A DNA stretch of 64,000 nucleotides from an uncultured Planctomycetaceae bacterium (lineage in GTDB: Bacteria > Planctomycetota > Planctomycetia > Planctomycetales > Planctomycetaceae): contig CAWFGE010000010.1 of the NCBI GenBank assembly GCA_963815195.1, positions 320,001 to 384,000 on the forward strand. Reading direction: 5' to 3'. The notes beneath the pieces are model-generated. The model worked only from the letters and a program-made list of their open reading frames with translations. It did no database searches and was not told the origin of the DNA. This document shows positions 1 to 64,000 of this stretch, piece after piece; the stretch's first letter is position 1; every line of letters starts with the position of its first letter. Made by a program: the position numbers and the translations under genes.

Positions 1-3000
1 TCGGGATTTGCACGAATGATTATTTGCATTTATTCACCCGGCGAAAGCACTTGCCGATCGATGCGTGGCTGAGCACCGGCAATGCGCACGGTTCGGCGGC
101 GGGACGGTTGAGCTATTTTTTTGATTGGAGGGGGCCATGCCTCGCCGTCGATACCGCTTGCTCATCATCTTTGGTGGCCGTGCATCTTGCCGTTCAAGCG
201 ATTCGCAATGACGAGTGTCAAACAGCTCTCGCCTGCGGCGTGAATTTGATGCTCGCGCCGGATCTCAGTATCTCGCTGTCGCAGGCGGGGATGTTGTCTC
301 CGGAAGGGCTTTGCAAGACCTTCAGCGAGTCGGCCGATGGATTTGTGCGCGGGGAAGGCTGCGGAGCGGTGCTCCTCAAGCGCCTCTCTCAAGCCCGCGC
401 GGATGGTGATCCGATCTTGTGTGTTATTCGGGGTTCCGCGAGTAATCAAGACGGGCGGAGCATCGGCCTGACCGCCCCGAATGGACTGGCTCAACAAGCC
501 GTCATTCGGAACGCGCTCGCGAATGCCCGAGTTGCCCCGGAAGACGTTTCCTATATCGAAGCGCACGGCACGGGCACGCCGCTTGGAGATCCAGTGGAGA
601 TGAGTGCCCTAGAGGCGGTCTTTAAGCAGAACCGTTCGGAGGATCGACCTCTGACGGTCGGTTCGGTGAAAACAAACCTCGGCCACCTGGAAGGAGCGGC
701 CGGCATCGCCGGCGTCATAAAAACCGCCTTGGCATTGTCCTATAAAGTCATCCCGCCCCATTTGCACTATAAACAACCCAGTTCCAAAATCCATTGGGCT
801 TGGCCCGTGAAAATCCCCACAGAAGCGAGATCCTGGGATATGCCCGAGCCACGCCCGCGCATCGCCGGCGTCAGTTCCTTTGGGTTTGGCGGAACCAATG
901 CCCATGTTGTCCTTGCAGAAGCACCCCGCGACGAATCGACGATGCACGCGGATCGCCTGGATCGCCTCCCCGTGCCGCTGCTTAAAATCTCCGCGAAGTC
1001 GCCCGCCGCGGTGCGGGATTTGGCGAATTCCTCTATTCAGCAACTCAGGGATTTCAACCTGGAGCCAACCTGTTATACCTCGTGCGTCGGGCGGAGCGAT
1101 TTTGATTATCGGCTTGTCGCCTTTGCGACGAATGCGGAAGCGATGCAGAATTCGCTTGCGGAATGGGTAAGCAAATCCCCGGAACAAAGCGCCCAGCAAA
1201 GCCTCCACTCTGGGAAGGTTCAAGAGGACTTTCACACGGTTTGGCTCTTCTCCGATCGGATGACATGGAGTCCGGGATTCGGTCGAAGCCTGTATGAATC
1301 CCACGCGTTGTTCCGAAGACTTTGGGATCAGATTGACGAGATTCTCGGATCCATTTGGCCCCGCAATCTGAAAGATTTGCTTTGGAAAGACGCGCCTTTG
1401 CTACAACAGGACCGCTCGATTGCGCTTGTTGCGATTCAGTATCTCTATAGCCAGTTGTGGTTGGAGTGGGGGTTTGCGCCTCGCGAAGTCCGGGGCACAG
1501 GCTTCGGGGAACTCGCCGCGGGGTGCGTGGCAGGGCTTTTGGAATTTAAAGACGCGTTGCAGTTGGCAGTCGATCCACAGGGTGCGGAGGGACTCACGAT
1601 AAAGTCGCCGCGCTATGTTTATCGTCCTTCTCGCATCGCTTCGGAAGCGTCTCATCGGGTGTCGGATCGGGAATACTGGCGTCAAGCCACGATGCCTCAA
1701 AGAACGGGTTCTCCTTTCCCACTCCCCGCTTTTTCAGAGCGTGCCGCCGAAATTCGGTTTGGCGATGAATTGCATGCGAACTCAACCAACGGCCGGCAAA
1801 CCCGAACCGCATCACACGTTGAAGGGATTGCTCCCCGAGATGAGCACGGATGGGATGAATTGTTGAAGGCTCTCGCTCGACTTTATGTCTCGGGGGCGAG
1901 TATCAATTGGAATGCGGTGTTTCCCACACCGGTTCCCAAAGTTGTGTTGCCCAACTATCCGTTTCAGCGAAAGCGCTACTGGCTGCCGGACGACTTAGTT
2001 GAAGATCGCGCTCGGCAAGCGGACAACTCCGTTTCTCGTCCGCATCCGTTTCTCGGAAGGGAGATCGCTGGTTCCCAGGGACAACAGATATTCGAAATGG
2101 ATCTTAATCACTTCTCCTATTTGCAAGGCCACAAGCTTCGCGACGTTTGTCTTTGCCCGCTGACAGCTTATTTGGAAATGGCGTTGGCGGGGGCAATCCG
2201 AATCGATCCAGGGGAATGCACTGGCTTTTGCGTGTCGAATCTTGCCGTCAGCCAACCTCTTTTCTGGCAAGCGGGATCGCCAAGTCCTCTGCGGATGACG
2301 ATCACCCCAAATCCCGATCGGATGGATTGCCGATTTGAAGCCAAAGTGGAGCAGGAATGGCGTCGATGCGCCACATGCACCATTGAGCCGGCCAGTGACA
2401 AAGCGGAACCCGTCGAAGCTTCGCCGGCATTGGGCGGGACGATTCAGGATGTGGATGCGCATTACGAACGCTGTAAGACGGCGGGCCTTGTTTATAGCGG
2501 CGAATTCCGTTGTTTGGATTCCCTGTCGCTCAAGGGGGCGGGGCGATCCGGCGCGGAGGCGTGGGGCAGCGTGCGGCTTCCAAAGACTGCGGAATCCGGT
2601 TATCACTTCCACCCTGCGCTGCTCGATGGCTGTCTGCAGGTCACGATGGTCTGTCTTGACGAACTCGAAGACAAGGAGTGGATCCCGGCCGGCATCGAGC
2701 AATACTTGTTTTATCGCCCGCCCACATCATGCAATGTGACTTCCTTCGTGAAGAAAGTTTATCAAGCCGCGGAAGATCGATTGCTGATCGACCTCGACAT
2801 CATCGATGAGGAGGAGAAGCTCGCCGCGGGGGTCTTGGGATTGACGTTTCGGAAGTCCCCGCGAAGCCCCGCAGGTCTTTTGAGGTCCCAGGCGAAGAAG
2901 GCCGATCCGCTCGTCAGGAACATCTTGGATGCAGCGGATGAAGAGGTTTCTGCGCGGATTGGAGAGTATGTCCGGTCCCGATTGGCAGCTGTCCTGGAAC

Positions 3001-3242
3001 TTGCGGAAAGCGAAGTCGAGCTTTCGCGATCGTTGATCGATATGGGCATGGATTCCTTAATGGCCATCGAGTTGAGAAATGATCTGCAAGCGGATCTCGG
3101 GATTGACTTTTCTATGGAGGAACTCCTCGATGTGTTGACGGCGAATGACCTGATCGACCGGTTGAACCAGTCGCTTGGAGACCGCTCGAATCAAGATCCC
3201 GGAGATGCTGCCTCCGCGGAATGGGTCGAGGGAGTCCTCTGA
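1..3242 (+). CDS. Type I polyketide synthase module, 5'-truncated by the window edge: KS - degenerate AT - DH - ACP
   Basis: KS motifs DTACSSSL, EAHGTGT, KTNLGHLEGAAG and GVSSFGFGGTNAH; AT remnant with GTGFG in place of GHSxG; linker LPNYPFQRKRYW; DH motifs HPFLG, HKLRDVCLCP and HPALLDGCLQ; ACP motif GMDSLMAIELRN. Confidence 0.92.
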   Translation, partial: GICTNDYLHLFTRRKHLPIDAWLSTGNAHGSAAGRLSYFFDWRGPCLAVDTACSSSLVAVHLAVQAIRNDECQTALACGVNLMLAPDLSISLSQAGMLSPEGLCKTFSESADGFVRGEGCGAVLLKRLSQARADGDPILCVIRGSASNQDGRSIGLTAPNGLAQQAVIRNALANARVAPEDVSYIEAHGTGTPLGDPVEMSALEAVFKQNRSEDRPLTVGSVKTNLGHLEGAAGIAGVIKTALALSYKVIPPHLHYKQPSSKIHWAWPVKIPTEARSWDMPEPRPRIAGVSSFGFGGTNAHVVLAEAPRDESTMHADRLDRLPVPLLKISAKSPAAVRDLANSSIQQLRDFNLEPTCYTSCVGRSDFDYRLVAFATNAEAMQNSLAEWVSKSPEQSAQQSLHSGKVQEDFHTVWLFSDRMTWSPGFGRSLYESHALFRRLWDQIDEILGSIWPRNLKDLLWKDAPLLQQDRSIALVAIQYLYSQLWLEWGFAPREVRGTGFGELAAGCVAGLLEFKDALQLAVDPQGAEGLTIKSPRYVYRPSRIASEASHRVSDREYWRQATMPQRTGSPFPLPAFSERAAEIRFGDELHANSTNGRQTRTASHVEGIAPRDEHGWDELLKALARLYVSGASINWNAVFPTPVPKVVLPNYPFQRKRYWLPDDLVEDRARQADNSVSRPHPFLGREIAGSQGQQIFEMDLNHFSYLQGHKLRDVCLCPLTAYLEMALAGAIRIDPGECTGFCVSNLAVSQPLFWQAGSPSPLRMTITPNPDRMDCRFEAKVEQEWRRCATCTIEPASDKAEPVEASPALGGTIQDVDAHYERCKTAGLVYSGEFRCLDSLSLKGAGRSGAEAWGSVRLPKTAESGYHFHPALLDGCLQVTMVCLDELEDKEWIPAGIEQYLFYRPPTSCNVTSFVKKVYQAAEDRLLIDLDIIDEEEKLAAGVLGLTFRKSPRSPAGLLRSQAKKADPLVRNILDAADEEVSARIGEYVRSRLAAVLELAESEVELSRSLIDMGMDSLMAIELRNDLQADLGIDFSMEELLDVLTANDLIDRLNQSLGDRSNQDPGDAASAEWVEGVL

Positions 3243-3385
3243 CGGTGAAGCATCACGGGAGTGTGGAATTCACAAAGTCCCCCCGATTCGCCGGAAGAGC
3301 CGAATAATAAAAAACGATCAATTCAGCACCGACCTCGGCGGCTGGAAGCCGCTACGGAGTGCGCGGGGCAGTCCAGGCAAAAACT

Positions 3386-4522
3386 TCAAACCGCGCGGCG
3401 CCGGCGGCGGCCTTTGACGAAGCTGTCGACGATTACGTTGCCCAAATCATCTGCGCTCGCGTAGGCCGCGATCCCGCCGGAGACCTGGGCCATCTGCTCC
3501 ACGAAGTTCACCAGGCCCAGGTAGAAATAATCCTCGATCAACGCGAAGCTCGACAGATGGATGCCCTCGTTCGCGCAGCGCCGGACTTCGCTGAGCGTGA
3601 CCTGGCGGGTCTTCTCGGAGGGGGGATAAATCAATAACACATCCCGGCCCTCGACGTGGGCCGTCGGTTCGCCGTCCGTGATCGTGATGATCTGCTTGTT
3701 TTGGGCGGGTTGGCGTTTTAACAGTCGGCGGGCGAATTGCAGGCCCGCCTGGATGTTCGTGAAATGCTCCGGTACGAAGGCGGGCGGGTGATCGAGATTG
3801 ATCCTGAGCCTCACCCGCGAATCGTAAATGCTCACCGGCTTGGGGGCGGAATATAAAAGTTCCCGTTCCGACAGCGGCGACGCATAGGTATAAAACCCGA
3901 CGACCTGCAAATAGTCCCCCTGATATTTCCCGCGAACCAGCGATTGGAGCGCCAGCGCCACCCGCTTGGCCTGGGCGAATTTGCCGTAGCGCATCATGCT
4001 GCCCGACATGTCCAAAAGCACCACGGTCGCGCAGGCGGTCTGGTATTCGGTGTCATGGACGACCAGGTCTTCCTCGGCGATTTCGACCGGCGATCCGCCG
4101 CCTTGCCGGTAGAGGGCGTTTTTCAGCGTTTCGTGCAGGTTGAGGTTCGACACCGGGTCGCCGAACTCGTAGGGTTTGGATTCCTCGTGCAGCGTTTGCC
4201 CGGTCCCTCGGAACTCCGTTTCGTGCTTGCCGAGTTGGTCCTTGCGGGTGATGTTGAACAGTTCTTCGAGGGCCTTGTTCTCGACCCGCTTGATGCCCTT
4301 GGGCGTGACGAAAAACCGGCCGTCCTTGTCTTTCTCGACGTAGCCTTGCTTGATGAGCAGATCGATCAGGTCGGGATGTTCCTCTTCCCAGTCCGCTAAG
4401 TTTTCCAGCACATCCTCGCCGTATTGGAGCATGTATTGGCTGATCTGATCGAACAACTCGTCGGCGGATTGCGGCGAGAATTCCTGGGAGCCGTCCCAAC
4501 GGGAGTATTCAAATTGCGGCAT
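3386..4522 (-). CDS. VWA domain-containing protein
   Basis: MIDAS motif LLDMSGSM, plus TNIQAGL and ITDGEPTAH; N-terminus YSRWDGSQ is typical of this VWA family. Confidence 0.85.
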   Translation of the reverse strand: MPQFEYSRWDGSQEFSPQSADELFDQISQYMLQYGEDVLENLADWEEEHPDLIDLLIKQGYVEKDKDGRFFVTPKGIKRVENKALEELFNITRKDQLGKHETEFRGTGQTLHEESKPYEFGDPVSNLNLHETLKNALYRQGGGSPVEIAEEDLVVHDTEYQTACATVVLLDMSGSMMRYGKFAQAKRVALALQSLVRGKYQGDYLQVVGFYTYASPLSERELLYSAPKPVSIYDSRVRLRINLDHPPAFVPEHFTNIQAGLQFARRLLKRQPAQNKQIITITDGEPTAHVEGRDVLLIYPPSEKTRQVTLSEVRRCANEGIHLSSFALIEDYFYLGLVNFVEQMAQVSGGIAAYASADDLGNVIVDSFVKGRRRRRAV

Positions 4523-4536
4523 GGAGTTTCGGAAGG

Positions 4537-4845
4537 TCAGGGGTTGGATTCGGAGCGGTTAGTGACTCGCTGACTTGGTTTGTGTTCGTGGCCGGTGTCG
4601 GGCGCTTTCGGATCGCCGGCGCGCAGCCGCCAGGCGACGAGAGCCGCGAGCGCGAAGCCCGCGGCGGCACCGATCAAGATCAGATTTCGCCAGAGCACGA
4701 TCGAAGCCGTCGTGCGGCCGGCATTCGTTCCTGCCGCCGCCAAATAGATCAACCCCGCCAGCATGCCCAATCCCGCACCGAACAGGGTGCCGCGCTTGAG
4801 GACAAACGAAACGGGGAGATCATTCGGGCGAACAGGTTGCTGCAT
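4537..4845 (-). CDS. Small membrane protein (two predicted TM helices)
   Basis: Two hydrophobic segments; same strand as, and 14 bp from, the VWA gene. Confidence 0.55.
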   Translation of the reverse strand: MQQPVRPNDLPVSFVLKRGTLFGAGLGMLAGLIYLAAAGTNAGRTTASIVLWRNLILIGAAAGFALAALVAWRLRAGDPKAPDTGHEHKPSQRVTNRSESNP

Positions 4846-4948
4846 GGTTGGTGAAGGCCTTTGGTTTCCTCAGATGAATCGCTCTCACCAATTCTAGGGG
4901 CTGGCATCGTCGAAGCCAATTCCCCTTTGGCTTGGTCCCGCCGCACGG

Positions 4949-5392
4949 CTATACGGAACCAACGGGGATGGAAGTCCTCGTATTCAGGCTTTCGGCGATT
5001 TCGGTTTTCCAAATCGGGGTTGGGTGCGGCGGGAAGTTTTCATTCCACGCGTCGCCGCCGGCGAGTCGGGTGATGCCGTGATTGCCCACGACGAGCACCT
5101 GCAATCTTTGTCGGACCGCGGGATTCGTTATCAAAGTCAGAAACACGCTGCGGCCGTTGGGAGCCGTCCACAATACCGACGCCTGCCCGCCGCCAGCGTT
5201 TTGCCGAGCCCAAATGTGTCCGCCGGTCTCGCCGGCCACCAACCGAATCAAGGGAAGAAACATCCCCGCCATCGTAGAGGGTTCAACATTCGGCGTCGCC
5301 AGCCCGGCAATAATCCGCAAAGCCACAGGCGTTCCCAGTTGCTCCGAATCCAGCACGTCACCGAGCGCGCGTTCCAAGTCGGCCAGCGTCAT
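4949..5392 (-). CDS. Hypothetical protein resembling a stand-alone Gfo/Idh/MocA C-terminal domain
   Basis: AAGAGGA RBS before ATG; segments LGTPVALRI, VLVVGNHG and IAESLNTRTSIPV resemble oxidoreductase C-terminal domains. Confidence 0.55.
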   Translation of the reverse strand: MTLADLERALGDVLDSEQLGTPVALRIIAGLATPNVEPSTMAGMFLPLIRLVAGETGGHIWARQNAGGGQASVLWTAPNGRSVFLTLITNPAVRQRLQVLVVGNHGITRLAGGDAWNENFPPHPTPIWKTEIAESLNTRTSIPVGSV

Positions 5393-5578
5393 CGAGGTCC
5401 TCTTATGGTTCAGTTTCAGGTTTTGTCCATGATAGCGGAAACAATCCGCGAAGGAAGTGACGATGGACGACGGAACCGGTCTCTATCGGCGATTGACAAT
5501 TCGTTTTTGGTAACGACAAATCTCCGCTCCCGGCCGCCCGGGGGAACGAATCGCCGCGTTCAGAGCCCGACAAACCGG

Positions 5579-5619
5579 AAAAGCGGCCCGGGCGGTTTGA
5601 TCCCACCCGAGCCGCTTTT
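5579..5619 (-). terminator. Intrinsic terminator hairpin, probably bidirectional
   Basis: aaaagcggc...gccgctttt inverted repeat with A/T tails just downstream of the 5647-6198 gene. Confidence 0.6.
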
Positions 5620-5646
5620 ATTTGAAAGCCTCGAAGAATTCGCCCG

Positions 5647-6198
5647 TCAGTTTTGTTCGGGGTTCCAGGGATTTTCCATTCCTGCCGCGGATGCGGGCAG
5701 CCTTTCCCATTCTTTGCGCACGCGGTTCAAGCCGAAGCTGCACAATTCAAACTCCAGGCTCAGCCGGCGGAGCACGGCGGCTTCATCGCGGTACGGCTCC
5801 TCGTCGAACTGGCTGGCCAGATAATAAGACCGTTTGCCCTGCTGGCAGTAGTCGATGAGGTAGTCTTTCTTGTCCGCCGACTGCAGGCGGGACAGGGCTT
5901 CAGGAAAGACCCCGGCCCAGAAGAGAGTGAAGTCGCCGATGTGCCGGTAGATTTCCCGGCGGGGTTTGGCTTCCCGTTCCTCGGCCTCCATCAGCATTTC
6001 CGCGACCTCCTCCAGACGCCGGCCGGTGGTGTCGCGGACGCGGTAAATCGCGTCCGTCTTCACAAACCTCATCAGCATCTCCACAAGGTAGTCCGTCAAT
6101 TGGGTGTCGGCGACACCCAGTTCTACCTGGAACGTCGTCTCGACGACCGCGGAAAACAAACGGCGGAGGGACTCCGCATCAGCCAACACGGGCTTCAT
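5647..6198 (-). CDS. Conserved hypothetical protein
   Basis: AAGGAG RBS before MKPVLAD; conserved-looking motifs RHIGDFTLFWAGVFPE and DYCQQGKRSYYLAS. Confidence 0.75.
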   Translation of the reverse strand: MKPVLADAESLRRLFSAVVETTFQVELGVADTQLTDYLVEMLMRFVKTDAIYRVRDTTGRRLEEVAEMLMEAEEREAKPRREIYRHIGDFTLFWAGVFPEALSRLQSADKKDYLIDYCQQGKRSYYLASQFDEEPYRDEAAVLRRLSLEFELCSFGLNRVRKEWERLPASAAGMENPWNPEQN

Positions 6199-6504
6199 CT
6201 CACTCTCCTTTTCTCGATACGCACCTCGAATGAAAAAAGCGGCCCGGACAAAAGGAAAACTGCGGTGATGGTTTCGGCGGGACGTTGAGGGGGAAAGTCT
6301 TCCAACCTGAATTCTATCCCGCGAATGCAACTCTCGTCAAATTTTTTGTTGGATGAATGTTCCGGATTTTAAGGCTTCCACCGATTCTAAGGCGGTGGAA
6401 TTTACCACGGATCGTTCTGGTCAAAAATACGGATTTTTTGAGTTCCTTCAGCGAATTTCGTGCCCAAATTTCAAACCGTTCAATCCGAGGAGTGCAACGG
6501 CCAT

Positions 6505-6542
6505 AAAAAATGGGCGGACATCCGGGGAGGTCCACCCATTTT
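6505..6542 (-). terminator. Intrinsic terminator of the DUF4142 gene
   Basis: aaaaaatgggcggac...gtccacccatttt stem with a U-tract on the minus strand. Confidence 0.6.
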
Positions 6543-6568
6543 GGTGCATTTCGATGAAGAAGCCGTGA

Positions 6569-7315
6569 TCAACGGTTGGTGTTGTTCGAGCGGCCGGCCG
6601 CACCGCGGCCCTGTTGGAGTTGGCCGGAGAGTTCCTTGGCCCGTTGCAGATGGCTTTCCGTGGTGTCGATGCCTTCTTTGACGACTTTCTGGAACTCGCC
6701 GGTCGTGGACTCTTCGATGGCTTTCAAAGTCGCGAGCATGCTGATATGGGCGGCGATCTGGTCGCCGAGATAGGCCATGTCAAAATCGCGGCCCTCGTAC
6801 TTCTTGAGCAGCTCTTTGGTCATCTGGGTTTTCATCTGGCCGGCGCGCTTCCCGATCTCGTCCATCGTCGGGTGCTTGTTGCCGCGAAATCCGACCCGCC
6901 GTTTGACGGGGGCGGCATTTTCGTTTGGCTTGCCCGGGGCGTGGAACTCCTTTTGAAAGATCGGCCGATCGGTCGCCGTCAGCGTCTGCTCTTTTTCGTT
7001 GGTGAACTTCGACAGCTTGTTCCAGAATCCCGTATGGGCTTTGATCATCCGCTGGGCGAAATCTTTGACGGCCGGGTCCGAAGCCCGCTGTTCCGCCAAC
7101 TGGGCGATTTCCACCTCGAACTTGTTTCCTTCCATCAGCCAATGGGCCAGCGCATCCTCCAGGTGGGCGTCGCTCGACGTGATTTTCTCCGATGTCGTTT
7201 TGTTCTGATCGTTCTGGTTGGCATTTGGCGGCGTGGGCGGTTCGGCGGCGGAGACCGTGGTCATAGCCAGCGCAACAGCCATCGTTCCGTGAATCAAGTG
7301 ACGAAGAGGCAACAT
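6569..7315 (-). CDS. Secreted DUF4142 (ferritin-like) protein
   Basis: Signal peptide; motifs EVEIAQLAEQRASDPAVKDFAQRMIKAH, FDMAYLGDQIAAH and HLQRAKEL. Confidence 0.8.
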   Translation of the reverse strand: MLPLRHLIHGTMAVALAMTTVSAAEPPTPPNANQNDQNKTTSEKITSSDAHLEDALAHWLMEGNKFEVEIAQLAEQRASDPAVKDFAQRMIKAHTGFWNKLSKFTNEKEQTLTATDRPIFQKEFHAPGKPNENAAPVKRRVGFRGNKHPTMDEIGKRAGQMKTQMTKELLKKYEGRDFDMAYLGDQIAAHISMLATLKAIEESTTGEFQKVVKEGIDTTESHLQRAKELSGQLQQGRGAAGRSNNTNR

Positions 7316-7663
7316 CTCATTCTCCTTTGTGTTTTATTGTGGGTCCCAAAACGCCTTCCAAGCTCCGTGGCCATGGAATAGGCGACTCTCTTGATTTTAT
7401 TTGTCTGAAAACGGCTGCCAACGGGGTGATTGGGGGAAACCCAAGCCGGGAGATGACTGAGCGAACCCGCCCCACGGAAAACGGCCCGGGTCGGAGTTTT
7501 TTGGAGAGGCCGCGATGGAACGGCGGGCGCAACGAGAAAGCGGAGAGCCAAGATCGAATGCGAAGATCCGGACAATCGGATTGGCTCTCCGCCGTGGCTG
7601 CCTTGAATCGAGAATTGCGCTGGCCGACAGGCTCTCGGGGCGGCTCCAATTGCCAGTCACGCT

Positions 7664-7837
7664 TTATTTACCGTGAATCGGAGGCGCGTCTCCGGGCGGC
7701 TCGTCCGGCGGCTCTTGGGGGTGCGGCTGCGGACGGGGCGGTTCGGGGCGATGTTCCGGAAGGGGCTTCTCCGGCGGCGGAGCGGGCTGCGGCTGATCCG
7801 GAAAATCCGGCTGCGGCGGTTCGTTCGGAGGACACAT
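7664..7837 (-). CDS. Proline-rich microprotein (57 aa)
   Basis: GAGGA RBS 7 nt before ATG; MCPPNEPPQPDFPDQPQPAPPPEKP... Confidence 0.5.
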   Translation of the reverse strand: MCPPNEPPQPDFPDQPQPAPPPEKPLPEHRPEPPRPQPHPQEPPDEPPGDAPPIHGK

Positions 7838-7991
7838 GGTCGTTTCCTCAAGCGGCTGAGACCTGGCAAAATCGTCGCGTCCGTCCTGCGTTTGGAAGCG
7901 AACAGACTTGAGTCTAAACGGAAAGAGAGCCGCCGACCCAGGGGGCAACGTCGCGAACGCGAACCGGGAGATTTCCCATGAGAGTTTCGTC

Positions 7992-8462
7992 TCAAGGCAT
8001 CACGAATTGATGGCCTTCCGGGTGCACCGTCAGGACGGGACAGGGAGCCATGCGGACGACGCGTTCCGCCACGCTTCCCATGAGCACATGCGACAGTCCC
8101 GTGCGGCCGTGCGTCCCCATGACGATCAAATCGATCTCGTGCTCTTTGGCGTACTCGATGATCTTCAAGAACGCCAAGCCGGTGCGGGTTGCCAGCGTCA
8201 CGTGCTTGCCCTGCTCCCAACCCGGCTCCAGCACCTTCGTGAGTTGGGCCAAGGCTTTGGTCTCGGCCACTTCCAGGTAATTCTCGAGCGCCGTCGCCAT
8301 CTCCACGACGGCTTCCGGGATTGTCGCCGCCAGTTTCTCCACAACGTGCAGCACATGCAGCTCGGCCTGAAACTGCTCCGCAAAGGCGCACGCATACCGC
8401 GTGGCTTCGCCGGACTGTTCGCTGAAATCCGTGGGCAGCAGAATCCGTTTGAGGGGAATCAT
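7992..8462 (-). CDS. Universal stress protein (UspA family)
   Basis: ILLPTDFSE, DLIVMGTHGRTGLSHVLMGSVAERVVR and PCPVLTV. Confidence 0.95.
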   Translation of the reverse strand: MIPLKRILLPTDFSEQSGEATRYACAFAEQFQAELHVLHVVEKLAATIPEAVVEMATALENYLEVAETKALAQLTKVLEPGWEQGKHVTLATRTGLAFLKIIEYAKEHEIDLIVMGTHGRTGLSHVLMGSVAERVVRMAPCPVLTVHPEGHQFVMP

Positions 8463-8659
8463 CGCATCGCTCCTGTTCGGGGTTGTTCCATAAAAAACGC
8501 CGGCTTACGCCCCCGCTCGCCTGGAACCTGAAACTCCCAGAATGACGCATCTTGCCGAAATTCGCAACGGATCACGCGGTGGGGATGACGCGCGCGGGGG
8601 CGGTCGTTACCATCAACGCCTACGGACAAACACCGGATTCTTTTGAGAGAACGAAGTCT

Positions 8660-10793
8660 ATGACGGATCAAACCGCAACCCTGCCTCCGGAACTTGCGAA
8701 TAATCCCCTGTTGGTCACCGAAGGACTTCCCCGTTACGACCAGACCCTACCCGAACATGTTTTGCCCGCGGCTCAATATGTGCTCGCCGAGGCCGAGCAG
8801 AAACTGAACGCGCTGGAACAGGAAATCCGGCCGACCTGGGACGGGGTGGTGGTTCCGCTGGAGGAAAACGGTCAAAGGTTTCAGTGGGCGTGGAGTCCGG
8901 TGGGACATTTGCACGGCGTGAAGAACTCGCCGGAACTCCGCGAGGTTTACGAAAAGGCCCGGCCCAGCTTCGTCGAATACGGTTTGCGGGTCAGCCAAAG
9001 CGAGCCGGTGTACCGGGCGCTCAAAGGCATTCGCGAGGGGGACGAATGGGAAACGCTCGACGAAGCCCAACGCCGAATCGTGACGACGCATCTCCGCGAC
9101 ATGGAACTTTCGGGCATCGGCCTGGAAGGCGAGAAGCGGAAGCGGTTTAATGAGATCGTCAACGAACTCTCCAAGCTGGCGACCGATTTTTCCAACCACG
9201 TTTTGGATGCGACGAAAGCGTTCTCGCTGGTGCTGACGGAACCGGGGGACGTGGAAGGTCTGCCGCCGAGTTTGCTGGCTCTCGCGGCCCAATCGTACAA
9301 CCAGGCTTCCGACGTGCCCGAAGGCGAACCGCCCCGAAGCGCCTCGCCGGACAAAGGCCCCTGGCGGTTCACGCTCGATGTGCCGAGCTTTCTGCCGTTT
9401 ATGAAGCACGGCCGCAAGCGGGAGCTGCGCGAGAAAATGTACCGGGCCTACGTCACGCGGGCCTCGCAAGGTGAATGGGACAACACGCGCCTTATCGAAC
9501 GCATCTTGAAACTCCGCCAAGAGGAAGCCCACCTTTTGGGATATCGCACCTACGCGGAAGTCAGTCTGCTCCAGAAGATGGCTCCGAACGTGGCCGCGGT
9601 GGAGCAAATGTTTCAGACTCTCCGCGATGCCGCGTGGAAACCGGCGAAGCACGACCTGGCGCACCTGAAAGAACTGGCCGAGTCTTCGGGCGTGAGCGAA
9701 CCGCTCATGCATTGGGATATTCCCTTCTGGTCGGAACGCCTGCGGGAAAAGCGGTTCGACTTTACCGATGAAGAACTCCGGCCGTATTTTCCCCTCGAAC
9801 GGGTGATGAACGGGTTGTTCGATCTGGTGGAGCGGTTGTTTGCCATCCAGGTCAAGTCGGCGGACGGCGAAGCCCCGGTTTGGCACCCGGATGTGCGGTT
9901 CTTCAAGATTCACGACGCCGACGGCACGCACATTGCTTCGTTTTATATCGATCCCTACTCCCGGCCGGAGAACAAACAAGGCGGAGCGTGGATGGCGACT
10001 TGCATGAACCGCCGGCGGAATCCCGACGGCAGTTTGCAGTTGCCTGTGGCGCATTTGATCTTGAACTCCACGCCGCCGGTGGGCGAGCATCCGTCGCTGA
10101 TGACATTCCGCGAAGTCGAGACGCTGTTTCACGAGTTCGGGCATGGCCTGCAACACATGCTCACGCGGGTGGATTACACCGATGCCGCGGGCATCAACGG
10201 CATTGAATGGGACGCGGTGGAACTCCCCAGCCAGTTCATGGAGAACTGGTGCTACCACAAACCGACACTTCTGGGGATGACGGCTCATTACCAAACCGGC
10301 GAGCCGCTGCCCGGGCCGCTGTTTGAAAAGCTCCGCGAAGCCCGCACGTTTCAATCCGGCATGCAGACGCTCAGGCAGTTGAACTTCGGGATGACGGACA
10401 TGGCGCTGCATCACGAATACGATCCGGACGGCTGCGAAAGTCCGCTGGACGTGGCCCGGGGGATTGCGAAGCAAACCTCGCTCCTGGAGCCGCTTCCCGA
10501 AGATCGCACGCTGTGCGCAGTTTCAGCACATTTTTGCCGGCGGCTACGCGGCGGGGTATTATAGTTATAAGTGGGCGGAAGTGCTGAGCGCGGATGCCTT
10601 CAGCGCGTTTGAGGAAGCGGGCCTCGACGACGAGGCGGCCTTGGAATCAACCGGACACCGATTCCGCGACACGATCCTGGCATTGGGCGGCGGGCGTCAT
10701 CCGATGGAAGTGTTTAAAGACTTTCGCGGCCGGGAACCCAAACCGGACGCGCTCCTCCGCCACAGCGGATTGGTGCCGGAGAAATCTCAGTAA
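8660..10793 (+). CDS. prlC: Oligopeptidase A (M3 metallopeptidase); one frameshift near 10520, probably a sequencing indel
   Basis: NPLL start, [10 protein letters not shown] zinc motif, [15 protein letters not shown]-terminal [18 protein letters not shown] continues in a shifted frame. Confidence 0.92.
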
Positions 10794-11078
10794 CGGCGGA
10801 TTTGGGAGGTTCTTGGATTCCAAGTGTCGCACTCGATGCGGCAAATCTCGCGATGCCGTGGGGCTCGGCAGGATGCTGGAAATACGGTGGGGAATTCCGG
10901 ACAATCGGTTTATCATGGAAGGAAACACAGTGAAACGCCTTTACGGGGGTGGGTGAACTGGGCGTTCTCTGGTAGGGAATCCCCCGAATGTTTTGCCGCC
11001 AAACGCGAGGTATGATTTTGTATTAGGAAGGAAGCCTTCCTTCGGGCCCACTCGGCGAAGGGAATCGTCCGATGTAGC

Positions 11079-13435
11079 GTGTTATCAGGAACTTGGCTCG
11101 CACTTCTCGTCCGCGAGAAGGACGATCAAGCCGATTCCAAGATGTTTTTGGCCCGAACGAGATTCCCCGTGACGCGATCCCCTTCAAACCCCAGTCCGGA
11201 ATTGCCCATCACGAAGAAATCCTTTTCCGAAGGACGGTCCCCGTCCAAAGTCCCCCCGTCAAAACCCGCCTCCAAAGCGGTTCGAGAAGAATCCGCCATT
11301 TCAGACCCCGCTGCCCAAGACGCCGCGGAATCGGAGAAACGTCGTTCCGTGTCGCCTGCCATTCGCGAAGTTGTCGGCCGGTCCCCGGTGGCTCCCACGT
11401 TGAGCATCCTGCGGGGGTTGAAAGCCGGCCGGGTTTATGAACTCTTGGGCGATTCGATTTCCATCGGCCGGAACTCGCACTGCGATCTGGTCCTGCCGGA
11501 CGAAGTGGTGTCCCGCAACCACGCCCGCCTGCGGAGCCGCGAGGATGGGATTTCCATCGAGGACCTCGGCAGCCGAAACGGCACGTTCGTGAACGGGAAG
11601 CGGATCACGGAGCCGACGAAACTCAACGACGGCGATTACATCCAGGTTTACGAACTGCTGCTGTCGTTCCACATTGAAGGCAAAACCGGTTCGGGGACCA
11701 TGCTGCGGTCGCCAATGATCCAGGAAGAACTCGCGGATTGGTCCGCCGAGGATTCCGCCATCGATGTGGCGAGCCTGGGGCCGATGCCGCGCCCCGCCGG
11801 CGAGGGCGGTCGTCTGCGATCATTATGACGCTGGATGCGTCCTGGACGGGTCCGGAGCGGATCGAAGTCAACGCGGAAACCAAGCTGCAGGCGGTGCTCG
11901 AGATCACGCGCAACCTGGGCAGCACGCTGGATCTGGACCATGTGCTCACGCGGATTCTCGACAGCGTGTTTCGCTTCTTTCCGCAAGCCGATCATGGATA
12001 CATTTTGAAGTCGGAGCCGAAGGGCGGATTGCGGCCCGCCGTGCTCAAGCACCGCGAACGCGGGAGCGGGGGAGGGCCGAGCACGATCCGCCCCATCGCC
12101 CGCACGGTCGCCAAGCAGGTGCTCTCCGAGGCCAAGGCGATCCTCAGTTCGGACGTGGTCTACGATCAGCACGCAGGCGAGATGCCCTCCGTCATCGAGC
12201 CGGAACATCGTTCGATGATGTGCGCCCCGCTGATGGGGCCGTCCCAGATGCCCTTGGGCATCATTTACATCGACACCGAAGATTCGCTGCATCCCTTCGG
12301 GGCGGACGATTTGGACGTGCTCGTGTGCATTGCGATCCTTGCCGGCCAGGCGATGGAGCAGGCGTCGGTCTCCGAGGCCCGCTACCGGGCGGTGGTCGAT
12401 GCCGCCGCCGACGGCATTCTTACGATCAACGACAAAGGCATCATCCAATCGGTGAACCCGGCCATCGAACGCCTCTTCGGATACGCCTCCCACGAATTGA
12501 TCGGGCAGCCGGTGTCCTGGCTTTCGGCAAACCGCGAGAACGGGCAAGCCCCGTCGCATCTGGGATTCTTTGAGCCCGACGAAGAAGATTCCACGCTCGG
12601 CAACCTGCGGGAAACCACCGGCCGGCGGAAGGACGGCAGCACGTTTCCGCTGTCGCTGTCCGTGGCGGAAGTGGAACTCGGCGGCGAACGGCTGTTGACG
12701 GGCATCCTCCAGGACATTACCGACCGCAAACGCGCCGAGCAGGACCGCCTCCAGGCCGAGCTCGTCAACATCGTCTGGGAACAGCAGCGGCACTTCGGCC
12801 AGGAACTTCACGACAGCTTCGGCCAGGAACTCACCGGCATTCGGCTATTGATCGACAGCCTCCGGCAGCGGCTCAAAAACCACAAACTTCCCGAAGCCGA
12901 AACGGCCGAGGAACTGGCGTCCCTGATTCGCGACGCCCAGGCCAAGATGCGAGGCATGGCCCGCGGGCTGTTTCCGGTGGAAATCTTCGCCCACGGCCTG
13001 ATGTCCGCTCTGGAAGACCTCGCCAACACGATTCGCAGCAGCCGGCAGGTGGAATGCTCTTTCCACTCGGAAGGACCGGTCGATGTCGACAGCAACGAAG
13101 TCGCCACGCATCTGTTCCGCATCGCCCAGGAAGCCGTCACCAACGCCGTCAAACACAGCGGAGCCAAACACCTCAGGATTTCCCTCATGGGCAAAGGCTC
13201 CCAACTGGTGCTCACGATCCGGGACGACGGCCGCGGATTGCCGGCCGATGCGATCAACCAATCCTCCTTATCCTCCGGCATGGGACTGCGCACCATGAAA
13301 TACCGGGCCAACGTGGTGGGAGCGGATCTGACCATCCATTCCGCCAAAGATTCCTCATCTTCCGACGCGTCGTGTGGTACAATTGTAAGATGCGTCTATC
13401 AACGTGATCGACAAATGGAAGGCCTCCCCTCATGA
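11079..13435 (+). CDS. FHA-GAF-PAS-HisKA_3 sensor histidine kinase; frameshift near 11800, start uncertain
   Basis: FHA (IGRN..VSRNHA..DLGSRNGTFVNG); GAF (SMMCAPLM..GIIYID); PAS (NPAIERLFGY..GRRKDGSTFP); QELHDSFGQEL H-box; EAVTNAVKHS, DDGRG and GMGLRTM. Confidence 0.85.
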
Positions 13436-14169
13436 CGACTCATTTCGACTCTTTGGAACAACTTCGAGATCCCGCAATGGCCAACAACGACCCCGCTCCC
13501 GGCGAAAAAAGCCGGATTTTGATCGTCGATGACCATCCGGTCATGCGGAAGGGGCTTTCCCAGGTCATTGACGACCAAACGGATATGGAGGTTTGCGGGG
13601 AGGCTTCGAACATCCCGGAAGCTCTGGAGAAAATCCAGCAGCTCAAGCCCGATCTGGTCATTGTGGATATTTCCCTGGGCGATGGGAACGGGATCGAGCT
13701 CATCAAGCAGATCCGCAGCCGAGGCGAAGAACCCCGAATGCTCGTGTCGTCGATGCACGACGAGTCCCTGTTCGCCGAGCGGGCCATCCGCGCGGGAGCG
13801 CAGGGCTACGTCAACAAACACGAAGACACCGAGCGGCTGATTCAAGCCCTCCGGGACATCCGCGCCGGCCGCATCGCCCTCAGCGAAAAAATGACGGACC
13901 GGCTCTTAAACCGCGTCGCGGGCCGGCACGACGACGGCGGCTCGCCGCTCGACCGCTTGACCGACCGCGAACTCGAGGTCTTCCGGCTCATCGGCGAAGC
14001 GCTGACCACCCGCGAGATCGCAGCCCGGCTGGAACTCAGCCGCAAGACCGTGGAAACCTACCGCGAAAACATCAAAGCCAAGCTGAACCTGGCCAACGCC
14101 GCCGAACTCACCCGCCACGCCGTGCAATGGGTCCTCGAAGAAGGCGGCCTCGCCGATCGCGACGGCTAA
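13432..14169 (+). CDS. NarL/LuxR-family response regulator (alternative start 13477)
   Basis: ILIVDDHP, DLVIVDISL, and LuxR HTH LTDRELEVFRLIG..TVETYRENIKAKL. Confidence 0.95.
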   Translation: MTTHFDSLEQLRDPAMANNDPAPGEKSRILIVDDHPVMRKGLSQVIDDQTDMEVCGEASNIPEALEKIQQLKPDLVIVDISLGDGNGIELIKQIRSRGEEPRMLVSSMHDESLFAERAIRAGAQGYVNKHEDTERLIQALRDIRAGRIALSEKMTDRLLNRVAGRHDDGGSPLDRLTDRELEVFRLIGEALTTREIAARLELSRKTVETYRENIKAKLNLANAAELTRHAVQWVLEEGGLADRDG

Positions 14170-14303
14170 GCGAAGCGGACTTCGTCGCAAGGAATGGTTC
14201 GCTCAAGGGACCGGCGGGTGTCGTCAGGCACCGGCCGGTTCGGGTGTTTATCGGCGGAGAATCCCCGTCTTTCCCCTCCAGGAAATCGTTGAAGGAGCCG
14301 ACC

Positions 14304-14741
14304 ATGAACGACGTCACCAGGCGGAAGGCTTTGAAATTTGCGGCCGCCGGTTTGGGAACCATCGCGGGAGGTTCCCTGTTGGCTGCGGATCAGAACAACG
14401 ATCCCCAACACGCGATGAAGGACCGCTGGCGCGCATGGGCCGTCACGAAGGGCCAACACGCGAAACTGGTGGTCGAAGGCATTTACAGCCAGGGAGGGCC
14501 GGGGTTGGTGGCGATCGTCCAAGAGGCTGTGCCCCAGGGCATCAATCCGAAGATCCTCATGCTCAAAGTGCAGATCGCCAAGCTGCCCGGCGTGTGGCCG
14601 GCCGTTTTGCAGCCCATCCCTGCCCAATATGCCAAAACGCCTTACCGAAAAGGTCAATATACGTCGATCCACCTGCTCTATCCCAATGGCGAGAGCATCA
14701 TGATTGACGAAATCACCGACACCGGCACCGGGCCGAAGTAA
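14304..14741 (+). CDS. Tat-exported hypothetical protein
   Basis: AAGGAG RBS; twin-arginine signal MNDVTRRKALKFAAAGLG. Confidence 0.75.
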   Translation: MNDVTRRKALKFAAAGLGTIAGGSLLAADQNNDPQHAMKDRWRAWAVTKGQHAKLVVEGIYSQGGPGLVAIVQEAVPQGINPKILMLKVQIAKLPGVWPAVLQPIPAQYAKTPYRKGQYTSIHLLYPNGESIMIDEITDTGTGPK

Positions 14742-14876
14742 CACGAGCAAAATCAGAAGCTTTCCGCCAATCATGCACCCGCTGTCTCCCGCGGCGGATT
14801 GAGTGATTGGCAGCGCCCGGCCTTCGCGGTATGCTGAAAGATCGGACCCAAAACGTTTTTTTGCCCGATCGGAACC

Positions 14877-17202
14877 GTGATGCCTGCCGACGAATCTCAA
14901 GCCGCGGACTCGCGGTATGCCGCGACGATTATCACGCCGCACCATGAGTTCTCCAAAGAGCAGCAGGACATCGCGCTCGCGGCATTGGTGCTGAAGTCGG
15001 GTTTGCTGACCGAACGGCAACTCTCGATGGCCTTCGGAAGCTGGACCATTCACGGGAACGTGCCTTTAAGCCATCATCTGCTCAAGCTCGGCCTGTTGGA
15101 TGAGCCGAAACAAGAGCAGTTGGAGGAACAGGTCTCCAAACAGTTGGGCGCCCTCTGCGATTCGATCGATGGCAGTAACGGCAAGGGCACGAAGAGCATT
15201 CTGCTGGGCACGCTCGAAGCCATCGATCCGTCCGGCCTGGTGGCGAGGCTGATGGGAATCCTGCGCCGTCGCCGGGGCGGGGGCCAGCGATTCCGCGGGC
15301 GGCCGGCAAGCCAGCGTCCGCTACGAGTTCGTGCGGAAGCTGGGCCAAGGCGGACTGGGCCGGGTCTGGCTGGCGTTCGATCATCACCTGAAACGCCACG
15401 TCGCGGTCAAGGAAATCACCGTGCGGAACAACCCCGCCGCGCTCGAGCGGTTCCGCCGCGAGGCCGAGATCACGGGCCAGTTGGAGCATCCGGGCATCGT
15501 GCCGATTTATCAGCTCGGCGAAGACACGAACACCGGCGAAGTCTTCTACGCGATGCGGTTTCTGGGCAAGCGGACCTTCCACGACGCGATCATGGAATAC
15601 CACGAACGGCGGACCGAAGGGGACGACGACCCCATGCTCATCCGCCAACTCCTCACCGATTTCGTCAACATCTGCCAGGCCATCGGGCACGCCCATTCCC
15701 GCAAGGTGATCCACCGGGATCTCAAGCCGGAGAACGTGGCGATCGACAGCTTCGGCCAGGTGATCGTCATCGACTGGGGGATTGCGAAGGTCCTCGATGA
15801 AGTCCATCTGGGCGACCGTCTCGCGGCCCAGGAAACCTCCCCCGGCGGGCACAACAGCACGATGGAAGGGCAAGTCCTGGGGACGCCCTTGTACATGGCT
15901 CCCGAGCAAGCCGCCGGCCGGATCGACGAACTGGACGAACGGACGGACATCTACGGCCTGGGGAGCATTCTGTTTGCGATCCTCACGGGCTATGCCCCGC
16001 ACGAGCGGACGCGGGAAATCACCAACGCCGTCAACGGCCGCGATCTGCTCTCGGCCATCGCCGGCCAGCCGACGCCCAAGGTCTCGGAGGTCAATCCCGA
16101 TGTCGATCCGGCACTGGCGGCGATTTGTGAAAAGACGATGGCCCGCCGACAATACGCCCGCTATCAGTCGGCCACCGAGCTTGCGGGGGACGTGCAGCGG
16201 TGGATGGCGGGCGAACCGATTTCCGCCCACCGGGAAAAACTGCCGCAGCGGATCCGCCGCTGGGTGCACCGGCATCAGATCTGGTCGCAGGTGATCGCGG
16301 CGTCCTCGACGATCGTGATTGTCGCCGTGTTGACGCTGTGGATCTCCTCGGGCCGAAACCAGGCCGCGGAACGGCAGATCCTCTTCGATGAGATGCGAGG
16401 CTACGATCGCGAGATCGAACTGCAACTGAAGACCACGGCCCAGGAACTCGCGAAGGATGCCCGCTTCATGTCAATGCTGCCGCCGGTTCAGGGAATCATC
16501 GACGCCAAGAGCGGCGCGAAAGACTCCGACAGCGAAGTCGTCTGGCGCGGCCGGCTGGCAACCATTTACGAAGGGCTGCTACGGGCGAACCCCGATTACC
16601 TCGCCATCTCTTACACCGCAAAGGCGGAGGATGACAACGGCGTCAATCTCGTCCGCGTGGAACGCCACGTCACCGATGCCTCCTATGTCCGCCGCGTCCC
16701 GGAGAGCCGGCTCGGCGCATTTGCCGATGCGGATCTCTTGAAGCAGGCGTCGCTGCGTTCGCCGGGCGACATTCTGCTGATGATCCGCCGGCAATTGAAC
16801 GCGGACACCTCGCTGCTGCAGGACGTCCGCCTCTACGCGGCGACGCCGGTGTTCGATGAGACGACCGGCGACTTGTTCGGCGTCGTCACGATCGAGACCA
16901 ACTTGTTGAACCGCATCGTGCAGTTCCTCGAGCGCGTGGAGCAGCACACTGAGAGCATTTATATTACCGATTCCGAAGGGCAGGTGTGGGTCAGCGACGA
17001 TCCCGTGACCGGCGTGGACATCACGACCCGCGATCTCCACATCGCGGACCTCATTCCCGGCACGGCACCCTTCTTCCAAAACGCGGACGAGCAGCAGCAA
17101 TTAAACCGCGAGGAAGGCTGGATCGCCGGCAAAGTCCCGCTCGATCCCGCTAACCCGCGGCTCAAAGTCGGCGTCGTGCTCCGATTGGTCGAGCCGGAAT
17201 GA
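14877..17202 (+). CDS. Membrane Ser/Thr protein kinase with an extracytoplasmic Cache-like domain; frameshift near 15265
   Basis: GQGGLG, VAVKE, HRDLKPEN, DWGIAK and GTPLYMAPEQ; one TM helix followed by a dCache-like region (AATPVFD..FGVVTIE, IYITDSEG). Confidence 0.88.
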
Positions 17203-17294
17203 GGCCACGTTGGAATTTGATGTTCCCGCAATGTGAGCGGCCGGGCGAAAATTCGCGTGCGCGATTTTGCGCGTTTTCGAGATGCCATGATCTC

Positions 17295-17355
17295 AGGGCC
17301 ATAGGCCCGGGCCGATGTGAGCCCAGGGCTGGCATAGCGCCGGACCTTCGGTCCT
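17295..17355. repeat. REP-like inverted palindrome pair
   Basis: agggccataggcccgg and ccggaccttcggtcct in inverted orientation between convergent genes. Confidence 0.45.
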
Positions 17356-17433
17356 TTTGCCTGGATTTTGAATGACTGCAATATCAGGATCAGATTCTCC
17401 GGCACCAAACCGGGCAGAATTGCGCACGCTGAT

Positions 17434-18597
17434 TCAGCCGCCGGTCTCGGAAGCACGTTCGCCAAGGGCGGCCTTGAGCTCGGCGATCACGCCGGGATCG
17501 TGTTCGATTTCCAACCGGCGTTTCAAAGCGGCTTCGGCGGTCGGCTCGGACGCGAACCGCCCCAGAGCCCAGGCGACGGCTCCGCGAATCAGCGGCTCTT
17601 CATCGTTCAACCGCTCGAAGAGCAGCGGCAATGCCGCCGCGGGTCGCGTGTTGCCCACGACGATCGCTGCGTTTCGCAGAAGACCCGCCCGCCGGGGCCG
17701 AGCCATCGGCGTCTTGCGGAACCGCCCGCGGAATTTCTCGCCATCCATTTGCAGAAGGGCCAGGGCATCGGCGGGCGCCAGATCGGGAACAGGTTGGAAG
17801 GCCGGTTCGGCGGTGACGGGGGCTTTGCGGTTCCACGGGCAAACGTCCTGGCAAATGTCGCAGCCGAACAGCCAATCGCCCAGGCCTTCGCGAAACTCCT
17901 CAGGCACCGGTTCGCGAAGCTCGATCGTCAAATACGAAATGCACCGCCGGGCGTCGAGCACGTAGGGTTCGGGGAAGGCATCGGTCGGGCAAGCATCCAG
18001 GCAACGCCGGCAGCTGCCGCAATGCGAGGTGTGATGCGGCTCGTCGTAGGCGAGTTCCACATCGGTCAAAAGGGCCGACAGAAACAGCCAACTCCCCGCA
18101 TGTTTGTTGATGAGCATCGTGTTCTTGCCGAACCATCCCAAGCCCGCGAGCCGGGCGAAGTCGCGTTCCAACAGCGGCGCGGTGTCCACGACGCCCCGCG
18201 TTCTGCCGCCGGGAAATCTCGTGTGCACAAAATCCCCCAACTGTTTCAGTCGGCTTTTTAAGAGATCATGATAATCCGCCGACCCCCAGGCATAGCGCGA
18301 GACTCTCGCCTCGCCCGGCCGGGTTTCGGGCGGGTCGGCTGTGCGGTAATTCGTGCCGAGAACGATCAAACTTTTCACGCCGTCCAGAACGTGCCGGGGA
18401 TGTTCATACGCGGTTTCGCGGCTCGGCAGATAGTGCATCTCGCCCGCATAGCCCTTCGCGATCCATTCGGCGAGTGCCGAGAATCCGAGCGGCGAAACCG
18501 CCGGGGCGATCCCCGCCAGATCAAACCCCAACCGCCGGGCCTCGGCTTTGATCGCCTCGGCGAGTTCGGTTTGTTCGTTGGTCTCGGCAAGCGGCAT
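17434..18597 (-). CDS. queG: Epoxyqueuosine reductase
   Basis: RYAWG.DYH, VDTAPLLER..A..AGLGWFGKN, CGSCRRCLDACPT, CISYLTIE and GCDICQDVCPWN; HEAT-like C-terminus. Confidence 0.95.
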   Translation of the reverse strand: MPLAETNEQTELAEAIKAEARRLGFDLAGIAPAVSPLGFSALAEWIAKGYAGEMHYLPSRETAYEHPRHVLDGVKSLIVLGTNYRTADPPETRPGEARVSRYAWGSADYHDLLKSRLKQLGDFVHTRFPGGRTRGVVDTAPLLERDFARLAGLGWFGKNTMLINKHAGSWLFLSALLTDVELAYDEPHHTSHCGSCRRCLDACPTDAFPEPYVLDARRCISYLTIELREPVPEEFREGLGDWLFGCDICQDVCPWNRKAPVTAEPAFQPVPDLAPADALALLQMDGEKFRGRFRKTPMARPRRAGLLRNAAIVVGNTRPAAALPLLFERLNDEEPLIRGAVAWALGRFASEPTAEAALKRRLEIEHDPGVIAELKAALGERASETGG

Positions 18598-18634
18598 TAT
18601 CGATTTCAGTAAGAAAAATGGTTCTGTCTTTCGT

Positions 18635-18717
18635 GTGCCACTGGCAGCTTGCTGCCAGTGCATTCCCGGGTTGACGGTCGGTTACGGAAAACACTGGCAA
18701 CGAGTTGCCAGTGGCAC
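18635..18717. repeat. REP/REPIN-like doublet (GTGCCACTGGCA family)
   Basis: gtgccactggcagcttgctgccagtg and its inverted near-copy cactggcaacgagttgccagtggcac, each palindromic. Confidence 0.7.
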
Positions 18718-18752
18718 CCTTTTTCTGTCAACTTTGCGACGCCCAAAGACGC

Positions 18753-19172
18753 TCAAGCCGGCCGTTCTTGCGGGGAGGCGGGATCGCTGATGGCGTAGGC
18801 TTGCCGCTCGAAAGGGTTGTCGCGGTAGGCGTCGCCGCGGCGGATCCAGATCACCGCCGACGACAACATATACGCCGGCAGAAAAAACGGCCCCCACACT
18901 TCGCATTGGCGGACGTGGACCATTTCGTGCTCCCGGCAAAAGTCGAGCGACGCCTCGTTCAAGCCGATGATCACGTGCCCCAAGGTCATCGCCATCGGTC
19001 GGATGGGCAACCGCGACAGGAACCACGTCACCATCCCTCCGTAAAACTCCAGCACCCGCCCCTTCCGCTGCACCCGGCCGCCGGTCAAAAGTCCCAGCGA
19101 GCCGACCGTTAAACCGATCAGCGTCGTCGGCAGCGACCAGATCATCCCTGCAAAAATGAGCCAAGGACGCAA
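18753..19172 (-). CDS. Membrane-anchored hypothetical protein with an HExxH zincin-like motif
   Basis: AMTLGHVI, HEMVHVRQ and YRDNPFERQAY. Confidence 0.7.
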   Translation of the reverse strand: MRPWLIFAGMIWSLPTTLIGLTVGSLGLLTGGRVQRKGRVLEFYGGMVTWFLSRLPIRPMAMTLGHVIIGLNEASLDFCREHEMVHVRQCEVWGPFFLPAYMLSSAVIWIRRGDAYRDNPFERQAYAISDPASPQERPA

Positions 19173-19253
19173 GAGTTCTCCTCCCGGAAAATCGCGGGCA
19201 TTCGCGGGTGCGGATGACGCGGCGGTGAAACTTCAGTAAGATCGATTTCTATG

Positions 19254-19290
19254 AGGGGCAAAGGCCACAAAGGAGCAAAGTCCGCAAAGT
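19254..19290. repeat. Dispersed 37-bp octamer-period repeat, copy 1 (copy 2 at 30905-30941)
   Basis: aggggcaaaggccacaaaggagcaaagtccgcaaagt. Confidence 0.6.
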
Positions 19291-19362
19291 TTCAAATCAG
19301 TTTAGTCCGCCCCCCAAATTCTGACAATTCGGTTTCTTCCATCCTATACTTCGAGGTTCGCT

Positions 19363-20301
19363 ATGACAAACTTTGATCCCGCCGCTTCTGAAAAACTCAG
19401 CCGCCGATCGCTGCTCCACCGCACCGCCGGCACCGCGGCGTTGTTGGGTCTGCCGGGCCTCGCGTCGGCCGTGTATGCGGGCGAAGAAAAGTCTTCCGGC
19501 AATGCCGGCAGCGGGCAGATCAAACAGTCCATCGTGCACTGGTGCTTCGCCAAGTATTGGGACGTGGAAGAGACCGCCAAGGTCGCCAAGAAACTCGGCT
19601 GCCGGAGCATCGAACTGATCTCCCCCGACCACTGGCCGACCTTAAAGAAATACGACCTGACCTGCGCGATCGCCTCGATCGACATGGCTCCCGATGCCCC
19701 GTTCGTCAAGGGTTTCAACAACCCCAAGTATTGGCCCAAGGTGCTGAAAGCCACCAAGGATGCGATCGACGCCGCGGCCGCCAATCGGCGTTCACAACGT
19801 GATCGCCTTCACCGGCATGGCCGAGGGCTTGACGCGACGAGGAAGGGGCCGCCAACTGCGTCAAAGGTTTTAAGCAGATCGTCGGCTACGCCGAGAAGAA
19901 CAAGGTCAACATCTGCCTGGAGATGCTCAACACCCGCGACAGTCGCATCCCATGAAAGGGCATCCCGGCTACCAGGGCGACCACACCGACTACTGCATCG
20001 ACATCATCAAGCGGGTCGGCTCGCCGCGGCATGAAACTGCTGTTCGACATCTACCACGTGCAGATCATGGACGGCGACGTCATCCGCCGCATCCGCCAGC
20101 ACAAGGAATACATCGGCCACATCCACACCGCCGGCAACCCCGGCCGCGGCGAACTCGACGACACGCAGGAAATCAACTACCCGCCGATCATGCGGGCGCT
20201 GTTGGACTCGGAACTACGAAGGCTACGTCGGCCAGGAGTTCATCCCCACCCGCGATCCCCTCGCCGGCCTGACCCAAGCGGTGAAACTGTGCGACGTGTG
20301 A
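19363..20301 (+). CDS. Tat-signal hydroxypyruvate isomerase / sugar-phosphate isomerase-like TIM barrel; several frameshifts
   Basis: SRRSLL Tat motif; [35 protein letters not shown] and [10 protein letters not shown] spread over several frames. Confidence 0.8.
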
Positions 20302-20305
20302 TGTT

Positions 20306-20334
20306 CATTAGCCGCAGGGTGCTAGCCCCGGTTC
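20306..20334. repeat. REP-like element (ATTAGCCGCAGGG family; related copies near 24796-24822 and 51435-51497)
   Basis: attagccgcagggtgctagccccggttc is nearly identical to the 51435 arm. Confidence 0.65.
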
Positions 20335-20975
20335 GTTTTGCTGTTTTGCTTGACCCAAGCGGTCAAACTCTGCAACCTGTGATTTCAGCATTCGGAGGCC
20401 AGGGGCAGGTTTCCGAAGGAGTTCGAGATGAGTGCCGAGTCGCCTCAGAATGTTGTCCGGTGCGGCCGATTCCGGTTTGGCTCGCGCGGTTGGGGATTTT
20501 TGGCGCTGTGGTTCTGTTCGTGTTCGTGCAACTATTTGGGGGAGCAACGCTTTCGCTTGAATCGCAGGCGGGAGGCCACGTTTGAAAATCTTGGCGACAA
20601 GAGGCGAAGCAATCACGGCGACGGCTGGCGCGGCGATGAGACGTTCCGCCGCCCCCCCCATTTCTGAGTCGGACACCGTCGCCGAATGTCTCTTCCACAG
20701 AACAGGAGGGTCGCCAATTTCGAGATTTGCGGCGGGCGGCAATTCTGTCTCGCTACCTCGCCGAGCAAAATAACCCCAGGGTCGGATCTCCAAAACGCCG
20801 AGGGCTTTCGGCACGACGAGAACCGCGGAAGCCTGCCGCAGGTGTTTTGTTGCGCTCCGCGGACTTCGTGAGATATGACGTAAGATCAAGGCGCGAACCC
20901 CAAGCCGGCGTTCAATTCCCACCAACTCGAACAGGTCGAAAGCAGAGACGTGCGAGAACCGGAGTCCCCCCACTC

Positions 20976-21353
20976 ATGATCACCAAACTCTTGTGGATTT
21001 TTCTGGCCGGCGGATTGGGAACCTTGGCCCGCTATGGTTTAGCGGGTCTGGTGCAGCGTCTGTCGGACAGCGAACTCCCCTTCGGCACCTTTTCCGTCAA
21101 CTCCCTCGGCTGCCTTTTGTTTGGGCTGGTGTGGGGATTGGCGGGCGAACGCCTCGTGATCAGCGGCGAAACCCGGTTTATCATATTGACCGGATTCATG
21201 GGGGCGTTCACGACCTTTTCGACATTCGCCTTCGAAACCGGGGCAATGCTGCGGGATGCCCAGTGGTGGTACGCGGCCGGCAATCTCCTCGCCCACAATG
21301 TGGTGGGGATCACTGCCGCTTTGCTCGGCATCATGTTGGCCAGACTGTTCTGA
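20976..21353 (+). CDS. crcB: Fluoride efflux channel Fluc/CrcB
   Basis: GGLGTLARY, PFGTFSVN.LGC and TGFMGAFTTFSTF. Confidence 0.95.
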   Translation: MITKLLWIFLAGGLGTLARYGLAGLVQRLSDSELPFGTFSVNSLGCLLFGLVWGLAGERLVISGETRFIILTGFMGAFTTFSTFAFETGAMLRDAQWWYAAGNLLAHNVVGITAALLGIMLARLF

Positions 21354-21372
21354 TAACCATGCGAGGTGTGAA

Positions 21373-21738
21373 ATGGAACTGCCCGAAGAAGCGGAACTGT
21401 TGCGAATCTTCATTGGGGAATGCGACCGCTCCCACGGCCGGCCGCTTTACGAAGTGATCGTCGAGGAAGCCCGCAAAAAGGGATTGGCGGGAGCCACGGT
21501 CTTAAGAGCCACGCTGGGATTCGGCGCGCACAGCCGGGTTCACACGGCCAAGGTGCTCAGGCTTTCCGAGGACTTGCCGATTGTGATCGAGATCATAGAT
21601 AAACCCGAGCGGATCGCCGCCTTTCTTCCGGATCTCGACCAGTTGATGGACGAAGGCCTTGTCACGCTGGAAAAAGTGCGGGTCATCACCTATCGGCACA
21701 GTCAATCCAAACTGAACGAAGCCGGTCCGGCGACGTGA
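21373..21738 (+). CDS. DUF190 (PII-like) protein, usual crcB partner
   Basis: [18 protein letters not shown] and [20 protein letters not shown]. Confidence 0.9.
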
Positions 21739-21832
21739 AACACAGATCGTTGCGCACGACGTGATCTGTCGGGCGGCGGCATCGATCACGTCAACTCCTC
21801 GATTCCCATTCATTTGCAGGGAAAACACGATC

Positions 21833-22035
21833 ATGCTCATCAAGCACATTACCGCTTCGGAAGTTCTCGATTCCCGCGGGAATCCCACGGTGGAAGGTTG
21901 CGTCATTCTCGAAGGCGGCGCGGTCGGTTCGGCCATCGCCCCCCCGGCGCCTCGACCGGGGAACGGGAAGCCTTTGAATTGCGGGACGGCGATGAAACGC
22001 GCTACGGCGCAAAGGCGTGAGGAAAGCCATCGAGC
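21833..22035 (+). pseudogene. eno: Enolase N-terminal fragment
   Basis: [12 protein letters not shown], then in a shifted frame [20 protein letters not shown]; the rest of the gene is absent. Confidence 0.85.
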
Positions 22036-22049
22036 CTGTGGAGAAGCAC

Positions 22050-22177
22050 ATCGCACCGGCAACACCAAGACGACAACAGCCTTGGAAATTCATGTGTGGT
22101 TAGACGAGAAGACCTATGAAAAAGGCCGAAAAGTCACAGACGCAGAACTCGCCAAGGGCGTAGCCAAAATCCGGTAA
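22050..22177 (+). mobile_element. ISAzo13-family transposase C-terminal remnant
   Basis: [31 protein letters not shown] resembles the ISAzo13 C-terminal pattern (T.T.GL.....LD...Y..G.KV.D.E), recognised from memory. Confidence 0.65.
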
Positions 22178-22212
22178 CTTATTTCCGCGCGGTTCCTTGG
22201 TCATTGGGATTT

Positions 22213-22842
22213 CTAATATCCGGTGGCTTTGAGGTATTGAATGCCGGCGGCCATCACGGCGGTGCATTGGATGGCTTCGAGGATCGCTTCATCTGAGACG
22301 CCGAGTTTGCGAGCCTTATCCACGTGGCCGCTCACGCAGGGCTGGCAGGCATTGAGGTCGCTGATGGCGATGTTGATGAGTTCCACGGTGGTCTCGTCGA
22401 GCGAGGTGCCGCTGAAAGTGTGGGCCCGCAGACCCACGGGCAGACCCTCGAAAGCATCGCTGCCGCTGAGGCTGCGGAACTTGAAGAACGTGTTGTACAT
22501 GTAATTCGTCGAAGCGACCGCGAGGATCTCCGCCGCCTGGTCTTCGCCGATGTCGAACTGTTTCGCGCGTTCGACAAAATAATCCGTCCAAATCTCGCTG
22601 CCCAGGAGCGCGGAGACGGCGAGGGCGATCACGGTGCGGGTCTTGGCGTCGAGGTGGCCTTCGCCGTGCACGAACTTTTTGAAGTTCATGTAGAAGTCCT
22701 GCAGGAACGCCGGCACCCGGCCGTAGGCCAGAAACGCTCCAGGTACCGTGTCGGTTCCCAAGAGTTCCTTGATCCGCTCGTAAGTGCGGGCGGTCTTGTC
22801 GTCGGTCACATCGGCTTCGGAAAGCGGCGTCACGCGAACCAT
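22213..22842 (-). CDS. AhpD-like carboxymuconolactone decarboxylase family protein
   Basis: ELINIAISDLNACQPCVSGH CxxC motif; directly downstream of a peroxiredoxin. Confidence 0.85.
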   Translation of the reverse strand: MVRVTPLSEADVTDDKTARTYERIKELLGTDTVPGAFLAYGRVPAFLQDFYMNFKKFVHGEGHLDAKTRTVIALAVSALLGSEIWTDYFVERAKQFDIGEDQAAEILAVASTNYMYNTFFKFRSLSGSDAFEGLPVGLRAHTFSGTSLDETTVELINIAISDLNACQPCVSGHVDKARKLGVSDEAILEAIQCTAVMAAGIQYLKATGY

Positions 22843-22887
22843 GTTGAAAACCTCCTTCGGAGGAATGACCTATGACCAAAAATCTCT

Positions 22888-23020
22888 TAGCGAGCGGCCA
22901 GCGTAAGCTGGCGGATTCGTTCCGATCGCCTGCATCGGCTTGCGACTTCAGAATTCCGTTAAGATAATTCGCGTGAAAATCGTTGAGGAACATCATGGGG
23001 CTTACGCCCCACGCTCGCCA
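22888..23020. repeat. REP-like doublet (GCGAGCGG..CGTAAGC family; also 8500-8522 and 37864-37969)
   Basis: tagcgagcggccagcgtaagctggc and inverted ggggcttacgccccacgctcgcc. Confidence 0.6.
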
Positions 23021-23038
23021 TTGGTCGTTGGGATTTTG

Positions 23039-23581
23039 CTAGTTGAGGGTCTTCTCGCCCGGTTTCCAGTTGCAGGGGCAGAGCTTGTCGGTTTGGAGCG
23101 CGTCCAACACGCGGAGGACTTCGTCCACGTTCCGGCCCACGCCCAGATCGTGCACCGCCATCCAGCGGACGACGCCATCGGGATCGATCAAATACACGCC
23201 GCGGTAGGCGAGGCCTTTCTCGGCGTCGTACACGTCGAAGGCTTCCGAAAGCTTGTGTGCCGTGTCGGCGAGCATGGGGTAGCGGAGCTTCTGCAAGTCC
23301 TCGTGCGAATCGCACCAGCCTTTGTGGGTGTATTCGCTGTCCGTGCTGGCGGTGAGCACCACGCATTCGCGGTCTTCAAATTCGTCAAGCGATTTGTTGA
23401 AGGACACGATCTCGGTCGGGCAGACGAATGTGAAGTCGCGGGGATAGAAAAACAGGCACACCCATTTGCCTTTGTAATCCTCGAGCGAGATCCGCCGGAA
23501 CTGCTCTTCGCTGCCATCCTTGGTGCGGTCGTAGGCTTGAACGGGAACATTCGGAGCGGGTTGGCCAACATGAACGGTCAT
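23039..23581 (-). CDS. ahpC: 2-Cys peroxiredoxin (AhpC/Prx1)
   Basis: FFYPRDFTFVCPTEI, GRNVDEVLR and LCPCNWKPG. Confidence 0.93.
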   Translation of the reverse strand: MTVHVGQPAPNVPVQAYDRTKDGSEEQFRRISLEDYKGKWVCLFFYPRDFTFVCPTEIVSFNKSLDEFEDRECVVLTASTDSEYTHKGWCDSHEDLQKLRYPMLADTAHKLSEAFDVYDAEKGLAYRGVYLIDPDGVVRWMAVHDLGVGRNVDEVLRVLDALQTDKLCPCNWKPGEKTLN

Positions 23582-23889
23582 CGGGGATGTGTCTCCAGTG
23601 TTGAATGTTTATGGGTTGATATCACAGGGCTTTCACGAAATCCCAGAACACAGCGGCATTGAAGGAAGTATATCGCACGCGCTTCATGAGGCAAGGCAGC
23701 GGCGGACGCCGGCCTCGGGAAAAGCCTTTCGCAAAAGCTTTTGCATAGAGACAAACCACAGACATTCCGCATTCCGCGGTTGACCTCGCGCGCTTCGGCC
23801 TGCACAATCGACTTGTTGGCAAGTCCCTGGAAACTTGTTCCGAAAATACAAGTCACGAAATCCATCGTTCGATGGGAAAGGAGATCCCG

Positions 23890-24789
23890 ATGCAGCCCAG
23901 GCCGATGCAGATTCTCATGGGGTTCGCAATCTTGATGGGGGCGAACGTTTTGGCCCAGGACGATCTTCCCAAAATCCGCAAAATCACGCCCAATTCGATT
24001 CGAATCGAGCCCTTGACGAAAGACGCAACGGGAGGTTGGATCACCCTCGGGGAATTCTCCGAAATCGGCTCGCCCGCCATCTCCCCGGACAGCGAGACGG
24101 TGGCCTTCGACGGGCACGAGAAAGGTTATGGCAACAGCCCGGGGGAAATCTGGATCGCCCGCCGGGACGGATCGAAACTGCACAAACTGGTGGCCGGCGT
24201 AACGCCGCGCTGGTCGCCCGACGGGTCGAAGATTCTTTTCACCCGAAAGGATACCCAAGGGGTTTCCCAAGTGCGCGTCATCAACGCAGATGGGACCGGT
24301 GAAAAACAATTGTGTGAAGGAAGCTGGCCCGATTGGTCGCCCGACGGCAAGCTGATCGTCTTTTCCCGCGATGGAAAACCGGGCGGCGGGGCCAAAGTGC
24401 TGTCGCGAATCTATCTCGCCAAGAGCGATGGAACCGAGCCGAAGGCGCTCGCGGCCGGCGATTGCCCGAGCTGGTCGCCCGACGGAAAACGCATCGCCTG
24501 CTGCTATCGGGACCCGGCAATGCCCGCACCGGCGATTCGCATCGTCGATTTGACCAATGGCCGGGAACACTTCGCCGGGTACGGCTGGTATCGGCCCAAC
24601 TGGAGTTCGGACAGCCAATTTGTGGTCGCGAACAGCACCGTCGCGCCCCGGCAAACCTGGATCGTGGAGTTCAACGCCATCGTGAAAACGGCCCCCAAAC
24701 CGATTCATACAGATTTCGAGCGGCCCTTTTCCCCGGACCGCTCCCGCGACGGCAAATACAGCGTTTTTGTCGCACGCAAACCCGAATAG
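23890..24789 (+). CDS. Secreted TolB-like / PD40 beta-propeller protein
   Basis: Signal peptide; repeated P.WSPDG motifs. Confidence 0.85.
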   Translation: MQPRPMQILMGFAILMGANVLAQDDLPKIRKITPNSIRIEPLTKDATGGWITLGEFSEIGSPAISPDSETVAFDGHEKGYGNSPGEIWIARRDGSKLHKLVAGVTPRWSPDGSKILFTRKDTQGVSQVRVINADGTGEKQLCEGSWPDWSPDGKLIVFSRDGKPGGGAKVLSRIYLAKSDGTEPKALAAGDCPSWSPDGKRIACCYRDPAMPAPAIRIVDLTNGREHFAGYGWYRPNWSSDSQFVVANSTVAPRQTWIVEFNAIVKTAPKPIHTDFERPFSPDRSRDGKYSVFVARKPE

Positions 24790-24844
24790 ACGATCATGAG
24801 CGGAACGGCGCTAGCCGCCGGTCTTGTCTGCAAGCGTTTTTCCG

Positions 24845-26281
24845 TCACGGATGCAACAGCACGTAAACAATCGCCAGCACGAGCTGCACCAAGGCGAAGG
24901 GGACGGCTTTGGCGACGAAGCCCATGAACGTCAGCGGGAGTTCCTGGCGGTGGATAATCGTCATCGCGACCACGGTGGACGCCGAGCCGATCGGTGTGAT
25001 GTTCCCGCCCAGGTTCGCCCCGAAGATCACGCACCACCAGTAAGCCGAATCGCCGGGCGTGCCCATCGCGGCGAGGATTTTCGCGAGCATCGCCGCCAGC
25101 GGGATGTTGTCCGTCACCGAACTGGCGAGCGCCGAACATCCCAAAAGCACGCCGGAATCCGCGGGAGCCGGGATTTTTAAGAGGGCCGCGATGCCCCGCC
25201 CGATGAGCGCGAGCACCTGGGCGTGCTCCATCACGTTGATCACGACAAACAAGGCCGCGAAGAAGGCGAGCAAATCCCAATCGACCGCGGCATAAAACTT
25301 GTCCACTTCGCCCTTATAAGCCAACAGCACCACGCCCGCGAAAAAGAGCGCAACAAAGCCCATCCCCAATCGGTCCAAGCCCCAAGGCAACGCCGACTGC
25401 GCGGAAAGAGCCGCGATAAACGCGACCAAAGCCCCCACGGAAAACCAGAAGAACTTTGCGCTCGGGATGTTTTCGGTTTCGCTGAAGCCCGCGACTTCCC
25501 GGCGGGCTTCTTCGCGCTCCTCGTCGGTTTTGAGGCCGTGAATCCCAAACAGGATTTTTCCCATAAACAAGGTCGCGGCGGTGGCGACGACCACGTAAGG
25601 GGCCGCGTACAAAAAGAAATCCACAAACCCAATGCCTGCGGTGTTCCCCACGATGATGTTGGGCACGCTGCTGATGAGCGTGAGCAATCCGCCCACGTTG
25701 GTCAAGAGCCCTTCGATCAACAAAAAACCCAGGAGCAATTCCGGCCGGCGGAGTTTTTTGAGCGAAACCGTGGTCAGACTGCCGATGATAATCATCGCCG
25801 TCACGTTGTTGAGCACGGCGGAGAACAGCACCGTCAACAAACCGTAAGCAATCAACAGTCGCCAGGGATCGCCGCCGGATTTTTTGGTGAGCTTGATCGC
25901 CATCCAGGTAAACACCCCGGACCGGCTCGTGACTTCCACAAACAGGCTCGCCCCCAGGATGATCGTGATCACGCTCCAATCGATCGCGGGAATATACACC
26001 GGCAGCGGAATGTGCTCGGCGTGCTCATGGACCACGTGCTCGGCGAGGTCGTAGCTTCCGGGCAACAACACCTCGCCGAAGGAGAGAATGTTGATCAGCG
26101 TCGCCAGCAGCAGGCACAGCCCAGCAAAGGTGCCCACGATGATCGACTTTCGGGCGTGGAGCTTTTCTTCCATCGCGAGCCCGGCGATCATCAGCACGAG
26201 GATCACGAGAAACAGCCACGTCACCCAGCCCGGCACCACATGAGCCGAACCCCCTGCAGCCAATAGCATCCATCCCGTCAT
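24845..26281 (-). CDS. ArsB/NhaD (IT superfamily) ion transporter
   Basis: SAVLNNVTA, NVGGLLTLISSVPNII, SSVTDNIP and GANLGGNITPIGSAS; many TM helices. Confidence 0.88.
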   Translation of the reverse strand: MTGWMLLAAGGSAHVVPGWVTWLFLVILVLMIAGLAMEEKLHARKSIIVGTFAGLCLLLATLINILSFGEVLLPGSYDLAEHVVHEHAEHIPLPVYIPAIDWSVITIILGASLFVEVTSRSGVFTWMAIKLTKKSGGDPWRLLIAYGLLTVLFSAVLNNVTAMIIIGSLTTVSLKKLRRPELLLGFLLIEGLLTNVGGLLTLISSVPNIIVGNTAGIGFVDFFLYAAPYVVVATAATLFMGKILFGIHGLKTDEEREEARREVAGFSETENIPSAKFFWFSVGALVAFIAALSAQSALPWGLDRLGMGFVALFFAGVVLLAYKGEVDKFYAAVDWDLLAFFAALFVVINVMEHAQVLALIGRGIAALLKIPAPADSGVLLGCSALASSVTDNIPLAAMLAKILAAMGTPGDSAYWWCVIFGANLGGNITPIGSASTVVAMTIIHRQELPLTFMGFVAKAVPFALVQLVLAIVYVLLHP

Positions 26282-26522
26282 GGTTTCTTTTCTTTGTGAG
26301 AAAGGGCAAAGTGTTGAAATGAGATTAGAGAATCGAGGTTAGTAGTTTGAAAGGCGATCACGTTTTTTGGTTCATTTGGATAATCAGGGGGCAACGACCT
26401 ACGGCGGTGTTAAAGATCTTGTGCGCACTCTTTCACCTCCCCTGGGGGAGGTGGAATCCATCCTCTATTCTCTATCCTCACTTGATGGCGCAGGCCAATA
26501 CTCGGCCGGAACAGGCTTCCAT

Positions 26523-27389
26523 TCAAAGGAGCAACATCGCCACGCCGATCAGTTCCACGCTGAGCGAATACGCCATGCCGTGCATCGCGAGTTGGTCGGC
26601 ATCTTTGGTGTTGGCGACCAAGAGATCGATGTCGTGCTCTTGGACGAGTTTGCGATACAGCGCCAACCGATGCCCGCGTTCGACATGAGCATGAAATTCA
26701 AGCGGGACGCCGTGCTCTTGGAGTTCTGCAATGCAGGTGTCGATAAAATCCGAGGCGTCTCTGAGCAGCCGGCGGTCGATTTGCTCCCGCGCTGCTTCGG
26801 TGTCGATCTCCGGGATCTGGGCAATGGCCCGCATGTAGCGATGAAACACCAGATCGTCTTCGACGTGGCACAACCAAAGATCGCCGTGCCCGTCGAGTTG
26901 CCGGCCGCAGCAGCGGACGCCGTAATTCACCAAAGCATGTTCGCCCTGAATGTGATCGGTGACGACCATCACCCGGTCGCAGACGCGGCCGTCCAGCGGC
27001 ACGGGGACCGCCGCCGTGCCCGGCAACACCAACACCGGGATCGACGTCGCCTGCGTGAGCACGTCGAGATAGACGCCCAGGCTGTGCTGCGGCACGAAGG
27101 ATTTTTCCTGGAGATGCCGAAAGGTCACGATCAAGTCCGTCTGCACGTCATTCAAACAGTCCAACAGCTCGGCGACGTTGTGGTAATCGTTTTCAGTGAG
27201 AAACCGCCAATCCGTGACGCTCTGCAATCGGGGCATGAAGGCAAGCAGCGATTTTCTCAAAGCCTCGGCCTTCGCGGGCGGGCCGTCGGTGATGATCGTC
27301 GCGTGCCGGAGCGGAATCTCCACATAGGCGAACGGCTCCCGCTCGGCCGCCCGGAACATCGATTCAAACTCGTCGATCGGGTGCTTCAT
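26523..27389 (-). CDS. Tandem universal-stress-protein-like protein
   Basis: DLIVTFRHL, IPVLVLP, LWLCHVED and DIDLLVANTKD; upstream of the transporter on the same strand. Confidence 0.7.
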   Translation of the reverse strand: MKHPIDEFESMFRAAEREPFAYVEIPLRHATIITDGPPAKAEALRKSLLAFMPRLQSVTDWRFLTENDYHNVAELLDCLNDVQTDLIVTFRHLQEKSFVPQHSLGVYLDVLTQATSIPVLVLPGTAAVPVPLDGRVCDRVMVVTDHIQGEHALVNYGVRCCGRQLDGHGDLWLCHVEDDLVFHRYMRAIAQIPEIDTEAAREQIDRRLLRDASDFIDTCIAELQEHGVPLEFHAHVERGHRLALYRKLVQEHDIDLLVANTKDADQLAMHGMAYSLSVELIGVAMLLL

Positions 27390-27636
27390 GTCGTTGCCAT
27401 TCCGTTTTAAGCCGGGGGAAATGGACAGGCCGGTTGGCGGCACTATAGCACCTCGGGCCGAACGCATCCAGAAAAACTTTGGACGGGTGGCGCGCCCTGA
27501 GGAACGAAGGGCGTGGTCTTCGTGATCACCACGCGTTTCGGCGAACCGGGTTTCGCGATCCTGGCTTTTCCCAGCATTCCATTCGATAATGGGCCGTTCT
27601 TTTTCTGATGGCTTCTTTTCCAACTGGCAAACCCCG

Positions 27637-28843
27637 ATGAGCACCTTCCGACGGCCCGAAAGCGTCAGCGAGATTCTTTGCGAACTCATTTCCATCCCCA
27701 GCGTGAATCCGATGGGCCGCGATGTTTCGGGGCCGATCTATTTTGAAAGCCGGCTCAGCGATTGGCTGGTCGAGTTCCTCAAGTCTTTCGATGCAAAGCA
27801 TGAGCGAATCGAAGTGGTGCCCGGGCGGGACAACGTGATCGCGAGATATGATTCGCCCGGTGCCGAGTTGACGCTGCTTCTCGACGCCCATCAAGACACC
27901 GTGCCCGTGGAGGGCATGACGATCCCGCCGTTCGACCCGCAGGTCGAGGGCGGCAAAATCACCGGCCGGGGGGCGAGCGATGTCAAAGGCGGCCTGGCGG
28001 CGATGCTGTTCGCGTTTCGCCGGCTGGTGGAAGAGCAACCGCCCGGAGCGGCGAATGTCATCTTGAGCTGCACCTGTGATGAAGAATCCACCACGCTAGG
28101 GCTAACTCATCTCATCCAATGTTGGCAGGAGCCGGGCCGATCGCGGTTCGTCACGAAGCCGCCTGATGGCGCGGTCATCGCCGAGCCGACCGTCTTGGAC
28201 GTGGTCGTGGCCCATCGCGGGGCGACGCGATTGCGGATTCTCACGCACGGCCGAGCCTGCCATAGTTCCGATCCGTCCAAGGGCATCAATGCCATCTACC
28301 GCATGGCCCGCGTGTTGGAATGTCTCGAAGGCTATCACCACGCGCTGCGGGAAACAATCGAGCCACACCCGTTGTGCGGGGGGGCGACACTCAGCGTGGG
28401 CCGCATCACCGGCGGCACGAGCGTCAACATCGTCCCCGACGAGTGCGCCATCGAAGTGGACCGGCGGGTGATTCCCGGCGAAGACCATGCCCGCGTGCTC
28501 AAGGATCTGACGACCTATCTCACCAGCCGCTTGGACTTTGAGATCGAGTTCGAACCGCCCTGGCTCAACGGCCCCGCGCTCAAACAACGACAACAACGCC
28601 TGGCTCGCCGATCCGTTATTGGCTTGCATCGACAACGTCGCCGGTCCGCACCGGGCCGTCGGCGTCCCCTTCGGCACCCACGCCTCCCGCACCAGCGCCG
28701 CGGGCGTCCCGTCGGTTGTCTTCGGCCCCGGTTCCATCGAACAAGCCCACACCAAAGATGAGTTCATCGAGATCGAGCAACTCGAACAAGCCGCCGAGGT
28801 GTATTATCAATTCTGCGCCAACCCGCCGCAGAGGCCCGAATAA
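27637..28843 (+). CDS. M20 family metallopeptidase (ArgE/DapE-like); frameshift near 28580
   Basis: DAHQDTV, GRGASDVKGG, DEE, EPT, and FGPGSIEQAHTKDE in a shifted frame. Confidence 0.9.
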
Positions 28844-28877
28844 TCACGGCAGGGAATCTCCATGATTCAAACGGCGG

Positions 28878-28908
28878 GGTGGCATGCTCATGGCTTTGCA
28901 TGAGCATG
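28878..28908. repeat. REP-like palindrome (GGTGGCATGCTCA family)
   Basis: ggtgg catgctcatg gctttg catgagcatg. Confidence 0.6.
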
Positions 28909-29056
28909 GTTTCCACACGCAAAAATGAACTGAGCGGTTACACGTCTATGCAGATCTTTTTTCGATTCTTAGGAATGAACGTCTCACCAAATCGTTGAAG
29001 CTTGATCTGACAGACCAGACGGGTTTTGTGAAATCCACGTCGTTCGCCGCGGCCCG

Positions 29057-29230
29057 GTGAACGGGAGCGTTCGGAGTGAAGGAGATGAGGAGATCAGGGA
29101 AATAACCGCTGAAATCCGGGCGGAGTGGAGCGAAGAGGACAGACGTAGGCGCTGGTGGGGATCGCAAGAACGGGGAGAGTACGAAATCCCGCTGGTGAAA
29201 TGCAGCGTGGTGCGCGAGGGGGGATTTTGA
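29057..29230 (+). CDS. Putative microprotein (57 aa, GTG start), below the ORF-track cutoff
   Basis: EEIREITAEIRAEWSEEDRRRRWW amphipathic motif; start codon uncertain. Confidence 0.35.
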   Translation: MNGSVRSEGDEEIREITAEIRAEWSEEDRRRRWWGSQERGEYEIPLVKCSVVREGGF

Positions 29231-29360
29231 AGAGTGGAAAGACGTCGGTTTCTATGTATCGCCCCGGGATTGGCCGGGGCTTTTTCGTGCGCGGGGTTTT
29301 CCTGTCAAATACATGTCAAAATGGAATCGACCCGACGCGAAACCCTATAAAACAAGGGGT

Positions 29361-29422
29361 AAAAACAATAAACCCGGAAGTAGTGGGTCCCAGGGGGGCT
29401 AAGGACGCCGACTACTTCCGGG
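29361..29422 (-). terminator. Intrinsic terminator of the candidate sRNA
   Basis: cccggaagtagt/actacttccggg perfect 12-bp stem followed on the minus strand by tttattgttttt. Confidence 0.7.
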
Positions 29423-29648
29423 GGCGATTGGCGGGTTGTGATTGGGAAATGGCAACCGTCCGCATCCTTGCCGACGGCACCACCCCAACAATCTCAAGAC
29501 TTGAGATTGCCACTTTGGGGGAAAGATTCATCCGTTGAAGGGAAATCGGTTCGTCCTTGAACGTCATTCGGCGCCCGGGGGCGTCAACGGTGAATTCCTT
29601 CCTGGAAGTGGTTTCGTGATGTTCTCCCGAGGGTTGTTTGCCTCAGGC
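29361..29648 (-). ncRNA. Candidate CsrB/RsmZ-like small RNA (~290 nt)
   Basis: Promoter TTGACG-N17-TATCTT; four stem-loops presenting GGA; further hairpins; 12-bp terminator stem plus U-rich tail. Confidence 0.6.
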
Positions 29649-29655
29649 GGGCGGG

Positions 29656-29684
29656 AAGATATTGCTTTTGGCGATCACCGTCAA
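29656..29684 (-). promoter_or_regulatory. Sigma70-type promoter
   Basis: -35 TTGACG (29684-29679), 17-nt spacer, -10 TATCTT (29661-29656). Confidence 0.6.
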
Positions 29685-29993
29685 CCCGGAATTTCGACTT
29701 TTTCCGAACACGGGCCAGAAGGGGGGCACGTCAGCTTTTGCGTGCCAAGTCCGCGCCGCGGTGCTCTGCGACGACGGGCGACTCAAGTCCCACCTGCAAA
29801 CCCGCCCCGGCTGCCCCTTCACCCGACGCCCCCGGCCCGCTAAATTGACGCCAGAAAAAAACAAAAGCTGACGTGCCCCCCACCCGGCCGCTCCCGCGTC
29901 CGACCTGTCCAAAGGGGAGGTGAAATCCGTGGCTGATCATCACACAAAAAAGATCATCAGCGTCCGCCCCCGATTCGCCGGAAGAGGCGACTT

Positions 29994-30473
29994 TCAGTTT
30001 TTGGGTTTCTCTTTGAGCTTGCCGGGGTCGGTCGCGTAATTGATTGTCTGAAACCCCGCCGCCCGGCAGGCATCGTCCACGCGAATCACATCGCCCGCGG
30101 GCACGCGCCCGTCGATATCCAGGATGACCGGGCTGTCGGCGGACAGCTCGGCCAGGGATTTGAGCGCCTTTTCCAGCCGGTCCAAATCGGTGAACTCCGC
30201 CTCGTTCATTTCCACAACCGTCCGCCCCGCCGACTCGTTCCAATGGAGCTTGAGCCACACGTCCGTGACCCAGGGCGGCTTGTCCTTTTCCGGTTGGGGG
30301 TTCGCGGCTTCGATGTTGCCCGAAGACAGATCGACCGTCATTAAGGACTCGGCCATCACGCCTACCGAAGCGCACACGAAAAAGATCAATAGCAGAAACA
30401 CCACGTCGATCATCGGCGTCATCGCCTGATCGAACCGGGTTTCACGCCCATGTTGAAAGCTCGGCACGCGCAT
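29994..30473 (-). CDS. ExbD/TolR biopolymer transport protein
   Basis: MTPMIDVVFLLLIFF; PVILDIDGRVP. Confidence 0.9.
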   Translation of the reverse strand: MRVPSFQHGRETRFDQAMTPMIDVVFLLLIFFVCASVGVMAESLMTVDLSSGNIEAANPQPEKDKPPWVTDVWLKLHWNESAGRTVVEMNEAEFTDLDRLEKALKSLAELSADSPVILDIDGRVPAGDVIRVDDACRAAGFQTINYATDPGKLKEKPKN

Positions 30474-30479
30474 GGGAGG

Positions 30480-30895
30480 CTACGAATCCTTCAAAAACAC
30501 GGCAAACTTGAAAATCACGCCCGCGCGGCGCACGACAGCATCACCGGTTCGATCACGCGGAACGGGACCGTCTTGTCCGCCCGCACGTGGACCTCAAACC
30601 GCCCACCTTGCTCCACCTTCCCCGCCAGGATGAGCTGGTCGATCTGGGCATAGTCCACCGGTTCGCTGCGGATGCTCAACGATTGATCTTTGTGAATCGT
30701 GACCACGAGCGGCAGGGCTTTTTGGTTCTTTTCCTCTTTCTGCGTCGCCTCGGCCAGGTCGATTGCCTCGGCGTGCTCGCTCCGCACGAAATGGCTCGCC
30801 ACGAGAAAAAAGATGATCAGCAGAAACACCACGTCGATCATCGGCGTGATGTTGAACTGCAGACCACCGCGGCGTTCTCGCACGGGAATTTTCAT
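30480..30895 (-). CDS. ExbD/TolR protein; probable 1-nt indel near 30520
   Basis: NITPMIDVVFLLIIFFLV and VRADKTVPF; restoring the frame gives CARAGVIFKFAVFLKDS*. Confidence 0.88.
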
Positions 30896-30904
30896 GGTTT
30901 ATTC

Positions 30905-30941
30905 AGGGGCAAAGGCCACAGAGGAGCAAAGGCCACAAAGT
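30905..30941. repeat. Dispersed 37-bp repeat, copy 2
   Basis: aggggcaaaggccacagaggagcaaaggccacaaagt, 3 mismatches to 19254-19290. Confidence 0.6.
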
Positions 30942-30986
30942 GGAAAGTTCTTTCATTATCGCCGGTTTGGTTCGGCTCCCCGCCGA

Positions 30987-31850
30987 CTAGGGCACATTGG
31001 CCGACTTCGTTTCCGGCGGGCGTTTCCGCTGGCCGGCGGCGGCTTTTTTGCGGAGGATCAGGTTTCGCTTGTAGTCCGCGAAGACGTGCTCGGCCAACAG
31101 CGAAGACTCCGCGACGAGTTCGTCGATGCGGTTGCGGAACATCGCAAACGCCCCGAGCGCCGGGACCGCGACCATCAGGCCCAACAGCGTGGTCACGAGG
31201 GCCGTCGAGATTTTCGGAGCGAGTTCGGAGACCTGCGGATTGGAGGAAAGTTGGAAGGTGTGGAAGGCTTGAATCATCCCCCACACCGTGCCCATCAGCC
31301 CCAGCATCGGAGCCAGCGTGCCGATGACGTTCAGAAACTCGATCTTGCGAAACAGCCGGGCGGACTGCTCGGTGGCGGCGTCTTCCATCGACTTTTCCAC
31401 GGCGGAGTAATCCAGTTCCGCCTCGCTGATCCCGCACGCGAGCACGTGCCCCAAAAAGCTCGGGTTCGCCTGGCAGACTTCCTCGGCTTCGCGGAACTGC
31501 CCCTGGAGGATCAGCCGGTGCACTTCCTCGGCGAGTCCGCCGGGCATGAGGGCCGCCCGGCGGATGCTCAAGAGATGCTCGACGATGAGCGCCACCATCG
31601 CCACGCTGAGGGCGATAATAATCATTCCCACCACGCCCCCGGCCCGAAACAGCGAGCGGATGTCCAAATCCTGTTTTTCGTCGCCGGCGGTCTCCTCGCT
31701 CGGTTCACTGTCGCTCGCGGCGGGTGTGCTCTCCGGGGGAGTCGGCCCATCGGACGCTTGTGCCCACGCATTTCGATGGAGGGCGAGGAGCAGCATTAAG
31801 GTGCTCAGGCAGACGAACACCCAGTAAGCCGAACGGAAAAAAAAGCGCAT
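30987..31850 (-). CDS. MotA/TolQ/ExbB proton channel protein
   Basis: IGTLAPMLGLMGTVWGMI and ISTALVTTLLGLMVAVP. Confidence 0.93.
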   Translation of the reverse strand: MRFFFRSAYWVFVCLSTLMLLLALHRNAWAQASDGPTPPESTPAASDSEPSEETAGDEKQDLDIRSLFRAGGVVGMIIIALSVAMVALIVEHLLSIRRAALMPGGLAEEVHRLILQGQFREAEEVCQANPSFLGHVLACGISEAELDYSAVEKSMEDAATEQSARLFRKIEFLNVIGTLAPMLGLMGTVWGMIQAFHTFQLSSNPQVSELAPKISTALVTTLLGLMVAVPALGAFAMFRNRIDELVAESSLLAEHVFADYKRNLILRKKAAAGQRKRPPETKSANVP

Positions 31851-31857
31851 AGAGTGC

Positions 31858-32931
31858 CTATGGTGTCTGGGAAGACTCGATCGATATGGACGAGGAAGGC
31901 GTGGATCTTAATGATTCGAGCATCTGCCGGGCATCCAGAGCGTAGGAGCTTCGCCCGTAGCGCTCGGCCACTTCGCGGTAGAGCATGACCGCTTCGGTTT
32001 GCTGGCCGATGGCTTTCAAAGACTCCGCGGCATCCAGGCACGCGAGGGCGGAGAGTTGATAATCGTGATCGAACACCAGCGGGACCCACAACAGCGAAGC
32101 GGCGGCCCGGTCGTATTGCCGGCGCTGCCGGCGGCCTTCGCCGATGACGAAATAGGCCCCGCCGCGAAGTTTCGGGGGCATGGCCCGGACCATGTCCTGC
32201 CAGCGGTCCAAAGTCTGGCTTTCGACCTTCCCGCTTTGCAGGTCGAGCCGCCAAAGCTGGGCAATCGCGAGATGCCGGATGCGGGGGTCGGCATTCGTGT
32301 GGAACTGGCGGAGATCGATCGCCGCCGAGCTTTGATACTTGGGATCAAACAGCAGCCCGCTCGCGGCCAAAAGCTTCGCGGCGGGCGTCTTTCGCTCTTG
32401 CCATTGGAGAGCCGCGGCTTTCAATTGCGCATCGGGCGGCGAGGTGGTCCACACGAGCGGGATGTGGTTGAAGTGCAGCGTCGTTTTGTCGCTGTCATAG
32501 ATCATCAAGAACCGCTCGCCCGCCTGGGCATAGTTGTTCTGCCGGAGCGCGCACTTCACGAGCATCGCGAGGATGTCCCGACGAACCCAGTCCCGCGGCT
32601 CCTGCTTCAAGGCTTCTTCAAACAATTTGACCGCTGCCTCGGTGTCGCCGGCGGCAAACTTCTCCAGCCCCTCGGCGTGGGCTTGCACTTGGGCCGTCTC
32701 GATCGAGATGACTTCCGACGAGGACTTGATGGTCGTCGGCCCCTCGTCCCGCGTCTGAAAGCGGATATATTCCCCGGTGTAGCTCAAGACGGTGCACACC
32801 ACGCGAACCCGGCTGCCGTTGTCCTCGTTGAGCAGCGTGACCTTATCCCGCGTCGTCTGCGCTTGAGCGGCTGGAGGCAGCCCGCCCCAAACCGCGAGTG
32901 TCGAACCGAATAGCAGAAGCGCAGATTTCAC
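31858..32931 (-). CDS. Secreted TPR-repeat protein
   Basis: Signal peptide and helical TPR-like repeats; start overlaps the upstream stop. Confidence 0.75.
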   Translation of the reverse strand: MKSALLLFGSTLAVWGGLPPAAQAQTTRDKVTLLNEDNGSRVRVVCTVLSYTGEYIRFQTRDEGPTTIKSSSEVISIETAQVQAHAEGLEKFAAGDTEAAVKLFEEALKQEPRDWVRRDILAMLVKCALRQNNYAQAGERFLMIYDSDKTTLHFNHIPLVWTTSPPDAQLKAAALQWQERKTPAAKLLAASGLLFDPKYQSSAAIDLRQFHTNADPRIRHLAIAQLWRLDLQSGKVESQTLDRWQDMVRAMPPKLRGGAYFVIGEGRRQRRQYDRAAASLLWVPLVFDHDYQLSALACLDAAESLKAIGQQTEAVMLYREVAERYGRSSYALDARQMLESLRSTPSSSISIESSQTP

Positions 32932-34043
32932 GTTCCAGGGCTTTCGAGTTTCGAGATGTCCATGTAGGAATAGGTGCCGCGGTTTTCGCTCGCGAGTTGC
33001 TGGAGGAAGTTCTGAGCCGGCGTTTTCAGGTTCGGGCCTTCGCCGAACTGGATGCAGTTGATGTGTGTCTTATGGCCTTTGTTGTATTCCGCGCGGATCG
33101 TAAACAGGTCTCCCGCGGAGAGCCGGTCCTGGTCGGCGTCGGTGAGGAGGAAGATCACATCGGGTTTTAAGTCGAGCGCCGCTTGGAGAGCCGGCATATG
33201 CTTCGTCCCCCCGTTCGCCCCCAGGCTGTTGATAAAAAAGGCGGCCAGGTTGAGGTTCGGCCGCGTTGCGCGGTACAGCGAACTCGAAGTTCCCTTGTCG
33301 TTTCCCAAATGCATGACCTTGATGAGATGCGTGTAGGAGATGATTTGAAACTCTTGTTTCTGGTTCAAGCCGTTGATGCTTTGCATCAGCTTCTGCCGGG
33401 CGAAGCCGATGGCGTTGTTTGTGGACATGCTGCTCGACGTATCGATGACATACACCACCGTTTGCGCGGGCGAGGTCTGGCCCATAAAGCTGACGTCCCC
33501 CGGACCGTCGCCTTTGGCCGGGGGCGTATAAATCGAGTTGGCGGTGACGGTCGCTTCGCTGACGTCGGGCACACCCGAGGGCGGCGGCACCGCGGCGCTC
33601 TGGCCGATGACCGAGCGGGGTTTGACGTCGGGAAGATCGATCAGGTCCTTCGCAGCGGCGTCGGTTTCTTGCGTGGACGGGGCGGCGGACGACGTCGCGG
33701 CGGCCGTCTGGGACTGATTGTTTTGAAGCTCTTCGTCTTTTTGTTCTTCCGGGCGTTCGGGGGACGTGGTGGGTTCCTTGATGTAAATCCCGACCTCGCG
33801 GAAGTCGCCGTGGTCGGCCCCGGTGCCGATTTGCTCATCGCCGCAACTGGGTATGCCCGACGTCACCAGAAACACAATCACCGCCGCATGCAGCGTGCCC
33901 GAGAGCAACCAGCCCGGCACCGCGGCGAAGGACGACGGCCGGGCGGCATCGGGATTGGGGCGCGACTCCGCGGAGGCAGAATCGGCTGCGGGGGAAGGTG
34001 TGGGAGAGGTTGGCATGATGAAGCGGACGGGAAGAGAGGGCAC
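32928..34043 (-). CDS. Membrane-anchored vWA-like protein (start may be 34016)
   Basis: TM SGTLHAAVIVFL, Pro/Ala-rich linker, VYVIDTSSSM, GGT and IFLLTD. Confidence 0.8.
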   Translation of the reverse strand: MPSLPVRFIMPTSPTPSPAADSASAESRPNPDAARPSSFAAVPGWLLSGTLHAAVIVFLVTSGIPSCGDEQIGTGADHGDFREVGIYIKEPTTSPERPEEQKDEELQNNQSQTAAATSSAAPSTQETDAAAKDLIDLPDVKPRSVIGQSAAVPPPSGVPDVSEATVTANSIYTPPAKGDGPGDVSFMGQTSPAQTVVYVIDTSSSMSTNNAIGFARQKLMQSINGLNQKQEFQIISYTHLIKVMHLGNDKGTSSSLYRATRPNLNLAAFFINSLGANGGTKHMPALQAALDLKPDVIFLLTDADQDRLSAGDLFTIRAEYNKGHKTHINCIQFGEGPNLKTPAQNFLQQLASENRGTYSYMDISKLESPGT

Positions 34044-34284
34044 GAGGATAAGAACGGATTACCCCTATCAGTTAGTCTAGGCGGCAAGCGAAATTGAGTC
34101 AACATGAGCAATTTGCGTTCAGCGGTGAAAACGCGGCGAAGAACGTGCGCCCTGGCTGGGCCAATGCTTAGAGGGGGCGACGGTGAGACATCGATCCGTT
34201 TTCGGAGGCCAACTGGCGGACCGCCCTGGCGGAGCCCGTGGCACACTCCAGTGGTGATTTGAGATCGCGGCCGGGCGGGTTATC

Positions 34285-35622
34285 ATGGCTGAGTTTGAGA
34301 TCGGCTTTCGCAATCGGGAAAAACTGATGTCCACGGCTCCTGTTGACCTCTCGGCGGACGTTTCGCGCGTGACGCGCTGGCGGACATTGGTCTGCTTGCT
34401 CCTGTTGGGGGCGACGTTTTTGAACTACGCGAACCGGTTCGCCTTCACGCAGAACGCGATGCGGATTCAAGAAGCGTTCGAAACCGACGAAGCCGGCTAC
34501 GGGAAGCTCGCGGGAAAATTCAGCGCGGGCTTTGCCTGCGGGGGATTGTTATTCGGCATCCTGGCGGACATGATCAGCGTGCGGCTTCTGTATCCGTTCG
34601 TGGTGATCGTCTGGTCGATTGCGGGGCTTTCGTCGGGATTGGCGGCCGATCTGTTTGGGTTGGGCGTTTGCCGGTTTTTGTTGGGGCTGTTCGAAGCCGG
34701 GCATTGGCCGTGCGCGCTGCGGACGACGCAGCGGGTGTTTCTACCCGACCGCCGCGTGTGGGCAAACAGCGTGCTGCAAAGCGGGGCGTCGCTGGGAGCG
34801 GTCGCCACGCCGCTGTTGGTGCTAGGGCTCTATCATGCGGACCCGGCCGTGTGGCGGTGGGCGTTTTTCATCGTGGGCGGTTTGGGGCTCCCTTGGGCGT
34901 TGGGCTGGCTGATGACCGTCGGCGAAGAGGACGTGCGGCGGCCGGTCATTCAAACGGACGAAACGAGCGCCGGCGTCGGCGAACGGAAGGAACTTCAGGA
35001 GGTGCCGTTCTATCAACTGTTTTTGACGCGCCGCTGGTGGCTGCTGTTGATCGTGGTTGTGTGCATCAACACGCTTTGGCATTATGTCCGCGTGTGGATG
35101 CCGGTGCTTTTGGAAAAGGACCACGGTTATTCGCCGGAGTTCGTGCAGACGTTCTCCTCGTGTTATTACTTGTCCACGTTTTTCGGCAGCATTGCTGCGG
35201 GCGTTCTGGTGTCGCGGCTCGCCGCTCGCGGTTGGAACGTCCACCGCGCCCGGCTCGCGTGTTTTTTGGGGTTCGGACTGTTGGCGACGCTGTCGGTCCC
35301 GGCGGCGTTTCTGCCACGGGGGCCGTGGCTGCTGGCTTTGCTGCTGTTGGTCGCGTTCGGATCGTTGGGGTTGTTTCCGATTTATTATTCCCTCAACCAA
35401 GAGCTGTCCGCCAAGAACCAGGGCAAAGTCGGGGGCACGCTGAGTTTCGCCACCTGGGGGATTCTCGCCTTCGTGCACCCGGCAATCGGGGCGTGGGTCA
35501 AGTCGGATCCGAGCATTCGCCCGTGGCTGTTTGCCGGTGTCGGGTTCGGACCGCTGATTGCATTCGCCGTCATTTCCCTGTTCTGGGGCCGGCGGCCGGC
35601 GGATGCCGCGATTTCGGAATGA
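34285..35622 (+). CDS. MFS transporter (ACS/ExuT-like)
   Basis: ATFLNYANR, RFLLGLFEAGHWP; about 12 TM helices; start may be 34327. Confidence 0.88.
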   Translation: MAEFEIGFRNREKLMSTAPVDLSADVSRVTRWRTLVCLLLLGATFLNYANRFAFTQNAMRIQEAFETDEAGYGKLAGKFSAGFACGGLLFGILADMISVRLLYPFVVIVWSIAGLSSGLAADLFGLGVCRFLLGLFEAGHWPCALRTTQRVFLPDRRVWANSVLQSGASLGAVATPLLVLGLYHADPAVWRWAFFIVGGLGLPWALGWLMTVGEEDVRRPVIQTDETSAGVGERKELQEVPFYQLFLTRRWWLLLIVVVCINTLWHYVRVWMPVLLEKDHGYSPEFVQTFSSCYYLSTFFGSIAAGVLVSRLAARGWNVHRARLACFLGFGLLATLSVPAAFLPRGPWLLALLLLVAFGSLGLFPIYYSLNQELSAKNQGKVGGTLSFATWGILAFVHPAIGAWVKSDPSIRPWLFAGVGFGPLIAFAVISLFWGRRPADAAISE

Positions 35623-35700
35623 TCTGCGACATCGTTCCCTGCACAAACTGGTTGGGTTTGATTATGATGCGGGCGTTTTGAGGGCAGGACTTTTCAGGAG

Positions 35701-36492
35701 ATGACATCCATGAGTTTTTCAGGCCGAACGGCATTGGTGACGGGGGCTTCGCGGGGCATCGGACGGGCGTGCGCAATCGAACTGGCGCGGGGCGGGATCA
35801 ATGTGGGCATCAATTTTCGCTCGCATCCCGAAGAAGCCGAGGAAGCGGCCGAGGAAGTAAAAAAAGCCGGGGCCGAGGCGATTTTGCTCAAAGCCGACGT
35901 GGCCGATCAATCGGCGGTGGAGGACATGGTGGCCCGCGTGGTGTCCGAATGGGGCCGGCTGGATTATTACATTTCCAACGCCGCCTACAGCGACCGCGAG
36001 CTGATGGTCGATGCCGACATCGAGGGCTTTCGCCGCACGATCGACGTTTCGATGTGGGGGGCGTTTTACGGCGTCAGGGCGGCGGCGCGGCAGATGATCC
36101 AGCAAGGCGGCGGCGGGGCGATCGGCATTGTCAGTTCGCCGCACGCCGTGCTCGCGATTCCGACTTCGATGGCCTACAACATGGCCAAGGCCGCCATCGA
36201 CCACATGGCCCGCACCGCCGCGATCGAACTCGCCCCGCACCGCATTCGGGTCAACATCGTGCATCCCGGCTGGATCGACACGCCGGGCGAACGCAAGTTC
36301 TTCACCGAAGAGCAAATCGAACAGGGTGCCAAGGCCCTGCCCCTGGGCCGGCTCGGGCAGGCGTCCGAAATCGCCAAGGCCGTCGCTTATACTCTGAGCG
36401 ATGAAGCCGCGTACATGACCGGCAGCACCCTGACCATCGACGGCGGCGTGAGCCTTCCCTGGTGGTCGAACCGCGCGGAAGGACAAATGTAA
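35701..36492 (+). CDS. SDR family oxidoreductase
   Basis: [17 protein letters not shown] and PGWIDTPGE. Confidence 0.93.
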
Positions 36493-36503
36493 AAGGACCA
36501 AAC

Positions 36504-37865
36504 ATGGAAAACGTCGCGAGTTATCTGGAAGAGCAAGCCGACCGGTTTGTGGAGGATCTCAAGGCCCTGCTGCGGATTCCCAGCGTGAGTGCGGACTCGG
36601 CTTACAAAGCCGACGTGCGAAAGGCCGCGGAATATGTAAGACAGCAGCTCGCCTCGGCCGGTTTGGAGACCGAGCTTTACGAGACGGCGGGGAACCCGAT
36701 TATTTATGCGAGTTGGCTCGGAGCCGAGGGCCAGCCGACGGCTTTGGTGTATGGACATTATGATGTCCAGCCGCCTGACCCGCTCGATGAATGGGAGACG
36801 CCGCCCTTCGAACCGAGCGTTCGCGACGGCAAAATCTTCGCGCGGGGAGCGACCGACGACAAAGGCCAGATGCTGACGCACGTCAAGTCCGTCGAAGCCT
36901 GGATGAAAACGGAAGGCCGATTGCCGATCAATATCAAGTTCGTCATCGAAGGCGAAGAAGAAGTCGGCGGCGACAACCTGGATCGGTTTCTCCAGGAGCA
37001 CAAAGACCTGTTGGCCTGCGACGTGGTCGTGGTCAGCGATACCAGCCAATATGCCCCCGGGAGGCCCGCGATCACTTACGGCCTCCGCGGGAATTTCGGC
37101 TGCGAAATTACGCTCCGCGGCCCCAGGCAGGATTTGCACAGCGGGATGTTTGGCGGCTCCGTCGCCAATCCCGCCAATGCCCTGGCCCGCATGATCGCGG
37201 CTTTGCACGACGACAACGGCCGGGTGCGGATTCCCGGCTTTTATGACGACGTCCTGCCGCTGTCCGACGAAGAACGCCGGGCGTTCGCGAACCTTCCGTT
37301 CGATGAGGCGTCTTTTCTGGAGAAGCTCGGGTTGGGCGCCCCGTTTGGCGAGGAAGGTTTTACCACGCTCGAACGCCGCTGGGCCAGACCGACCTGTGAT
37401 GTCAACGGGATCAAAAGCGGCTACACCGGCGAAGGTCCGAAGACGATCGTCCCCGCCAAGGCGATGGCGAAACTCAGTTGCCGGCTGGTCCCCAATCAGG
37501 ATCCGGAAAAATTGCTCCAGGCTTTGCGAGATTTCCTCGAAGAACAACTTCGGCCCGGTTTGCAAATGGAATTCAAACCCTACCACGGCGGACCGGGGTT
37601 GGTGTTTGCGACCGACAGCCCGTTCATGCAGGCGGCCCGCCGGGCGATCGAGTTCTCCTTCGGCACGCCGCCGGTAATGATCCGTGAAGGCGGCTCGATC
37701 CCCGTGGTTTCGGCCTTTCGGCAGATTTTGGGAGTCGATACACTCCTGTTGGGCTGGGGCCAGGACACCGACAACCTCCACAGCCCCAACGAACATTTTA
37801 CCTTGGCCGATTTTCACCGGGGCATCAAAGCCAGTGCCGCGCTCTGGCAGGAACTAAAAAGTTAG
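36504..37865 (+). CDS. M20 dipeptidase
   Basis: [28 protein letters not shown] and HSPNE. Confidence 0.93.
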
Positions 37866-37969
37866 GGCGAGCGGGGGGTGTAAACCCCCTGGTTGGTTTG
37901 AACATTTAAGGATATTCGTTTGCTGGAGCACTCGTGAGTCATCTGCCGGCTTACACCGGCCGCTCGCCT
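37864..37969. repeat. REP-like doublet (GGCGAGCGG family)
   Basis: agggcgagcggggggtgtaaaccccct and inverted ccggcttacaccggccgctcgcct. Confidence 0.6.
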
Positions 37970-37998
37970 GGTCTAAAGAAGTCATCGAAAGACAAATC

Positions 37999-39280
37999 AT
38001 GTTGGACCTTCAATTCATTTGCGAAAACAAGGAGGCCGTCGCGGAGAACTGCCGAAACCGCGGCGTCGCCGTGAATTTGGATCGGCTGATCGACCTTCGC
38101 GAGGCCCGGAACCAATTGATCGTCGAAGGCGATCAGCTTCGGCACGAGCAGAAAGAACTCTCGAACGAGATCCCCAAAACCAAAGACGCCGACAAAAAGC
38201 AGGCCCTGATTGCCCGCGGCCGAGAGTTGCGGGAGCAAATCGCCACGAATGAAGTCGCCCAGAAGGAATACGAGGCCGAGCTGCGGATCGAGCAGGCCCG
38301 CATTCCCAACATGACCCACCCCGACTCCCCCGTGGGCCGCACGGAAGAGGACAGCAAGACGCTGCGGACGTGGGGCGAGATTCCCAAGTTCGATTTCGAG
38401 CCGCTCGATCACTTGGACCTTGCGGAAAAGCACGATCTGATCGATCTGGAAGCCGGGGCGCGGGTGGCGGGGCACGGGTTTTATTTCCTCAAGAACGAAG
38501 CCGTGCTTCTCGAAACCTCGCTCGTACAATATGCCTTGCAGAAATTGCGGGCCGCGGGTTTCACGTTGATGAGCACGCCCGACATCGCCCGGGATGAAGT
38601 CCTCGAAGGCATCGGCTTTATTCCCCGCGGCGAGGAGGCTCAGAATCTATTCCATCCAGGACACCGATTTGAGCCTGGTGGCGACGGCGGAAATCACGCT
38701 GGGCGGTTCGCTCAAAGATCAAGTTTTGGACGTGTCGAAACTGCCCATCAAGCTCGCGGGGCTGTCGCATTGCTTCCGCACCGAAGCCGGCGCCCACGGC
38801 CGCGCCACGCGCGGGATTTACCGAGTCCATCAGTTTACGAAGGTGGAGATCTTCGGCTTCACCGCCCCCGATCTGGAACTGTCCAACCCCTTTCACGAAC
38901 AAATCGTCGCAATCGAGGAAGAGATTTTCCAAGGCCTGAAAATTCCCTACCGGGTGATCGACACCGCCACCGGCGATTTGGGCGGGCCGGCTTACCGCAA
39001 ATTCGATCTGGAAGCCTGGATGCCCGGGCGAGGCGAAGGCGGTGCGTTTGGCGAAGTGACCTCGGCGTCCAACTGCACCGACTACCAGGCCCGCCGATTG
39101 GGCATTCGCTGCAAATCGCCCGACCGCAAAGGCACAGAGTTCGTGCACACGCTCAACGGCACCGCCGTCGCCAGCACCCGGGCGATCATCGCCATCCTGG
39201 AAAACTACCAGCAAGCCGACGGCAGCATCCTCATCCCCGAAATCCTCCGCCCCTGGGTCGGCGAGGAAAGAATCGGCTAA
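37999..39280 (+). CDS. serS: Serine--tRNA ligase; +1 frameshift near 38643, likely a sequencing error
   Basis: MLDLQFI coiled-coil arm, IPN, TAE, CFRTEAG..RG.YRVHQF.KVE, EVTSASNCTDYQARRL and HTLNGT. Confidence 0.96.
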
Positions 39281-39381
39281 CAGGGAGAGGTCTAAGCTAA
39301 GGAGTTGGCCGCAGATTCTCGTGGCCCGCACGTGGTGGAACGGATATAATGGCCTAATGAGCAATCCGAGGAGGAAGAATC

Positions 39382-39921
39382 ATGCACCGCGTGCGAATTG
39401 TCATTCAGCACAATCCTGACGATCCCGCTGACGACCTGCGGTGGGCCGCCCGATTGCGGCGCGACCTCTGGGCGCACTCCTCAGTGGAAATCGATCCCGA
39501 CAGCGCAAAACACGCCACGCACCGAAATGGCGAGGGGAATGCCTACTTCGAATTTGCCACCAACCATTTGCCTGAAGTTCGTCGCATCGTCGAGGATTAC
39601 GGATACAAGGACCGCGCAAGCGTCGAAGTGATTCAGGAGGGGCAGGGCACGGAATGCGTGAATTGTGGTTATATCTCTCCAGAATTGGCAACGGTCTGTC
39701 CGAATTGTCATTTTCGCGATATTGGACCGTGTCCTTACTGTAACAATGAAGTGGCCCGATTAAACTACATTTCGATCGCCGGCGATTTGTTTCAATGTCC
39801 GATTTGCCACCACCGGGTCCGGTTCCAATTCCATGATCCTTTGTTCGATGCGAGCGGCCATTACAATCAGCCGTTGGTTCGCGTCAATCCCGCCGAGGCG
39901 CCGGTCGAACATGATGTTTGA
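39382..39921 (+). CDS. Double zinc-ribbon hypothetical protein
   Basis: TATAAT at 39345 and GAGGAGG RBS; four CxxC pairs (CVNC, CPNC, CPYC, CPIC). Confidence 0.8.
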   Translation: MHRVRIVIQHNPDDPADDLRWAARLRRDLWAHSSVEIDPDSAKHATHRNGEGNAYFEFATNHLPEVRRIVEDYGYKDRASVEVIQEGQGTECVNCGYISPELATVCPNCHFRDIGPCPYCNNEVARLNYISIAGDLFQCPICHHRVRFQFHDPLFDASGHYNQPLVRVNPAEAPVEHDV

Positions 39922-40609
39922 CGAGCACGGCCATATCCTCCTCACACCGCGCGAAGTCAGGCAGCAGGCGTTCGATGACCCAGACGGACTCATCAATCAT
40001 GCCCTGATGCCTGGCACCCCTCTCGGGTTTCCCACGTATACCCAATATGCCCGGTTCGTTGATTATCTGTCCGCGAAGTTGGGAATCCATCCACATCACT
40101 TCCTGTTTCGAGGAAGCACAAAGATCGGGTTTAGTATTTCGCCCAATCGGGAAAAGAAAAAAACGTGGCGCAGGTTTGGAGCGGGTTCGGATTTGGACTT
40201 GGCCATTGCCGATCCGCATTTCTATGCGACGGTGGATGAGGCAGTTCGCCGGCATGACCGTATCTCAGAAAATCGCAAGCAAGTTTTCCAATATCGAAGC
40301 GGGACGGAGTTTTATAAGTACGAGAACCGCATCCATCAAAAGGGCCGGCACGATTGCTATCGGTTCTTCGATCTTCCGCGCGGCCTCTCCTGCCTCACCG
40401 AACTCGAGGAAGTTTTGAGGAATGCACCGGTTGACGATTGTTGCGTTTTTAAATTCGTCGAATTCAAGGCGTTCATTTTCCGCGACCGATGCGCGGTGCA
40501 TCGGCGGTATCATACCGACTTGGATGATCTTCGCCGCGGACTGACGACAAAATTCGATCGCCTGCCCGAACCGCCCGAGGAACCTTTCGGGAATGACGAA
40601 TTGGTTTAG
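39911..40609 (+). CDS. Pol-beta-superfamily nucleotidyltransferase-like protein
   Basis: hRGS..GFS...SDLDLAI (GS plus DxD); ATG overlaps the upstream gene end. Confidence 0.65.
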   Translation: MMFDEHGHILLTPREVRQQAFDDPDGLINHALMPGTPLGFPTYTQYARFVDYLSAKLGIHPHHFLFRGSTKIGFSISPNREKKKTWRRFGAGSDLDLAIADPHFYATVDEAVRRHDRISENRKQVFQYRSGTEFYKYENRIHQKGRHDCYRFFDLPRGLSCLTELEEVLRNAPVDDCCVFKFVEFKAFIFRDRCAVHRRYHTDLDDLRRGLTTKFDRLPEPPEEPFGNDELV

Positions 40610-41024
40610 CGCAATGTTGCGACTGTTGCCGGACCAAGTCTCGACTTCAACCGGTGCCGCCTGAGGTATTGAAAGTGAGCTTAGAGGTTTGAGGATTGGA
40701 AGCCAGCGTCCCATTGCCAAATCCCCGTCCTCCATCCTCCATCCTCATTCAGGATGTTGGCTGCCGGAAAGCACCCGGCGGACGGTCTCGCATTTCTCCC
40801 GACGTCGCGATTGGGCATCCTTCCCTTTTTCTTGATGACCTTTGGAAACTTCGCCGAACAATCCGCGCGCGCGCCTGATTGTAAGCTAAGTTTCATTGCC
40901 TTGTCGTTATGCCCAGTCCACCCGATCCGTTTTATCGATTAAAGCGGTCTTACGGGCGGCGGGCGGCGACTGACATTCCTCCTGGTGCGTCACGGCCCCG
41001 ATTCAAGATAAAGGATCAACGAAT

Positions 41025-42347
41025 ATGGTCACGGCCAATCCCATCCGCGGCGGGCGCGGCATGGAAAGCGGGCAGGGCGAGTTTGAAGAACTCAAACGCC
41101 TCATTCACGGTAAACTCGTCGACAAGCTCGATCTTTCCCGCTTGGGGGATCTCGAAGGCGATACGCTCCGCCGCGAAATTCGCCTCGTCGTCGAGCACCT
41201 CTGCGACACGGAAAGCCCGCTGCTCAACCGCTCGGAACGCGAACGGTTGATCGAAGAGGTTTTGGACGAAACCTTCGGCTTCGGCCCCTTGGAGATTCTG
41301 CTCAAGGAAGACGGCGTCGCCGATATTATGATCAATGGACCCAAACACGTTTTTATCGAAAAGAACGGGCGGATCCAGCGCTCGAGCGTCACGTTCCGCG
41401 ACAATGACCACCTCATGCAGATTCTCGACCGGATCGTGTCCAAGGTCGGTCGCCGGATCGACGAGACCTCGCCCATGTGCGACGCCCGCCTGCCGGACGG
41501 CTCCCGCGTGAACGCGGTGATTCCCCCGCTCGCGCTCGACGGGCCTTCGCTGACCATTCGGCGGTTTGGTTCGAACCCGCTGACCTTGGAAGACCTGCTC
41601 CGCTTCGGGGCGTTCACGCCGGAGATGGTGATGCTCTTGGAAGGGGCCGTCAAAGCCCGCTTGAACATGATTATCAGCGGCGGGACGGGTTCCGGGAAAA
41701 CGACGCTGCTCAACACGCTGTCGAGCTTTATTCCGCCCGATCAGCGGATGATTACGATTGAAGACGCCGCGGAACTTCAGCTCCAACAGGAGCACGTGCT
41801 CCGCCTGGAAACCCGGCCGGCCAACATCGAAGGCAAAGGCCGGGTCGGTGCGACCGACCTCGTCAAGAACGCCCTGCGGATGCGGCCCGACCGGATCATC
41901 ATCGGCGAATGCCGGGGCCCGGAAGCGCTCGACATGCTGCAAGCCATGAACACCGGCCACGAAGGGTCCTTGACGACCATCCACGCCAACACGCCCCGCG
42001 ACGCCGTCTCCCGTCTGGAAACCATGATCAGCATGGGCGGTTTGGAGCTGCCCCTGAAAGCCTTGCGTCACCAGTTCGCGTCGGCCGTCGATTTGATCAT
42101 TCAAGCCAACCGTCTCCAAGGCGGGCCGCGGAAAATTACGCACATCACCGAAGTTTTGAACATGGAGCAAGACACGGTGATTATGCAGGACGTTTTCCTG
42201 TTCGTTCAGGACGGCATCGACGAGAACGGGCGGGCCCACGGGCACTTTGAAGCGACGGGCGTGCGGCCGTCCTTTATGAGCCGGCTCGAGGCGGCAGGCG
42301 TGCGTCTGCCGTCGAACCTGTTTGCCGCCCGCGCACTCGGAAGCTGA
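41025..42347 (+). CDS. cpaF: Tad pilus assembly ATPase CpaF/TadA
   Basis: [38 protein letters not shown] and MNTGHEGS. Confidence 0.95.
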
Positions 42348-42521
42348 TTCCGACCGATGAATCACCCGGCGGCAAGGACGGAACAAGCCGCCGCTCGAAA
42401 GTCAACGAAAAGCTAGGATGAAAAGCGCCGAGCAGTCCTGTGGCACAGACATTCCCGTCTGTGCGGATCCTGCTTCCAATTCGGCACGTCCCCAGATCTA
42501 AAATCCATCAGGCAGACTATT

Positions 42522-43480
42522 ATGGACCCAACACTCATTTCCCTCGTGGCCTTTGCGGCGGTTGCGTCGCTGGTGGGAGCCGTCGCGTTTTTGATGCGTG
42601 ACCTCGGCTCGTCGAGCGTCGAAGACCGCCTGGAGGTAATGACAGGCCGGCGCCGGCAGGAAGATATCGTCACGAAAGACGTGCTCATCCGGGACGGGAT
42701 GGAAGGCCTTACCGGAGTCTTCGGCAAGTTCAGCGAGCGTCTCCAACGCTTGGCGCTCTTGTTCGAGCAGGCGGACTCCCCAATGAAGCCGGAAATGTTC
42801 TTCGGCGTGAGCGTGGGCATGGCCGTCGTGGGCGTGGTCGGCGGGGTCATCGCCCGCGCCCGGTTCCGCTCTTGCCCATCTGCGCGATGATGGCCGGCGC
42901 GATGCCTTTGCTGTGGCTGTTGTGGCGGCGGCGGGGGCGGTTTAAAAAATTCGCGATGCAGCTTCCCGACGCCTTGGAACTCGTGGCCCGGGCCCTCAGG
43001 TCGGGGCACAGCCTCGCATCGGGTTTAAAAGTCGTCGTGCAGGAAATGCCCGACCCAATTTCCCGAGAGTTCAGCAATGCCTACGAAGAGCAAAACCTCG
43101 GCATCCCGATCGAGGTCGCTTTGAAAAGCATGCTCCGACGCATGCCGAATATGGACCTCAAGTTCTTCGTGACCGCCGTGGCGATCCAACGGCAGGCCGG
43201 CGGCGACATGGCGGAAATCCTTGACAAGATCGGCTATATCATCCGCGAGCGGTTTAAGATCATGGGCCAGGTTCAAGCTCTCACCGGCGAGGGCCGGATC
43301 AGCGGGATCGTGCTGATGGCGCTGCCCATCGCGTTGTTCTTCGCCGTCTACTATCTCAACCCGGACTATGTGATGTTGCTGTTCACGGAAGAGTTGGGCC
43401 GCAAGATGATCGCCACCGCCGCCGTCCTCCAGGTTTTGGGAGCCGTGGCGATTAAGAAGATTGTAAATATCAAGATCTAG
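42522..43480 (+). CDS. tadB: TadB (T2SS F-family) protein; frameshift near 42865
   Basis: QLPDALELVARALRSGHS, IQRQAGGDMAEILD and ALTGEGRISG. Confidence 0.9.
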
Positions 43481-43564
43481 ATCTAGATCTCGACCTAACG
43501 CGGCCGAGTGGTGTTCTCCGACTCGTCGTGGTTGAAAAACGTCCCCTGACCTTGGAAGCTTCTC

Positions 43565-44497
43565 ATGGACTACGTGCAAATATTACCGTATGTGATCTTC
43601 GGCGGGATGGTGATGCTCGTCTTTGCCATCGCGAGCCTGTTTTCATCCAAAATCTCGCGCGCAAGCGAACGCTTGGATGAACTCCGCGATCCCACGCTGA
43701 GAAACCGCGACGCCAAGGACCAGAAAAAAGGCGTGGGCGCGATGTTCGAAAAAGCCGCCCCCGCGCTGTCCAGAGCGTTGCAGCCCAAAACCGAACTCGA
43801 GGAGAACAAACTCAAAGTTCGGATGGCGAACGCAGGCTATATCTCCCCCAGCGCGCCGCAGCTTTATCTCGCCGTGAAAGTGGCCATCATGCTGCTCGGC
43901 GTGGTGAGCGGGGCCGGTTACGGCCTGGGAACGTTCGGATTGACTCAAAGCGGATTGACCGCGATGGTCATCGGCGGCGGGTTGGGCTTTTATCTCCCGG
44001 AGATCGTGCTGTTCTTCATGATCAGAGGCCGCAAGGAAAAGATCTTCCTGGGACTTCCCGACGCGCTCGACTTGCTCGTGGTCTGCGTGGAAGCGGGCTT
44101 GGGCCTCGACGCCGGCATGCGGCGGGTTTCCGAAGAAATGGACGACTCGCACCCGGAACTCTGCCAGGAATTCAACCTCTGCAACATGCAGCTGCAAATG
44201 GGCCGGCCGCGCCGCGAGGTGCTGCACGATCTGGGCGTCCGCACGGGCGTGGATGATGTGCGGTCCCTCGTCGCGATTCTGATCCAGGCCGACAAGTTCG
44301 GCTCGTCGATCGCGCAGGCGTTGCGGGTGCAATCCGACAGCATGCGGACCAAGCGGAAGCAGATGGCCGAGGAAAAAGCCCAACAAACGGCCGTCAAAAT
44401 GATTTTCCCGCTCGTGCTGTTCATCTTCCCCGGCATCTTCGTCGTGCTCGTCGGCCCGGCCGCGATCATGATGATCAACGGCCTGCTTTCCCAGTAG
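43565..44497 (+). CDS. tadC: TadC (T2SS F-family) protein
   Basis: LPDALDLLVVCVEAGLGLD, QADKFG and AEEKAQ..VKMIFPLVLFIFP. Confidence 0.92.
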   Translation: MDYVQILPYVIFGGMVMLVFAIASLFSSKISRASERLDELRDPTLRNRDAKDQKKGVGAMFEKAAPALSRALQPKTELEENKLKVRMANAGYISPSAPQLYLAVKVAIMLLGVVSGAGYGLGTFGLTQSGLTAMVIGGGLGFYLPEIVLFFMIRGRKEKIFLGLPDALDLLVVCVEAGLGLDAGMRRVSEEMDDSHPELCQEFNLCNMQLQMGRPRREVLHDLGVRTGVDDVRSLVAILIQADKFGSSIAQALRVQSDSMRTKRKQMAEEKAQQTAVKMIFPLVLFIFPGIFVVLVGPAAIMMINGLLSQ

Positions 44498-44730
44498 GCC
44501 TTCGATGAGATGAAGGAAAACCCTAAAAATCAAGACCGGCGGACCGGCCGCTCACCTTCGAATCCCAGCGTTGGCGTTTCCAGGCGGCCAGGAATTCATT
44601 TGGTCAACGGAATTGACCGTGAACAACGGCGGAAGGACAATGAGGGCCGGCTTTGATGCTTCGCGGCCTCGCGGAGCAATCAAAGAAACGTACGAACGAC
44701 GCCGGCATGCCTGGGATGAAATGAATTTCG

Positions 44731-45381
44731 ATGGACATTCCGCAGATTTGGGACCGCCTTCAAGAACATTGGTGGTGGATTCATGCGATCCTGGTCGGGA
44801 TTTGCCTGGGCGGCTCCTTGGGAATCTGGGCCTATCGCGAAGTGTGGTACGGCCTCTCCACGTTCTTTTCCAGCCCCGTGGAAACGCGATCGCCGTTCCG
44901 CGCCCTCGTGCAATGGCTGGCGAGTCTTGTGATGCTCTTGCGGTCGGGAATCAGCGTGGCGTTGATTCTCACCTGGCCCCTCGTGCTAAGGCGGCTGACC
45001 GAACCGTCGCATCGCTGGATCGCGGTGGGTGCGGCCATTGCCGTGTGGGCGCTCCTGCGGCTGATTCTCGCCTTTGGCGTCGCCAAAAAACCCGCGCCGC
45101 CCAAGTTCTTCAAACAGCCTTTGCGATGGGCCTATTATCGGTCCGTGCAAACGCCCGATTCGCTCGTCACGGGCTGGTTGGACGTGTTCTTGGGCGCGGT
45201 GCTCCACATCGGCTTGGGCCTGTTGTGGTATGAGTTCTACACGCAAAAGGAACCGGAGCCTTGGTGGTATGCCGCCGCCGTGGGCATCTCGGTGGTCTGG
45301 ATTCTGTTCGTGACCAGCATCACGGTCCTGGTGCACCCCACGCCCGAAACGCACAGCTATGAGAACGAGAAGTACGAGTGA
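44731..45381 (+). CDS. Hypothetical membrane protein
   Basis: About five Trp-rich hydrophobic segments. Confidence 0.65.
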   Translation: MDIPQIWDRLQEHWWWIHAILVGICLGGSLGIWAYREVWYGLSTFFSSPVETRSPFRALVQWLASLVMLLRSGISVALILTWPLVLRRLTEPSHRWIAVGAAIAVWALLRLILAFGVAKKPAPPKFFKQPLRWAYYRSVQTPDSLVTGWLDVFLGAVLHIGLGLLWYEFYTQKEPEPWWYAAAVGISVVWILFVTSITVLVHPTPETHSYENEKYE

Positions 45382-45418
45382 GCCACTCTGAATGCGGTGG
45401 ACGCGAAGCCGTTTTGGG

Positions 45419-46048
45419 TCAATCCGCGAGGGGCAGGACCAAGACCTTGCGAATGCAGACTTTGCTGCCGGGATCGTGTTGTTGAAACGCGAAATGCCCT
45501 TGCTTGAAGGTCTGATCGAAGTCGAGGTATTCGTACAATTCGTCCCGGTCGACCGTGATTTTGATGCGCGTTGTTTTGCGGCCGCGCCACACATCGTCGC
45601 GAACTTCCAGTTCGTAGGTGAACCACGTGTCGGGTTTGACGAGCGGTTTGTAAACGTGGCAGAACCCGTACAGCGACCCGGTGCGAATGGGATCGCGGTG
45701 CGTGCTGTCGATTTGGGCTTCGTAGCCGTCCGAGAAGCCGGGCTTCGCGGTCGTGCGGAAGTACATGCCGGAGTTGCCGCCGTCGTTGATTTTGATCTCG
45801 GCCCGGTAGCGGAAGTTCTTATAAGGCCCCTTGGTGGAGACGAGCATCGAGGCCGGACCCGATCCGCACAGGGCCCCGTCCTTCACTTCCCAGACGCTTT
45901 TCTCGTTGCCGACCTTTTCCCAGCCGTCGAGCGTTTTGCCGTCGAACAGGGAAATCCATTTCGCATCGTCCGCGACGACGCGGGAAACGGACGGCAAGAC
46001 CAGAACCGCAGCCAACGTGAGAGCCAATCGAGAAGCCGAGATGTGCAT
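45419..46048 (-). CDS. DUF1080 (3-keto-disaccharide hydrolase-like) secreted protein
   Basis: WISLFDGKTLDGW, NSGMYFR, GYEAQI, TGSLY and GHFAFQQHDP. Confidence 0.9.
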   Translation of the reverse strand: MHISASRLALTLAAVLVLPSVSRVVADDAKWISLFDGKTLDGWEKVGNEKSVWEVKDGALCGSGPASMLVSTKGPYKNFRYRAEIKINDGGNSGMYFRTTAKPGFSDGYEAQIDSTHRDPIRTGSLYGFCHVYKPLVKPDTWFTYELEVRDDVWRGRKTTRIKITVDRDELYEYLDFDQTFKQGHFAFQQHDPGSKVCIRKVLVLPLAD

Positions 46049-46169
46049 GAGTCGATTCCGTGAGTCAGAGAGTTAATGATGTAAGCCAAGGCGATTCGCC
46101 GGTTTGTGGATTGTATCAGAGGCCGGCCGCGCTTGCATTTCCGTCGCGGGATTGCAGGGAAAGACGCTT

Positions 46170-47030
46170 TCACGCCACGGCGATGACGACCGACGCCCCA
46201 ATCAAGGCGGCTCCCGCGAGCCGGGTGGACATCACGCGGTGACTGGGAATCGAATCGGCTTCCCCAAGGTGGTGGGCGAAAATCCATGTGAGCAGCACGC
46301 CCCACAACCCGCGCAGCGAGTACACGATGTTGACTCTTGCTGCATCGCCGAAGAGCCCGAGCGTCAGCGTCATGCCGATGGCCTGGACCGACATCAGCAA
46401 GGCTCCCACGGCCAGCGGGCGGACGACGCGGATCTGCTTGAGCCGGCCCGGCGAATCGGCCCACGGCAAAAACACCAGCGAGAACAGCGCGGCAAAACCG
46501 AATGTGATCGGCAGAAAATAACCCGCTCCCCAGGCCGAGGCCCACCGCTGAATCAACAAGTCGAAGAACGTCATCGACACCGCCGCCAACACCGCGAAGG
46601 CCACCGAGGCGGCAATTCGCGAGCGATCGATCGAGGCATCGCGGGCCTGCACCAACCCCACGCCGGCGACCGCAATCGCCGCCGCGATCCACACGCGGCC
46701 GGGCAAATCGGCCTCGACGAACAGCGGCGTGAAGGCGGGGACCATCAAAACTTTCACGCCCAACACGGGAGCGGCGATCGAAACGTCTCCGCGATGCACC
46801 GCCACGAACGTCAGCAACTGCCCCGTCAGAAACAACGCCCCCAGAATCGCCGGCTGCCATAACATCGACAGCGGCTGCATGGTCCCGCCCATCACCGTCA
46901 ACAGCGGAAACACAAAGGCGGACGCCCAGCAAACCACGATTACCGAAGTCCATGACGTCACCCCCTGGACTTGAGCCCGCTTCAAGATCAAGAGGGCAAA
47001 CACGACGATCACGCTGGAGCAAAACGGCAT
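46170..47030 (-). CDS. EamA/DMT family transporter
   Basis: About ten TM helices; GDVSIAAPVLGVK and NIVYSLRGLW. Confidence 0.8.
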   Translation of the reverse strand: MPFCSSVIVVFALLILKRAQVQGVTSWTSVIVVCWASAFVFPLLTVMGGTMQPLSMLWQPAILGALFLTGQLLTFVAVHRGDVSIAAPVLGVKVLMVPAFTPLFVEADLPGRVWIAAAIAVAGVGLVQARDASIDRSRIAASVAFAVLAAVSMTFFDLLIQRWASAWGAGYFLPITFGFAALFSLVFLPWADSPGRLKQIRVVRPLAVGALLMSVQAIGMTLTLGLFGDAARVNIVYSLRGLWGVLLTWIFAHHLGEADSIPSHRVMSTRLAGAALIGASVVIAVA

Positions 47031-47288
47031 CAAGAGATGAATCGGACAAACCCTTTCCGAGGAGGTCGGCTGGCAATTCCACGCGGGAAATCGTAGGTTG
47101 TCGAAAGCCAACGATCCCCTGTCAAGTCCGCCCCCTTCGCGCGACCCGATGACGAAATCGTCCGACGTGGGAACCCTGGCTCCAAAAAACTCCGAGTGCT
47201 CTGTTTCCTTGAAGGCGGTTTGGGGTATGATTGACATGAGATCAGTCAGTCTGCCATCTTCCTGTTTTTCCGATTTCAGCGAACCGTT

Positions 47289-49154
47289 ATGTCATCCATG
47301 CGGACCACGACCAACCCGGCGGCTCAAAATGCGTTGCGCGAGGTGCTGGAGAGATACTGGGGATACGATCAATTCCGCCCCCTGCAACAACGGGCGATGG
47401 AACATGTGCTCGCGGGCAGGGATTCGGTGGTCGTCCTGCCCACCGGCGGCGGGAAATCGCTGTGTTATCAGGCCCCGGCGATGTGCATGGACGGCCTCGC
47501 GGTGGTCGTCTCGCCGTTGATTTCCTTGATGAAAGACCAGGTGGACGCCCTCAAGACCAACGGCGTTCCGGCGGAGTACATCAACAGCTCCCAGTCGCCC
47601 AGCGAAAAACGAAACGTCGCCGAGGACATCCGCGCGGGCCAGCTGCGGCTCTTATACGTGGCTCCTGAACGGCTCGTGCAGCCGCAGACAATGTCTTTCC
47701 TCCGGTCGGCGGGCTTGTCGTTCGTGGCCATCGACGAGGCCCACTGCATCAGCGAATGGGGCCACGATTTTCGCCCGGAATACCGCGACCCTCAAAATCC
47801 TCCGGCTGGCGTATCCAGAGATTGGGATTCACGCCTACACCGCCACCGCGACCGAGCGGGTCCGCCGGGACATCGCCCAGAACCTGGGCCTCAATCAGCC
47901 TGAAGTCCTCGTGGGCTCGTTCGACCGCCCGAACTTGATCTACAGCGTGGAACGCCGGCGGGACCGGGTCAGCCAGATCCGCGGAGTCCTCGATCGACAC
48001 CGGGGCGATTCCGGGATCATCTATTGCATCAGCCGCAAAAACGTGGACTCGATCAGCGAGGAACTCAATGCCCTCGGCTACAAAACCCGCCCCTACCATG
48101 CGGGCCTCGCGGACGACGAACGCAAGCGGAACCAGGAAGCCTTCATCGAGGAAAAAGTCGAAACGATCGTGGCCACGGTCGCGTTCGGGATGGGGATCGA
48201 CAAATCCAACGTGCGGTACGTGATCCACGCGGGCATGCCCAAGTCGCTCGAGAACTACCAGCAGGAAAGCGGCCGCGCGGGACGCGACGGCCTGGAAGCC
48301 GAGTGCTGTCTGCTCTACTCCGGCCGCGATCCGCAAATCTGGCGAAAACTCACCGAGGAGGACTCCCCCGAATCGCGGGCCGCCTCGCTTAAGTCGCTGG
48401 AGGCGATCGACGATTTTTGCACGGGCGTGAGTGTGCCGGCATCGGCAGTTGGTGGAACATTTCGGGCAGGTCTGGGACCGCGAATCCTGCAATGCCTGCG
48501 ATGTCTGCCTGGGCGCAGTTGGACCTGGTCGATGACGCCCTGATCATCGGCCAAAAGATTCTGTCGTGCGTCGTTCGCCAGCAGCAGCGGTTCGGCGGCG
48601 AATACACGGCCCAGGTCCTCAAAGGGGCCAGGCTCAGACGCATCCTCGACAACGGCCACGACCAACTCAGCACGTTCGGGCTTCTGGCCGATCACGACAA
48701 GCGGATCATCCGCGATTGGATCGAGCAGCTCGCCAGCCAGGGTTTCCTCGCGAAGGAAGGCGACTACAATGTATTAAAGGTTACGCCCGCCGGTCGGCAG
48801 CTTTTGAAAGGCGAACAAACGCCCCGCCTGCTCAAGCCGCAAGAGCGGGCCCGCAAAAAGGAGGCCGCGGCGGTCGAGACGGACGCTTGGGAAGGCGTGG
48901 ATCGGGACTTGTTCGGGGTGCTGCGAACGCTCCGCCGGGAGCAAGCTGAGGCCCGAGACATTCCCGCGTATATCGTCTTCAGCGATGCGGCCCTCCGGGA
49001 CATGGCCCGCCGGCGGCCCTCCACGTTGGAAGCCTTCCGCACGATCCGGGGCGTCGGCGAAAAGAAGCTCGACGACTACGGAGACGTCTTTGTGGACTGC
49101 CTCATTAAATACTGCCAGGACCACCGCCTCACAATGGATGTCCGCCCGAAATAA
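47289..49154 (+). CDS. recQ: ATP-dependent DNA helicase RecQ; frameshifts near 47790 and 48430-48520
   Basis: PTGGGKS, DEAHCISEWGHDFRPEY, ATVAFGMGIDK and QESGRAGRDG; RQC and HRDC (PAYIVFSDAAL) domains. Confidence 0.95.
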
Positions 49155-49202
49155 TGGCACGCCGATTGCATTGCGAAAGTTCAATCCCTGATCCAAAAAA
49201 GA

Positions 49203-49231
49203 TTGACGGGCTTCCCTTCGGTCGTCATACT
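49203..49231 (+). promoter_or_regulatory. Sigma70-type promoter of the cold-shock gene
   Basis: TTGACG-N17-CATACT, giving a ~80-nt 5' UTR. Confidence 0.6.
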
Positions 49232-49317
49232 GCACGATACACGGCGGCGAAGATTCGGATCCGTGCTGTTCTGATCCGGATGCAGGCCAAAACTTTTTCA
49301 GAATTGGAAAACGAGGA

Positions 49318-49521
49318 ATGGCGCAGGGCACGATCAAACGGTTGACGGACAAAGGGTATGGGTTCATCGAACTAGAAAATGGGAAAGACATTTTCTTCCA
49401 CCTCTCCAATCTGGACGGGGTGCGGTTCGAAGAACTCTACGAAGGACAAACGGTGACGTTTACGGAAGGCCAAGGAAGAAAAGGCCCGCAGGCGGAGAAC
49501 GTGAAACCCGCCTCGGCCTAA
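49318..49521 (+). CDS. Cold-shock protein
   Basis: RNP1 KGYGFI, RNP2 IFFH and KGPQAENV. Confidence 0.95.
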   Translation: MAQGTIKRLTDKGYGFIELENGKDIFFHLSNLDGVRFEELYEGQTVTFTEGQGRKGPQAENVKPASA

Positions 49522-49669
49522 TTGTTTGCAGGAATGACCGAGCCGGCGGATCGTTCGCCGGCTCGTCTTTTTTTGGAAGACCGGACCGCGGCCTCAATCG
49601 GGCCAAGTCCGGGCCGAAGGATTCGGCATTTTGGTACTAGCAGGCCCTCATGGGCCATTAGGGAGATGA

Positions 49670-49897
49670 ATGTTTCGTTGCGAAAAATGTGGAGCCGTTG
49701 TGCCCGCGGGAACATCCGCCCAACACGTTGTCGTGCAGTCCCGCAGCAAAGAATACCCTCAGCGAACCGAGACCCAGGCCGTCGGCCGCAGTCGCTATCC
49801 CCGCGAACGCACCGTGGACAAAGGCGGCGAAGGACAAGAGATCGTCCGCGAACTGAAAGTCTGCCCCAAGTGCGCCGAGGAATTGACCGACGACTAG
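49670..49897 (+). CDS. Small zinc-binding protein (75 aa)
   Basis: GGAG RBS; CEKC near the N-terminus and CPKC near the C-terminus. Confidence 0.7.
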   Translation: MFRCEKCGAVVPAGTSAQHVVVQSRSKEYPQRTETQAVGRSRYPRERTVDKGGEGQEIVRELKVCPKCAEELTDD

Positions 49898-49900
49898 ATT

Positions 49901-50028
49901 CCGAAGCACGAAATCCAAAATCCGAAACAAATCCCAATGACCGAAACTCAAATCCCAACCCGCCGAGAATCTCTAAGGTTTGACGCATTGGGAATGGGAT
50001 TGGATTTGTTTCGGATTTCGTGCATCGG
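49901..50028. repeat. Heptamer-based inverted-repeat element
   Basis: ccgaagcacgaaatcc(aaaatcc)gaaacaaatcccaat and inverted attggatttgtttcggatttcgtgcatcgg. Confidence 0.65.
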
Positions 50029-50081
50029 GTTTTCTTAAAGAACTCGTGCCAAACGGTGCACGGCGAGCGTGGCCGACTTCC

Positions 50082-51391
50082 ATGATGCCGCGAACTTTTT
50101 TGTTGCTCCTCTTCGCGTTGGCGAGCGTGCCTTTGGTTGCGGGCATCTGGGAGCCGGCGGTCGGGCAGATGGGCGTATTCCTCACGCTGCTGTTGATTGC
50201 GTCGGCTCTTTTGGACCTGGCGATTTCGCCGCGGCTCCGGCATGTCGAAGTCGAGCGGGACGTGCCCGATGTGCTCAGCGTCGGCGCCGGAACGCGATCC
50301 GGCTCTGGCTGCGAAACCCCACGCCGTCGCGATTGTTGTTGGAGCTTCACGATGAGCCGCCCCAGCCCGCGGACATGTTCGACTTGCCGGCCAGGGTCGA
50401 ACTCGGCCCGCAGCAAACCCGGCAAGTCACTTACCACGTGAAACCGCATCACCGCGGCCGGAACCAATTCGGCCGCGTGTATCTCAGGTGCCCGAGCCGA
50501 TTGCGGTTTTGGGAACTCACCGCCGAGCGCGATCTGCCGCAGGCGGTCAAGATTTATCCCGACGTGCAAGCGGTGCATGCGGTGGAGCTTTTGGCCCGGC
50601 ACAACCGCGTGGCCGAGGTCGGCGTTCGCTTGTCGCAACTTCGCGGGCGAGGGACCGAGTTCGACCGCCTTCGCGAATACCGCCGCGAAGATGAATACCG
50701 CAACATCGATTGGAAAGCCACGGCGCGCACCCGGCAGTTGGTCAGCCGGGAGTACGTCGTCGAACGCAACCAGAACGTTCTGTTTCTGCTTGATTGCGGC
50801 CGGTCGATGCTGAGCGAGTTCGGAGGCATCACGCATTTCGACCGGGCCCTAAACGCGGCGATCCTCTTAAGCTACGTCGCCCTTCGCCAAGGCGATACCG
50901 TGACGCTGCTCGCCTCGTCCCGCCGGGTCGAGCGGTATGTGCCCCCGCTCCGCGGCGCGACCGCGATGAAGTCCCTCGTCCGGCAAACGTTCGATCTGGA
51001 ACCGACGCATCACGCCACGGATTATCAACTGATGGCCGAGCAACTCCGGCTGCGGCACCGCAAGCGATCGCTGGTGGTGTTATTGACGCACGCCATCGAC
51101 GAGGTGCACCTGGAAAGCATCGGCCAAACGCTCAGGACGCTCAAATCCCCGCATCTGGTCTTGGGGGCTTTTTTGAAAAACGTGCCGCTCTACGAGCGAA
51201 TGTCGGCGGTGCCCCGCACGGATCTCGAAGCTTTCCAAGTCGCCGCCGCCGCGGATCTTATTGGTGCCCAAAGCCGGCAGATCGCCGAGTTCGAGCGGCA
51301 CGGCCTGTTGGTGATCGATGCCTTGCCCGATCAGCTCTCGTCCCAACTCATCAGCCGCTACCTCGACATCAAAGCCCGCCATCTGTTGTGA
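50082..51391 (+). CDS. DUF58 domain membrane protein; frameshift near 50290
   Basis: GTEFDRLREY, IDWKATAR and LLDCGRSM. Confidence 0.9.
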
Positions 51392-51434
51392 AGGACGACG
51401 AATCAGGATCGCTCGATCAATAATTGTCGGATTT

Positions 51435-51497
51435 ATTAGCCGCAGGGCGGTAGCCCCGGTTCGCCGCAAGAACCGGGGCTAGCGCCCTGCGGCTGAT
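51435..51497. repeat. REPIN-like inverted pair (ATTAGCCGCAGGG family)
   Basis: attagccgcagggcggtagccccggttc / gaaccggggctagcgccctgcggctgat. Confidence 0.7.
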
Positions 51498-51535
51498 GGA
51501 TAATCCGGATTGGGATTCATCTCCCATTTCCTCCC

Positions 51536-51587
51536 TTGACATCCAAACATAATCCCGTTATGTATAAATACCTAATCCAATTATGTA
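51536..51587 (+). promoter_or_regulatory. padR promoter with two tandem palindromic operators
   Basis: TTGACA at 51536; ACATAA-N5-TTATGT (51547-51563) and ACCTAA-N5-TTATGT (51570-51586). Confidence 0.65.
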
Positions 51588-51601
51588 CGGGAGGCCGCGT
51601 T

Positions 51602-51934
51602 ATGGATTCCAAATTGTTGTCCGGGACGGTGGAGCTGTTGATTCTGGAAATCATCTCCGCCGGCCCCACGTATGGGTACGACATCACCCAGCAGGTGATT
51701 TCCCGTTCGGGCGGGTATTTCGAGTTGACCGAGGGCAGTTTGTACCCGGCTCTGCATCGCCTGGAACGCCAAAAACTCCTGGCGGCCGATTGGCGGGAAG
51801 CCGACGGACGCCGGCGGAAATACTACCGCCTGACCGCGGCGGGCAAAAAAGCCCTGGCCGCGAAAAAGGCCGAGTGGGAACGTTTTGCCAAGGGCGTCGG
51901 GGGCGTGTTGGGGCTGACCTATGGCTGGGCGTGA
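51602..51934 (+). CDS. PadR-family transcriptional regulator
   Basis: GGAGG RBS; YGYDI, EGSLYPALHRLE and RRKYYRLT. Confidence 0.95.
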   Translation: MDSKLLSGTVELLILEIISAGPTYGYDITQQVISRSGGYFELTEGSLYPALHRLERQKLLAADWREADGRRRKYYRLTAAGKKALAAKKAEWERFAKGVGGVLGLTYGWA

Positions 51935-53519
51935 CGACATTCTCGCCGACTTGCCCGCCCCGCATGCGGACGAGCCGCCCACGCTCCGGCAGGACATCGC
52001 CGATGAACTTGCCGACCACCTGAAGTGCGCGGCTCAGCGGGAATCCTTTCAACATCCCGATCCCGCGGACATCGAACGCCGGGTGCTCGCCCGCTTCGGC
52101 GACCCCCGCAAAATCGCCCGTCAACTCTGGTTCGAAGCCATGAAGGAGATTCTTATGTCGCAAAAGATCCTGCTCAGCTTCGTGGGCCTGCTCACGGTGA
52201 TTGCCGCGACCGCTTGCGGGCTGGTGTGGTCGTTGGCCCGCGACTTTCAAACCGCCGCCCAAGCATCTCAAGCCGCCACCGCGGAACTCTTGAAACAAGG
52301 CCGCGACGCGAACCAGGAATTGGTCAATCAAAACCAAAAGATGATGCAGCAACTGACAGCGCTCGCCAACCGCCCTACCGAAGCCGTTACCACGCCGGAT
52401 TGGAATCCGCTCAATGTTCGCGTGGTGAAGAATGATAAAGAGAAAACTCCCGCAGAGGGATTTGAAGTCGTACTCCGTGGACCTCATTTTTCCGATGTGG
52501 AAGCGAGCCGAAATAGCACAGGCGGCAGGGGGAGCAACAGCGTCACAATCACAACCGACGAAAACGGCGTTGCCGATTTTGGACTCGTCCACCCCGGGCG
52601 ATTCTATGGAACCGTGACAGCGCCCTGGGGGGAAAATCGTTCAATTAGCGTGACTGTGAAGGCCGGCATTGCCTCCGAGAGCGTGATCATCGCCCCGGTC
52701 GAACCACCCGAACCGGTTCAAGTCAAACCGATGGTCAAATGGCCCAAAGAATTTGGCGGCTTGGATGTCGCCGTCGTGGTTGGCATCTCTCGCAAAGACT
52801 CCACCCGAGTGGATGACACATCTTGGGAAGGCGGCGCGAATCCGTTCTTGCTCATCCGCCCGGATGGACGATTTGCCGTCTATTCCGAAGTCCATCGCTT
52901 TCCTTCAAATTACAACATTTACAGCAGTCCATCAGACAATGGCAACGAAGCGATTACTGATACCGTTTACTTTCCGAGTGAACCGGTAGAGCATACGGAT
53001 GTGTTTCCCTGGAGAGGCCGTGAAGCGGCGTTGGTCAGCGTCAACGTCGTGTACCTTCCCAAAGAGGCGGGTTTTCCCGGCGATCAGGATCGGCTGAAGT
53101 GTCTATCCCCGTCGGAAGCCCTTTACAGGAGTTTCTCGTCGCAATTTCGCATTTTTCAAAGGCAGACCGGGCGAAACGGACCTCATCAGGACCAGTTGAC
53201 AGGGAAAAGTTTGGGAGCAGGTCAGCAACAGTGGACCATTGATTTCTCGGAATCCGACATTCTCACCACACTCACCATGATCGCTCCTGAGCAATTCCCG
53301 AAAGAATCGAGCAAACACGCAGTCAGGGGATCCCTCTATTTTCACGTCGATGACAAAGACGGGGATAACGAACTCTCGGAAGAGGAATGGAGCAACAGAA
53401 ATCCGGGCCTCACCCAGCTTGAATTTGAAAAGTATCCGATTTCGTATCGCACATTTATGGAAGCCTACTTCGTCAAATACCGAACGCCCGACGAGCGATC
53501 GCGACGCGGATCAAATTGA
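51921..53519 (+). CDS. HAAS-type membrane receptor 1 (HAAS - TM - coiled coil - transthyretin-like domain - EF-hand-like)
   Basis: DIADELADHL..VLARFGDPRKIARQLW; TM; TTDENGVADFG..PG; DDKDGDNELSEEE. Confidence 0.75.
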   Translation: MAGRDDILADLPAPHADEPPTLRQDIADELADHLKCAAQRESFQHPDPADIERRVLARFGDPRKIARQLWFEAMKEILMSQKILLSFVGLLTVIAATACGLVWSLARDFQTAAQASQAATAELLKQGRDANQELVNQNQKMMQQLTALANRPTEAVTTPDWNPLNVRVVKNDKEKTPAEGFEVVLRGPHFSDVEASRNSTGGRGSNSVTITTDENGVADFGLVHPGRFYGTVTAPWGENRSISVTVKAGIASESVIIAPVEPPEPVQVKPMVKWPKEFGGLDVAVVVGISRKDSTRVDDTSWEGGANPFLLIRPDGRFAVYSEVHRFPSNYNIYSSPSDNGNEAITDTVYFPSEPVEHTDVFPWRGREAALVSVNVVYLPKEAGFPGDQDRLKCLSPSEALYRSFSSQFRIFQRQTGRNGPHQDQLTGKSLGAGQQQWTIDFSESDILTTLTMIAPEQFPKESSKHAVRGSLYFHVDDKDGDNELSEEEWSNRNPGLTQLEFEKYPISYRTFMEAYFVKYRTPDERSRRGSN

Positions 53520-53563
53520 TTTTCCGAGTTCTAAACCTATTTGACCGACTGGACGCGAACACC

Positions 53564-55048
53564 ATGCCGCCGCGTGAGGACATTCTTTCGGAACTGCCGG
53601 CCCCCAATGCCGACGAACCGGGTGCGCTGCGGCGGGATATTTTGGATGAACTCGCGGACCATCTGGAATGTGCGGCCCGGCGGGAAGCGTTGTCCCATCC
53701 GGATCCCCACGACGTGGAACGCCGGGTGCTCGCAAGGTTCGGCAACCCTCAGAAAATCGCCCGTCAACTTTGGTTCGAGGCCATGAAGGAGAAACTCATG
53801 CTGCAAAAACTCACGCTAGCCCTCGTCACAATCGTGGCAGTCGGCTCCGCCCTCGCCTGCGGCTTCATGCTGTCGTTAGCCCGCGACTTCCAAGCCGCCA
53901 GCAGCGAACTGTTAACCCAAAGCCGCGAGGCGAACGAGGCACTGCTTGCGCAACTCAAGGCGATGAACAACCGCAAAACCGAAGAACCGAACCTCATGGA
54001 ATGGGTGCCGGTCAAGGTGCAAGTTCTTGAAAACAATGAAGAGCGAACGCCCGGCGCGGGGTTCTCCGTCACACTGCGCGGGAATGCGATCTCCGAATCA
54101 CAAGGTGCCCAGCTCGAGGAAAAGACGGACGAATCCGGAATTGCTGATTTCGATGTGATCCGGCCCGGCTCATACTCCATCACCGTCCAAACGACCTGGG
54201 GAGAACAGGCAACCGAAATGTTTGTGGTCAAACCCGGAGCGCCCCATGTTGAGAAAGTGCTTGCCCCGAAACCGCCGAAACCGCATCTCGTGAAGCCTTC
54301 GATCCAATGGCCCAAGGAATTGAAAGACGCGGACGTGGCCGCATTGATGACAATTTCGAGCGCCGACAAGACCAAGGTCGATGATCAACTCTGGAAGAGT
54401 CTCCGCAGAGAGCACCTGCTAATACGCCCCGACGGACGGCTGGCGGTTTATTCCGCTGCGTCGGAAAACCAAGCTCAAAACAACCCATCACGACCGCCGA
54501 AGGAACACTACGCCTTTGACACGATCATCCACATCGAATCCAAGCCGGAAGTTTATCAGGAGACCCTGCCTTGGAGAGGCCAAGCGGCTTATCTCTCGGA
54601 GTTGCGACTCGTCAAATTGCCGCAAGACGCCGAGTTCCCCAACAGCGGCGACTTCCTCGACCTCCATTTCCTCGAAATGTTAGGTCCTAACTTTGGCAAA
54701 GGGCATACCTCTCAAGTGATGTACTACGTTCAAACCGAGCCGAAGGAGGGGGAGGAGAAACCTCAGGTCTGGTCGATCGATTTGCACTTTGGTTTGGAAG
54801 TCGATTTCAGCCAGTTGATGGCCGTTGTCAAACAGTTTCCTCAATATCCTTCTGCCGAAGTGGCGAGTTCCTTCGCCTTACTTTCGGGGGCGGACAAGGA
54901 TAAAAACGGGATGATTTCCAAGGCAGAAATTCGTTTTGTAGACCGAAATGTTTTTGGCCTACCGTTTCTGGAGATTGAGTCTGAAAAACTCCCTCTTTCG
55001 TTGGAAACATTTTTCAAAGATTCGCTCGAATACAAAAAGGACCAATAA
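53564..55048 (+). CDS. HAAS-type membrane receptor 2 (paralog)
   Basis: DILDELADHL..VLARFGNPQKIARQLW; TM; KTDESGIADF..PG; DKDKNGMISKAE. Confidence 0.75.
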   Translation: MPPREDILSELPAPNADEPGALRRDILDELADHLECAARREALSHPDPHDVERRVLARFGNPQKIARQLWFEAMKEKLMLQKLTLALVTIVAVGSALACGFMLSLARDFQAASSELLTQSREANEALLAQLKAMNNRKTEEPNLMEWVPVKVQVLENNEERTPGAGFSVTLRGNAISESQGAQLEEKTDESGIADFDVIRPGSYSITVQTTWGEQATEMFVVKPGAPHVEKVLAPKPPKPHLVKPSIQWPKELKDADVAALMTISSADKTKVDDQLWKSLRREHLLIRPDGRLAVYSAASENQAQNNPSRPPKEHYAFDTIIHIESKPEVYQETLPWRGQAAYLSELRLVKLPQDAEFPNSGDFLDLHFLEMLGPNFGKGHTSQVMYYVQTEPKEGEEKPQVWSIDLHFGLEVDFSQLMAVVKQFPQYPSAEVASSFALLSGADKDKNGMISKAEIRFVDRNVFGLPFLEIESEKLPLSLETFFKDSLEYKKDQ

Positions 55049-55057
55049 CCACCCTGC

Positions 55058-55180
55058 TCATGAAACTTCCGCCAGGGCTTTTTCCCGTGCTTCGTTGAGC
55101 AGCCCCATCCAGGGTTTCATATAGTGCCCGTGGTCGTGAAACGTGCGGCCGCTGATGAGGTTGCCGTCGATCACGCAAGG
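55058..55180 (-). pseudogene. C-terminal fragment of a DJ-1/PfpI-like protein
   Basis: PCVIDGNLISGRTFHDHGHYM resembles the PfpI C-terminal V.DGNLvS.R motif. Confidence 0.55.
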
Positions 55181-55697
55181 ATATGGAGTAATAGAGGAAC
55201 GGCAGAAAGCCGAACACCGACGGAAAAAAGGCCATCCCATACATGGACGACCGAAAGGCGCGGAGGGCCATTTCGTCCGCGGTGAGGGGCGGAGTTTCCA
55301 CGGTTTCCCAGACGTTCTCGTCCTCTTCGGGAGTGTCCGCGACTGGGGCCGATGCGGTGTCGGCGGCCTCGGCGTAACACGCTCCGCAAGACCAGCACGT
55401 CTCGAAACCCGCATCCACCGTCTCGCCACAATGCGTGCACTTCCAAGGACCGACGGTCTCGGTGGCTTCTTCCGAATGTTTCGCGGTCTCCAGAATCCGG
55501 GCGGATTTCTCGGCATCGTGCTCGGCGACTTGCAGCTTCACGCCGCCCAAAGCCGGCCCGACGATCCACAGCATGTTGGTGGATTCCGCGCCGGAGACGT
55601 AAGCGTGAACGCCTTCCCGCTCCAAGAGCCACTTGGCGAAGCTGGCTTGTTGGGGATTGCCGAATTCCGCAACCGTCACCAAATCGTCCGCGAGCAT
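55181..55697 (-). CDS. DUF2007-like signal-transducing protein with a zinc ribbon; 3' end apparently truncated
   Basis: LVTVAEF..A......LEREGV..GGVKLQV; WKCTHCGE..FETCWSCG; TM segment breaks at the junction. Confidence 0.7.
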
Positions 55698-55712
55698 CGG
55701 GCGGCCGCCTGT

Positions 55713-55901
55713 CTAGCGGAAATCCTGGTAGGAGTCCCAGCACATATAGAGAATGCCGGCGGCGCTTAAGAGCAGGGCGATATCCAGAAACGTCATCTTG
55801 TTAAACGGGATTCCGGTGATGAAATCCATCACCGCCAACAAGGCGACCAAACCGGAGACCGCCCCTGAGCCAATGACCATGCTTTTCGGGATATTTGCCA
55901 T
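55713..55901 (-). CDS. Small two-TM membrane protein
   Basis: 62-aa hydrophobic ORF 15 bp upstream of the DUF2007-like gene. Confidence 0.65.
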   Translation of the reverse strand: MANIPKSMVIGSGAVSGLVALLAVMDFITGIPFNKMTFLDIALLLSAAGILYMCWDSYQDFR

Positions 55902-56048
55902 AATGACCGTTCGCTGTGCCCGCCAGGTTTTGCTAATGGATGAAGAAGAGGGGGGAATATTCGGAGAGGCTCCGAAGGGGATGTTCCCTCATTATAAAGC
56001 GGCCCCGTGCCCCAAATCCAGCCTGGAATTGGAAAACGGATGGCAACA

Positions 56049-56127
56049 GTGGCAACGTTCCTGAGCGCAGCGAAGGGCGTGGTGATCGCAAAGACCACGG
56101 CCGTCGCTGCGCTCAGGGACGTGCCAC
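56049..56127. repeat. REPIN-like inverted pair
   Basis: gtggcaacgttcctgagcgcagcgaagggcgtggt / accacggccgtcgctgcgctcagggacgtgccac. Confidence 0.7.
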
Positions 56128-56204
56128 CCACAGTTAAATATTATTCCACGCGGGGGAGTTGTTGCGCAGATTTTTCAGGGAAGGGCAAGGTCTCCAGAAG
56201 GCCG

Positions 56205-56342
56205 ATGGCCAACCTCTGCGGTGCCGACTTGCGAGGAGCGATATTGGCCGAGGTCGATTTTTATCTCGTCGATCTCCGCGGGGCGATTTATGATCCCGAG
56301 CAGGAATTTCACCTCCGGCGGTCCGGGGCGATCTTGTCCTGA
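56205..56342 (+). pseudogene. Pentapeptide-repeat protein C-terminal remnant
   Basis: ANLCGADLRGAILAEVDFYLVDLRGAIY; upstream body absent. Confidence 0.6.
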
Positions 56343-56346
56343 CCGC

Positions 56347-57432
56347 TTATTCCGGGGGGTCGAGCCGGAAGAGCTTGGGGCCGGCATCGTCCGTCAGCGG
56401 GTCGAAGTTCGCGGGCGGCGGTTCGTCGAAGCGGAATCGCAACCTGAGGCCCTGGCTTTGCCAGCTTTTCGGGTCGAGCGAGATTTTGCCGGCCGGCGTT
56501 GTCGCGGCCGTCTCGGAGGGACGGGCTTTGGTTGGGGCTTTTTCCGCCGTGGCGGGGGGTGTCGCGGGTGCGGCAGGGGTCTCGGGAGCCGGTTTCGATT
56601 TCGCTTCCGTTTTCTCCGGCGTGGCGGCGATTTTCTCCGGCGGCTTGGCGGGTGTTTCCTTTTTGTCGTTTTCGTTTTCTTTGGCTTTTCTTTTGTGGAA
56701 GTTCGGATTGAAATACGCGGGCTTGTTGTAATCCACGACCGGAGGCGGCGGGGTTCCTTTGGTTTCGTTCATCAGCAGCGAAAAGCCCAACTTCGTCCCG
56801 GCGAACTGCGTGCCGCCTTCGTAGATGTCGCCCCGCTGAAACGGTCCCGCACCGAGAAACCACGTGTCCTTGGCGGTGCTGCGAACGGGGGCGACGCCCG
56901 ATTGCCAGACCGGTTCCCCGCTTTCGCGGTGATAGGCGAAGGCCCCGATTTTCGCCGCCGCCAGTTGCTCGTTGCGTTTGGCCAAGGCCAATTCCGGCAA
57001 CGAGGGCAACGAAGGCGAATTGGGGACGAGGCTGGAAGCGGCGTTCAGGAAATTGTTGGCCGGCATCCCGTAGGTGACTTCATGCCGATCCGTGCCCAGG
57101 GCTCCGATCCGGGCTTCCACGACGTAGTCCGCCTCCTCTTTTTTGTCCTGGAGCAAACACCGGGCCGCCACGAGTTGCTGCCGGAGCGAGCTGGTGATGT
57201 ACTCCGCGTTGACGAACCCAACGCCTTTGATGTTCTTGAGATAGGTCGTATCGAAATAGACGGATTGCCCGGAGAGCGCACGGAAGTCGAGTTGGGCCAC
57301 GCTGCGGTCGACGGCATTGGAGGTCAGAAGCTGCTCGGTCGCATCCCGTTGCTGCGTGGAACCGCACCCCAGCACTCCGAGGGAGAGCAGGACCCAGGCA
57401 GCCCACCGATGGAACGAGGCACCCATCTGCAT
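56347..57432 (-). CDS. Lipoprotein (DUF6655-like) with a low-complexity tail
   Basis: Lipobox [17 protein letters not shown]; family assignment from memory. Confidence 0.7.
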
Positions 57433-57540
57433 CGAACGCAAAAACCAGAATCAAATGCGAAGGAAATGTGAGAGAGGCCGCGAAGTATAATGGTTTTGCG
57501 ATGCGAGGCTAGAGCGCTCCGTTGCGAATTATTTGAGAGA

Positions 57541-59229
57541 TCAATAGTCGAACTGCAATCGCATGCCGAAGCCGTAGAGGCTGCCGTTGCTGGCCGGGGT
57601 GTTGGCGGTGGTGCGGTTTTCGTAAATTCCGTCCCAGATGATGCGGGTGTTGGGATTGGCGATCCAGTTGACCGCCAGCGAGACGTCGTTGACCCTTGCG
57701 GAGGAGGCCGAGTATCCGGACGGGTTCGTCGCCCCGCCGTTGACGCCGCCCAGGTCGTTCAAATTGAGGGTGGAGTAGCGGGCCCCGATCATCCACGCGC
57801 CCCAGCCGCCGTCGCTGGTGGAGAAATTGTGGAACGGAATGAGCCGGCCCCAGCGGCCCAATTTGCGGTCGTAGGGGATAAATTCGCCGGTCAACAGGTA
57901 GTTGGCCTGGACGTACCAGCTATTGCCGTACCACGTTCCCAGGACCGGGCCGCTGCGGCCGCTGGCGAAAGTGCGCACCCCGCCGGCCCAGGCCATGTAG
58001 TATTCCGACTGGATGCTGAGCGAACCGTATTGAAAGACAAACTCCGGCACCAATCGGGATTCGTTGTTGGCGAACATCCGGGCTTCGCTGACGATGGGGT
58101 GCACCTGGTTCGAGCCGTTCCGCAGCAGCGTGCGGGCGCGGAAGCGGGCGATGCCGTTGTCGGTGTCGGCATACATGCCCCCGACGCCCAGGTGCAACAG
58201 GTATTTGCCTTCCTCTTCAAACCAGGGGGTGATCACCGTCCGGCCTTCCGCCATGTAGGCGCCGGACTGCGTGTCGAAGAAAAACCCGCTGCGGTTGTTC
58301 TTCGCGATGCCCGCTTGATAGACCCATGCGGCATTCTCCGTGTGGTTCAGCATCACGATCGACGGGATAAACCCGTTGTCCTGGTCTTCGACAAACGCGT
58401 CCCAGCCGAGGGAGCGCTCCATGAAGTTCTGGAATCGGCTGCTGGTGAAATTCTCAAAGCTCCACAAGGGCTTTTGATTCCCGAGGCGGATGTTGCGGAA
58501 GATCGGCAAGTGCGTGAACATCCCGAAGACTTCCGTGGGGTTGGGGGAGTTGATGACGGAGGTGTTCGTGCCGGACGCATTGCGGACCGTTGTCGCCAGG
58601 TTGAAATCGTATTGGATCATGTATTCAAAGTTATTGTACATCGTACCCTTCGCCCCCAACCGGCCGCGGCGGATGTTGATGCCGTCCGTCACCGGGCCGA
58701 TCGCGCCCGGACCGGCAAACTGGACCTGGTTCTCGGCATTCAGCCAGACGGTATCGAGGTTGACCTCCACATCCGGGCGGAGGACGAAATTCCCGGTCGA
58801 CGAACGGAACTGCCAGCCCTCATCGAAGAGGCCTTTCAGCACCGATTCATCCTGCGCCTGGGCCGCCGGCCCCGACGTGCCTGTGATCTCCGGATCCGGA
58901 AGCCCGAATTCGCGGTCCATCGGGGAATCCTGACCGCTCAAGTCCACGGGTGGCACGTTTTGTCCGTTGGCGTTGCTCTGGGGACGATCGACCCGTTCCC
59001 GCAGACGTTGGACCTCGGCGGAGAGTTCCCGCACCTGTTGCTGCAAATCATTCTGCTGATTGGCCGTGGTCGAGACCGGCTCCGTTTCAGCCGGGCGGCG
59101 GGCCCCATAAAACATCTGGTCTGGATCAACCGGTCTGAAAGTTTGATCCTGCCCGGCTGCCGTTCCGCAGCAAGCCCCGAGCAGCACACAAAAAATCAAC
59201 TCACAAAAACCTGAGCGCGATCGAGACAT
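57541..59229 (-). CDS. OprO/OprP phosphate-selective porin
   Basis: IRRGRLG..G, TSSRF..FMER, YLLTGE, GAW.IGARYS.LNL and terminal RLQFDY. Confidence 0.88.
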   Translation of the reverse strand: MSRSRSGFCELIFCVLLGACCGTAAGQDQTFRPVDPDQMFYGARRPAETEPVSTTANQQNDLQQQVRELSAEVQRLRERVDRPQSNANGQNVPPVDLSGQDSPMDREFGLPDPEITGTSGPAAQAQDESVLKGLFDEGWQFRSSTGNFVLRPDVEVNLDTVWLNAENQVQFAGPGAIGPVTDGINIRRGRLGAKGTMYNNFEYMIQYDFNLATTVRNASGTNTSVINSPNPTEVFGMFTHLPIFRNIRLGNQKPLWSFENFTSSRFQNFMERSLGWDAFVEDQDNGFIPSIVMLNHTENAAWVYQAGIAKNNRSGFFFDTQSGAYMAEGRTVITPWFEEEGKYLLHLGVGGMYADTDNGIARFRARTLLRNGSNQVHPIVSEARMFANNESRLVPEFVFQYGSLSIQSEYYMAWAGGVRTFASGRSGPVLGTWYGNSWYVQANYLLTGEFIPYDRKLGRWGRLIPFHNFSTSDGGWGAWMIGARYSTLNLNDLGGVNGGATNPSGYSASSARVNDVSLAVNWIANPNTRIIWDGIYENRTTANTPASNGSLYGFGMRLQFDY

Positions 59230-59485
59230 CCGTGTTCCCAGAAAGCTGAAGATTCCATTTGCATACCGGCCAATGCATCCGTTCACATCGACCCACCGGT
59301 TGTCAAGGCGCACCGATTAGGTAAACCTTGAGGGTTGTGAGGGTTTCATCGATCATTCCGATTGGGCTGCATTAACGAATGCTAATTATTCGCGCCGGTA
59401 TTAACAAAGACTTCATGATTCCGGTGAGTTTTTGAATATTTCTTAACATTCGCTTCCGCGGAGGTTTAGAACGGTTGTTCTCCTC

Positions 59486-60100
59486 TTACGCTTCGGTCTG
59501 GCCCACCGGCGGGAGGAATTTGTCCAGAGGATCCGGCTCGCCGGCTTTTTCGAAGTAGCCGGGGTTTTCCAGCCCGAACCCGTTCGCCACGCGGTTGAAG
59601 AACGCGAACATGGCGGTGATGTACACCGCCTCGGCGATCTGCGGGTCCGTCCAGCCCGCATCGCGGAGCTTCTGCACTTCTTCCGGCGTGTTGCGGTAGG
59701 ACTCGTGCGTGAGCAACTTCGCAAACCGCAGCAGGGCCTTCTCCGCCTCGGTGATGGGAGCCTCCTCGATTTCGCCCCGGCCGATGTGCTCGACCGCGGC
59801 GTCCTCGGCTCCCTGCCTGTGCAAAAAGTACGCGTGCGAATGCATGCAGTATGGGCAGCGGTTCTGGCCCGAGACCAAGGTGGCGATCATCTCCTTAACC
59901 CGCTCCGGCAGATGCCCGTCGCAAAAGTGGATCTGCCAACTGAAATCCATCACCTGCTGCATAAAGTCCGGCCGATGGCTGAAGCACTTGATGATGTCGG
60001 CCACCTTCGTGCGGTCGGGACGCTTCTGAAAATAGAAATCGTACCCCCGGGCCACGTCCCCTTGGGCATCTTTCTCTTCGATCCACTCGATGAACGGCAT
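59486..60100 (-). CDS. AhpD-like peroxidase-related enzyme (CMD family)
   Basis: AAGGGAG RBS; EMIATLVS..NRCPYCMHSH and FAFFNRVANGFG. Confidence 0.88.
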   Translation of the reverse strand: MPFIEWIEEKDAQGDVARGYDFYFQKRPDRTKVADIIKCFSHRPDFMQQVMDFSWQIHFCDGHLPERVKEMIATLVSGQNRCPYCMHSHAYFLHRQGAEDAAVEHIGRGEIEEAPITEAEKALLRFAKLLTHESYRNTPEEVQKLRDAGWTDPQIAEAVYITAMFAFFNRVANGFGLENPGYFEKAGEPDPLDKFLPPVGQTEA

Positions 60101-60333
60101 GACGGTCTCCCTTGGCAAAAAAAATGATCGGACACGCAAGGCTCGACCCCCGCTGCGGACGCATTGCCCCCATCTAACCATACGCGGGAGCCTGCATCAA
60201 CCATCTCAACAGGCACTGGCGTGCTTTTGAGAACGAATTGGGTTATAATCAAAGCACAACTCCCACACATCCCCTTCACCATCTTGACGATCACCTCGGG
60301 TTTGTTCTTCGTCTCGAAAGACAGGGTGCTTCC

Positions 60334-60633
60334 ATGATTAACACAGAACGGGTTCACGGTTTGGTCCTTCGCTGGCAGACCGCCTTGAGCCACCGCAACT
60401 TCGATTCCCGATGGGAAACCACAAAAGCCACGAGATCGATTATTCACCTGATCGAGAAATTTCCGGAAACCCCGGCCCTGGAAGTCATGGATTGGGTCGC
60501 GGGCATCATCGAAAAGGGCGAAGCCCCGATGACGTTCGGCGACGTGGCCGATGTCTCGTCCCCGATGGAATTGATCCGCAACGACTACCGCGGGTTTCGG
60601 ATGGTATTGGCGCTGTGCCCCATCCGGTGTTAA
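60334..60633 (+). CDS. Hypothetical protein
   Basis: Open frame with protein-like composition; no motif recognised. Confidence 0.45.
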   Translation: MINTERVHGLVLRWQTALSHRNFDSRWETTKATRSIIHLIEKFPETPALEVMDWVAGIIEKGEAPMTFGDVADVSSPMELIRNDYRGFRMVLALCPIRC

Positions 60634-60673
60634 CGCCCCACCGCCGGGCCGCTTTTTATCGAGTCTCCCTTCC

Positions 60674-60979
60674 ATGCCGACGCTCGTGTTCTCGCTCGAG
60701 AAGCCGGACCTGCCGCCGTTTTCGATGCCGGAGCGGTTCAAGCACGACATCATTTACTTCGGCACGCCCGCGGGCAACCCCGCCGCACCCGCGGCTTTGG
60801 CCAAAGGCGAGTGGTGGATGCCCCGCGAGGAGGCTCTCCGCATTTATGACGAAGGCGTGGTGCGGATCGTTTCGCCGCTCGACAGTTCGACCACGGCGGA
60901 ACTGGAAATCACCGAGGAGCAGGAAGATTGGCTCTCGTGGCTGATCGAGAACCAAATCGAACAGGTGCGGTTGCAATAG
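60674..60979 (+). CDS. Conserved hypothetical protein
   Basis: GC3-rich codons; motif GVVRIVSPLDS..AELEITEEQE.WL.WL. Confidence 0.7.
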   Translation: MPTLVFSLEKPDLPPFSMPERFKHDIIYFGTPAGNPAAPAALAKGEWWMPREEALRIYDEGVVRIVSPLDSSTTAELEITEEQEDWLSWLIENQIEQVRLQ

Positions 60980-61152
60980 CGCCGCCTTTGTCCGAAGGCG
61001 TTTTTGAAGTGCTGCGTTCAAAAAGCACTGGGAAAGCCCGTCGCATACCTTTTGCGACTTTCCCGGGGCACACACCGTTGTAGAACCGGTCGAGTCCACT
61101 AAAATCAACGCGAAGCGAATCTCTCTGGACTCCTGACAACGGACCGAACGAC

Positions 61153-62736
61153 ATGACCGAATCCCCTCCCCGGCGCGCATTAGTCAGCGTGAGCAACAAG
61201 GACGGCCTCGCGCCTTTTGCGAAAGGCCTTGCCGAGCTTGGTTTTGAAATTCTTTCCACCGGCGGGACGCGGCGGCATCTGGAGGAAGCGGGCATTCCCG
61301 TGATCGACGTCGCCCGCTACACCGGGTTTCCCGAAATGATGGAAGGCCGGGTGAAAACGCTGCACCCCAAGGTGCACGGCGCGATTTTGGGCCGGCCCGA
61401 CGTGCCCGGCGACGCGGCCGCGATGAAAGAGCACGGGATCGTTCCGTTTGAGATGGTGATCTGCAATTTGTATCCGTTTCAGGAGACAATCGCGAAGCCG
61501 GGCGTGACGGTCGAGGATGCCATCGAGCAAATCGACATCGGCGGCCCCAGCATGATCCGCTCCGCCGCGAAAAATCACGCCCGCGTCGCCGTCGTCACCC
61601 GCCCCGCCCAATACCCCGTGGTTCTCGAGGCCCTCAAAGGCGGCCACCTCGGCGATGCGTTCCGCCGGGAGTTGGCACTGGCCGCGTTCGAGATGACGGC
61701 CGACTACGACCGGGCGATCGCAAATTACTTTACGAAACTCGATCTGGAAACGCCCGGCGAAGAACAGCCCATGCCGGCGGCGCTCGATCTGAGCTTCCGC
61801 CGGGCGATGCCGCTGCGCTACGGCGAAAATCCGCATCAACAGGCGGCGTGGTATGTGGAACCGGACTTCCCGCCCGCGAGCCTGTCGGCGGCGAAGCAAC
61901 TCCACGGCAAGGAGCTGTCCTACAACAACCTGCTCGATCTGGATGCGGCCCTCAACATCGCACGGGAGTTTTCGGAACCCGCGGCTGTCGTCATCAAGCA
62001 CAACAACCCCTGCGGCTGCGGCATCGGCGAGACGCTCGCGGCGGCGTTCGACCGGGCCTACGCGGGCGATCCGGTGAGCGCGTTTGGTTCGATCATCGGC
62101 TTCAATCGACCGCTGGACGCGGCGACGGCGGAAAAACTGGCCGAGCCAGACCGCTTCGTGGAAGCCATCATCGCCCCCGCCTACGATCCCGATGCGTTCG
62201 AGATCCTCACCACCCGGCCGAAGTGGAAAAAAAACGTCCGCCTGATGGAATGCCCGGCGATGCTGGAAGACCGCGAAGCCAGTTGGGACTACCGCCGGGT
62301 CACGGGCGGATTGTTGGTGCAGAGCCGCGATGAATTGCCCGACGTGGAAGCGGAGTGGCAAGTCGTCACGACACGAAAGCCGACGGATGCGGAGCTTTCG
62401 GATCTCAGGTTCTCGTGGGCGGTGTGCAAGCACGTGAAGTCGAACGCGATCGTGTTCGCCCGCGGCGGGCAGGTCGTGGGTGTGGGAGCCGGTCAGATGA
62501 GCCGGCTGGATTCCGCGTTCATCGCCGCCCACAAAGCCGGCGAAAGAAGCCAAGGCGGCGTGGTGGCGTCGGACGCGTTTTTCCCCTTCCGCGACGGCGT
62601 GGACGAAGCGGCCCGGGCCGGCATCACCGCCGTGATCCAACCCGGCGGCTCGCGAAACGACGAAGAGGTCATCGCCGCCTGTAACGAGCACAACATGGCG
62701 ATGATCTTCACCGGCCGCCGGCACTTCCGGCATTGA
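61153..62736 (+). CDS. purH: Bifunctional AICAR transformylase / IMP cyclohydrolase
   Basis: [46 protein letters not shown] and terminal RHFRH. Confidence 0.98.
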
Positions 62737-62761
62737 TCAGAGGCCGGAGAGAGGTTCTTGG

Positions 62762-63835
62762 ATGTTGATTCTCTATTCCCCTTGGCCGTATCTAGTCGGC
62801 CTCGCGGTTTGGCTGATTTGTCTGGGGGTGCTGCTGCGGGTTTTGCTGCTGAAGCGCAGAAACGCCCGGCGGCGGCAGGGGACGCTGCACGGGTGGAATG
62901 CGGCGTTGTCCTGCTGGATGTTTCTGGCATGTTTGACGGCGTGCGAGTTGTTTTTCGCTTTGTTCGTCGACCACACCGACGCCATGAACGCCACCAATAT
63001 CTCCAAACGCTGGATCCTCCGGCACATCGACGGAGAAAAAAACAACATCGGGTTTCGCGATGCCCGCGATTTTTCCAAACGGCTGCCGGCGGGCGTCAAG
63101 AGGATTTGTTTCTTCGGCGACAGCTTTACCGCAGGGCATGGCGTCGCGGACAAGTCCGCGCGGTTTACGGACATCATCGGCGAGCGGTTGGACGAGGCCC
63201 ACCCGGGCAAATATGTGGTCGCCAACATGGGCGAGCTGGGTTACGAAGCCACGCTGGTGGAAGGCCTGGTGCGGGCGGCCCTTTCCGAGGGCAACCAAAT
63301 CGACATGGTCGTTTACGTCTACATGATGAACGATATCGAGGGACTCGATCCGCGCACGCGGGCGGCGATCAAGGGCCTGCAACAAAAGCAGCCGACGTTC
63401 TTTCTGTTCCGGGACACCTATTTTTTCAACTGGTTGTATTTCCGCATGGTGCAGACGGCGGGGCCTCGGGGCGGCGGGTATTTTTCGCATCTCGTGGATT
63501 CTTACGACTCGGAGCCCTGGGACCACCTCGCGAACCGGTTGAGGCAACTACATGTCAACTGCCGCGAGCATGGCGTGGAATTTCGGATGGTGCTGTTTCC
63601 CTTCCTGCACGATTTGGGGCCGGATTATCCGTTCAAGCGGGCCCACGCCAAGCTGGTGCAATTCTGCAAAGCGGAAGGCATCCCGGTGCTCGATCTGGAA
63701 CCTGTCTTGGAACCGCACGCCGGCGAAGGCCTGACGGTCAATCCCTACGATGCGCACCCCAACGAACGGGCCCACAAACTGGCGGCCGACGCGATCGAGA
63801 AATCGCTGCTGGGGGATGTGTTCGCCTCGGAGTAG
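62762..63835 (+). CDS. Membrane-anchored SGNH/GDSL hydrolase family protein
   Basis: Two N-terminal TMs; [12 protein letters not shown] and DAHPN. Confidence 0.85.
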
Positions 63836-63856
63836 AGCCCCGACAACGTTTCGGCT

Positions 63857-64000
63857 TCACGAGTTCGATACCTTCAGGTCTTTCTGCTCGATCGCGGCGT
63901 GGCCGGATTTTCGAAACGGCCGGGGCATCGGTTGGGCGTGGCCTTTTTCATCGATGGTCCGGCAACGGAGTGTGTAATCGCCCGCCGGAAGGCCGGGATG
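63857..64000 (-). CDS. C-terminus of a molybdopterin oxidoreductase (sulfite-oxidase-like), running off the window
   Basis: Own translation: PGLPAGDYTLRCRTIDEKGHAQPMPRPFRKSGHAAIE...*. Confidence 0.6.
   Translation of the reverse strand, partial: HPGLPAGDYTLRCRTIDEKGHAQPMPRPFRKSGHAAIEQKDLKVSNS

What the first reader, a model, noticed from the sequence alone, without database searches (positions are those of the whole stretch)
29361..29684. Unannotated ~290-nt RNA with promoter, GGA hairpins and terminator: candidate CsrB/RsmZ-type sponge in a planctomycete
Seen on the minus strand: a promoter TTGACG-N17-TATCTT (predicted +1 about 29648). It is followed by four short stems with GGA in the loop: UUCC-AGGAA-GGAA (~29594-29606), GUUC-AAGGAC-GAAC (~29549-29562), UUCA-ACGGA-UGAA (~29527-29539) and CCGUCG-GCA-AGGA-UGC-GGACGG (29456-29477). 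There is also a long hairpin CCCCAA..CAAUCUCAAG/CUUGAGAUUG..UUGGGG, a C/A-rich linker, and a 12-bp terminator stem with a U-rich tail. Established: CsrA/RsmA binds A(N)GGA loops, and CsrB/RsmY/RsmZ are built from repeated hairpins of this kind. Inference: this RNA titrates CsrA. I know of no described Csr sRNA in Planctomycetota, although they encode CsrA homologs. Caveat: a 51-aa ORF (29567-29412) with no obvious RBS lies inside.
Basis: partly seen in the sequence, partly recalled or inferred. Interest (0 to 1): 0.85.

Follow-up and report, generated by a model that had tools for sequence, protein, structure and literature searches.

The report
Conserved planctomycete sRNA with CsrA hairpins
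This is a small non-coding RNA gene kept as a single copy in most genomes of one planctomycete family. It combines a hairpin that displays a run of six or more cytosines with, in most members, one to three hairpins of the shape the regulator protein CsrA binds best, so it is an undescribed RNA family and a candidate CsrA partner outside the proteobacteria.

Summary
The RNA gene is real by comparative evidence, but it is not a CsrB/RsmZ-type sponge. The promoter (29684-29656, minus strand), two of the four GGA hairpins (29562-29549 and 29477-29456), the long hairpin and the 3' hairpin with U-tail are present and conserved. The other two GGA hairpins are not conserved. The total of 9 GGA is not above chance.

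The "terminator" is the most conserved part. It consists of CCAAUCGCC plus a covarying 19-bp hairpin with an invariant C-run loop. It occurs as a single copy in 122 of 151 and 131 of 151 genomes sampled from the window's own family. It was found in 0 of 144 genomes from other families of the phylum. Every homolog has its own promoter. The distance from promoter to this module ranges from 15 to 383 nt.

Inserts of 107 nt or more nearly always (57 of 64) carry C-ANGGAN-G hexaloop hairpins, the published high-affinity CsrA form (88 on the sense strand, 2 on the antisense). Short forms carry none.

All family genomes sampled encode 4-18 CsrA paralogs, and FliW was not found in this one. Rfam gave no match.

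Best reading: a new sRNA family with a C-run effector hairpin and an accessory CsrA-binding module, working like McaS. No expression or binding data exist.

The parts
29656..29684 (-). Sigma-70-type promoter: -35 TTGACG (29684-29679), 17-nt spacer, -10 TATCTT (29661-29656).
   Evidence: It is identical in 4 of 4 same-genus sequences. A TTGACn-N16-18-TAnnnT promoter lies upstream of the module in 91 of 101 homologs.
29646..29655 (-). CCCGCCCGCC directly after the -10 box. It is either a G+C-rich discriminator (positions -6 to -1) with the first bases of the RNA, or the RNA's 5' end. The predicted +1 is near 29649-29648.
   Evidence: (U)CCCGCC-like sequence follows the -10 box in most homologs. 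The transcription start is inferred, not measured.
29361..29649 (-). Predicted transcript of about 290 nt.
   Evidence: Promoter-to-tail span. MFE -119.1 kcal/mol, z = -4.9. Full-length homologs at 76-83% identity in 3 of 3 same-genus genomes. The consensus fold has 14 pairs with compensatory changes.
29570..29585 (-). Short G+C hairpin GACGCC-CCCG-GGCGCC in the branched 5' domain.
   Evidence: The pair at columns 83/88 changes CG to UA in one same-genus sequence.
29549..29562 (-). ANGGAX hairpin A: GUUC-AAGGAC-GAAC, a hexaloop on a 4-bp stem. Candidate CsrA site.
   Evidence: Kept in 4 of 4 same-genus sequences, with loop A(A/C)GGA(C/G/A) and a U-A to U-G change in the stem. CANGGANG match at 29552-29559.
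29595..29607 (-). Not conserved.
   Evidence: Not conserved in the same-genus alignment. In the consensus fold this stretch pairs elsewhere.
29527..29539 (-). Not conserved.
   Evidence: The three same-genus homologs have no equivalent hairpin.
29483..29520 (-). Long hairpin with the CAAUCUCAAG/CUUGAGAUUG core.
   Evidence: The 9-bp core is kept in 4 of 4 same-genus sequences, with two A-U to G-U changes. It was not traced outside the genus.
29456..29477 (-). ANGGAX hairpin B: CCGUC-G-GC-AAGGAU-GC-G-GACGG, a hexaloop closed by C-G. This is the family-wide candidate CsrA site.
   Evidence: CANGGANG match at 29463-29470. Homologous hairpins occur in 57 of 64 homologs with inserts of 107 nt or more. 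Stem covariation: 74% of cells paired against 61% in shuffles, 0 of 500 shuffles as high.
29423..29431 (-). Conserved single-stranded CCAAUCGCC in front of the 3' hairpin. Candidate seed or protein contact.
   Evidence: AUCGC is invariant in 23 of 23 sequences. It is also kept in divergent members that were not selected by my text pattern.
29373..29422 (-). C-run hairpin: invariant base CCCGGAAG/CUUCCGGG, covarying upper stem, inner GUCC/GGAC stem, and loop UUAGCCCCCCUG (C-run at 29398-29393).
   Evidence: 19 pairs, 10 with compensatory changes in 23 sequences. In 100 sequences, 93.6% of cells are paired against 84.4% in shuffles, and 164 cells show a change on both sides against 56 expected, 0 of 500 shuffles as high. 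Covariance model R1 scores 92.3 bits here, and the next best place in the genome scores 21 bits.
29361..29372 (-). U-rich tail UUUAUUGUUUUU. Together with the hairpin it forms an intrinsic terminator.
   Evidence: A U-tail follows the hairpin in most homologs. In some genera a separate terminator hairpin follows instead.

Best explanation
The locus is a stand-alone gene for a regulatory small RNA of a previously undescribed family. The family is confined, as far as sampled, to the window's own planctomycete family (public titles: Pirellulaceae/Pirellulales).

The RNA is modular:
- The core is the constant 3' part: single-stranded CCAAUCGCC plus a long hairpin that displays a run of 6-9 cytosines in its loop. 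In this genome that hairpin also terminates transcription. I infer that the core is the effector. It probably pairs with G-rich stretches of target mRNAs, helped by Hfq. Less probably it binds an unknown protein.
- Between promoter and core lies a variable insert. In this genome and most others it carries one to three C-ANGGAN-G hexaloop hairpins, which I infer bind a CsrA dimer.

The RNA would therefore work like E. coli McaS, a base-pairing sRNA that also binds CsrA. It would tie its own activity or stability to CsrA, or withdraw some CsrA, but it would not soak up many dimers as CsrB or RsmZ do.

Shown: the gene anatomy, conservation, covariation, copy number, motif form, and presence of CsrA and Hfq genes.
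Inferred: transcription, CsrA binding, base pairing, and targets.
For: Independent gene:
- A conserved promoter lies upstream in 91 of 101 homologs.
- The promoter is identical within the genus.
- The ORF is not conserved.
- The surrounding gene order is not kept, even within the genus.
- The downstream open frame is on the opposite strand in 23 of 39 loci, so this is not a leader.

Core:
- The hairpin covaries.
- The C-run loop and AUCGCC are kept even in divergent members that I did not pick by pattern.
- It is a single copy here.
- It is present in 122 of 151 genomes and 76 of 92 genera, and in 131 of 151 genomes.
- In some genera a separate terminator follows the hairpin, so its conservation is not explained by termination alone.

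CsrA module:
- CANGGANG occurs 88 times on the sense strand and 2 on the antisense in 14,528 nt of inserts; chance expectation is about 3.5.
- 57 of 64 inserts of 107 nt or more have at least one.
- The stem covaries while the loop stays fixed.
- The form equals the high-affinity consensus of Duss 2014.
- CsrA is present in 151 of 151 family genomes, at 4-18 matches each, and gives 10 matches here.
- One paralog keeps the MLxLxR and VHREE motifs of E. coli CsrA, E = 7.7e-17.
- FliW was not found.

Other support:
- Hfq is present at 92.8 bits.
- McaS and GadY, with at least two GGA motifs, bind CsrA (review PMC7652899, passages seen).
- glgC, the classical CsrA target in E. coli (recalled, not from any call), is the only recurrent neighbour. 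It is adjacent in 16 of 101 loci and convergent in 15 of them.
Against: - There is no transcript evidence; no RNA run was listed.
- No target was found. Complements of the loop and of CCAAUCGCC occur in the genome at about chance frequency.
- CsrA binding is untested, and the RNA preference of planctomycete CsrA paralogs is unknown.
- GGA is not enriched overall in this RNA.
- Apart from the CANGGANG sites, the inserts hold about as many GGA on the sense strand as on the antisense (309 against 219 in total; 221 against 217 once the CANGGANG sites, 88 and 2, are taken off).
- 27 of 27 short-insert homologs, and 14 of 20 further members, lack the hairpin. The family's core role therefore does not need CsrA.
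- CsrA copy number does not visibly differ between genomes with short and long forms (read by eye).
- CANGGANG hairpins are not enriched genome-wide or in the window, so there is no independent sign of a CsrA regulon that uses this motif here.
- The set of 101 homologs was picked with a text pattern that required GCCCCCCU(A/G)G. Loop invariance in that set is therefore partly circular. One search is the unbiased check.
Confidence: 0.45

Rival explanations
1. Dedicated CsrA sponge. The RNA's main job would be to sequester CsrA through its GGA hairpins, as CsrB, RsmY and RsmZ do. The 3' hairpin would serve only for termination and stability.
For: - High-affinity-type ANGGAX hairpins are conserved.
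- There are many CsrA paralogs and no FliW.
- The promoter is strong-looking, with upstream A-tracts in several homologs (read by eye).
- glgC is a neighbour in 16 of 101 loci.
Against: - Only 2 sites are conserved here and 0-3 across the family.
- GGA is not enriched.
- Short forms without any site keep the promoter and the 3' module under strong conservation.
- The 3' loop sequence is invariant, far beyond what a terminator needs, and it sometimes has its own separate terminator behind it.
- No Rfam Csr/Rsm match.
- A stretch denser in GGA lies behind mraZ in the same genome.
Confidence: 0.2
2. A pure base-pairing sRNA of the C-rich-loop kind. On this reading the ANGGAN hairpins are not CsrA sites. 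They would be structural elements, Shine-Dalgarno mimics or second seeds.
For: - The C-run loop and CCAAUCGCC are the universal features.
- Hfq is present.
- There is a terminator with a U-tail.
- Short forms lack the hairpins.
Against: - The hairpin loop is fixed as C-A-N-G-G-A-N-G, with N free and the stem covarying. That fits protein recognition of GGA better than base pairing does.
- The match to the published CsrA optimum is exact.
- No G-rich target was found.
Confidence: 0.2
3. A protein-binding housekeeping RNA. The C-run hairpin would dock an unknown conserved protein, for example a KH-type poly-C binder, RNA polymerase or a ribosome factor. The insert would tune this.
For: - Single copy and family-wide.
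- The loop and stem base are invariant while the upper stem covaries.
- There is no conserved target complement.
- The sequence after the -10 box looks like a G+C-rich discriminator.
Against: - No candidate partner gene is linked to the locus.
- It is not 6S RNA or SRP RNA; both lie elsewhere in the genome.
- It was not found in 20-29 of 151 family genomes, including whole genera such as g80, 0 of 7. That would be odd for an essential RNA.
Confidence: 0.12
4. Not an RNA gene at all: a small protein gene, a DNA-level site, or a leader or terminator of a neighbouring gene.
For: - A 51-aa ORF (29567-29412) and a 127-aa antisense ORF (29155-29538) exist.
- glgC lies convergent in 15 of 101 loci.
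Against: - The ORF is broken or frame-shifted in 3 of 3 same-genus homologs.
- The antisense ORF matches elsewhere only over the 21 codons of the module.
- There are compensatory base changes and 1-nt indels.
- It has its own promoter in 91 of 101 homologs.
- The neighbours are not conserved.
Confidence: 0.03

Closest known systems
McaS (and GadY) of Escherichia coli: base-pairing sRNAs that also bind CsrA
   Same: A short RNA with its own promoter and terminator, a small number (two or more) of GGA motifs, and a separate region for another activity. [quoted passage not shown]
   Different: There is no sequence or structure homology (no Rfam match). Here the sites are perfect ANGGAX hexaloop hairpins. 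The phylum differs. Base pairing and CsrA binding are only inferred here.
CsrB/CsrC, RsmX/RsmY/RsmZ, RsmB: the Csr/Rsm sponge sRNAs of Gammaproteobacteria
   Same: A non-coding RNA with GGA in hairpin loops, an intrinsic terminator, and CsrA encoded in the genome.
   Different: Those sponges carry many GGA sites (numbers recalled, not from a call). This RNA has 2 conserved sites, the family has 0-3, and GGA is not enriched. No Rfam match. Its most conserved part has no counterpart in those RNAs.
6C RNA of Actinobacteria and RsaE/RoxS of Firmicutes (C-rich-loop sRNAs; names and properties recalled from memory)
   Same: A conserved hairpin loop with a run of six or more cytosines, which in those RNAs pairs with G-rich or Shine-Dalgarno regions. 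They are also widely conserved within one phylum-level group.
   Different: There is one C-run hairpin here rather than two. No match to any Rfam model. The flanking motif (CCAAUCGCC) differs. The lineage differs. The added ANGGAX hairpins are not a feature of those RNAs.
   Same: A planctomycete non-coding RNA candidate with GGA hairpin loops. In this genome the stretch behind mraZ also holds 7 GGA, including a GGCACGGAAGCC hairpin.
   Different: It is a different locus and sequence. It has no C-run hairpin. It is conserved in 3 of 3 same-genus genomes and was not detected in other genera by BLAST.

Membership tests
Csr/Rsm sponge sRNAs (CsrB, CsrC, RsmX, RsmY, RsmZ, RsmW in Rfam) | Match to a family covariance model | tested here: not met
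   Rfam 15 scan of the whole window at gathering scores gave 0 matches. A scan of 28800-30200 at E up to 10 also gave 0 matches.
Csr/Rsm sponge sRNAs | Many GGA motifs (well above chance), mostly in loops or single strands, so that several CsrA dimers bind | tested here: not met
   9 GGA against 6.8 +/- 1.8 in shuffles. Only 2 of the 4 proposed hairpins are conserved. The family carries 0-3 CANGGANG motifs per RNA.
Csr/Rsm sponge sRNAs | At least one high-affinity site: an ANGGAX hexaloop directly on a stem | tested here: met
   Sites at 29552-29559 and 29463-29470. The consensus is from PMC4005645. Conserved, with a covarying stem.
Csr/Rsm sponge sRNAs | CsrA encoded in the same genome | tested here: met
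   10 PF02599 matches, 9 above the cut-off. Present in 151 of 151 family genomes.
Csr/Rsm sponge sRNAs | Binds and antagonises CsrA in vivo or in vitro | not testable with these tools
   No RNA-protein binding tool is available. This needs EMSA or RIP-seq.
Csr/Rsm sponge sRNAs | Transcription driven by a GacA/UvrY-type response regulator through an upstream site | not tested
   Only A-tracts upstream of the -35 box were seen by eye.
Dual-function CsrA-binding base-pairing sRNAs (McaS type; a functional class, not a homology family) | At least two GGA motifs plus a separate seed region in a short terminated RNA | tested here: inconclusive
   Two ANGGAX hairpins and two conserved C-rich unpaired stretches are present. 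No target was identified.
6C RNA (Actinobacteria) / RsaE-RoxS (Firmicutes) | Match to the family model | tested here: not met
   No Rfam match at E up to 10.
6C RNA | Two hairpins, each with a loop of six or more cytosines (feature recalled from memory) | tested here: not met
   There is only one C-run loop, at 29398-29393.
6S RNA / bacterial SRP RNA | Being the genome's copy of that housekeeping RNA | tested here: not met
   6S RNA is at G000:C10:181837-182023 (48.9 bits). The SRP RNA candidate is at C5:27946-28042 (30.3 bits, below the cut-off).
Rhodopirellula-1 motif (Weinberg et al. 2010) | Sequence and structure of the published alignment | tested here: not met
   The supplement rows seen (AACAA..CGGAU..GAAC.., labelled cis-regulatory with a transposase overlap note) bear no likeness to this RNA. 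This was a comparison by eye only.

The most novel reading that the evidence does not exclude
This would be the first Csr-type regulatory RNA family outside the Proteobacteria: an ancient Pirellulaceae sRNA in which a high-affinity CsrA hairpin is fused to a C-run effector hairpin. CsrA occupancy would then gate the sRNA's action on G-rich targets, or the sRNA would set the free pool of one of the many CsrA paralogs. The family would have arisen next to glgC, the carbon-storage gene that CsrA is named for, and some lineages would later have lost the CsrA module.
Probability: 0.25. Interest if true: 0.8.

Novelty: new variant of a known kind. Interest (0 to 1): 0.62.

Why it matters
- Planctomycetes carry unusually many CsrA paralogs: 4-18 per genome here, and up to 15 reported in PMC13443453.
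- No antagonist, target or partner RNA is described for them in the papers I could search.
- FliW was not found in this genome.
- A family-wide, single-copy sRNA with textbook high-affinity CsrA hairpins gives a concrete and cheap entry point, such as EMSA, RIP-seq, or deletion in a cultured Pirellulaceae strain.
- Natural short forms without the hairpin allow the two modules to be separated by comparison.
- The C-run hairpin adds a further example of C-rich-loop sRNAs in a phylum where no sRNA biology is established.
- The covariance model built here could seed a curated RNA family.

Tried and rejected
- **RNA-seq.** No RNA holder was listed for 29340-29700, so expression could not be examined and read laying was not used.
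- **Rfam.** No match; ARAGORN found nothing.
- **6S or SRP identity.** Rejected.
- **Rhodopirellula-1 motif.** Unrelated.
- **Coding.** Rejected.
- **Conserved gene order with exbD or the M20 peptidase.** None.
- **Pfam scan of neighbours.** Covered 78 flanking frames from 39 loci. Only glgC recurs.
- **Relation between CsrA copy number and RNA form.** None is visible.
- **Target search.** I used exact and near-exact complements of the loop, CCAAUCGCC and the 5' end. Counts are near chance, and the only 16-mer match with 2 mismatches or fewer besides the gene itself is an unremarkable site.
- **Loop-loop pairing.** I considered pairing of the ANGGAN loops with GUCCUU of the 3' hairpin. The free N at loop position 2 gives no support (read by eye).
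- **Genome-wide CANGGANG hairpins.** Not enriched against control motifs, 88 against 56-106, nor in the window, 37 against 41 +/- 6.
- **Scan for clusters of GGA hairpins.** The top hit is a (GGGAGATT)n microsatellite, not an RNA sponge.
- **Promoter-plus-CCCGCC pattern.** Only 5 places in the genome, none before a tRNA.
- **Papers.** Dubey et al. 2005 (SELEX consensus) is not held, so I cite Duss 2014 instead.
- **Earlier scan notes by sequence.** None.
Full report
**Setting.** The finding lies in a 1.2-kb gap between convergent genes. On the minus strand an exbB-exbD-exbD cluster (30987-31850, 30515-30895, 29994-30473) ends at 29994. On the plus strand an M20 peptidase gene ends at 28761. 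Rfam 15 finds nothing in the window at gathering scores. It also finds nothing in 28800-30200 at E up to 10. ARAGORN finds no tRNA or tmRNA.

**Checking the observation.**
- promoter TTGACG-N17-TATCTT at 29684-29656, the only sigma-70-like site in 28500-30500;
- four short GGA stem-loops at 29607-29595, 29562-29549, 29539-29527 and 29477-29456;
- the long hairpin at 29520-29483;
- a 3' hairpin at 29422-29373 with a U-rich tail at 29372-29361.

The 296-nt stretch folds at -119.1 kcal/mol, z = -4.9. The RNA is not GGA-rich, however. It has 9 GGA against 6.8 +/- 1.8 in dinucleotide shuffles, and 162 of 1000 shuffles reach 9. What does stand out is two C-A-N-G-G-A-N-G motifs against 0.11 expected; 6 of 1000 shuffles reach 2.

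**Relatives within the genus.** A DNA search of 61 related genomes found full-length homologs in 3 of 3 genomes of the same genus, at 76-83% identity. In the four-way alignment the -35 box, the -10 box and the following CCCGCCCGCCUGA are identical. The hairpins at 29562-29549 (loop A(A/C)GGA(C/G/A)) and 29477-29456 (loop AAGGA(U/A)), the long hairpin core and the 3' hairpin are all kept. The hairpins at 29607-29595 and 29539-29527 are not kept. The consensus fold has 83 pairs, 14 of them with compensatory changes. The 51-aa ORF is not kept: two homologs have early stops and the third is frame-shifted. The antisense 127-aa ORF matches other genomes only over the 21 codons that overlap the 3' module.

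**The surprise: the 'terminator' is the family's hallmark.** Outside the genus, only window 29432-29367 matches, at 76-91% identity in 19 further genomes. That stretch is CCAAUCGCC, then a hairpin with an invariant base (CCCGGAAG/CUUCCGGG), a covarying upper stem, an inner GUCC/GGAC stem and the loop UUnGCCCCCCUG, then a U-tail.
- RNAalifold gives 19 pairs, 10 of them with compensatory changes.
- On 100 sequences aligned to model R1, 93.6% of cells pair against 84.4% in shuffles. 164 cells show a change on both sides against 56 expected, with 0 of 500 shuffles as high. Slid controls pair in 58% of cells or fewer. This alignment is fitted to the model, which favours the structure.

**Distribution of model R1** (model built):
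- One copy in this genome at 92.3 bits; the next best place scores 21 bits.
- 122 of 151 genomes and 76 of 92 genera in a sample of the same family.
- 131 of 151 genomes in the order-level sample, which consisted of that family only.
- Almost always one copy per genome; G099 has 4 and G080 has 3.
- Some genera lack it: g80 0 of 7; g3, g4 and g9 0 of 3 each.
- In a phylum-wide sample it matched G000 and 6 of 6 genomes of the family. It matched 0 of 144 genomes of other families, at E up to 1e-5 with the strict filters.
- One genome of a second family (G048, locus L031) has a clear homolog.

**Public contigs.** Of the 80 fetched, 58 pass R1. Their titles are Pirellulaceae, Pirellulales, Rubripirellula, Novipirellula, Pirellula, Bythopirellula, Lacipirellulaceae, Thermoguttaceae, loosely labelled 'Planctomycetaceae/Planctomycetales/Planctomycetia' metagenome bins, and two bins labelled Ca. 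Kuenenia. Contigs titled as other phyla fail R1. 6S RNA and an SRP RNA candidate lie elsewhere in the genome.

**Modular architecture.** I collected 101 distinct homologs. They were picked with a text pattern that required the GCCCCCCU(A/G)G loop, so loop invariance in this set is partly circular.
- 91 have a TTGACn-N16-18-TAnnnT promoter followed by (U)CCCGCC.
- The distance from the -10 box to CCAAUCGC runs from 15 to 383 nt without a gap in the distribution. The shortest RNAs would be about 80 nt.
- If transcription starts 7 nt after the -10 box, CCCGCC is a G+C-rich discriminator and not RNA. The start was not measured.
- This promoter-plus-CC(C/G)GCC pattern occurs only 5 times in the genome, and never before a tRNA.

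Twenty further, more divergent R1 hits were fetched by coordinates alone. They keep AUCGCC, the stem base and a loop C-run of 6-9 cytosines. The bases after the run vary. In four of them (L216, L221, L222, L230) the C-run hairpin has no U-tail and a separate terminator hairpin follows. The conservation of this hairpin is therefore not explained by termination.

**The GGA hairpins across the family.** In 14,528 nt of inserts, CANGGANG occurs 88 times on the sense strand and 2 times on the antisense. Chance expectation is about 3.5. 59 of the sense sites have at least 3 contiguous closing pairs.
- 57 of 64 inserts of 107 nt or more have one to three such sites.
- 0 of 27 inserts of 105 nt or less have any.
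- Among the 20 extra members, 6 have them, all with inserts of 174 nt or more.
- Total GGA in the inserts is 309 on the sense strand and 219 on the antisense. Once the CANGGANG sites are taken off (88 and 2), 221 and 217 remain, so there is no general GGA enrichment.

I aligned the hairpin nearest the 3' module from 54 homologs (ungapped; the loop is fixed by the way I selected them). The 9-bp stem pairs in 74% of cells against 61% in shuffles and 27-50% when slid. 8 of 9 pairs show changes on both sides, and 0 of 500 shuffles reach the covariation score. The consensus is CCGyyGGC-ANGGAN-GCyrGCGG.

Duss et al. 2014 (PMC4005645, passages seen) define the high-affinity CsrA/RsmE site as an ANGGAX hexaloop placed directly on a stem. 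In their reference RNA a C-G pair closes the loop. They state that occluded GGA binds poorly. The hairpins here have exactly that form. The GGA triplets inside the 3' hairpin are base-paired. The outgroup homolog L031 has a long insert with two CANGGANG sites. The CsrA-type module is therefore probably ancestral, and the short forms are reductions. That is an inference.

**Protein side.**
- The genome has 10 PF02599 (CsrA) matches, 9 above the cut-off.
- All 151 of 151 sampled family genomes have 4-18 matches.
- Five paralogs keep MLVLSR and VHR(E/S)E; three have VLR instead.
- One paralog aligns with E. coli CsrA (1Y00) over 56 residues, E = 7.7e-17.
- FliW (PF02623) was not found; the genome is 94.6% complete.
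- Hfq is present at 92.8 bits.
- CsrA copy number does not visibly separate genomes with short and long RNA forms.

**Literature.**
- PMC13443453 (passages) reports that CsrA is widely found in Planctomycetota, with up to 15 copies per genome. The passages seen do not name any planctomycete RNA antagonist.
- The review PMC7652899 (passages) places Csr-family sRNAs in many Gammaproteobacteria and FliW elsewhere. It notes that McaS and GadY, with at least two GGA motifs, bind CsrA.
- My searches found no paper that describes a planctomycete Csr sRNA. The library lacks most subscription journals.

**Context.** Gene order around the RNA is not kept, even within the genus. In 78 flanking frames from 39 loci, the only recurrent neighbour is glgC (NTP_transferase + Hexapep_GlmU + LbH_GLGC). 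By tblastn, glgC lies beside the RNA in 16 of 101 loci. It is convergent in 15 of them, with gaps of 10-576 nt, and upstream in tandem in one. Both short-form and long-form members are among these. In this genome glgC is elsewhere, at C6:43.5-44.7 kb. CsrA was discovered as a regulator of glycogen genes (recalled). The linkage is suggestive, but it may be plain ancestral gene order. The downstream open frame is on the opposite strand in 23 of 39 loci (a crude measure). A leader or riboswitch role is therefore unlikely.

**Targets.** Complements of the loop, of CCAAUCGCC and of the 5' end occur in the genome at about chance frequency, and none stands out. CANGGANG hairpins are not enriched genome-wide (88 against 56-106 for control motifs) or in the window (37 against 41 +/- 6). 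No RNA run was listed.

**A second candidate in the same genome.** I checked the same place here.
- The 226 nt after mraZ (G000:C13:1072592-1072817) hold 7 GGA, including a GGCACGGAAGCC hairpin.
- They end in a long terminator-like stem.
- They fold at z = -4.1.
- Bases 55-215 are kept in 3 of 3 same-genus genomes.

This stretch is denser in GGA than the RNA under study. It slightly lowers the odds that the present RNA is the main sponge. A crude genome scan for clusters of GGA hairpins gave only a microsatellite as its top hit.

**Verdict.** By conservation, covariation, its own promoter and lack of coding signal, this is a real non-coding RNA gene, although transcription itself is unmeasured. 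It belongs to a family I could not find in Rfam or in the searchable literature. The CsrA idea is half right. The RNA carries two conserved hairpins of the best-binding CsrA type, and the hairpin is an old feature of the family. The RNA is not a multi-site sponge. I read it as a modular sRNA that works like McaS: a C-rich-loop effector with an accessory CsrA-binding module (confidence 0.45). The rivals are a dedicated sponge (0.2), a pure base-pairing sRNA (0.2), an RNA for an unknown protein (0.12) and not an RNA at all (0.03).

Noticed in passing
G000:C13:1072592-1072817 (locus L194:1740-1965, + strand), outside the window: The 226 nt after mraZ hold 7 GGA, including a GGCACGGAAGCC hexaloop hairpin, and end in a long terminator-like stem. 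MFE -88.9 kcal/mol, z = -4.1. Bases 55-215 are kept in 3 of 3 same-genus genomes.
   Followed up: partly
Window 22999-23018 (-), 37867-37886 (+), 37948-37967 (-); at least 119 copies genome-wide (for example G000:C12:626583): A REP- or MITE-like repeat, GGCGAGCGGGGGGCGUAAGCCCCCUGGUU, forms a G6/C6 hairpin with GGGAGG/CCUCCC covariants. Copies often sit as inverted pairs roughly 80-150 nt apart. Its 3' arm resembles the sRNA loop UAGCCCCCCUGG. Whether the sRNA's C-run could pair with the G6 arms was not tested.
   Followed up: partly
L194:1740-1778 and about 38 other places in G000: A second short repeat, containing CCGGGGCGAGCGCCCUG, is present in dozens of copies in G000 and in G001.
   Followed up: no
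G000:C23:504625-504892 (locus L193): A (GGGAGATT)n microsatellite of about 17 units lies at the end of a long open frame. It was the top hit of my GGA-hairpin cluster scan and is an artefact for that purpose.
   Followed up: yes
Window 29261-29280 (+) and the unassigned stretch 28762-29360: A strong terminator-like hairpin, GCCCCGGGAUUGGCCGGGGC followed by UUUUU, lies on the plus strand 500 nt after the M20 peptidase stop. The 600 nt between that gene and the sRNA have no Pfam-matching ORF; the two tested there, the 73-aa ORF 28946-29167 (-) and the 127-aa ORF 29155-29538 (+), gave none. There may be another small gene or RNA here.
   Followed up: no
G000:C16:101489 (+), C16:155425 (-), C17:11043 (+): Three other promoters of the same TTGACn-N17-TAnnnT-CC(C/G)GCC type are each followed by a C/U-rich stretch such as CCUCUCUUUCC. 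They could start further small RNAs or leaders.
   Followed up: no
Loci L223-L226 (G099) and (G080): One genome holds four copies of the C-run module and another holds three. The G099 copies have a diverged stem base (CCCCCGGUCAAC...).
   Followed up: partly
Loci L216, L221, L222, L230: In these genera the C-run hairpin has no U-tail, and a separate G+C-rich terminator hairpin follows within about 15 nt.
   Followed up: partly
Window 29994-34043 (-): Upstream gene cluster: a VWA-domain protein, a TPR protein, ExbB, and two ExbD genes. It ends 310 nt before the sRNA promoter. It is not linked to the sRNA in other genomes.
   Followed up: yes
G000:C10:388099-388251 (+), about 4 kb beyond the window's end: One of the CsrA paralogs lies about 39 kb from the sRNA gene on the same contig. 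No linkage is implied.
   Followed up: no

What the first reader, a model, noticed from the sequence alone, without database searches (positions are those of the whole stretch)
39345..40609. Coupled double-zinc-ribbon plus nucleotidyltransferase pair: candidate new defence or toxin-antitoxin system
Seen: two genes between serS and tadA with their own TATAAT and strong GAGGAGG RBS, overlapping at ATGATGTTTGA (translational coupling), and with visibly more A/T-ending codons than the flanks. Gene 1 (179 aa) has an unknown N-domain and four CxxC pairs. Gene 2 (232 aa) has GS...DLD with a 24-residue GFS-containing insert between the motifs. Established: GS/DxD marks the Pol-beta NTase superfamily, whose small members act in conflict systems (CBASS cyclases, MNT antitoxins). 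No HEPN, SAVED, SLATT or nuclease effector is adjacent, so the pair matches no system I recognise. Inference: a zinc-ribbon sensor or antitoxin controls an NTase that makes a signal or modifies tRNA or protein.
Basis: partly seen in the sequence, partly recalled or inferred. Interest (0 to 1): 0.78.

Follow-up and report, generated by a model that had tools for sequence, protein, structure and literature searches.

The report
Mobile nucleotidyltransferase–zinc-ribbon toxin–antitoxin candidate
Two coupled genes, a zinc-ribbon protein and a predicted nucleotide-transferring enzyme that no family database names, travel together as a mobile cassette among planctomycete bacteria; the enzyme gene is usually the one lost first, so the pair is likely an undescribed toxin–antitoxin or anti-virus module.

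Summary
The pair is a real, conserved, mobile two-gene cassette. Gene 1 lay directly upstream of gene 2 in 19 of 19 genome loci. Gene 1 was found in 18 of 400 other same-class genomes, gene 2 in 0 of 3 same-genus genomes, and flanks vary. Gene 1 is a ferredoxin-like domain plus four conserved CxxC pairs. Gene 2 has invariant GS and DxD and a weak minimal-nucleotidyltransferase fold match (Z 4.8), but no conserved third acidic residue. It forms its own clade within an unannotated NTase family whose other members pair with DUF262; one distant relative is the C-terminus of a PAAR-type toxin. Among 68 non-redundant cassette states, gene 2 was broken beside an intact gene 1 in 19 cases and the reverse in 3 (two of those genomes hold more gene 1). 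Best reading (0.45): the NTase is a toxic effector held in check by gene 1, working like AbiE/MenAT but not a member. Hailong/Clover-type logic is disfavoured. Toxicity, binding, target and phage defence are untested. The scan reported NTase–DUF262 pairs before on other DNA, but not this pair.

The parts
39345..39350 (+). TATAAT -10 element, conserved with the cassette; no -35 found
   Evidence: 23 of 40 loci vs 18 of 4855 background windows
39368..39374 (+). Shine-Dalgarno GAGGAGG, 7 nt before the gene 1 ATG
   Evidence: similar purine-rich sites upstream in homologous loci
39382..39921 (+). Gene 1, 179 aa: ferredoxin-like N-domain (about residues 1-87) with a conserved beta2-beta3 loop (P39-D40-S41..H44-x-T46-H47-R48), then four CxxC pairs (two predicted zinc ribbons); predicted antitoxin/sensor
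39911..39921 (+). 11-nt start/stop overlap (likely translational coupling); homologues overlap or lie within about 20 nt
39911..40609 (+). Gene 2, 232 aa: divergent Pol-beta-like nucleotidyltransferase (G68-S69, D94-x-D96; no conserved third acid on the 185-190 strand); predicted toxic effector

Best explanation
The two genes are a self-contained mobile cassette with its own -10 box, and they likely work as a toxin-antitoxin or abortive-infection module in which gene 2 is a predicted toxic nucleotidyltransferase held inactive by the gene 1 protein. Shown: coupling, co-inheritance, patchy spread, purifying selection, invariant GS/DxD, the ferredoxin-plus-zinc-ribbon anatomy of gene 1, and preferential loss of gene 2. 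Inferred steps: (1) gene 1, made first and coupled to gene 2, binds the NTase through its conserved ferredoxin-like domain; (2) the zinc ribbons, absent from one natural variant, act as an accessory sensing or stability module; (3) phage infection, stress or cassette loss removes the restraint; (4) the freed enzyme uses an NTP and Mg2+ at D94/D96 to nucleotidylate a conserved cytoplasmic target directly, most plausibly a nucleic-acid end such as a tRNA acceptor stem, and growth stops. The target is the weakest step.
For: Co-occurrence: 19 of 19 genome loci found by gene 2 have gene 1 directly upstream, as do all 16 clade loci in the class sample. Pairwise distances of the two proteins correlate over 33 intact pairs (Spearman 0.72, 0 of 2000 permutations as high). 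Mobility: flanks differ; gene 1 is in 18 of 400 other class genomes; gene 2 is in 0 of 3 same-genus genomes; duplicated flanking sequence (host-gene ends or starts where read) brackets the cassette in at least 5 of 39 testable loci. Order of decay: of 68 non-redundant states, 38 have both genes intact, 14 have gene 2 truncated or deleted with gene 1 intact, 5 have a point lesion in gene 2, 3 have gene 1 broken with gene 2 intact, 1 has a short gene 1, and 7 have both broken (hand-classified). Of the 3 reverse cases, G729 holds a second intact pair and the L016 genome holds the missing 5' half of gene 1 at another contig's end, overlapping at 98% over 57 nt. Family context: sister NTases sit directly upstream of a DUF262/ParB-like gene with no nuclease hit in 11 single-locus cases plus one split locus, once behind an N6/N4 methylase. 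A distant relative is the C-terminal domain of a Tox-PAAR-like protein (hhalign probability 92.7%, E 4e-7 over 69 columns), which points to direct toxicity. Pol-beta NTase toxins that modify tRNA are cited in bioRxiv 10.64898/2026.10.19.760177 (passages).
Against: No experiment. The asymmetry is only suggestive: 12 of 32 vs 2 of 23 gives Fisher p=0.026, but p=0.065 if the short variant counts as broken. The two sets were found by different queries, overlap in three loci and are related. In the one sample searched with both profiles the split is 6 vs 1, too few to decide. Gene 2 is longer and lies 3', so neutral erosion from the 3' end could give part of the pattern. L033 has a nonsense codon in gene 1 beside an intact gene 2 and its genome could not be checked. 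The fold match is weak (best Z 4.8, none at 5 or above), and the third catalytic acid is not conserved, so catalysis is inferred. Gene 1 has no recognisable DNA-binding domain, and most loci are not in defence islands.
Confidence: 0.45

Rival explanations
1. Sensor-activated effector: the NTase is inactive alone, and gene 1 switches it on after sensing a phage protein, nucleic acid or nucleotide, taking the role DUF262 is thought to have in sister systems.
For: Gene 1 replaces DUF262 as partner across a 100/100 branch. Ferredoxin-like PII-type folds can bind nucleotides (established knowledge; CutA, PII-like and SbtB chains are among the top rows). The missing third acid could be supplied by a partner; gene 1 has invariant D18 and E57. 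Three loci keep gene 2 with a broken gene 1.
Against: It predicts roughly length-proportional loss of either gene; observed 19 vs 3, and two of the 3 genomes hold more gene 1.
Confidence: 0.2
2. Writer-substrate pair like GlnD-PII: gene 2 nucleotidylates gene 1 (on the conserved loop T46/S41 or invariant Y129) to make a small regulatory switch.
For: Gene 1's long conserved loop lies between beta2 and beta3, where PII has its modified T-loop (PII anatomy recalled). The best VIA rows are CutA and PII-like proteins, Z 7.0-7.2, rmsd 2.3-3.4 over about 76-81 residues. Y129 is invariant in 65 homologues.
Against: The Z values tie with generic ferredoxin-like domains (DapE, EF-G, ACT). No Pfam P-II hit and no conserved loop tyrosine. 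A metabolic regulator would not be expected to be this patchy, mobile and often pseudogenised.
Confidence: 0.12
3. Guard logic as in Hailong, Clover or HEPN-MNT: gene 1 is the toxin (for example a VapD/Cas2-like RNase) and the NTase restrains it with an inhibitory nucleotide or by AMPylation.
For: Precedent: mutating the NTase is toxic in Clover and Hailong (PMC12265719 section 2; PMC13434031 passages). The gene 1 N-domain has a ferredoxin-like fold, as VapD and Cas2 do (recalled).
Against: Gene 2 is truncated or deleted beside an intact gene 1 in 14 non-redundant loci, which this model makes lethal. No VapD, Cas2 or HEPN profile hit. The third-acid motif quoted for CloB, HalB and CD-NTases is not conserved.
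Confidence: 0.08
4. Not a conflict system: a small-molecule-modifying NTase (AadA/ANT-like detoxification) or a catalytically weak scaffold with an accessory protein, spreading as a beneficial cassette.
For: AadA is among the weak structural rows (Z 2.8). Most insertions are in housekeeping neighbourhoods. No relatives were found in viral contigs or, for one distant member, in phage genomes.
Against: Sister clades pair with DUF262 (best PADLOC hits NsnA and PD-T4-2_A), a methylase and a PAAR toxin scaffold. Detoxifying NTases do not normally need a coupled partner (established knowledge).
Confidence: 0.1

Closest known systems
AbiE, MenAT and SanaTA (nucleotidyltransferase toxin-antitoxin / abortive infection systems)
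   Same: Two-gene operon, partner upstream, Pol-beta-fold NTase downstream as the inferred toxin (system anatomy recalled; tRNA modification by Men toxins cited in the passage).
   Different: Gene 2 hits no AbiEii/DUF1814 profile at E<=1. The partner is a ferredoxin-like plus zinc-ribbon protein of no named family, not a winged-helix or kinase antitoxin.
HEPN-MNT (MntA/HepT) modules
   Same: The best structural matches are minimal NTases: 1no5 Z 4.8, rmsd 3.8, 93 aligned; 8xeh Z 4.0; 1wot and 5yep Z 3.4.
   Different: 232 aa rather than about 100; 24 residues between GS and DxD rather than 10 (recalled); no HEPN partner; NTase downstream and lost first.
Clover (CloAB) and Hailong (HalAB)
   Same: Two-gene systems built on a small stand-alone Pol-beta NTase.
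   Different: Their NTases carry a third acidic motif and restrain a toxic dGTPase or ion channel. Here the third acid is not conserved, the partner is neither, and the NTase is lost repeatedly with the partner intact.
Unnamed NTase + DUF262 pair (seen here and in earlier scan notes)
   Same: Same wider NTase family: GS-x3-GFS, SDxD, final strand with an aromatic-R/K-D-W motif.
   Different: Separate 100/100 branch. The partner is downstream DUF262 there and upstream ferredoxin/zinc-ribbon here.
GlnD-PII, and RelA with its zinc-finger and ACT regulatory domains
   Same: A Pol-beta-fold NTase working with a ferredoxin-like (and zinc-binding) partner domain (recalled).
   Different: No sequence match; those are conserved core regulators and this is a sporadic cassette.

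Membership tests
Pol-beta nucleotidyltransferase superfamily | hG[GS] loop followed by a DxD metal-binding strand | tested here: met
   G68 and S69 invariant in A1, A3 and A4; D94 51 of 52 and D96 52 of 52 in the widest alignment
Pol-beta nucleotidyltransferase superfamily | Pol-beta core fold | tested here: inconclusive
   Model pLDDT 92.5. The three top VIA rows are minimal NTases but Z is only 4.8, 4.0 and 3.4; Foldseek E>=0.3. One ESM look-alike cluster carries PF01909 in 11% of members; 1 of 52 wider-family members hits PF01909 at E 0.0036.
Pol-beta nucleotidyltransferase superfamily | NTP-dependent nucleotidyl transfer | not testable with these tools
   needs biochemistry
CD-NTase / HalB / CloB immune NTases | third acidic motif h[D/E]h after the DxD (as quoted in PMC12265719) | tested here: not met
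   Columns 185-190 are at most 8% acidic in all three alignments; E184 falls from 74% (A1) to 24% (A3) and 10% (A4); D192 is conserved but sits in R-D-W after the strand. Strand register comes from the model's secondary structure, not a residue-level superposition.
CBASS | CD-NTase profile and an adjacent Cap effector (SAVED, STING, TM, nuclease) | tested here: not met
   No PADLOC hit for either gene or for 25 clade members; the only constant partner is gene 1
Hailong / Clover guard systems | partner is a channel or dNTPase that is toxic without the NTase | tested here: not met
   Partner is ferredoxin-like plus zinc ribbons; 14 loci keep it intact with gene 2 truncated or deleted. Indirect genomic test only.
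HEPN-MNT toxin-antitoxin | about 100-aa MNT next to a HEPN RNase | tested here: not met
   232 aa, 24-residue spacer; no HEPN hit on gene 1
AbiE / MenAT / SanaTA | toxin of the AbiEii/DUF1814 family | tested here: not met
   No Pfam, NCBIfam or PADLOC hit at E<=1; none among 52 wider members at E<=0.01
AbiE / MenAT / SanaTA | partner gene upstream of the NTase in one operon | tested here: met
   19 of 19 loci
Toxin-antitoxin systems in general | toxicity of one gene neutralised by the other | not testable with these tools
   only the indirect decay pattern
PII / CutA superfamily (gene 1 N-domain) | PII-like fold with T-loop, trimer and nucleotide cleft | tested here: inconclusive
   Z 7.0-7.2 to CutA and PII-like chains, tied with unrelated ferredoxin-like domains; no Pfam P-II hit; oligomer not tested

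The most novel reading that the evidence does not exclude
Gene 2 belongs to a widespread, unnamed class of two-carboxylate Pol-beta effectors that kill by a new nucleotidylation chemistry and plug into interchangeable controllers (DUF262 NTPase, PAAR delivery, or this ferredoxin/zinc-ribbon protein). Here the controller is a new nucleotide- or phage-sensing antitoxin that completes or blocks the active site, which would make this a new anti-phage system.
Probability: 0.2. Interest if true: 0.85.

Novelty: new variant of a known kind. Interest (0 to 1): 0.62.

Why it matters
Small Pol-beta nucleotidyltransferases have recently yielded new immune chemistry (CBASS, Hailong, Clover, MenT). This enzyme family has no Pfam, NCBIfam or PADLOC model and no close solved structure, lacks the usual third acid, and swaps partners. 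The 1.3-kb pair carries its own promoter and has an obvious catalytic mutant, so it is a cheap handle on what the whole family makes or modifies, including the commoner NTase-DUF262 modules. It would also add an undescribed antitoxin or sensor family from planctomycetes, whose defence systems are little studied.

Tried and rejected
Sequence searches of solved structures with both proteins and with three gene 2 profiles gave nothing significant; gene 1 gave only generic zinc-ribbon matches. My early guess that gene 2 is a HalB relative found no support: no HalB chain was listed, which does not exclude a distant link. A search of the Clover supplement for four family motifs found none; only 7,026 characters of text were readable, so the CloB sequence table was not seen. 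The Nicastro 2023 paper cited by the Clover preprint was not held under the DOI I recalled and may bear on novelty. No viral-contig relatives of either gene. The phylum sample had 0 of 400 true gene 1 matches; its 4 weak hits (E about 1e-4) are partial matches within unrelated ORFs. A core or housekeeping role was rejected. An integron-cassette origin was considered after L055 but no shared boundary motif appeared downstream of gene 2 in 40 loci read by eye. Literature searches that listed nothing describing the pair: listings only, apart from the papers named as read; 0 papers each. PMC10853773 has no mention of NTase or DUF262; the two nucleotidyl passages of PMC3482391 concern RelA/SpoT-like toxins (first 300,000 characters only).

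Full report
Observation. GC3 is 0.60 and 0.61 against 0.74-0.81 in eight neighbouring ORF segments. Gene 2 matches no Pfam or PADLOC family at E<=1 and only two chance-level NCBIfam models; gene 1 gives only sub-threshold zinc-ribbon hits.

The pair is real and travels as a unit. Protein searches gave 94 relatives of gene 2 and 242 of gene 1, and 254 with a wider gene 2 profile. In the genome collection 19 loci encode a gene 2 relative, and all 19 have gene 1, whole or in part, directly upstream; their record titles name several planctomycete families. In a sample of 400 other genomes of the same class, gene 1 was found in 18. The NTase of this clade was found at 16 loci in 15 genomes, all with gene 1 sequence upstream. 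A phylum-wide sample had 0 of 400 true gene 1 matches, and gene 2 was not found in 3 same-genus genomes (no positive control inside that call). The DNA after serS in 9 relatives does not match the cassette. Distances between the two proteins correlate over 33 intact pairs (Spearman 0.72; 0 of 2000 permutations as high), and dN/dS is 0.03-0.33 where measurable. Neighbours differ from locus to locus. A Pfam scan of 62 hand-picked neighbours of the 19 loci shows TA- or defence-type genes in about 5 loci (DUF433 with an Eco57I-type methylase; an MNT; PIN with AF2212; DUF4062; PglZ with BrxL), and housekeeping genes around most others (no control set). The -10 box is carried with the cassette (23 of 40 loci vs 18 of 4855 windows), and in at least 5 of 39 testable loci a stretch of flanking sequence is duplicated on both sides. 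No viral-contig relatives were found.

Gene 1. The AlphaFold model (pLDDT 91) has a beta-alpha-beta-beta-alpha-beta N-domain. Foldseek gives only weak ferredoxin-like hits. VIA gives Z 7.0-7.2 to CutA and PII-like chains, tied with generic ferredoxin-like domains, so the fold is assigned but no family is. A long loop between beta2 and beta3 is strongly conserved, as are the eight cysteines, R126 and Y129. One genome (G588) has a roughly 90-aa gene 1 that ends before the zinc ribbons, directly ahead of an intact gene 2, which suggests the N-domain is the core.

Gene 2. The model is confident (pLDDT 92.5). The three best structural rows are minimal nucleotidyltransferases, but weakly (1no5 Z 4.8, rmsd 3.8, 93 aligned). 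Foldseek found nothing significant, and a second look gave AadA and CdnD at Z 2.6-2.8. G68, S69 and D96 are invariant and D94 nearly so across 52 divergent relatives, whereas the strand that would carry the third catalytic acid has none conserved. An exhaustive profile search found 514 representatives at E<=0.001; the best 150 reach a wider family of roughly 200-240 aa proteins, unnamed by PADLOC, NCBIfam or Pfam. In the loci I could read, these wider members sit directly upstream of a DUF262/ParB-like gene at L092-L094, L096 and L098-L104, plus a split locus L122/L126, once behind an N6/N4 methylase. One follows a transglycosylase, three have no partner I could name, and one distant match is the C-terminus of a Tox-PAAR-like protein followed by a small ORF. 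A tree of 30 NTases puts the 15 gene 1-paired ones on one side of a 100/100 branch, apart from the 11 DUF262-paired ones (midpoint root, several long branches). The family therefore swaps partners.

Which gene is the dangerous one. I classified 85 of 105 cassette loci by hand; 20 were dropped because a contig edge cut them. After collapsing near-identical copies there are 68 states: 38 both intact; 14 gene 2 truncated or deleted with gene 1 intact; 5 gene 2 point lesions; 3 gene 1 broken with gene 2 intact; 1 short gene 1; 7 both broken. Point lesions may be assembly errors, as the frameshifted serS and tadB of this window suggest, but the 14 large lesions are unlikely to be. Of the 3 reverse cases, one genome has a second intact pair, one has the missing half of gene 1 at another contig's end, and one (L033) is a single stop in a metagenomic contig. 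Comparing the two ascertainments gives 12 of 32 vs 2 of 23 (p=0.026), or p=0.065 counting the short variant; the single sample searched both ways gives 6 vs 1. The data are related and partly overlapping, and a 3' gene may erode first for neutral reasons, so this is suggestive only. It does argue firmly against a gene 1 that is lethal without gene 2.

Mechanism. The reading that fits best is a toxin-antitoxin or abortive-infection cassette: gene 1 restrains a toxic NTase, and release lets the enzyme nucleotidylate a conserved target (0.45). Arrangement, co-inheritance and decay order are shown; binding, trigger, catalysis and target are inferred. Rivals are an activating sensor (0.2), a GlnD-PII-like writer and substrate (0.12), a non-conflict enzyme (0.1) and Hailong/Clover-type guarding (0.08).

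Comparison with the known. It works like AbiE or MenAT in layout but fails their toxin-family test. It resembles MNTs in fold but not in size, spacing or partner. It differs from Clover and Hailong in motif and logic. Papers seen: PMC12265719 abstract and section 2, further passages, and a supplement of which only 7,026 characters were readable; PMC13434031 passages; bioRxiv 10.64898/2026.10.19.760177 passages; PMC3482391 two passages; PMC10853773 term search, no hits; all others as search listings only. Earlier scan notes describe NTase-DUF262 pairs on other DNA; look-ups by both sequences and by words found no note of this pair. Motif spacings and system anatomies marked as recalled come from no call.

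Verdict. A real, undescribed two-gene conflict-type cassette: a new variant of a known kind, built from two unnamed protein families, directly testable. Interest 0.62.

Noticed in passing
window 37999-39280 (serS) and 42522-43480 (tadB): Both genes are split by frameshifts. serS is one long frame in two of three same-genus genomes, so these are probably assembly indels.
   Followed up: partly
L095:826-1950 and 1964-2290 (G125): Tox-PAAR-like protein whose C-terminal domain matches this NTase family over 69 columns, followed by a 108-aa ORF that could be its immunity gene.
   Followed up: partly
L092-L094, L096, L098-L104, L122/L126: Sister NTases coupled to a downstream DUF262 protein with no nuclease hit; L102 has an N6/N4 methylase upstream, L093 an integrase-like gene, and L096 lies on a 6.2-kb plasmid.
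   Followed up: partly
L097:4271-5525: A wider-family NTase overlaps an upstream gene annotated as peptidoglycan transglycosylase on a plasmid: a possible third partner type.
   Followed up: no
L117:1214-1483 (G588): Zinc-ribbon-less gene 1 variant ahead of an intact NTase, inserted between genes that read like sufB and sufD (by eye).
   Followed up: partly
L014, L017, L031, L040, L065 flanks: 23-50 nt direct repeats bracket the cassette; in L065 the repeat is the 3' end of the upstream host gene (nuoD-like by eye). This hints at how small cassettes enter planctomycete operons.
   Followed up: partly
L055:6519-7380: Truncated gene 2 followed by a small two-gene pair and a sequence resembling an integron attC site (recalled pattern, untested).
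   Followed up: no
L019:4131-13626: The cassette, with a truncated gene 2, sits between GHKL ATPase genes and PglZ/BrxL genes of a BREX-like region.
   Followed up: partly
window 40680-40755: Short imperfect repeats (TTTGAGG.. / ..CCTCCAT) just downstream of gene 2 that could form a hairpin; not analysed.
   Followed up: no
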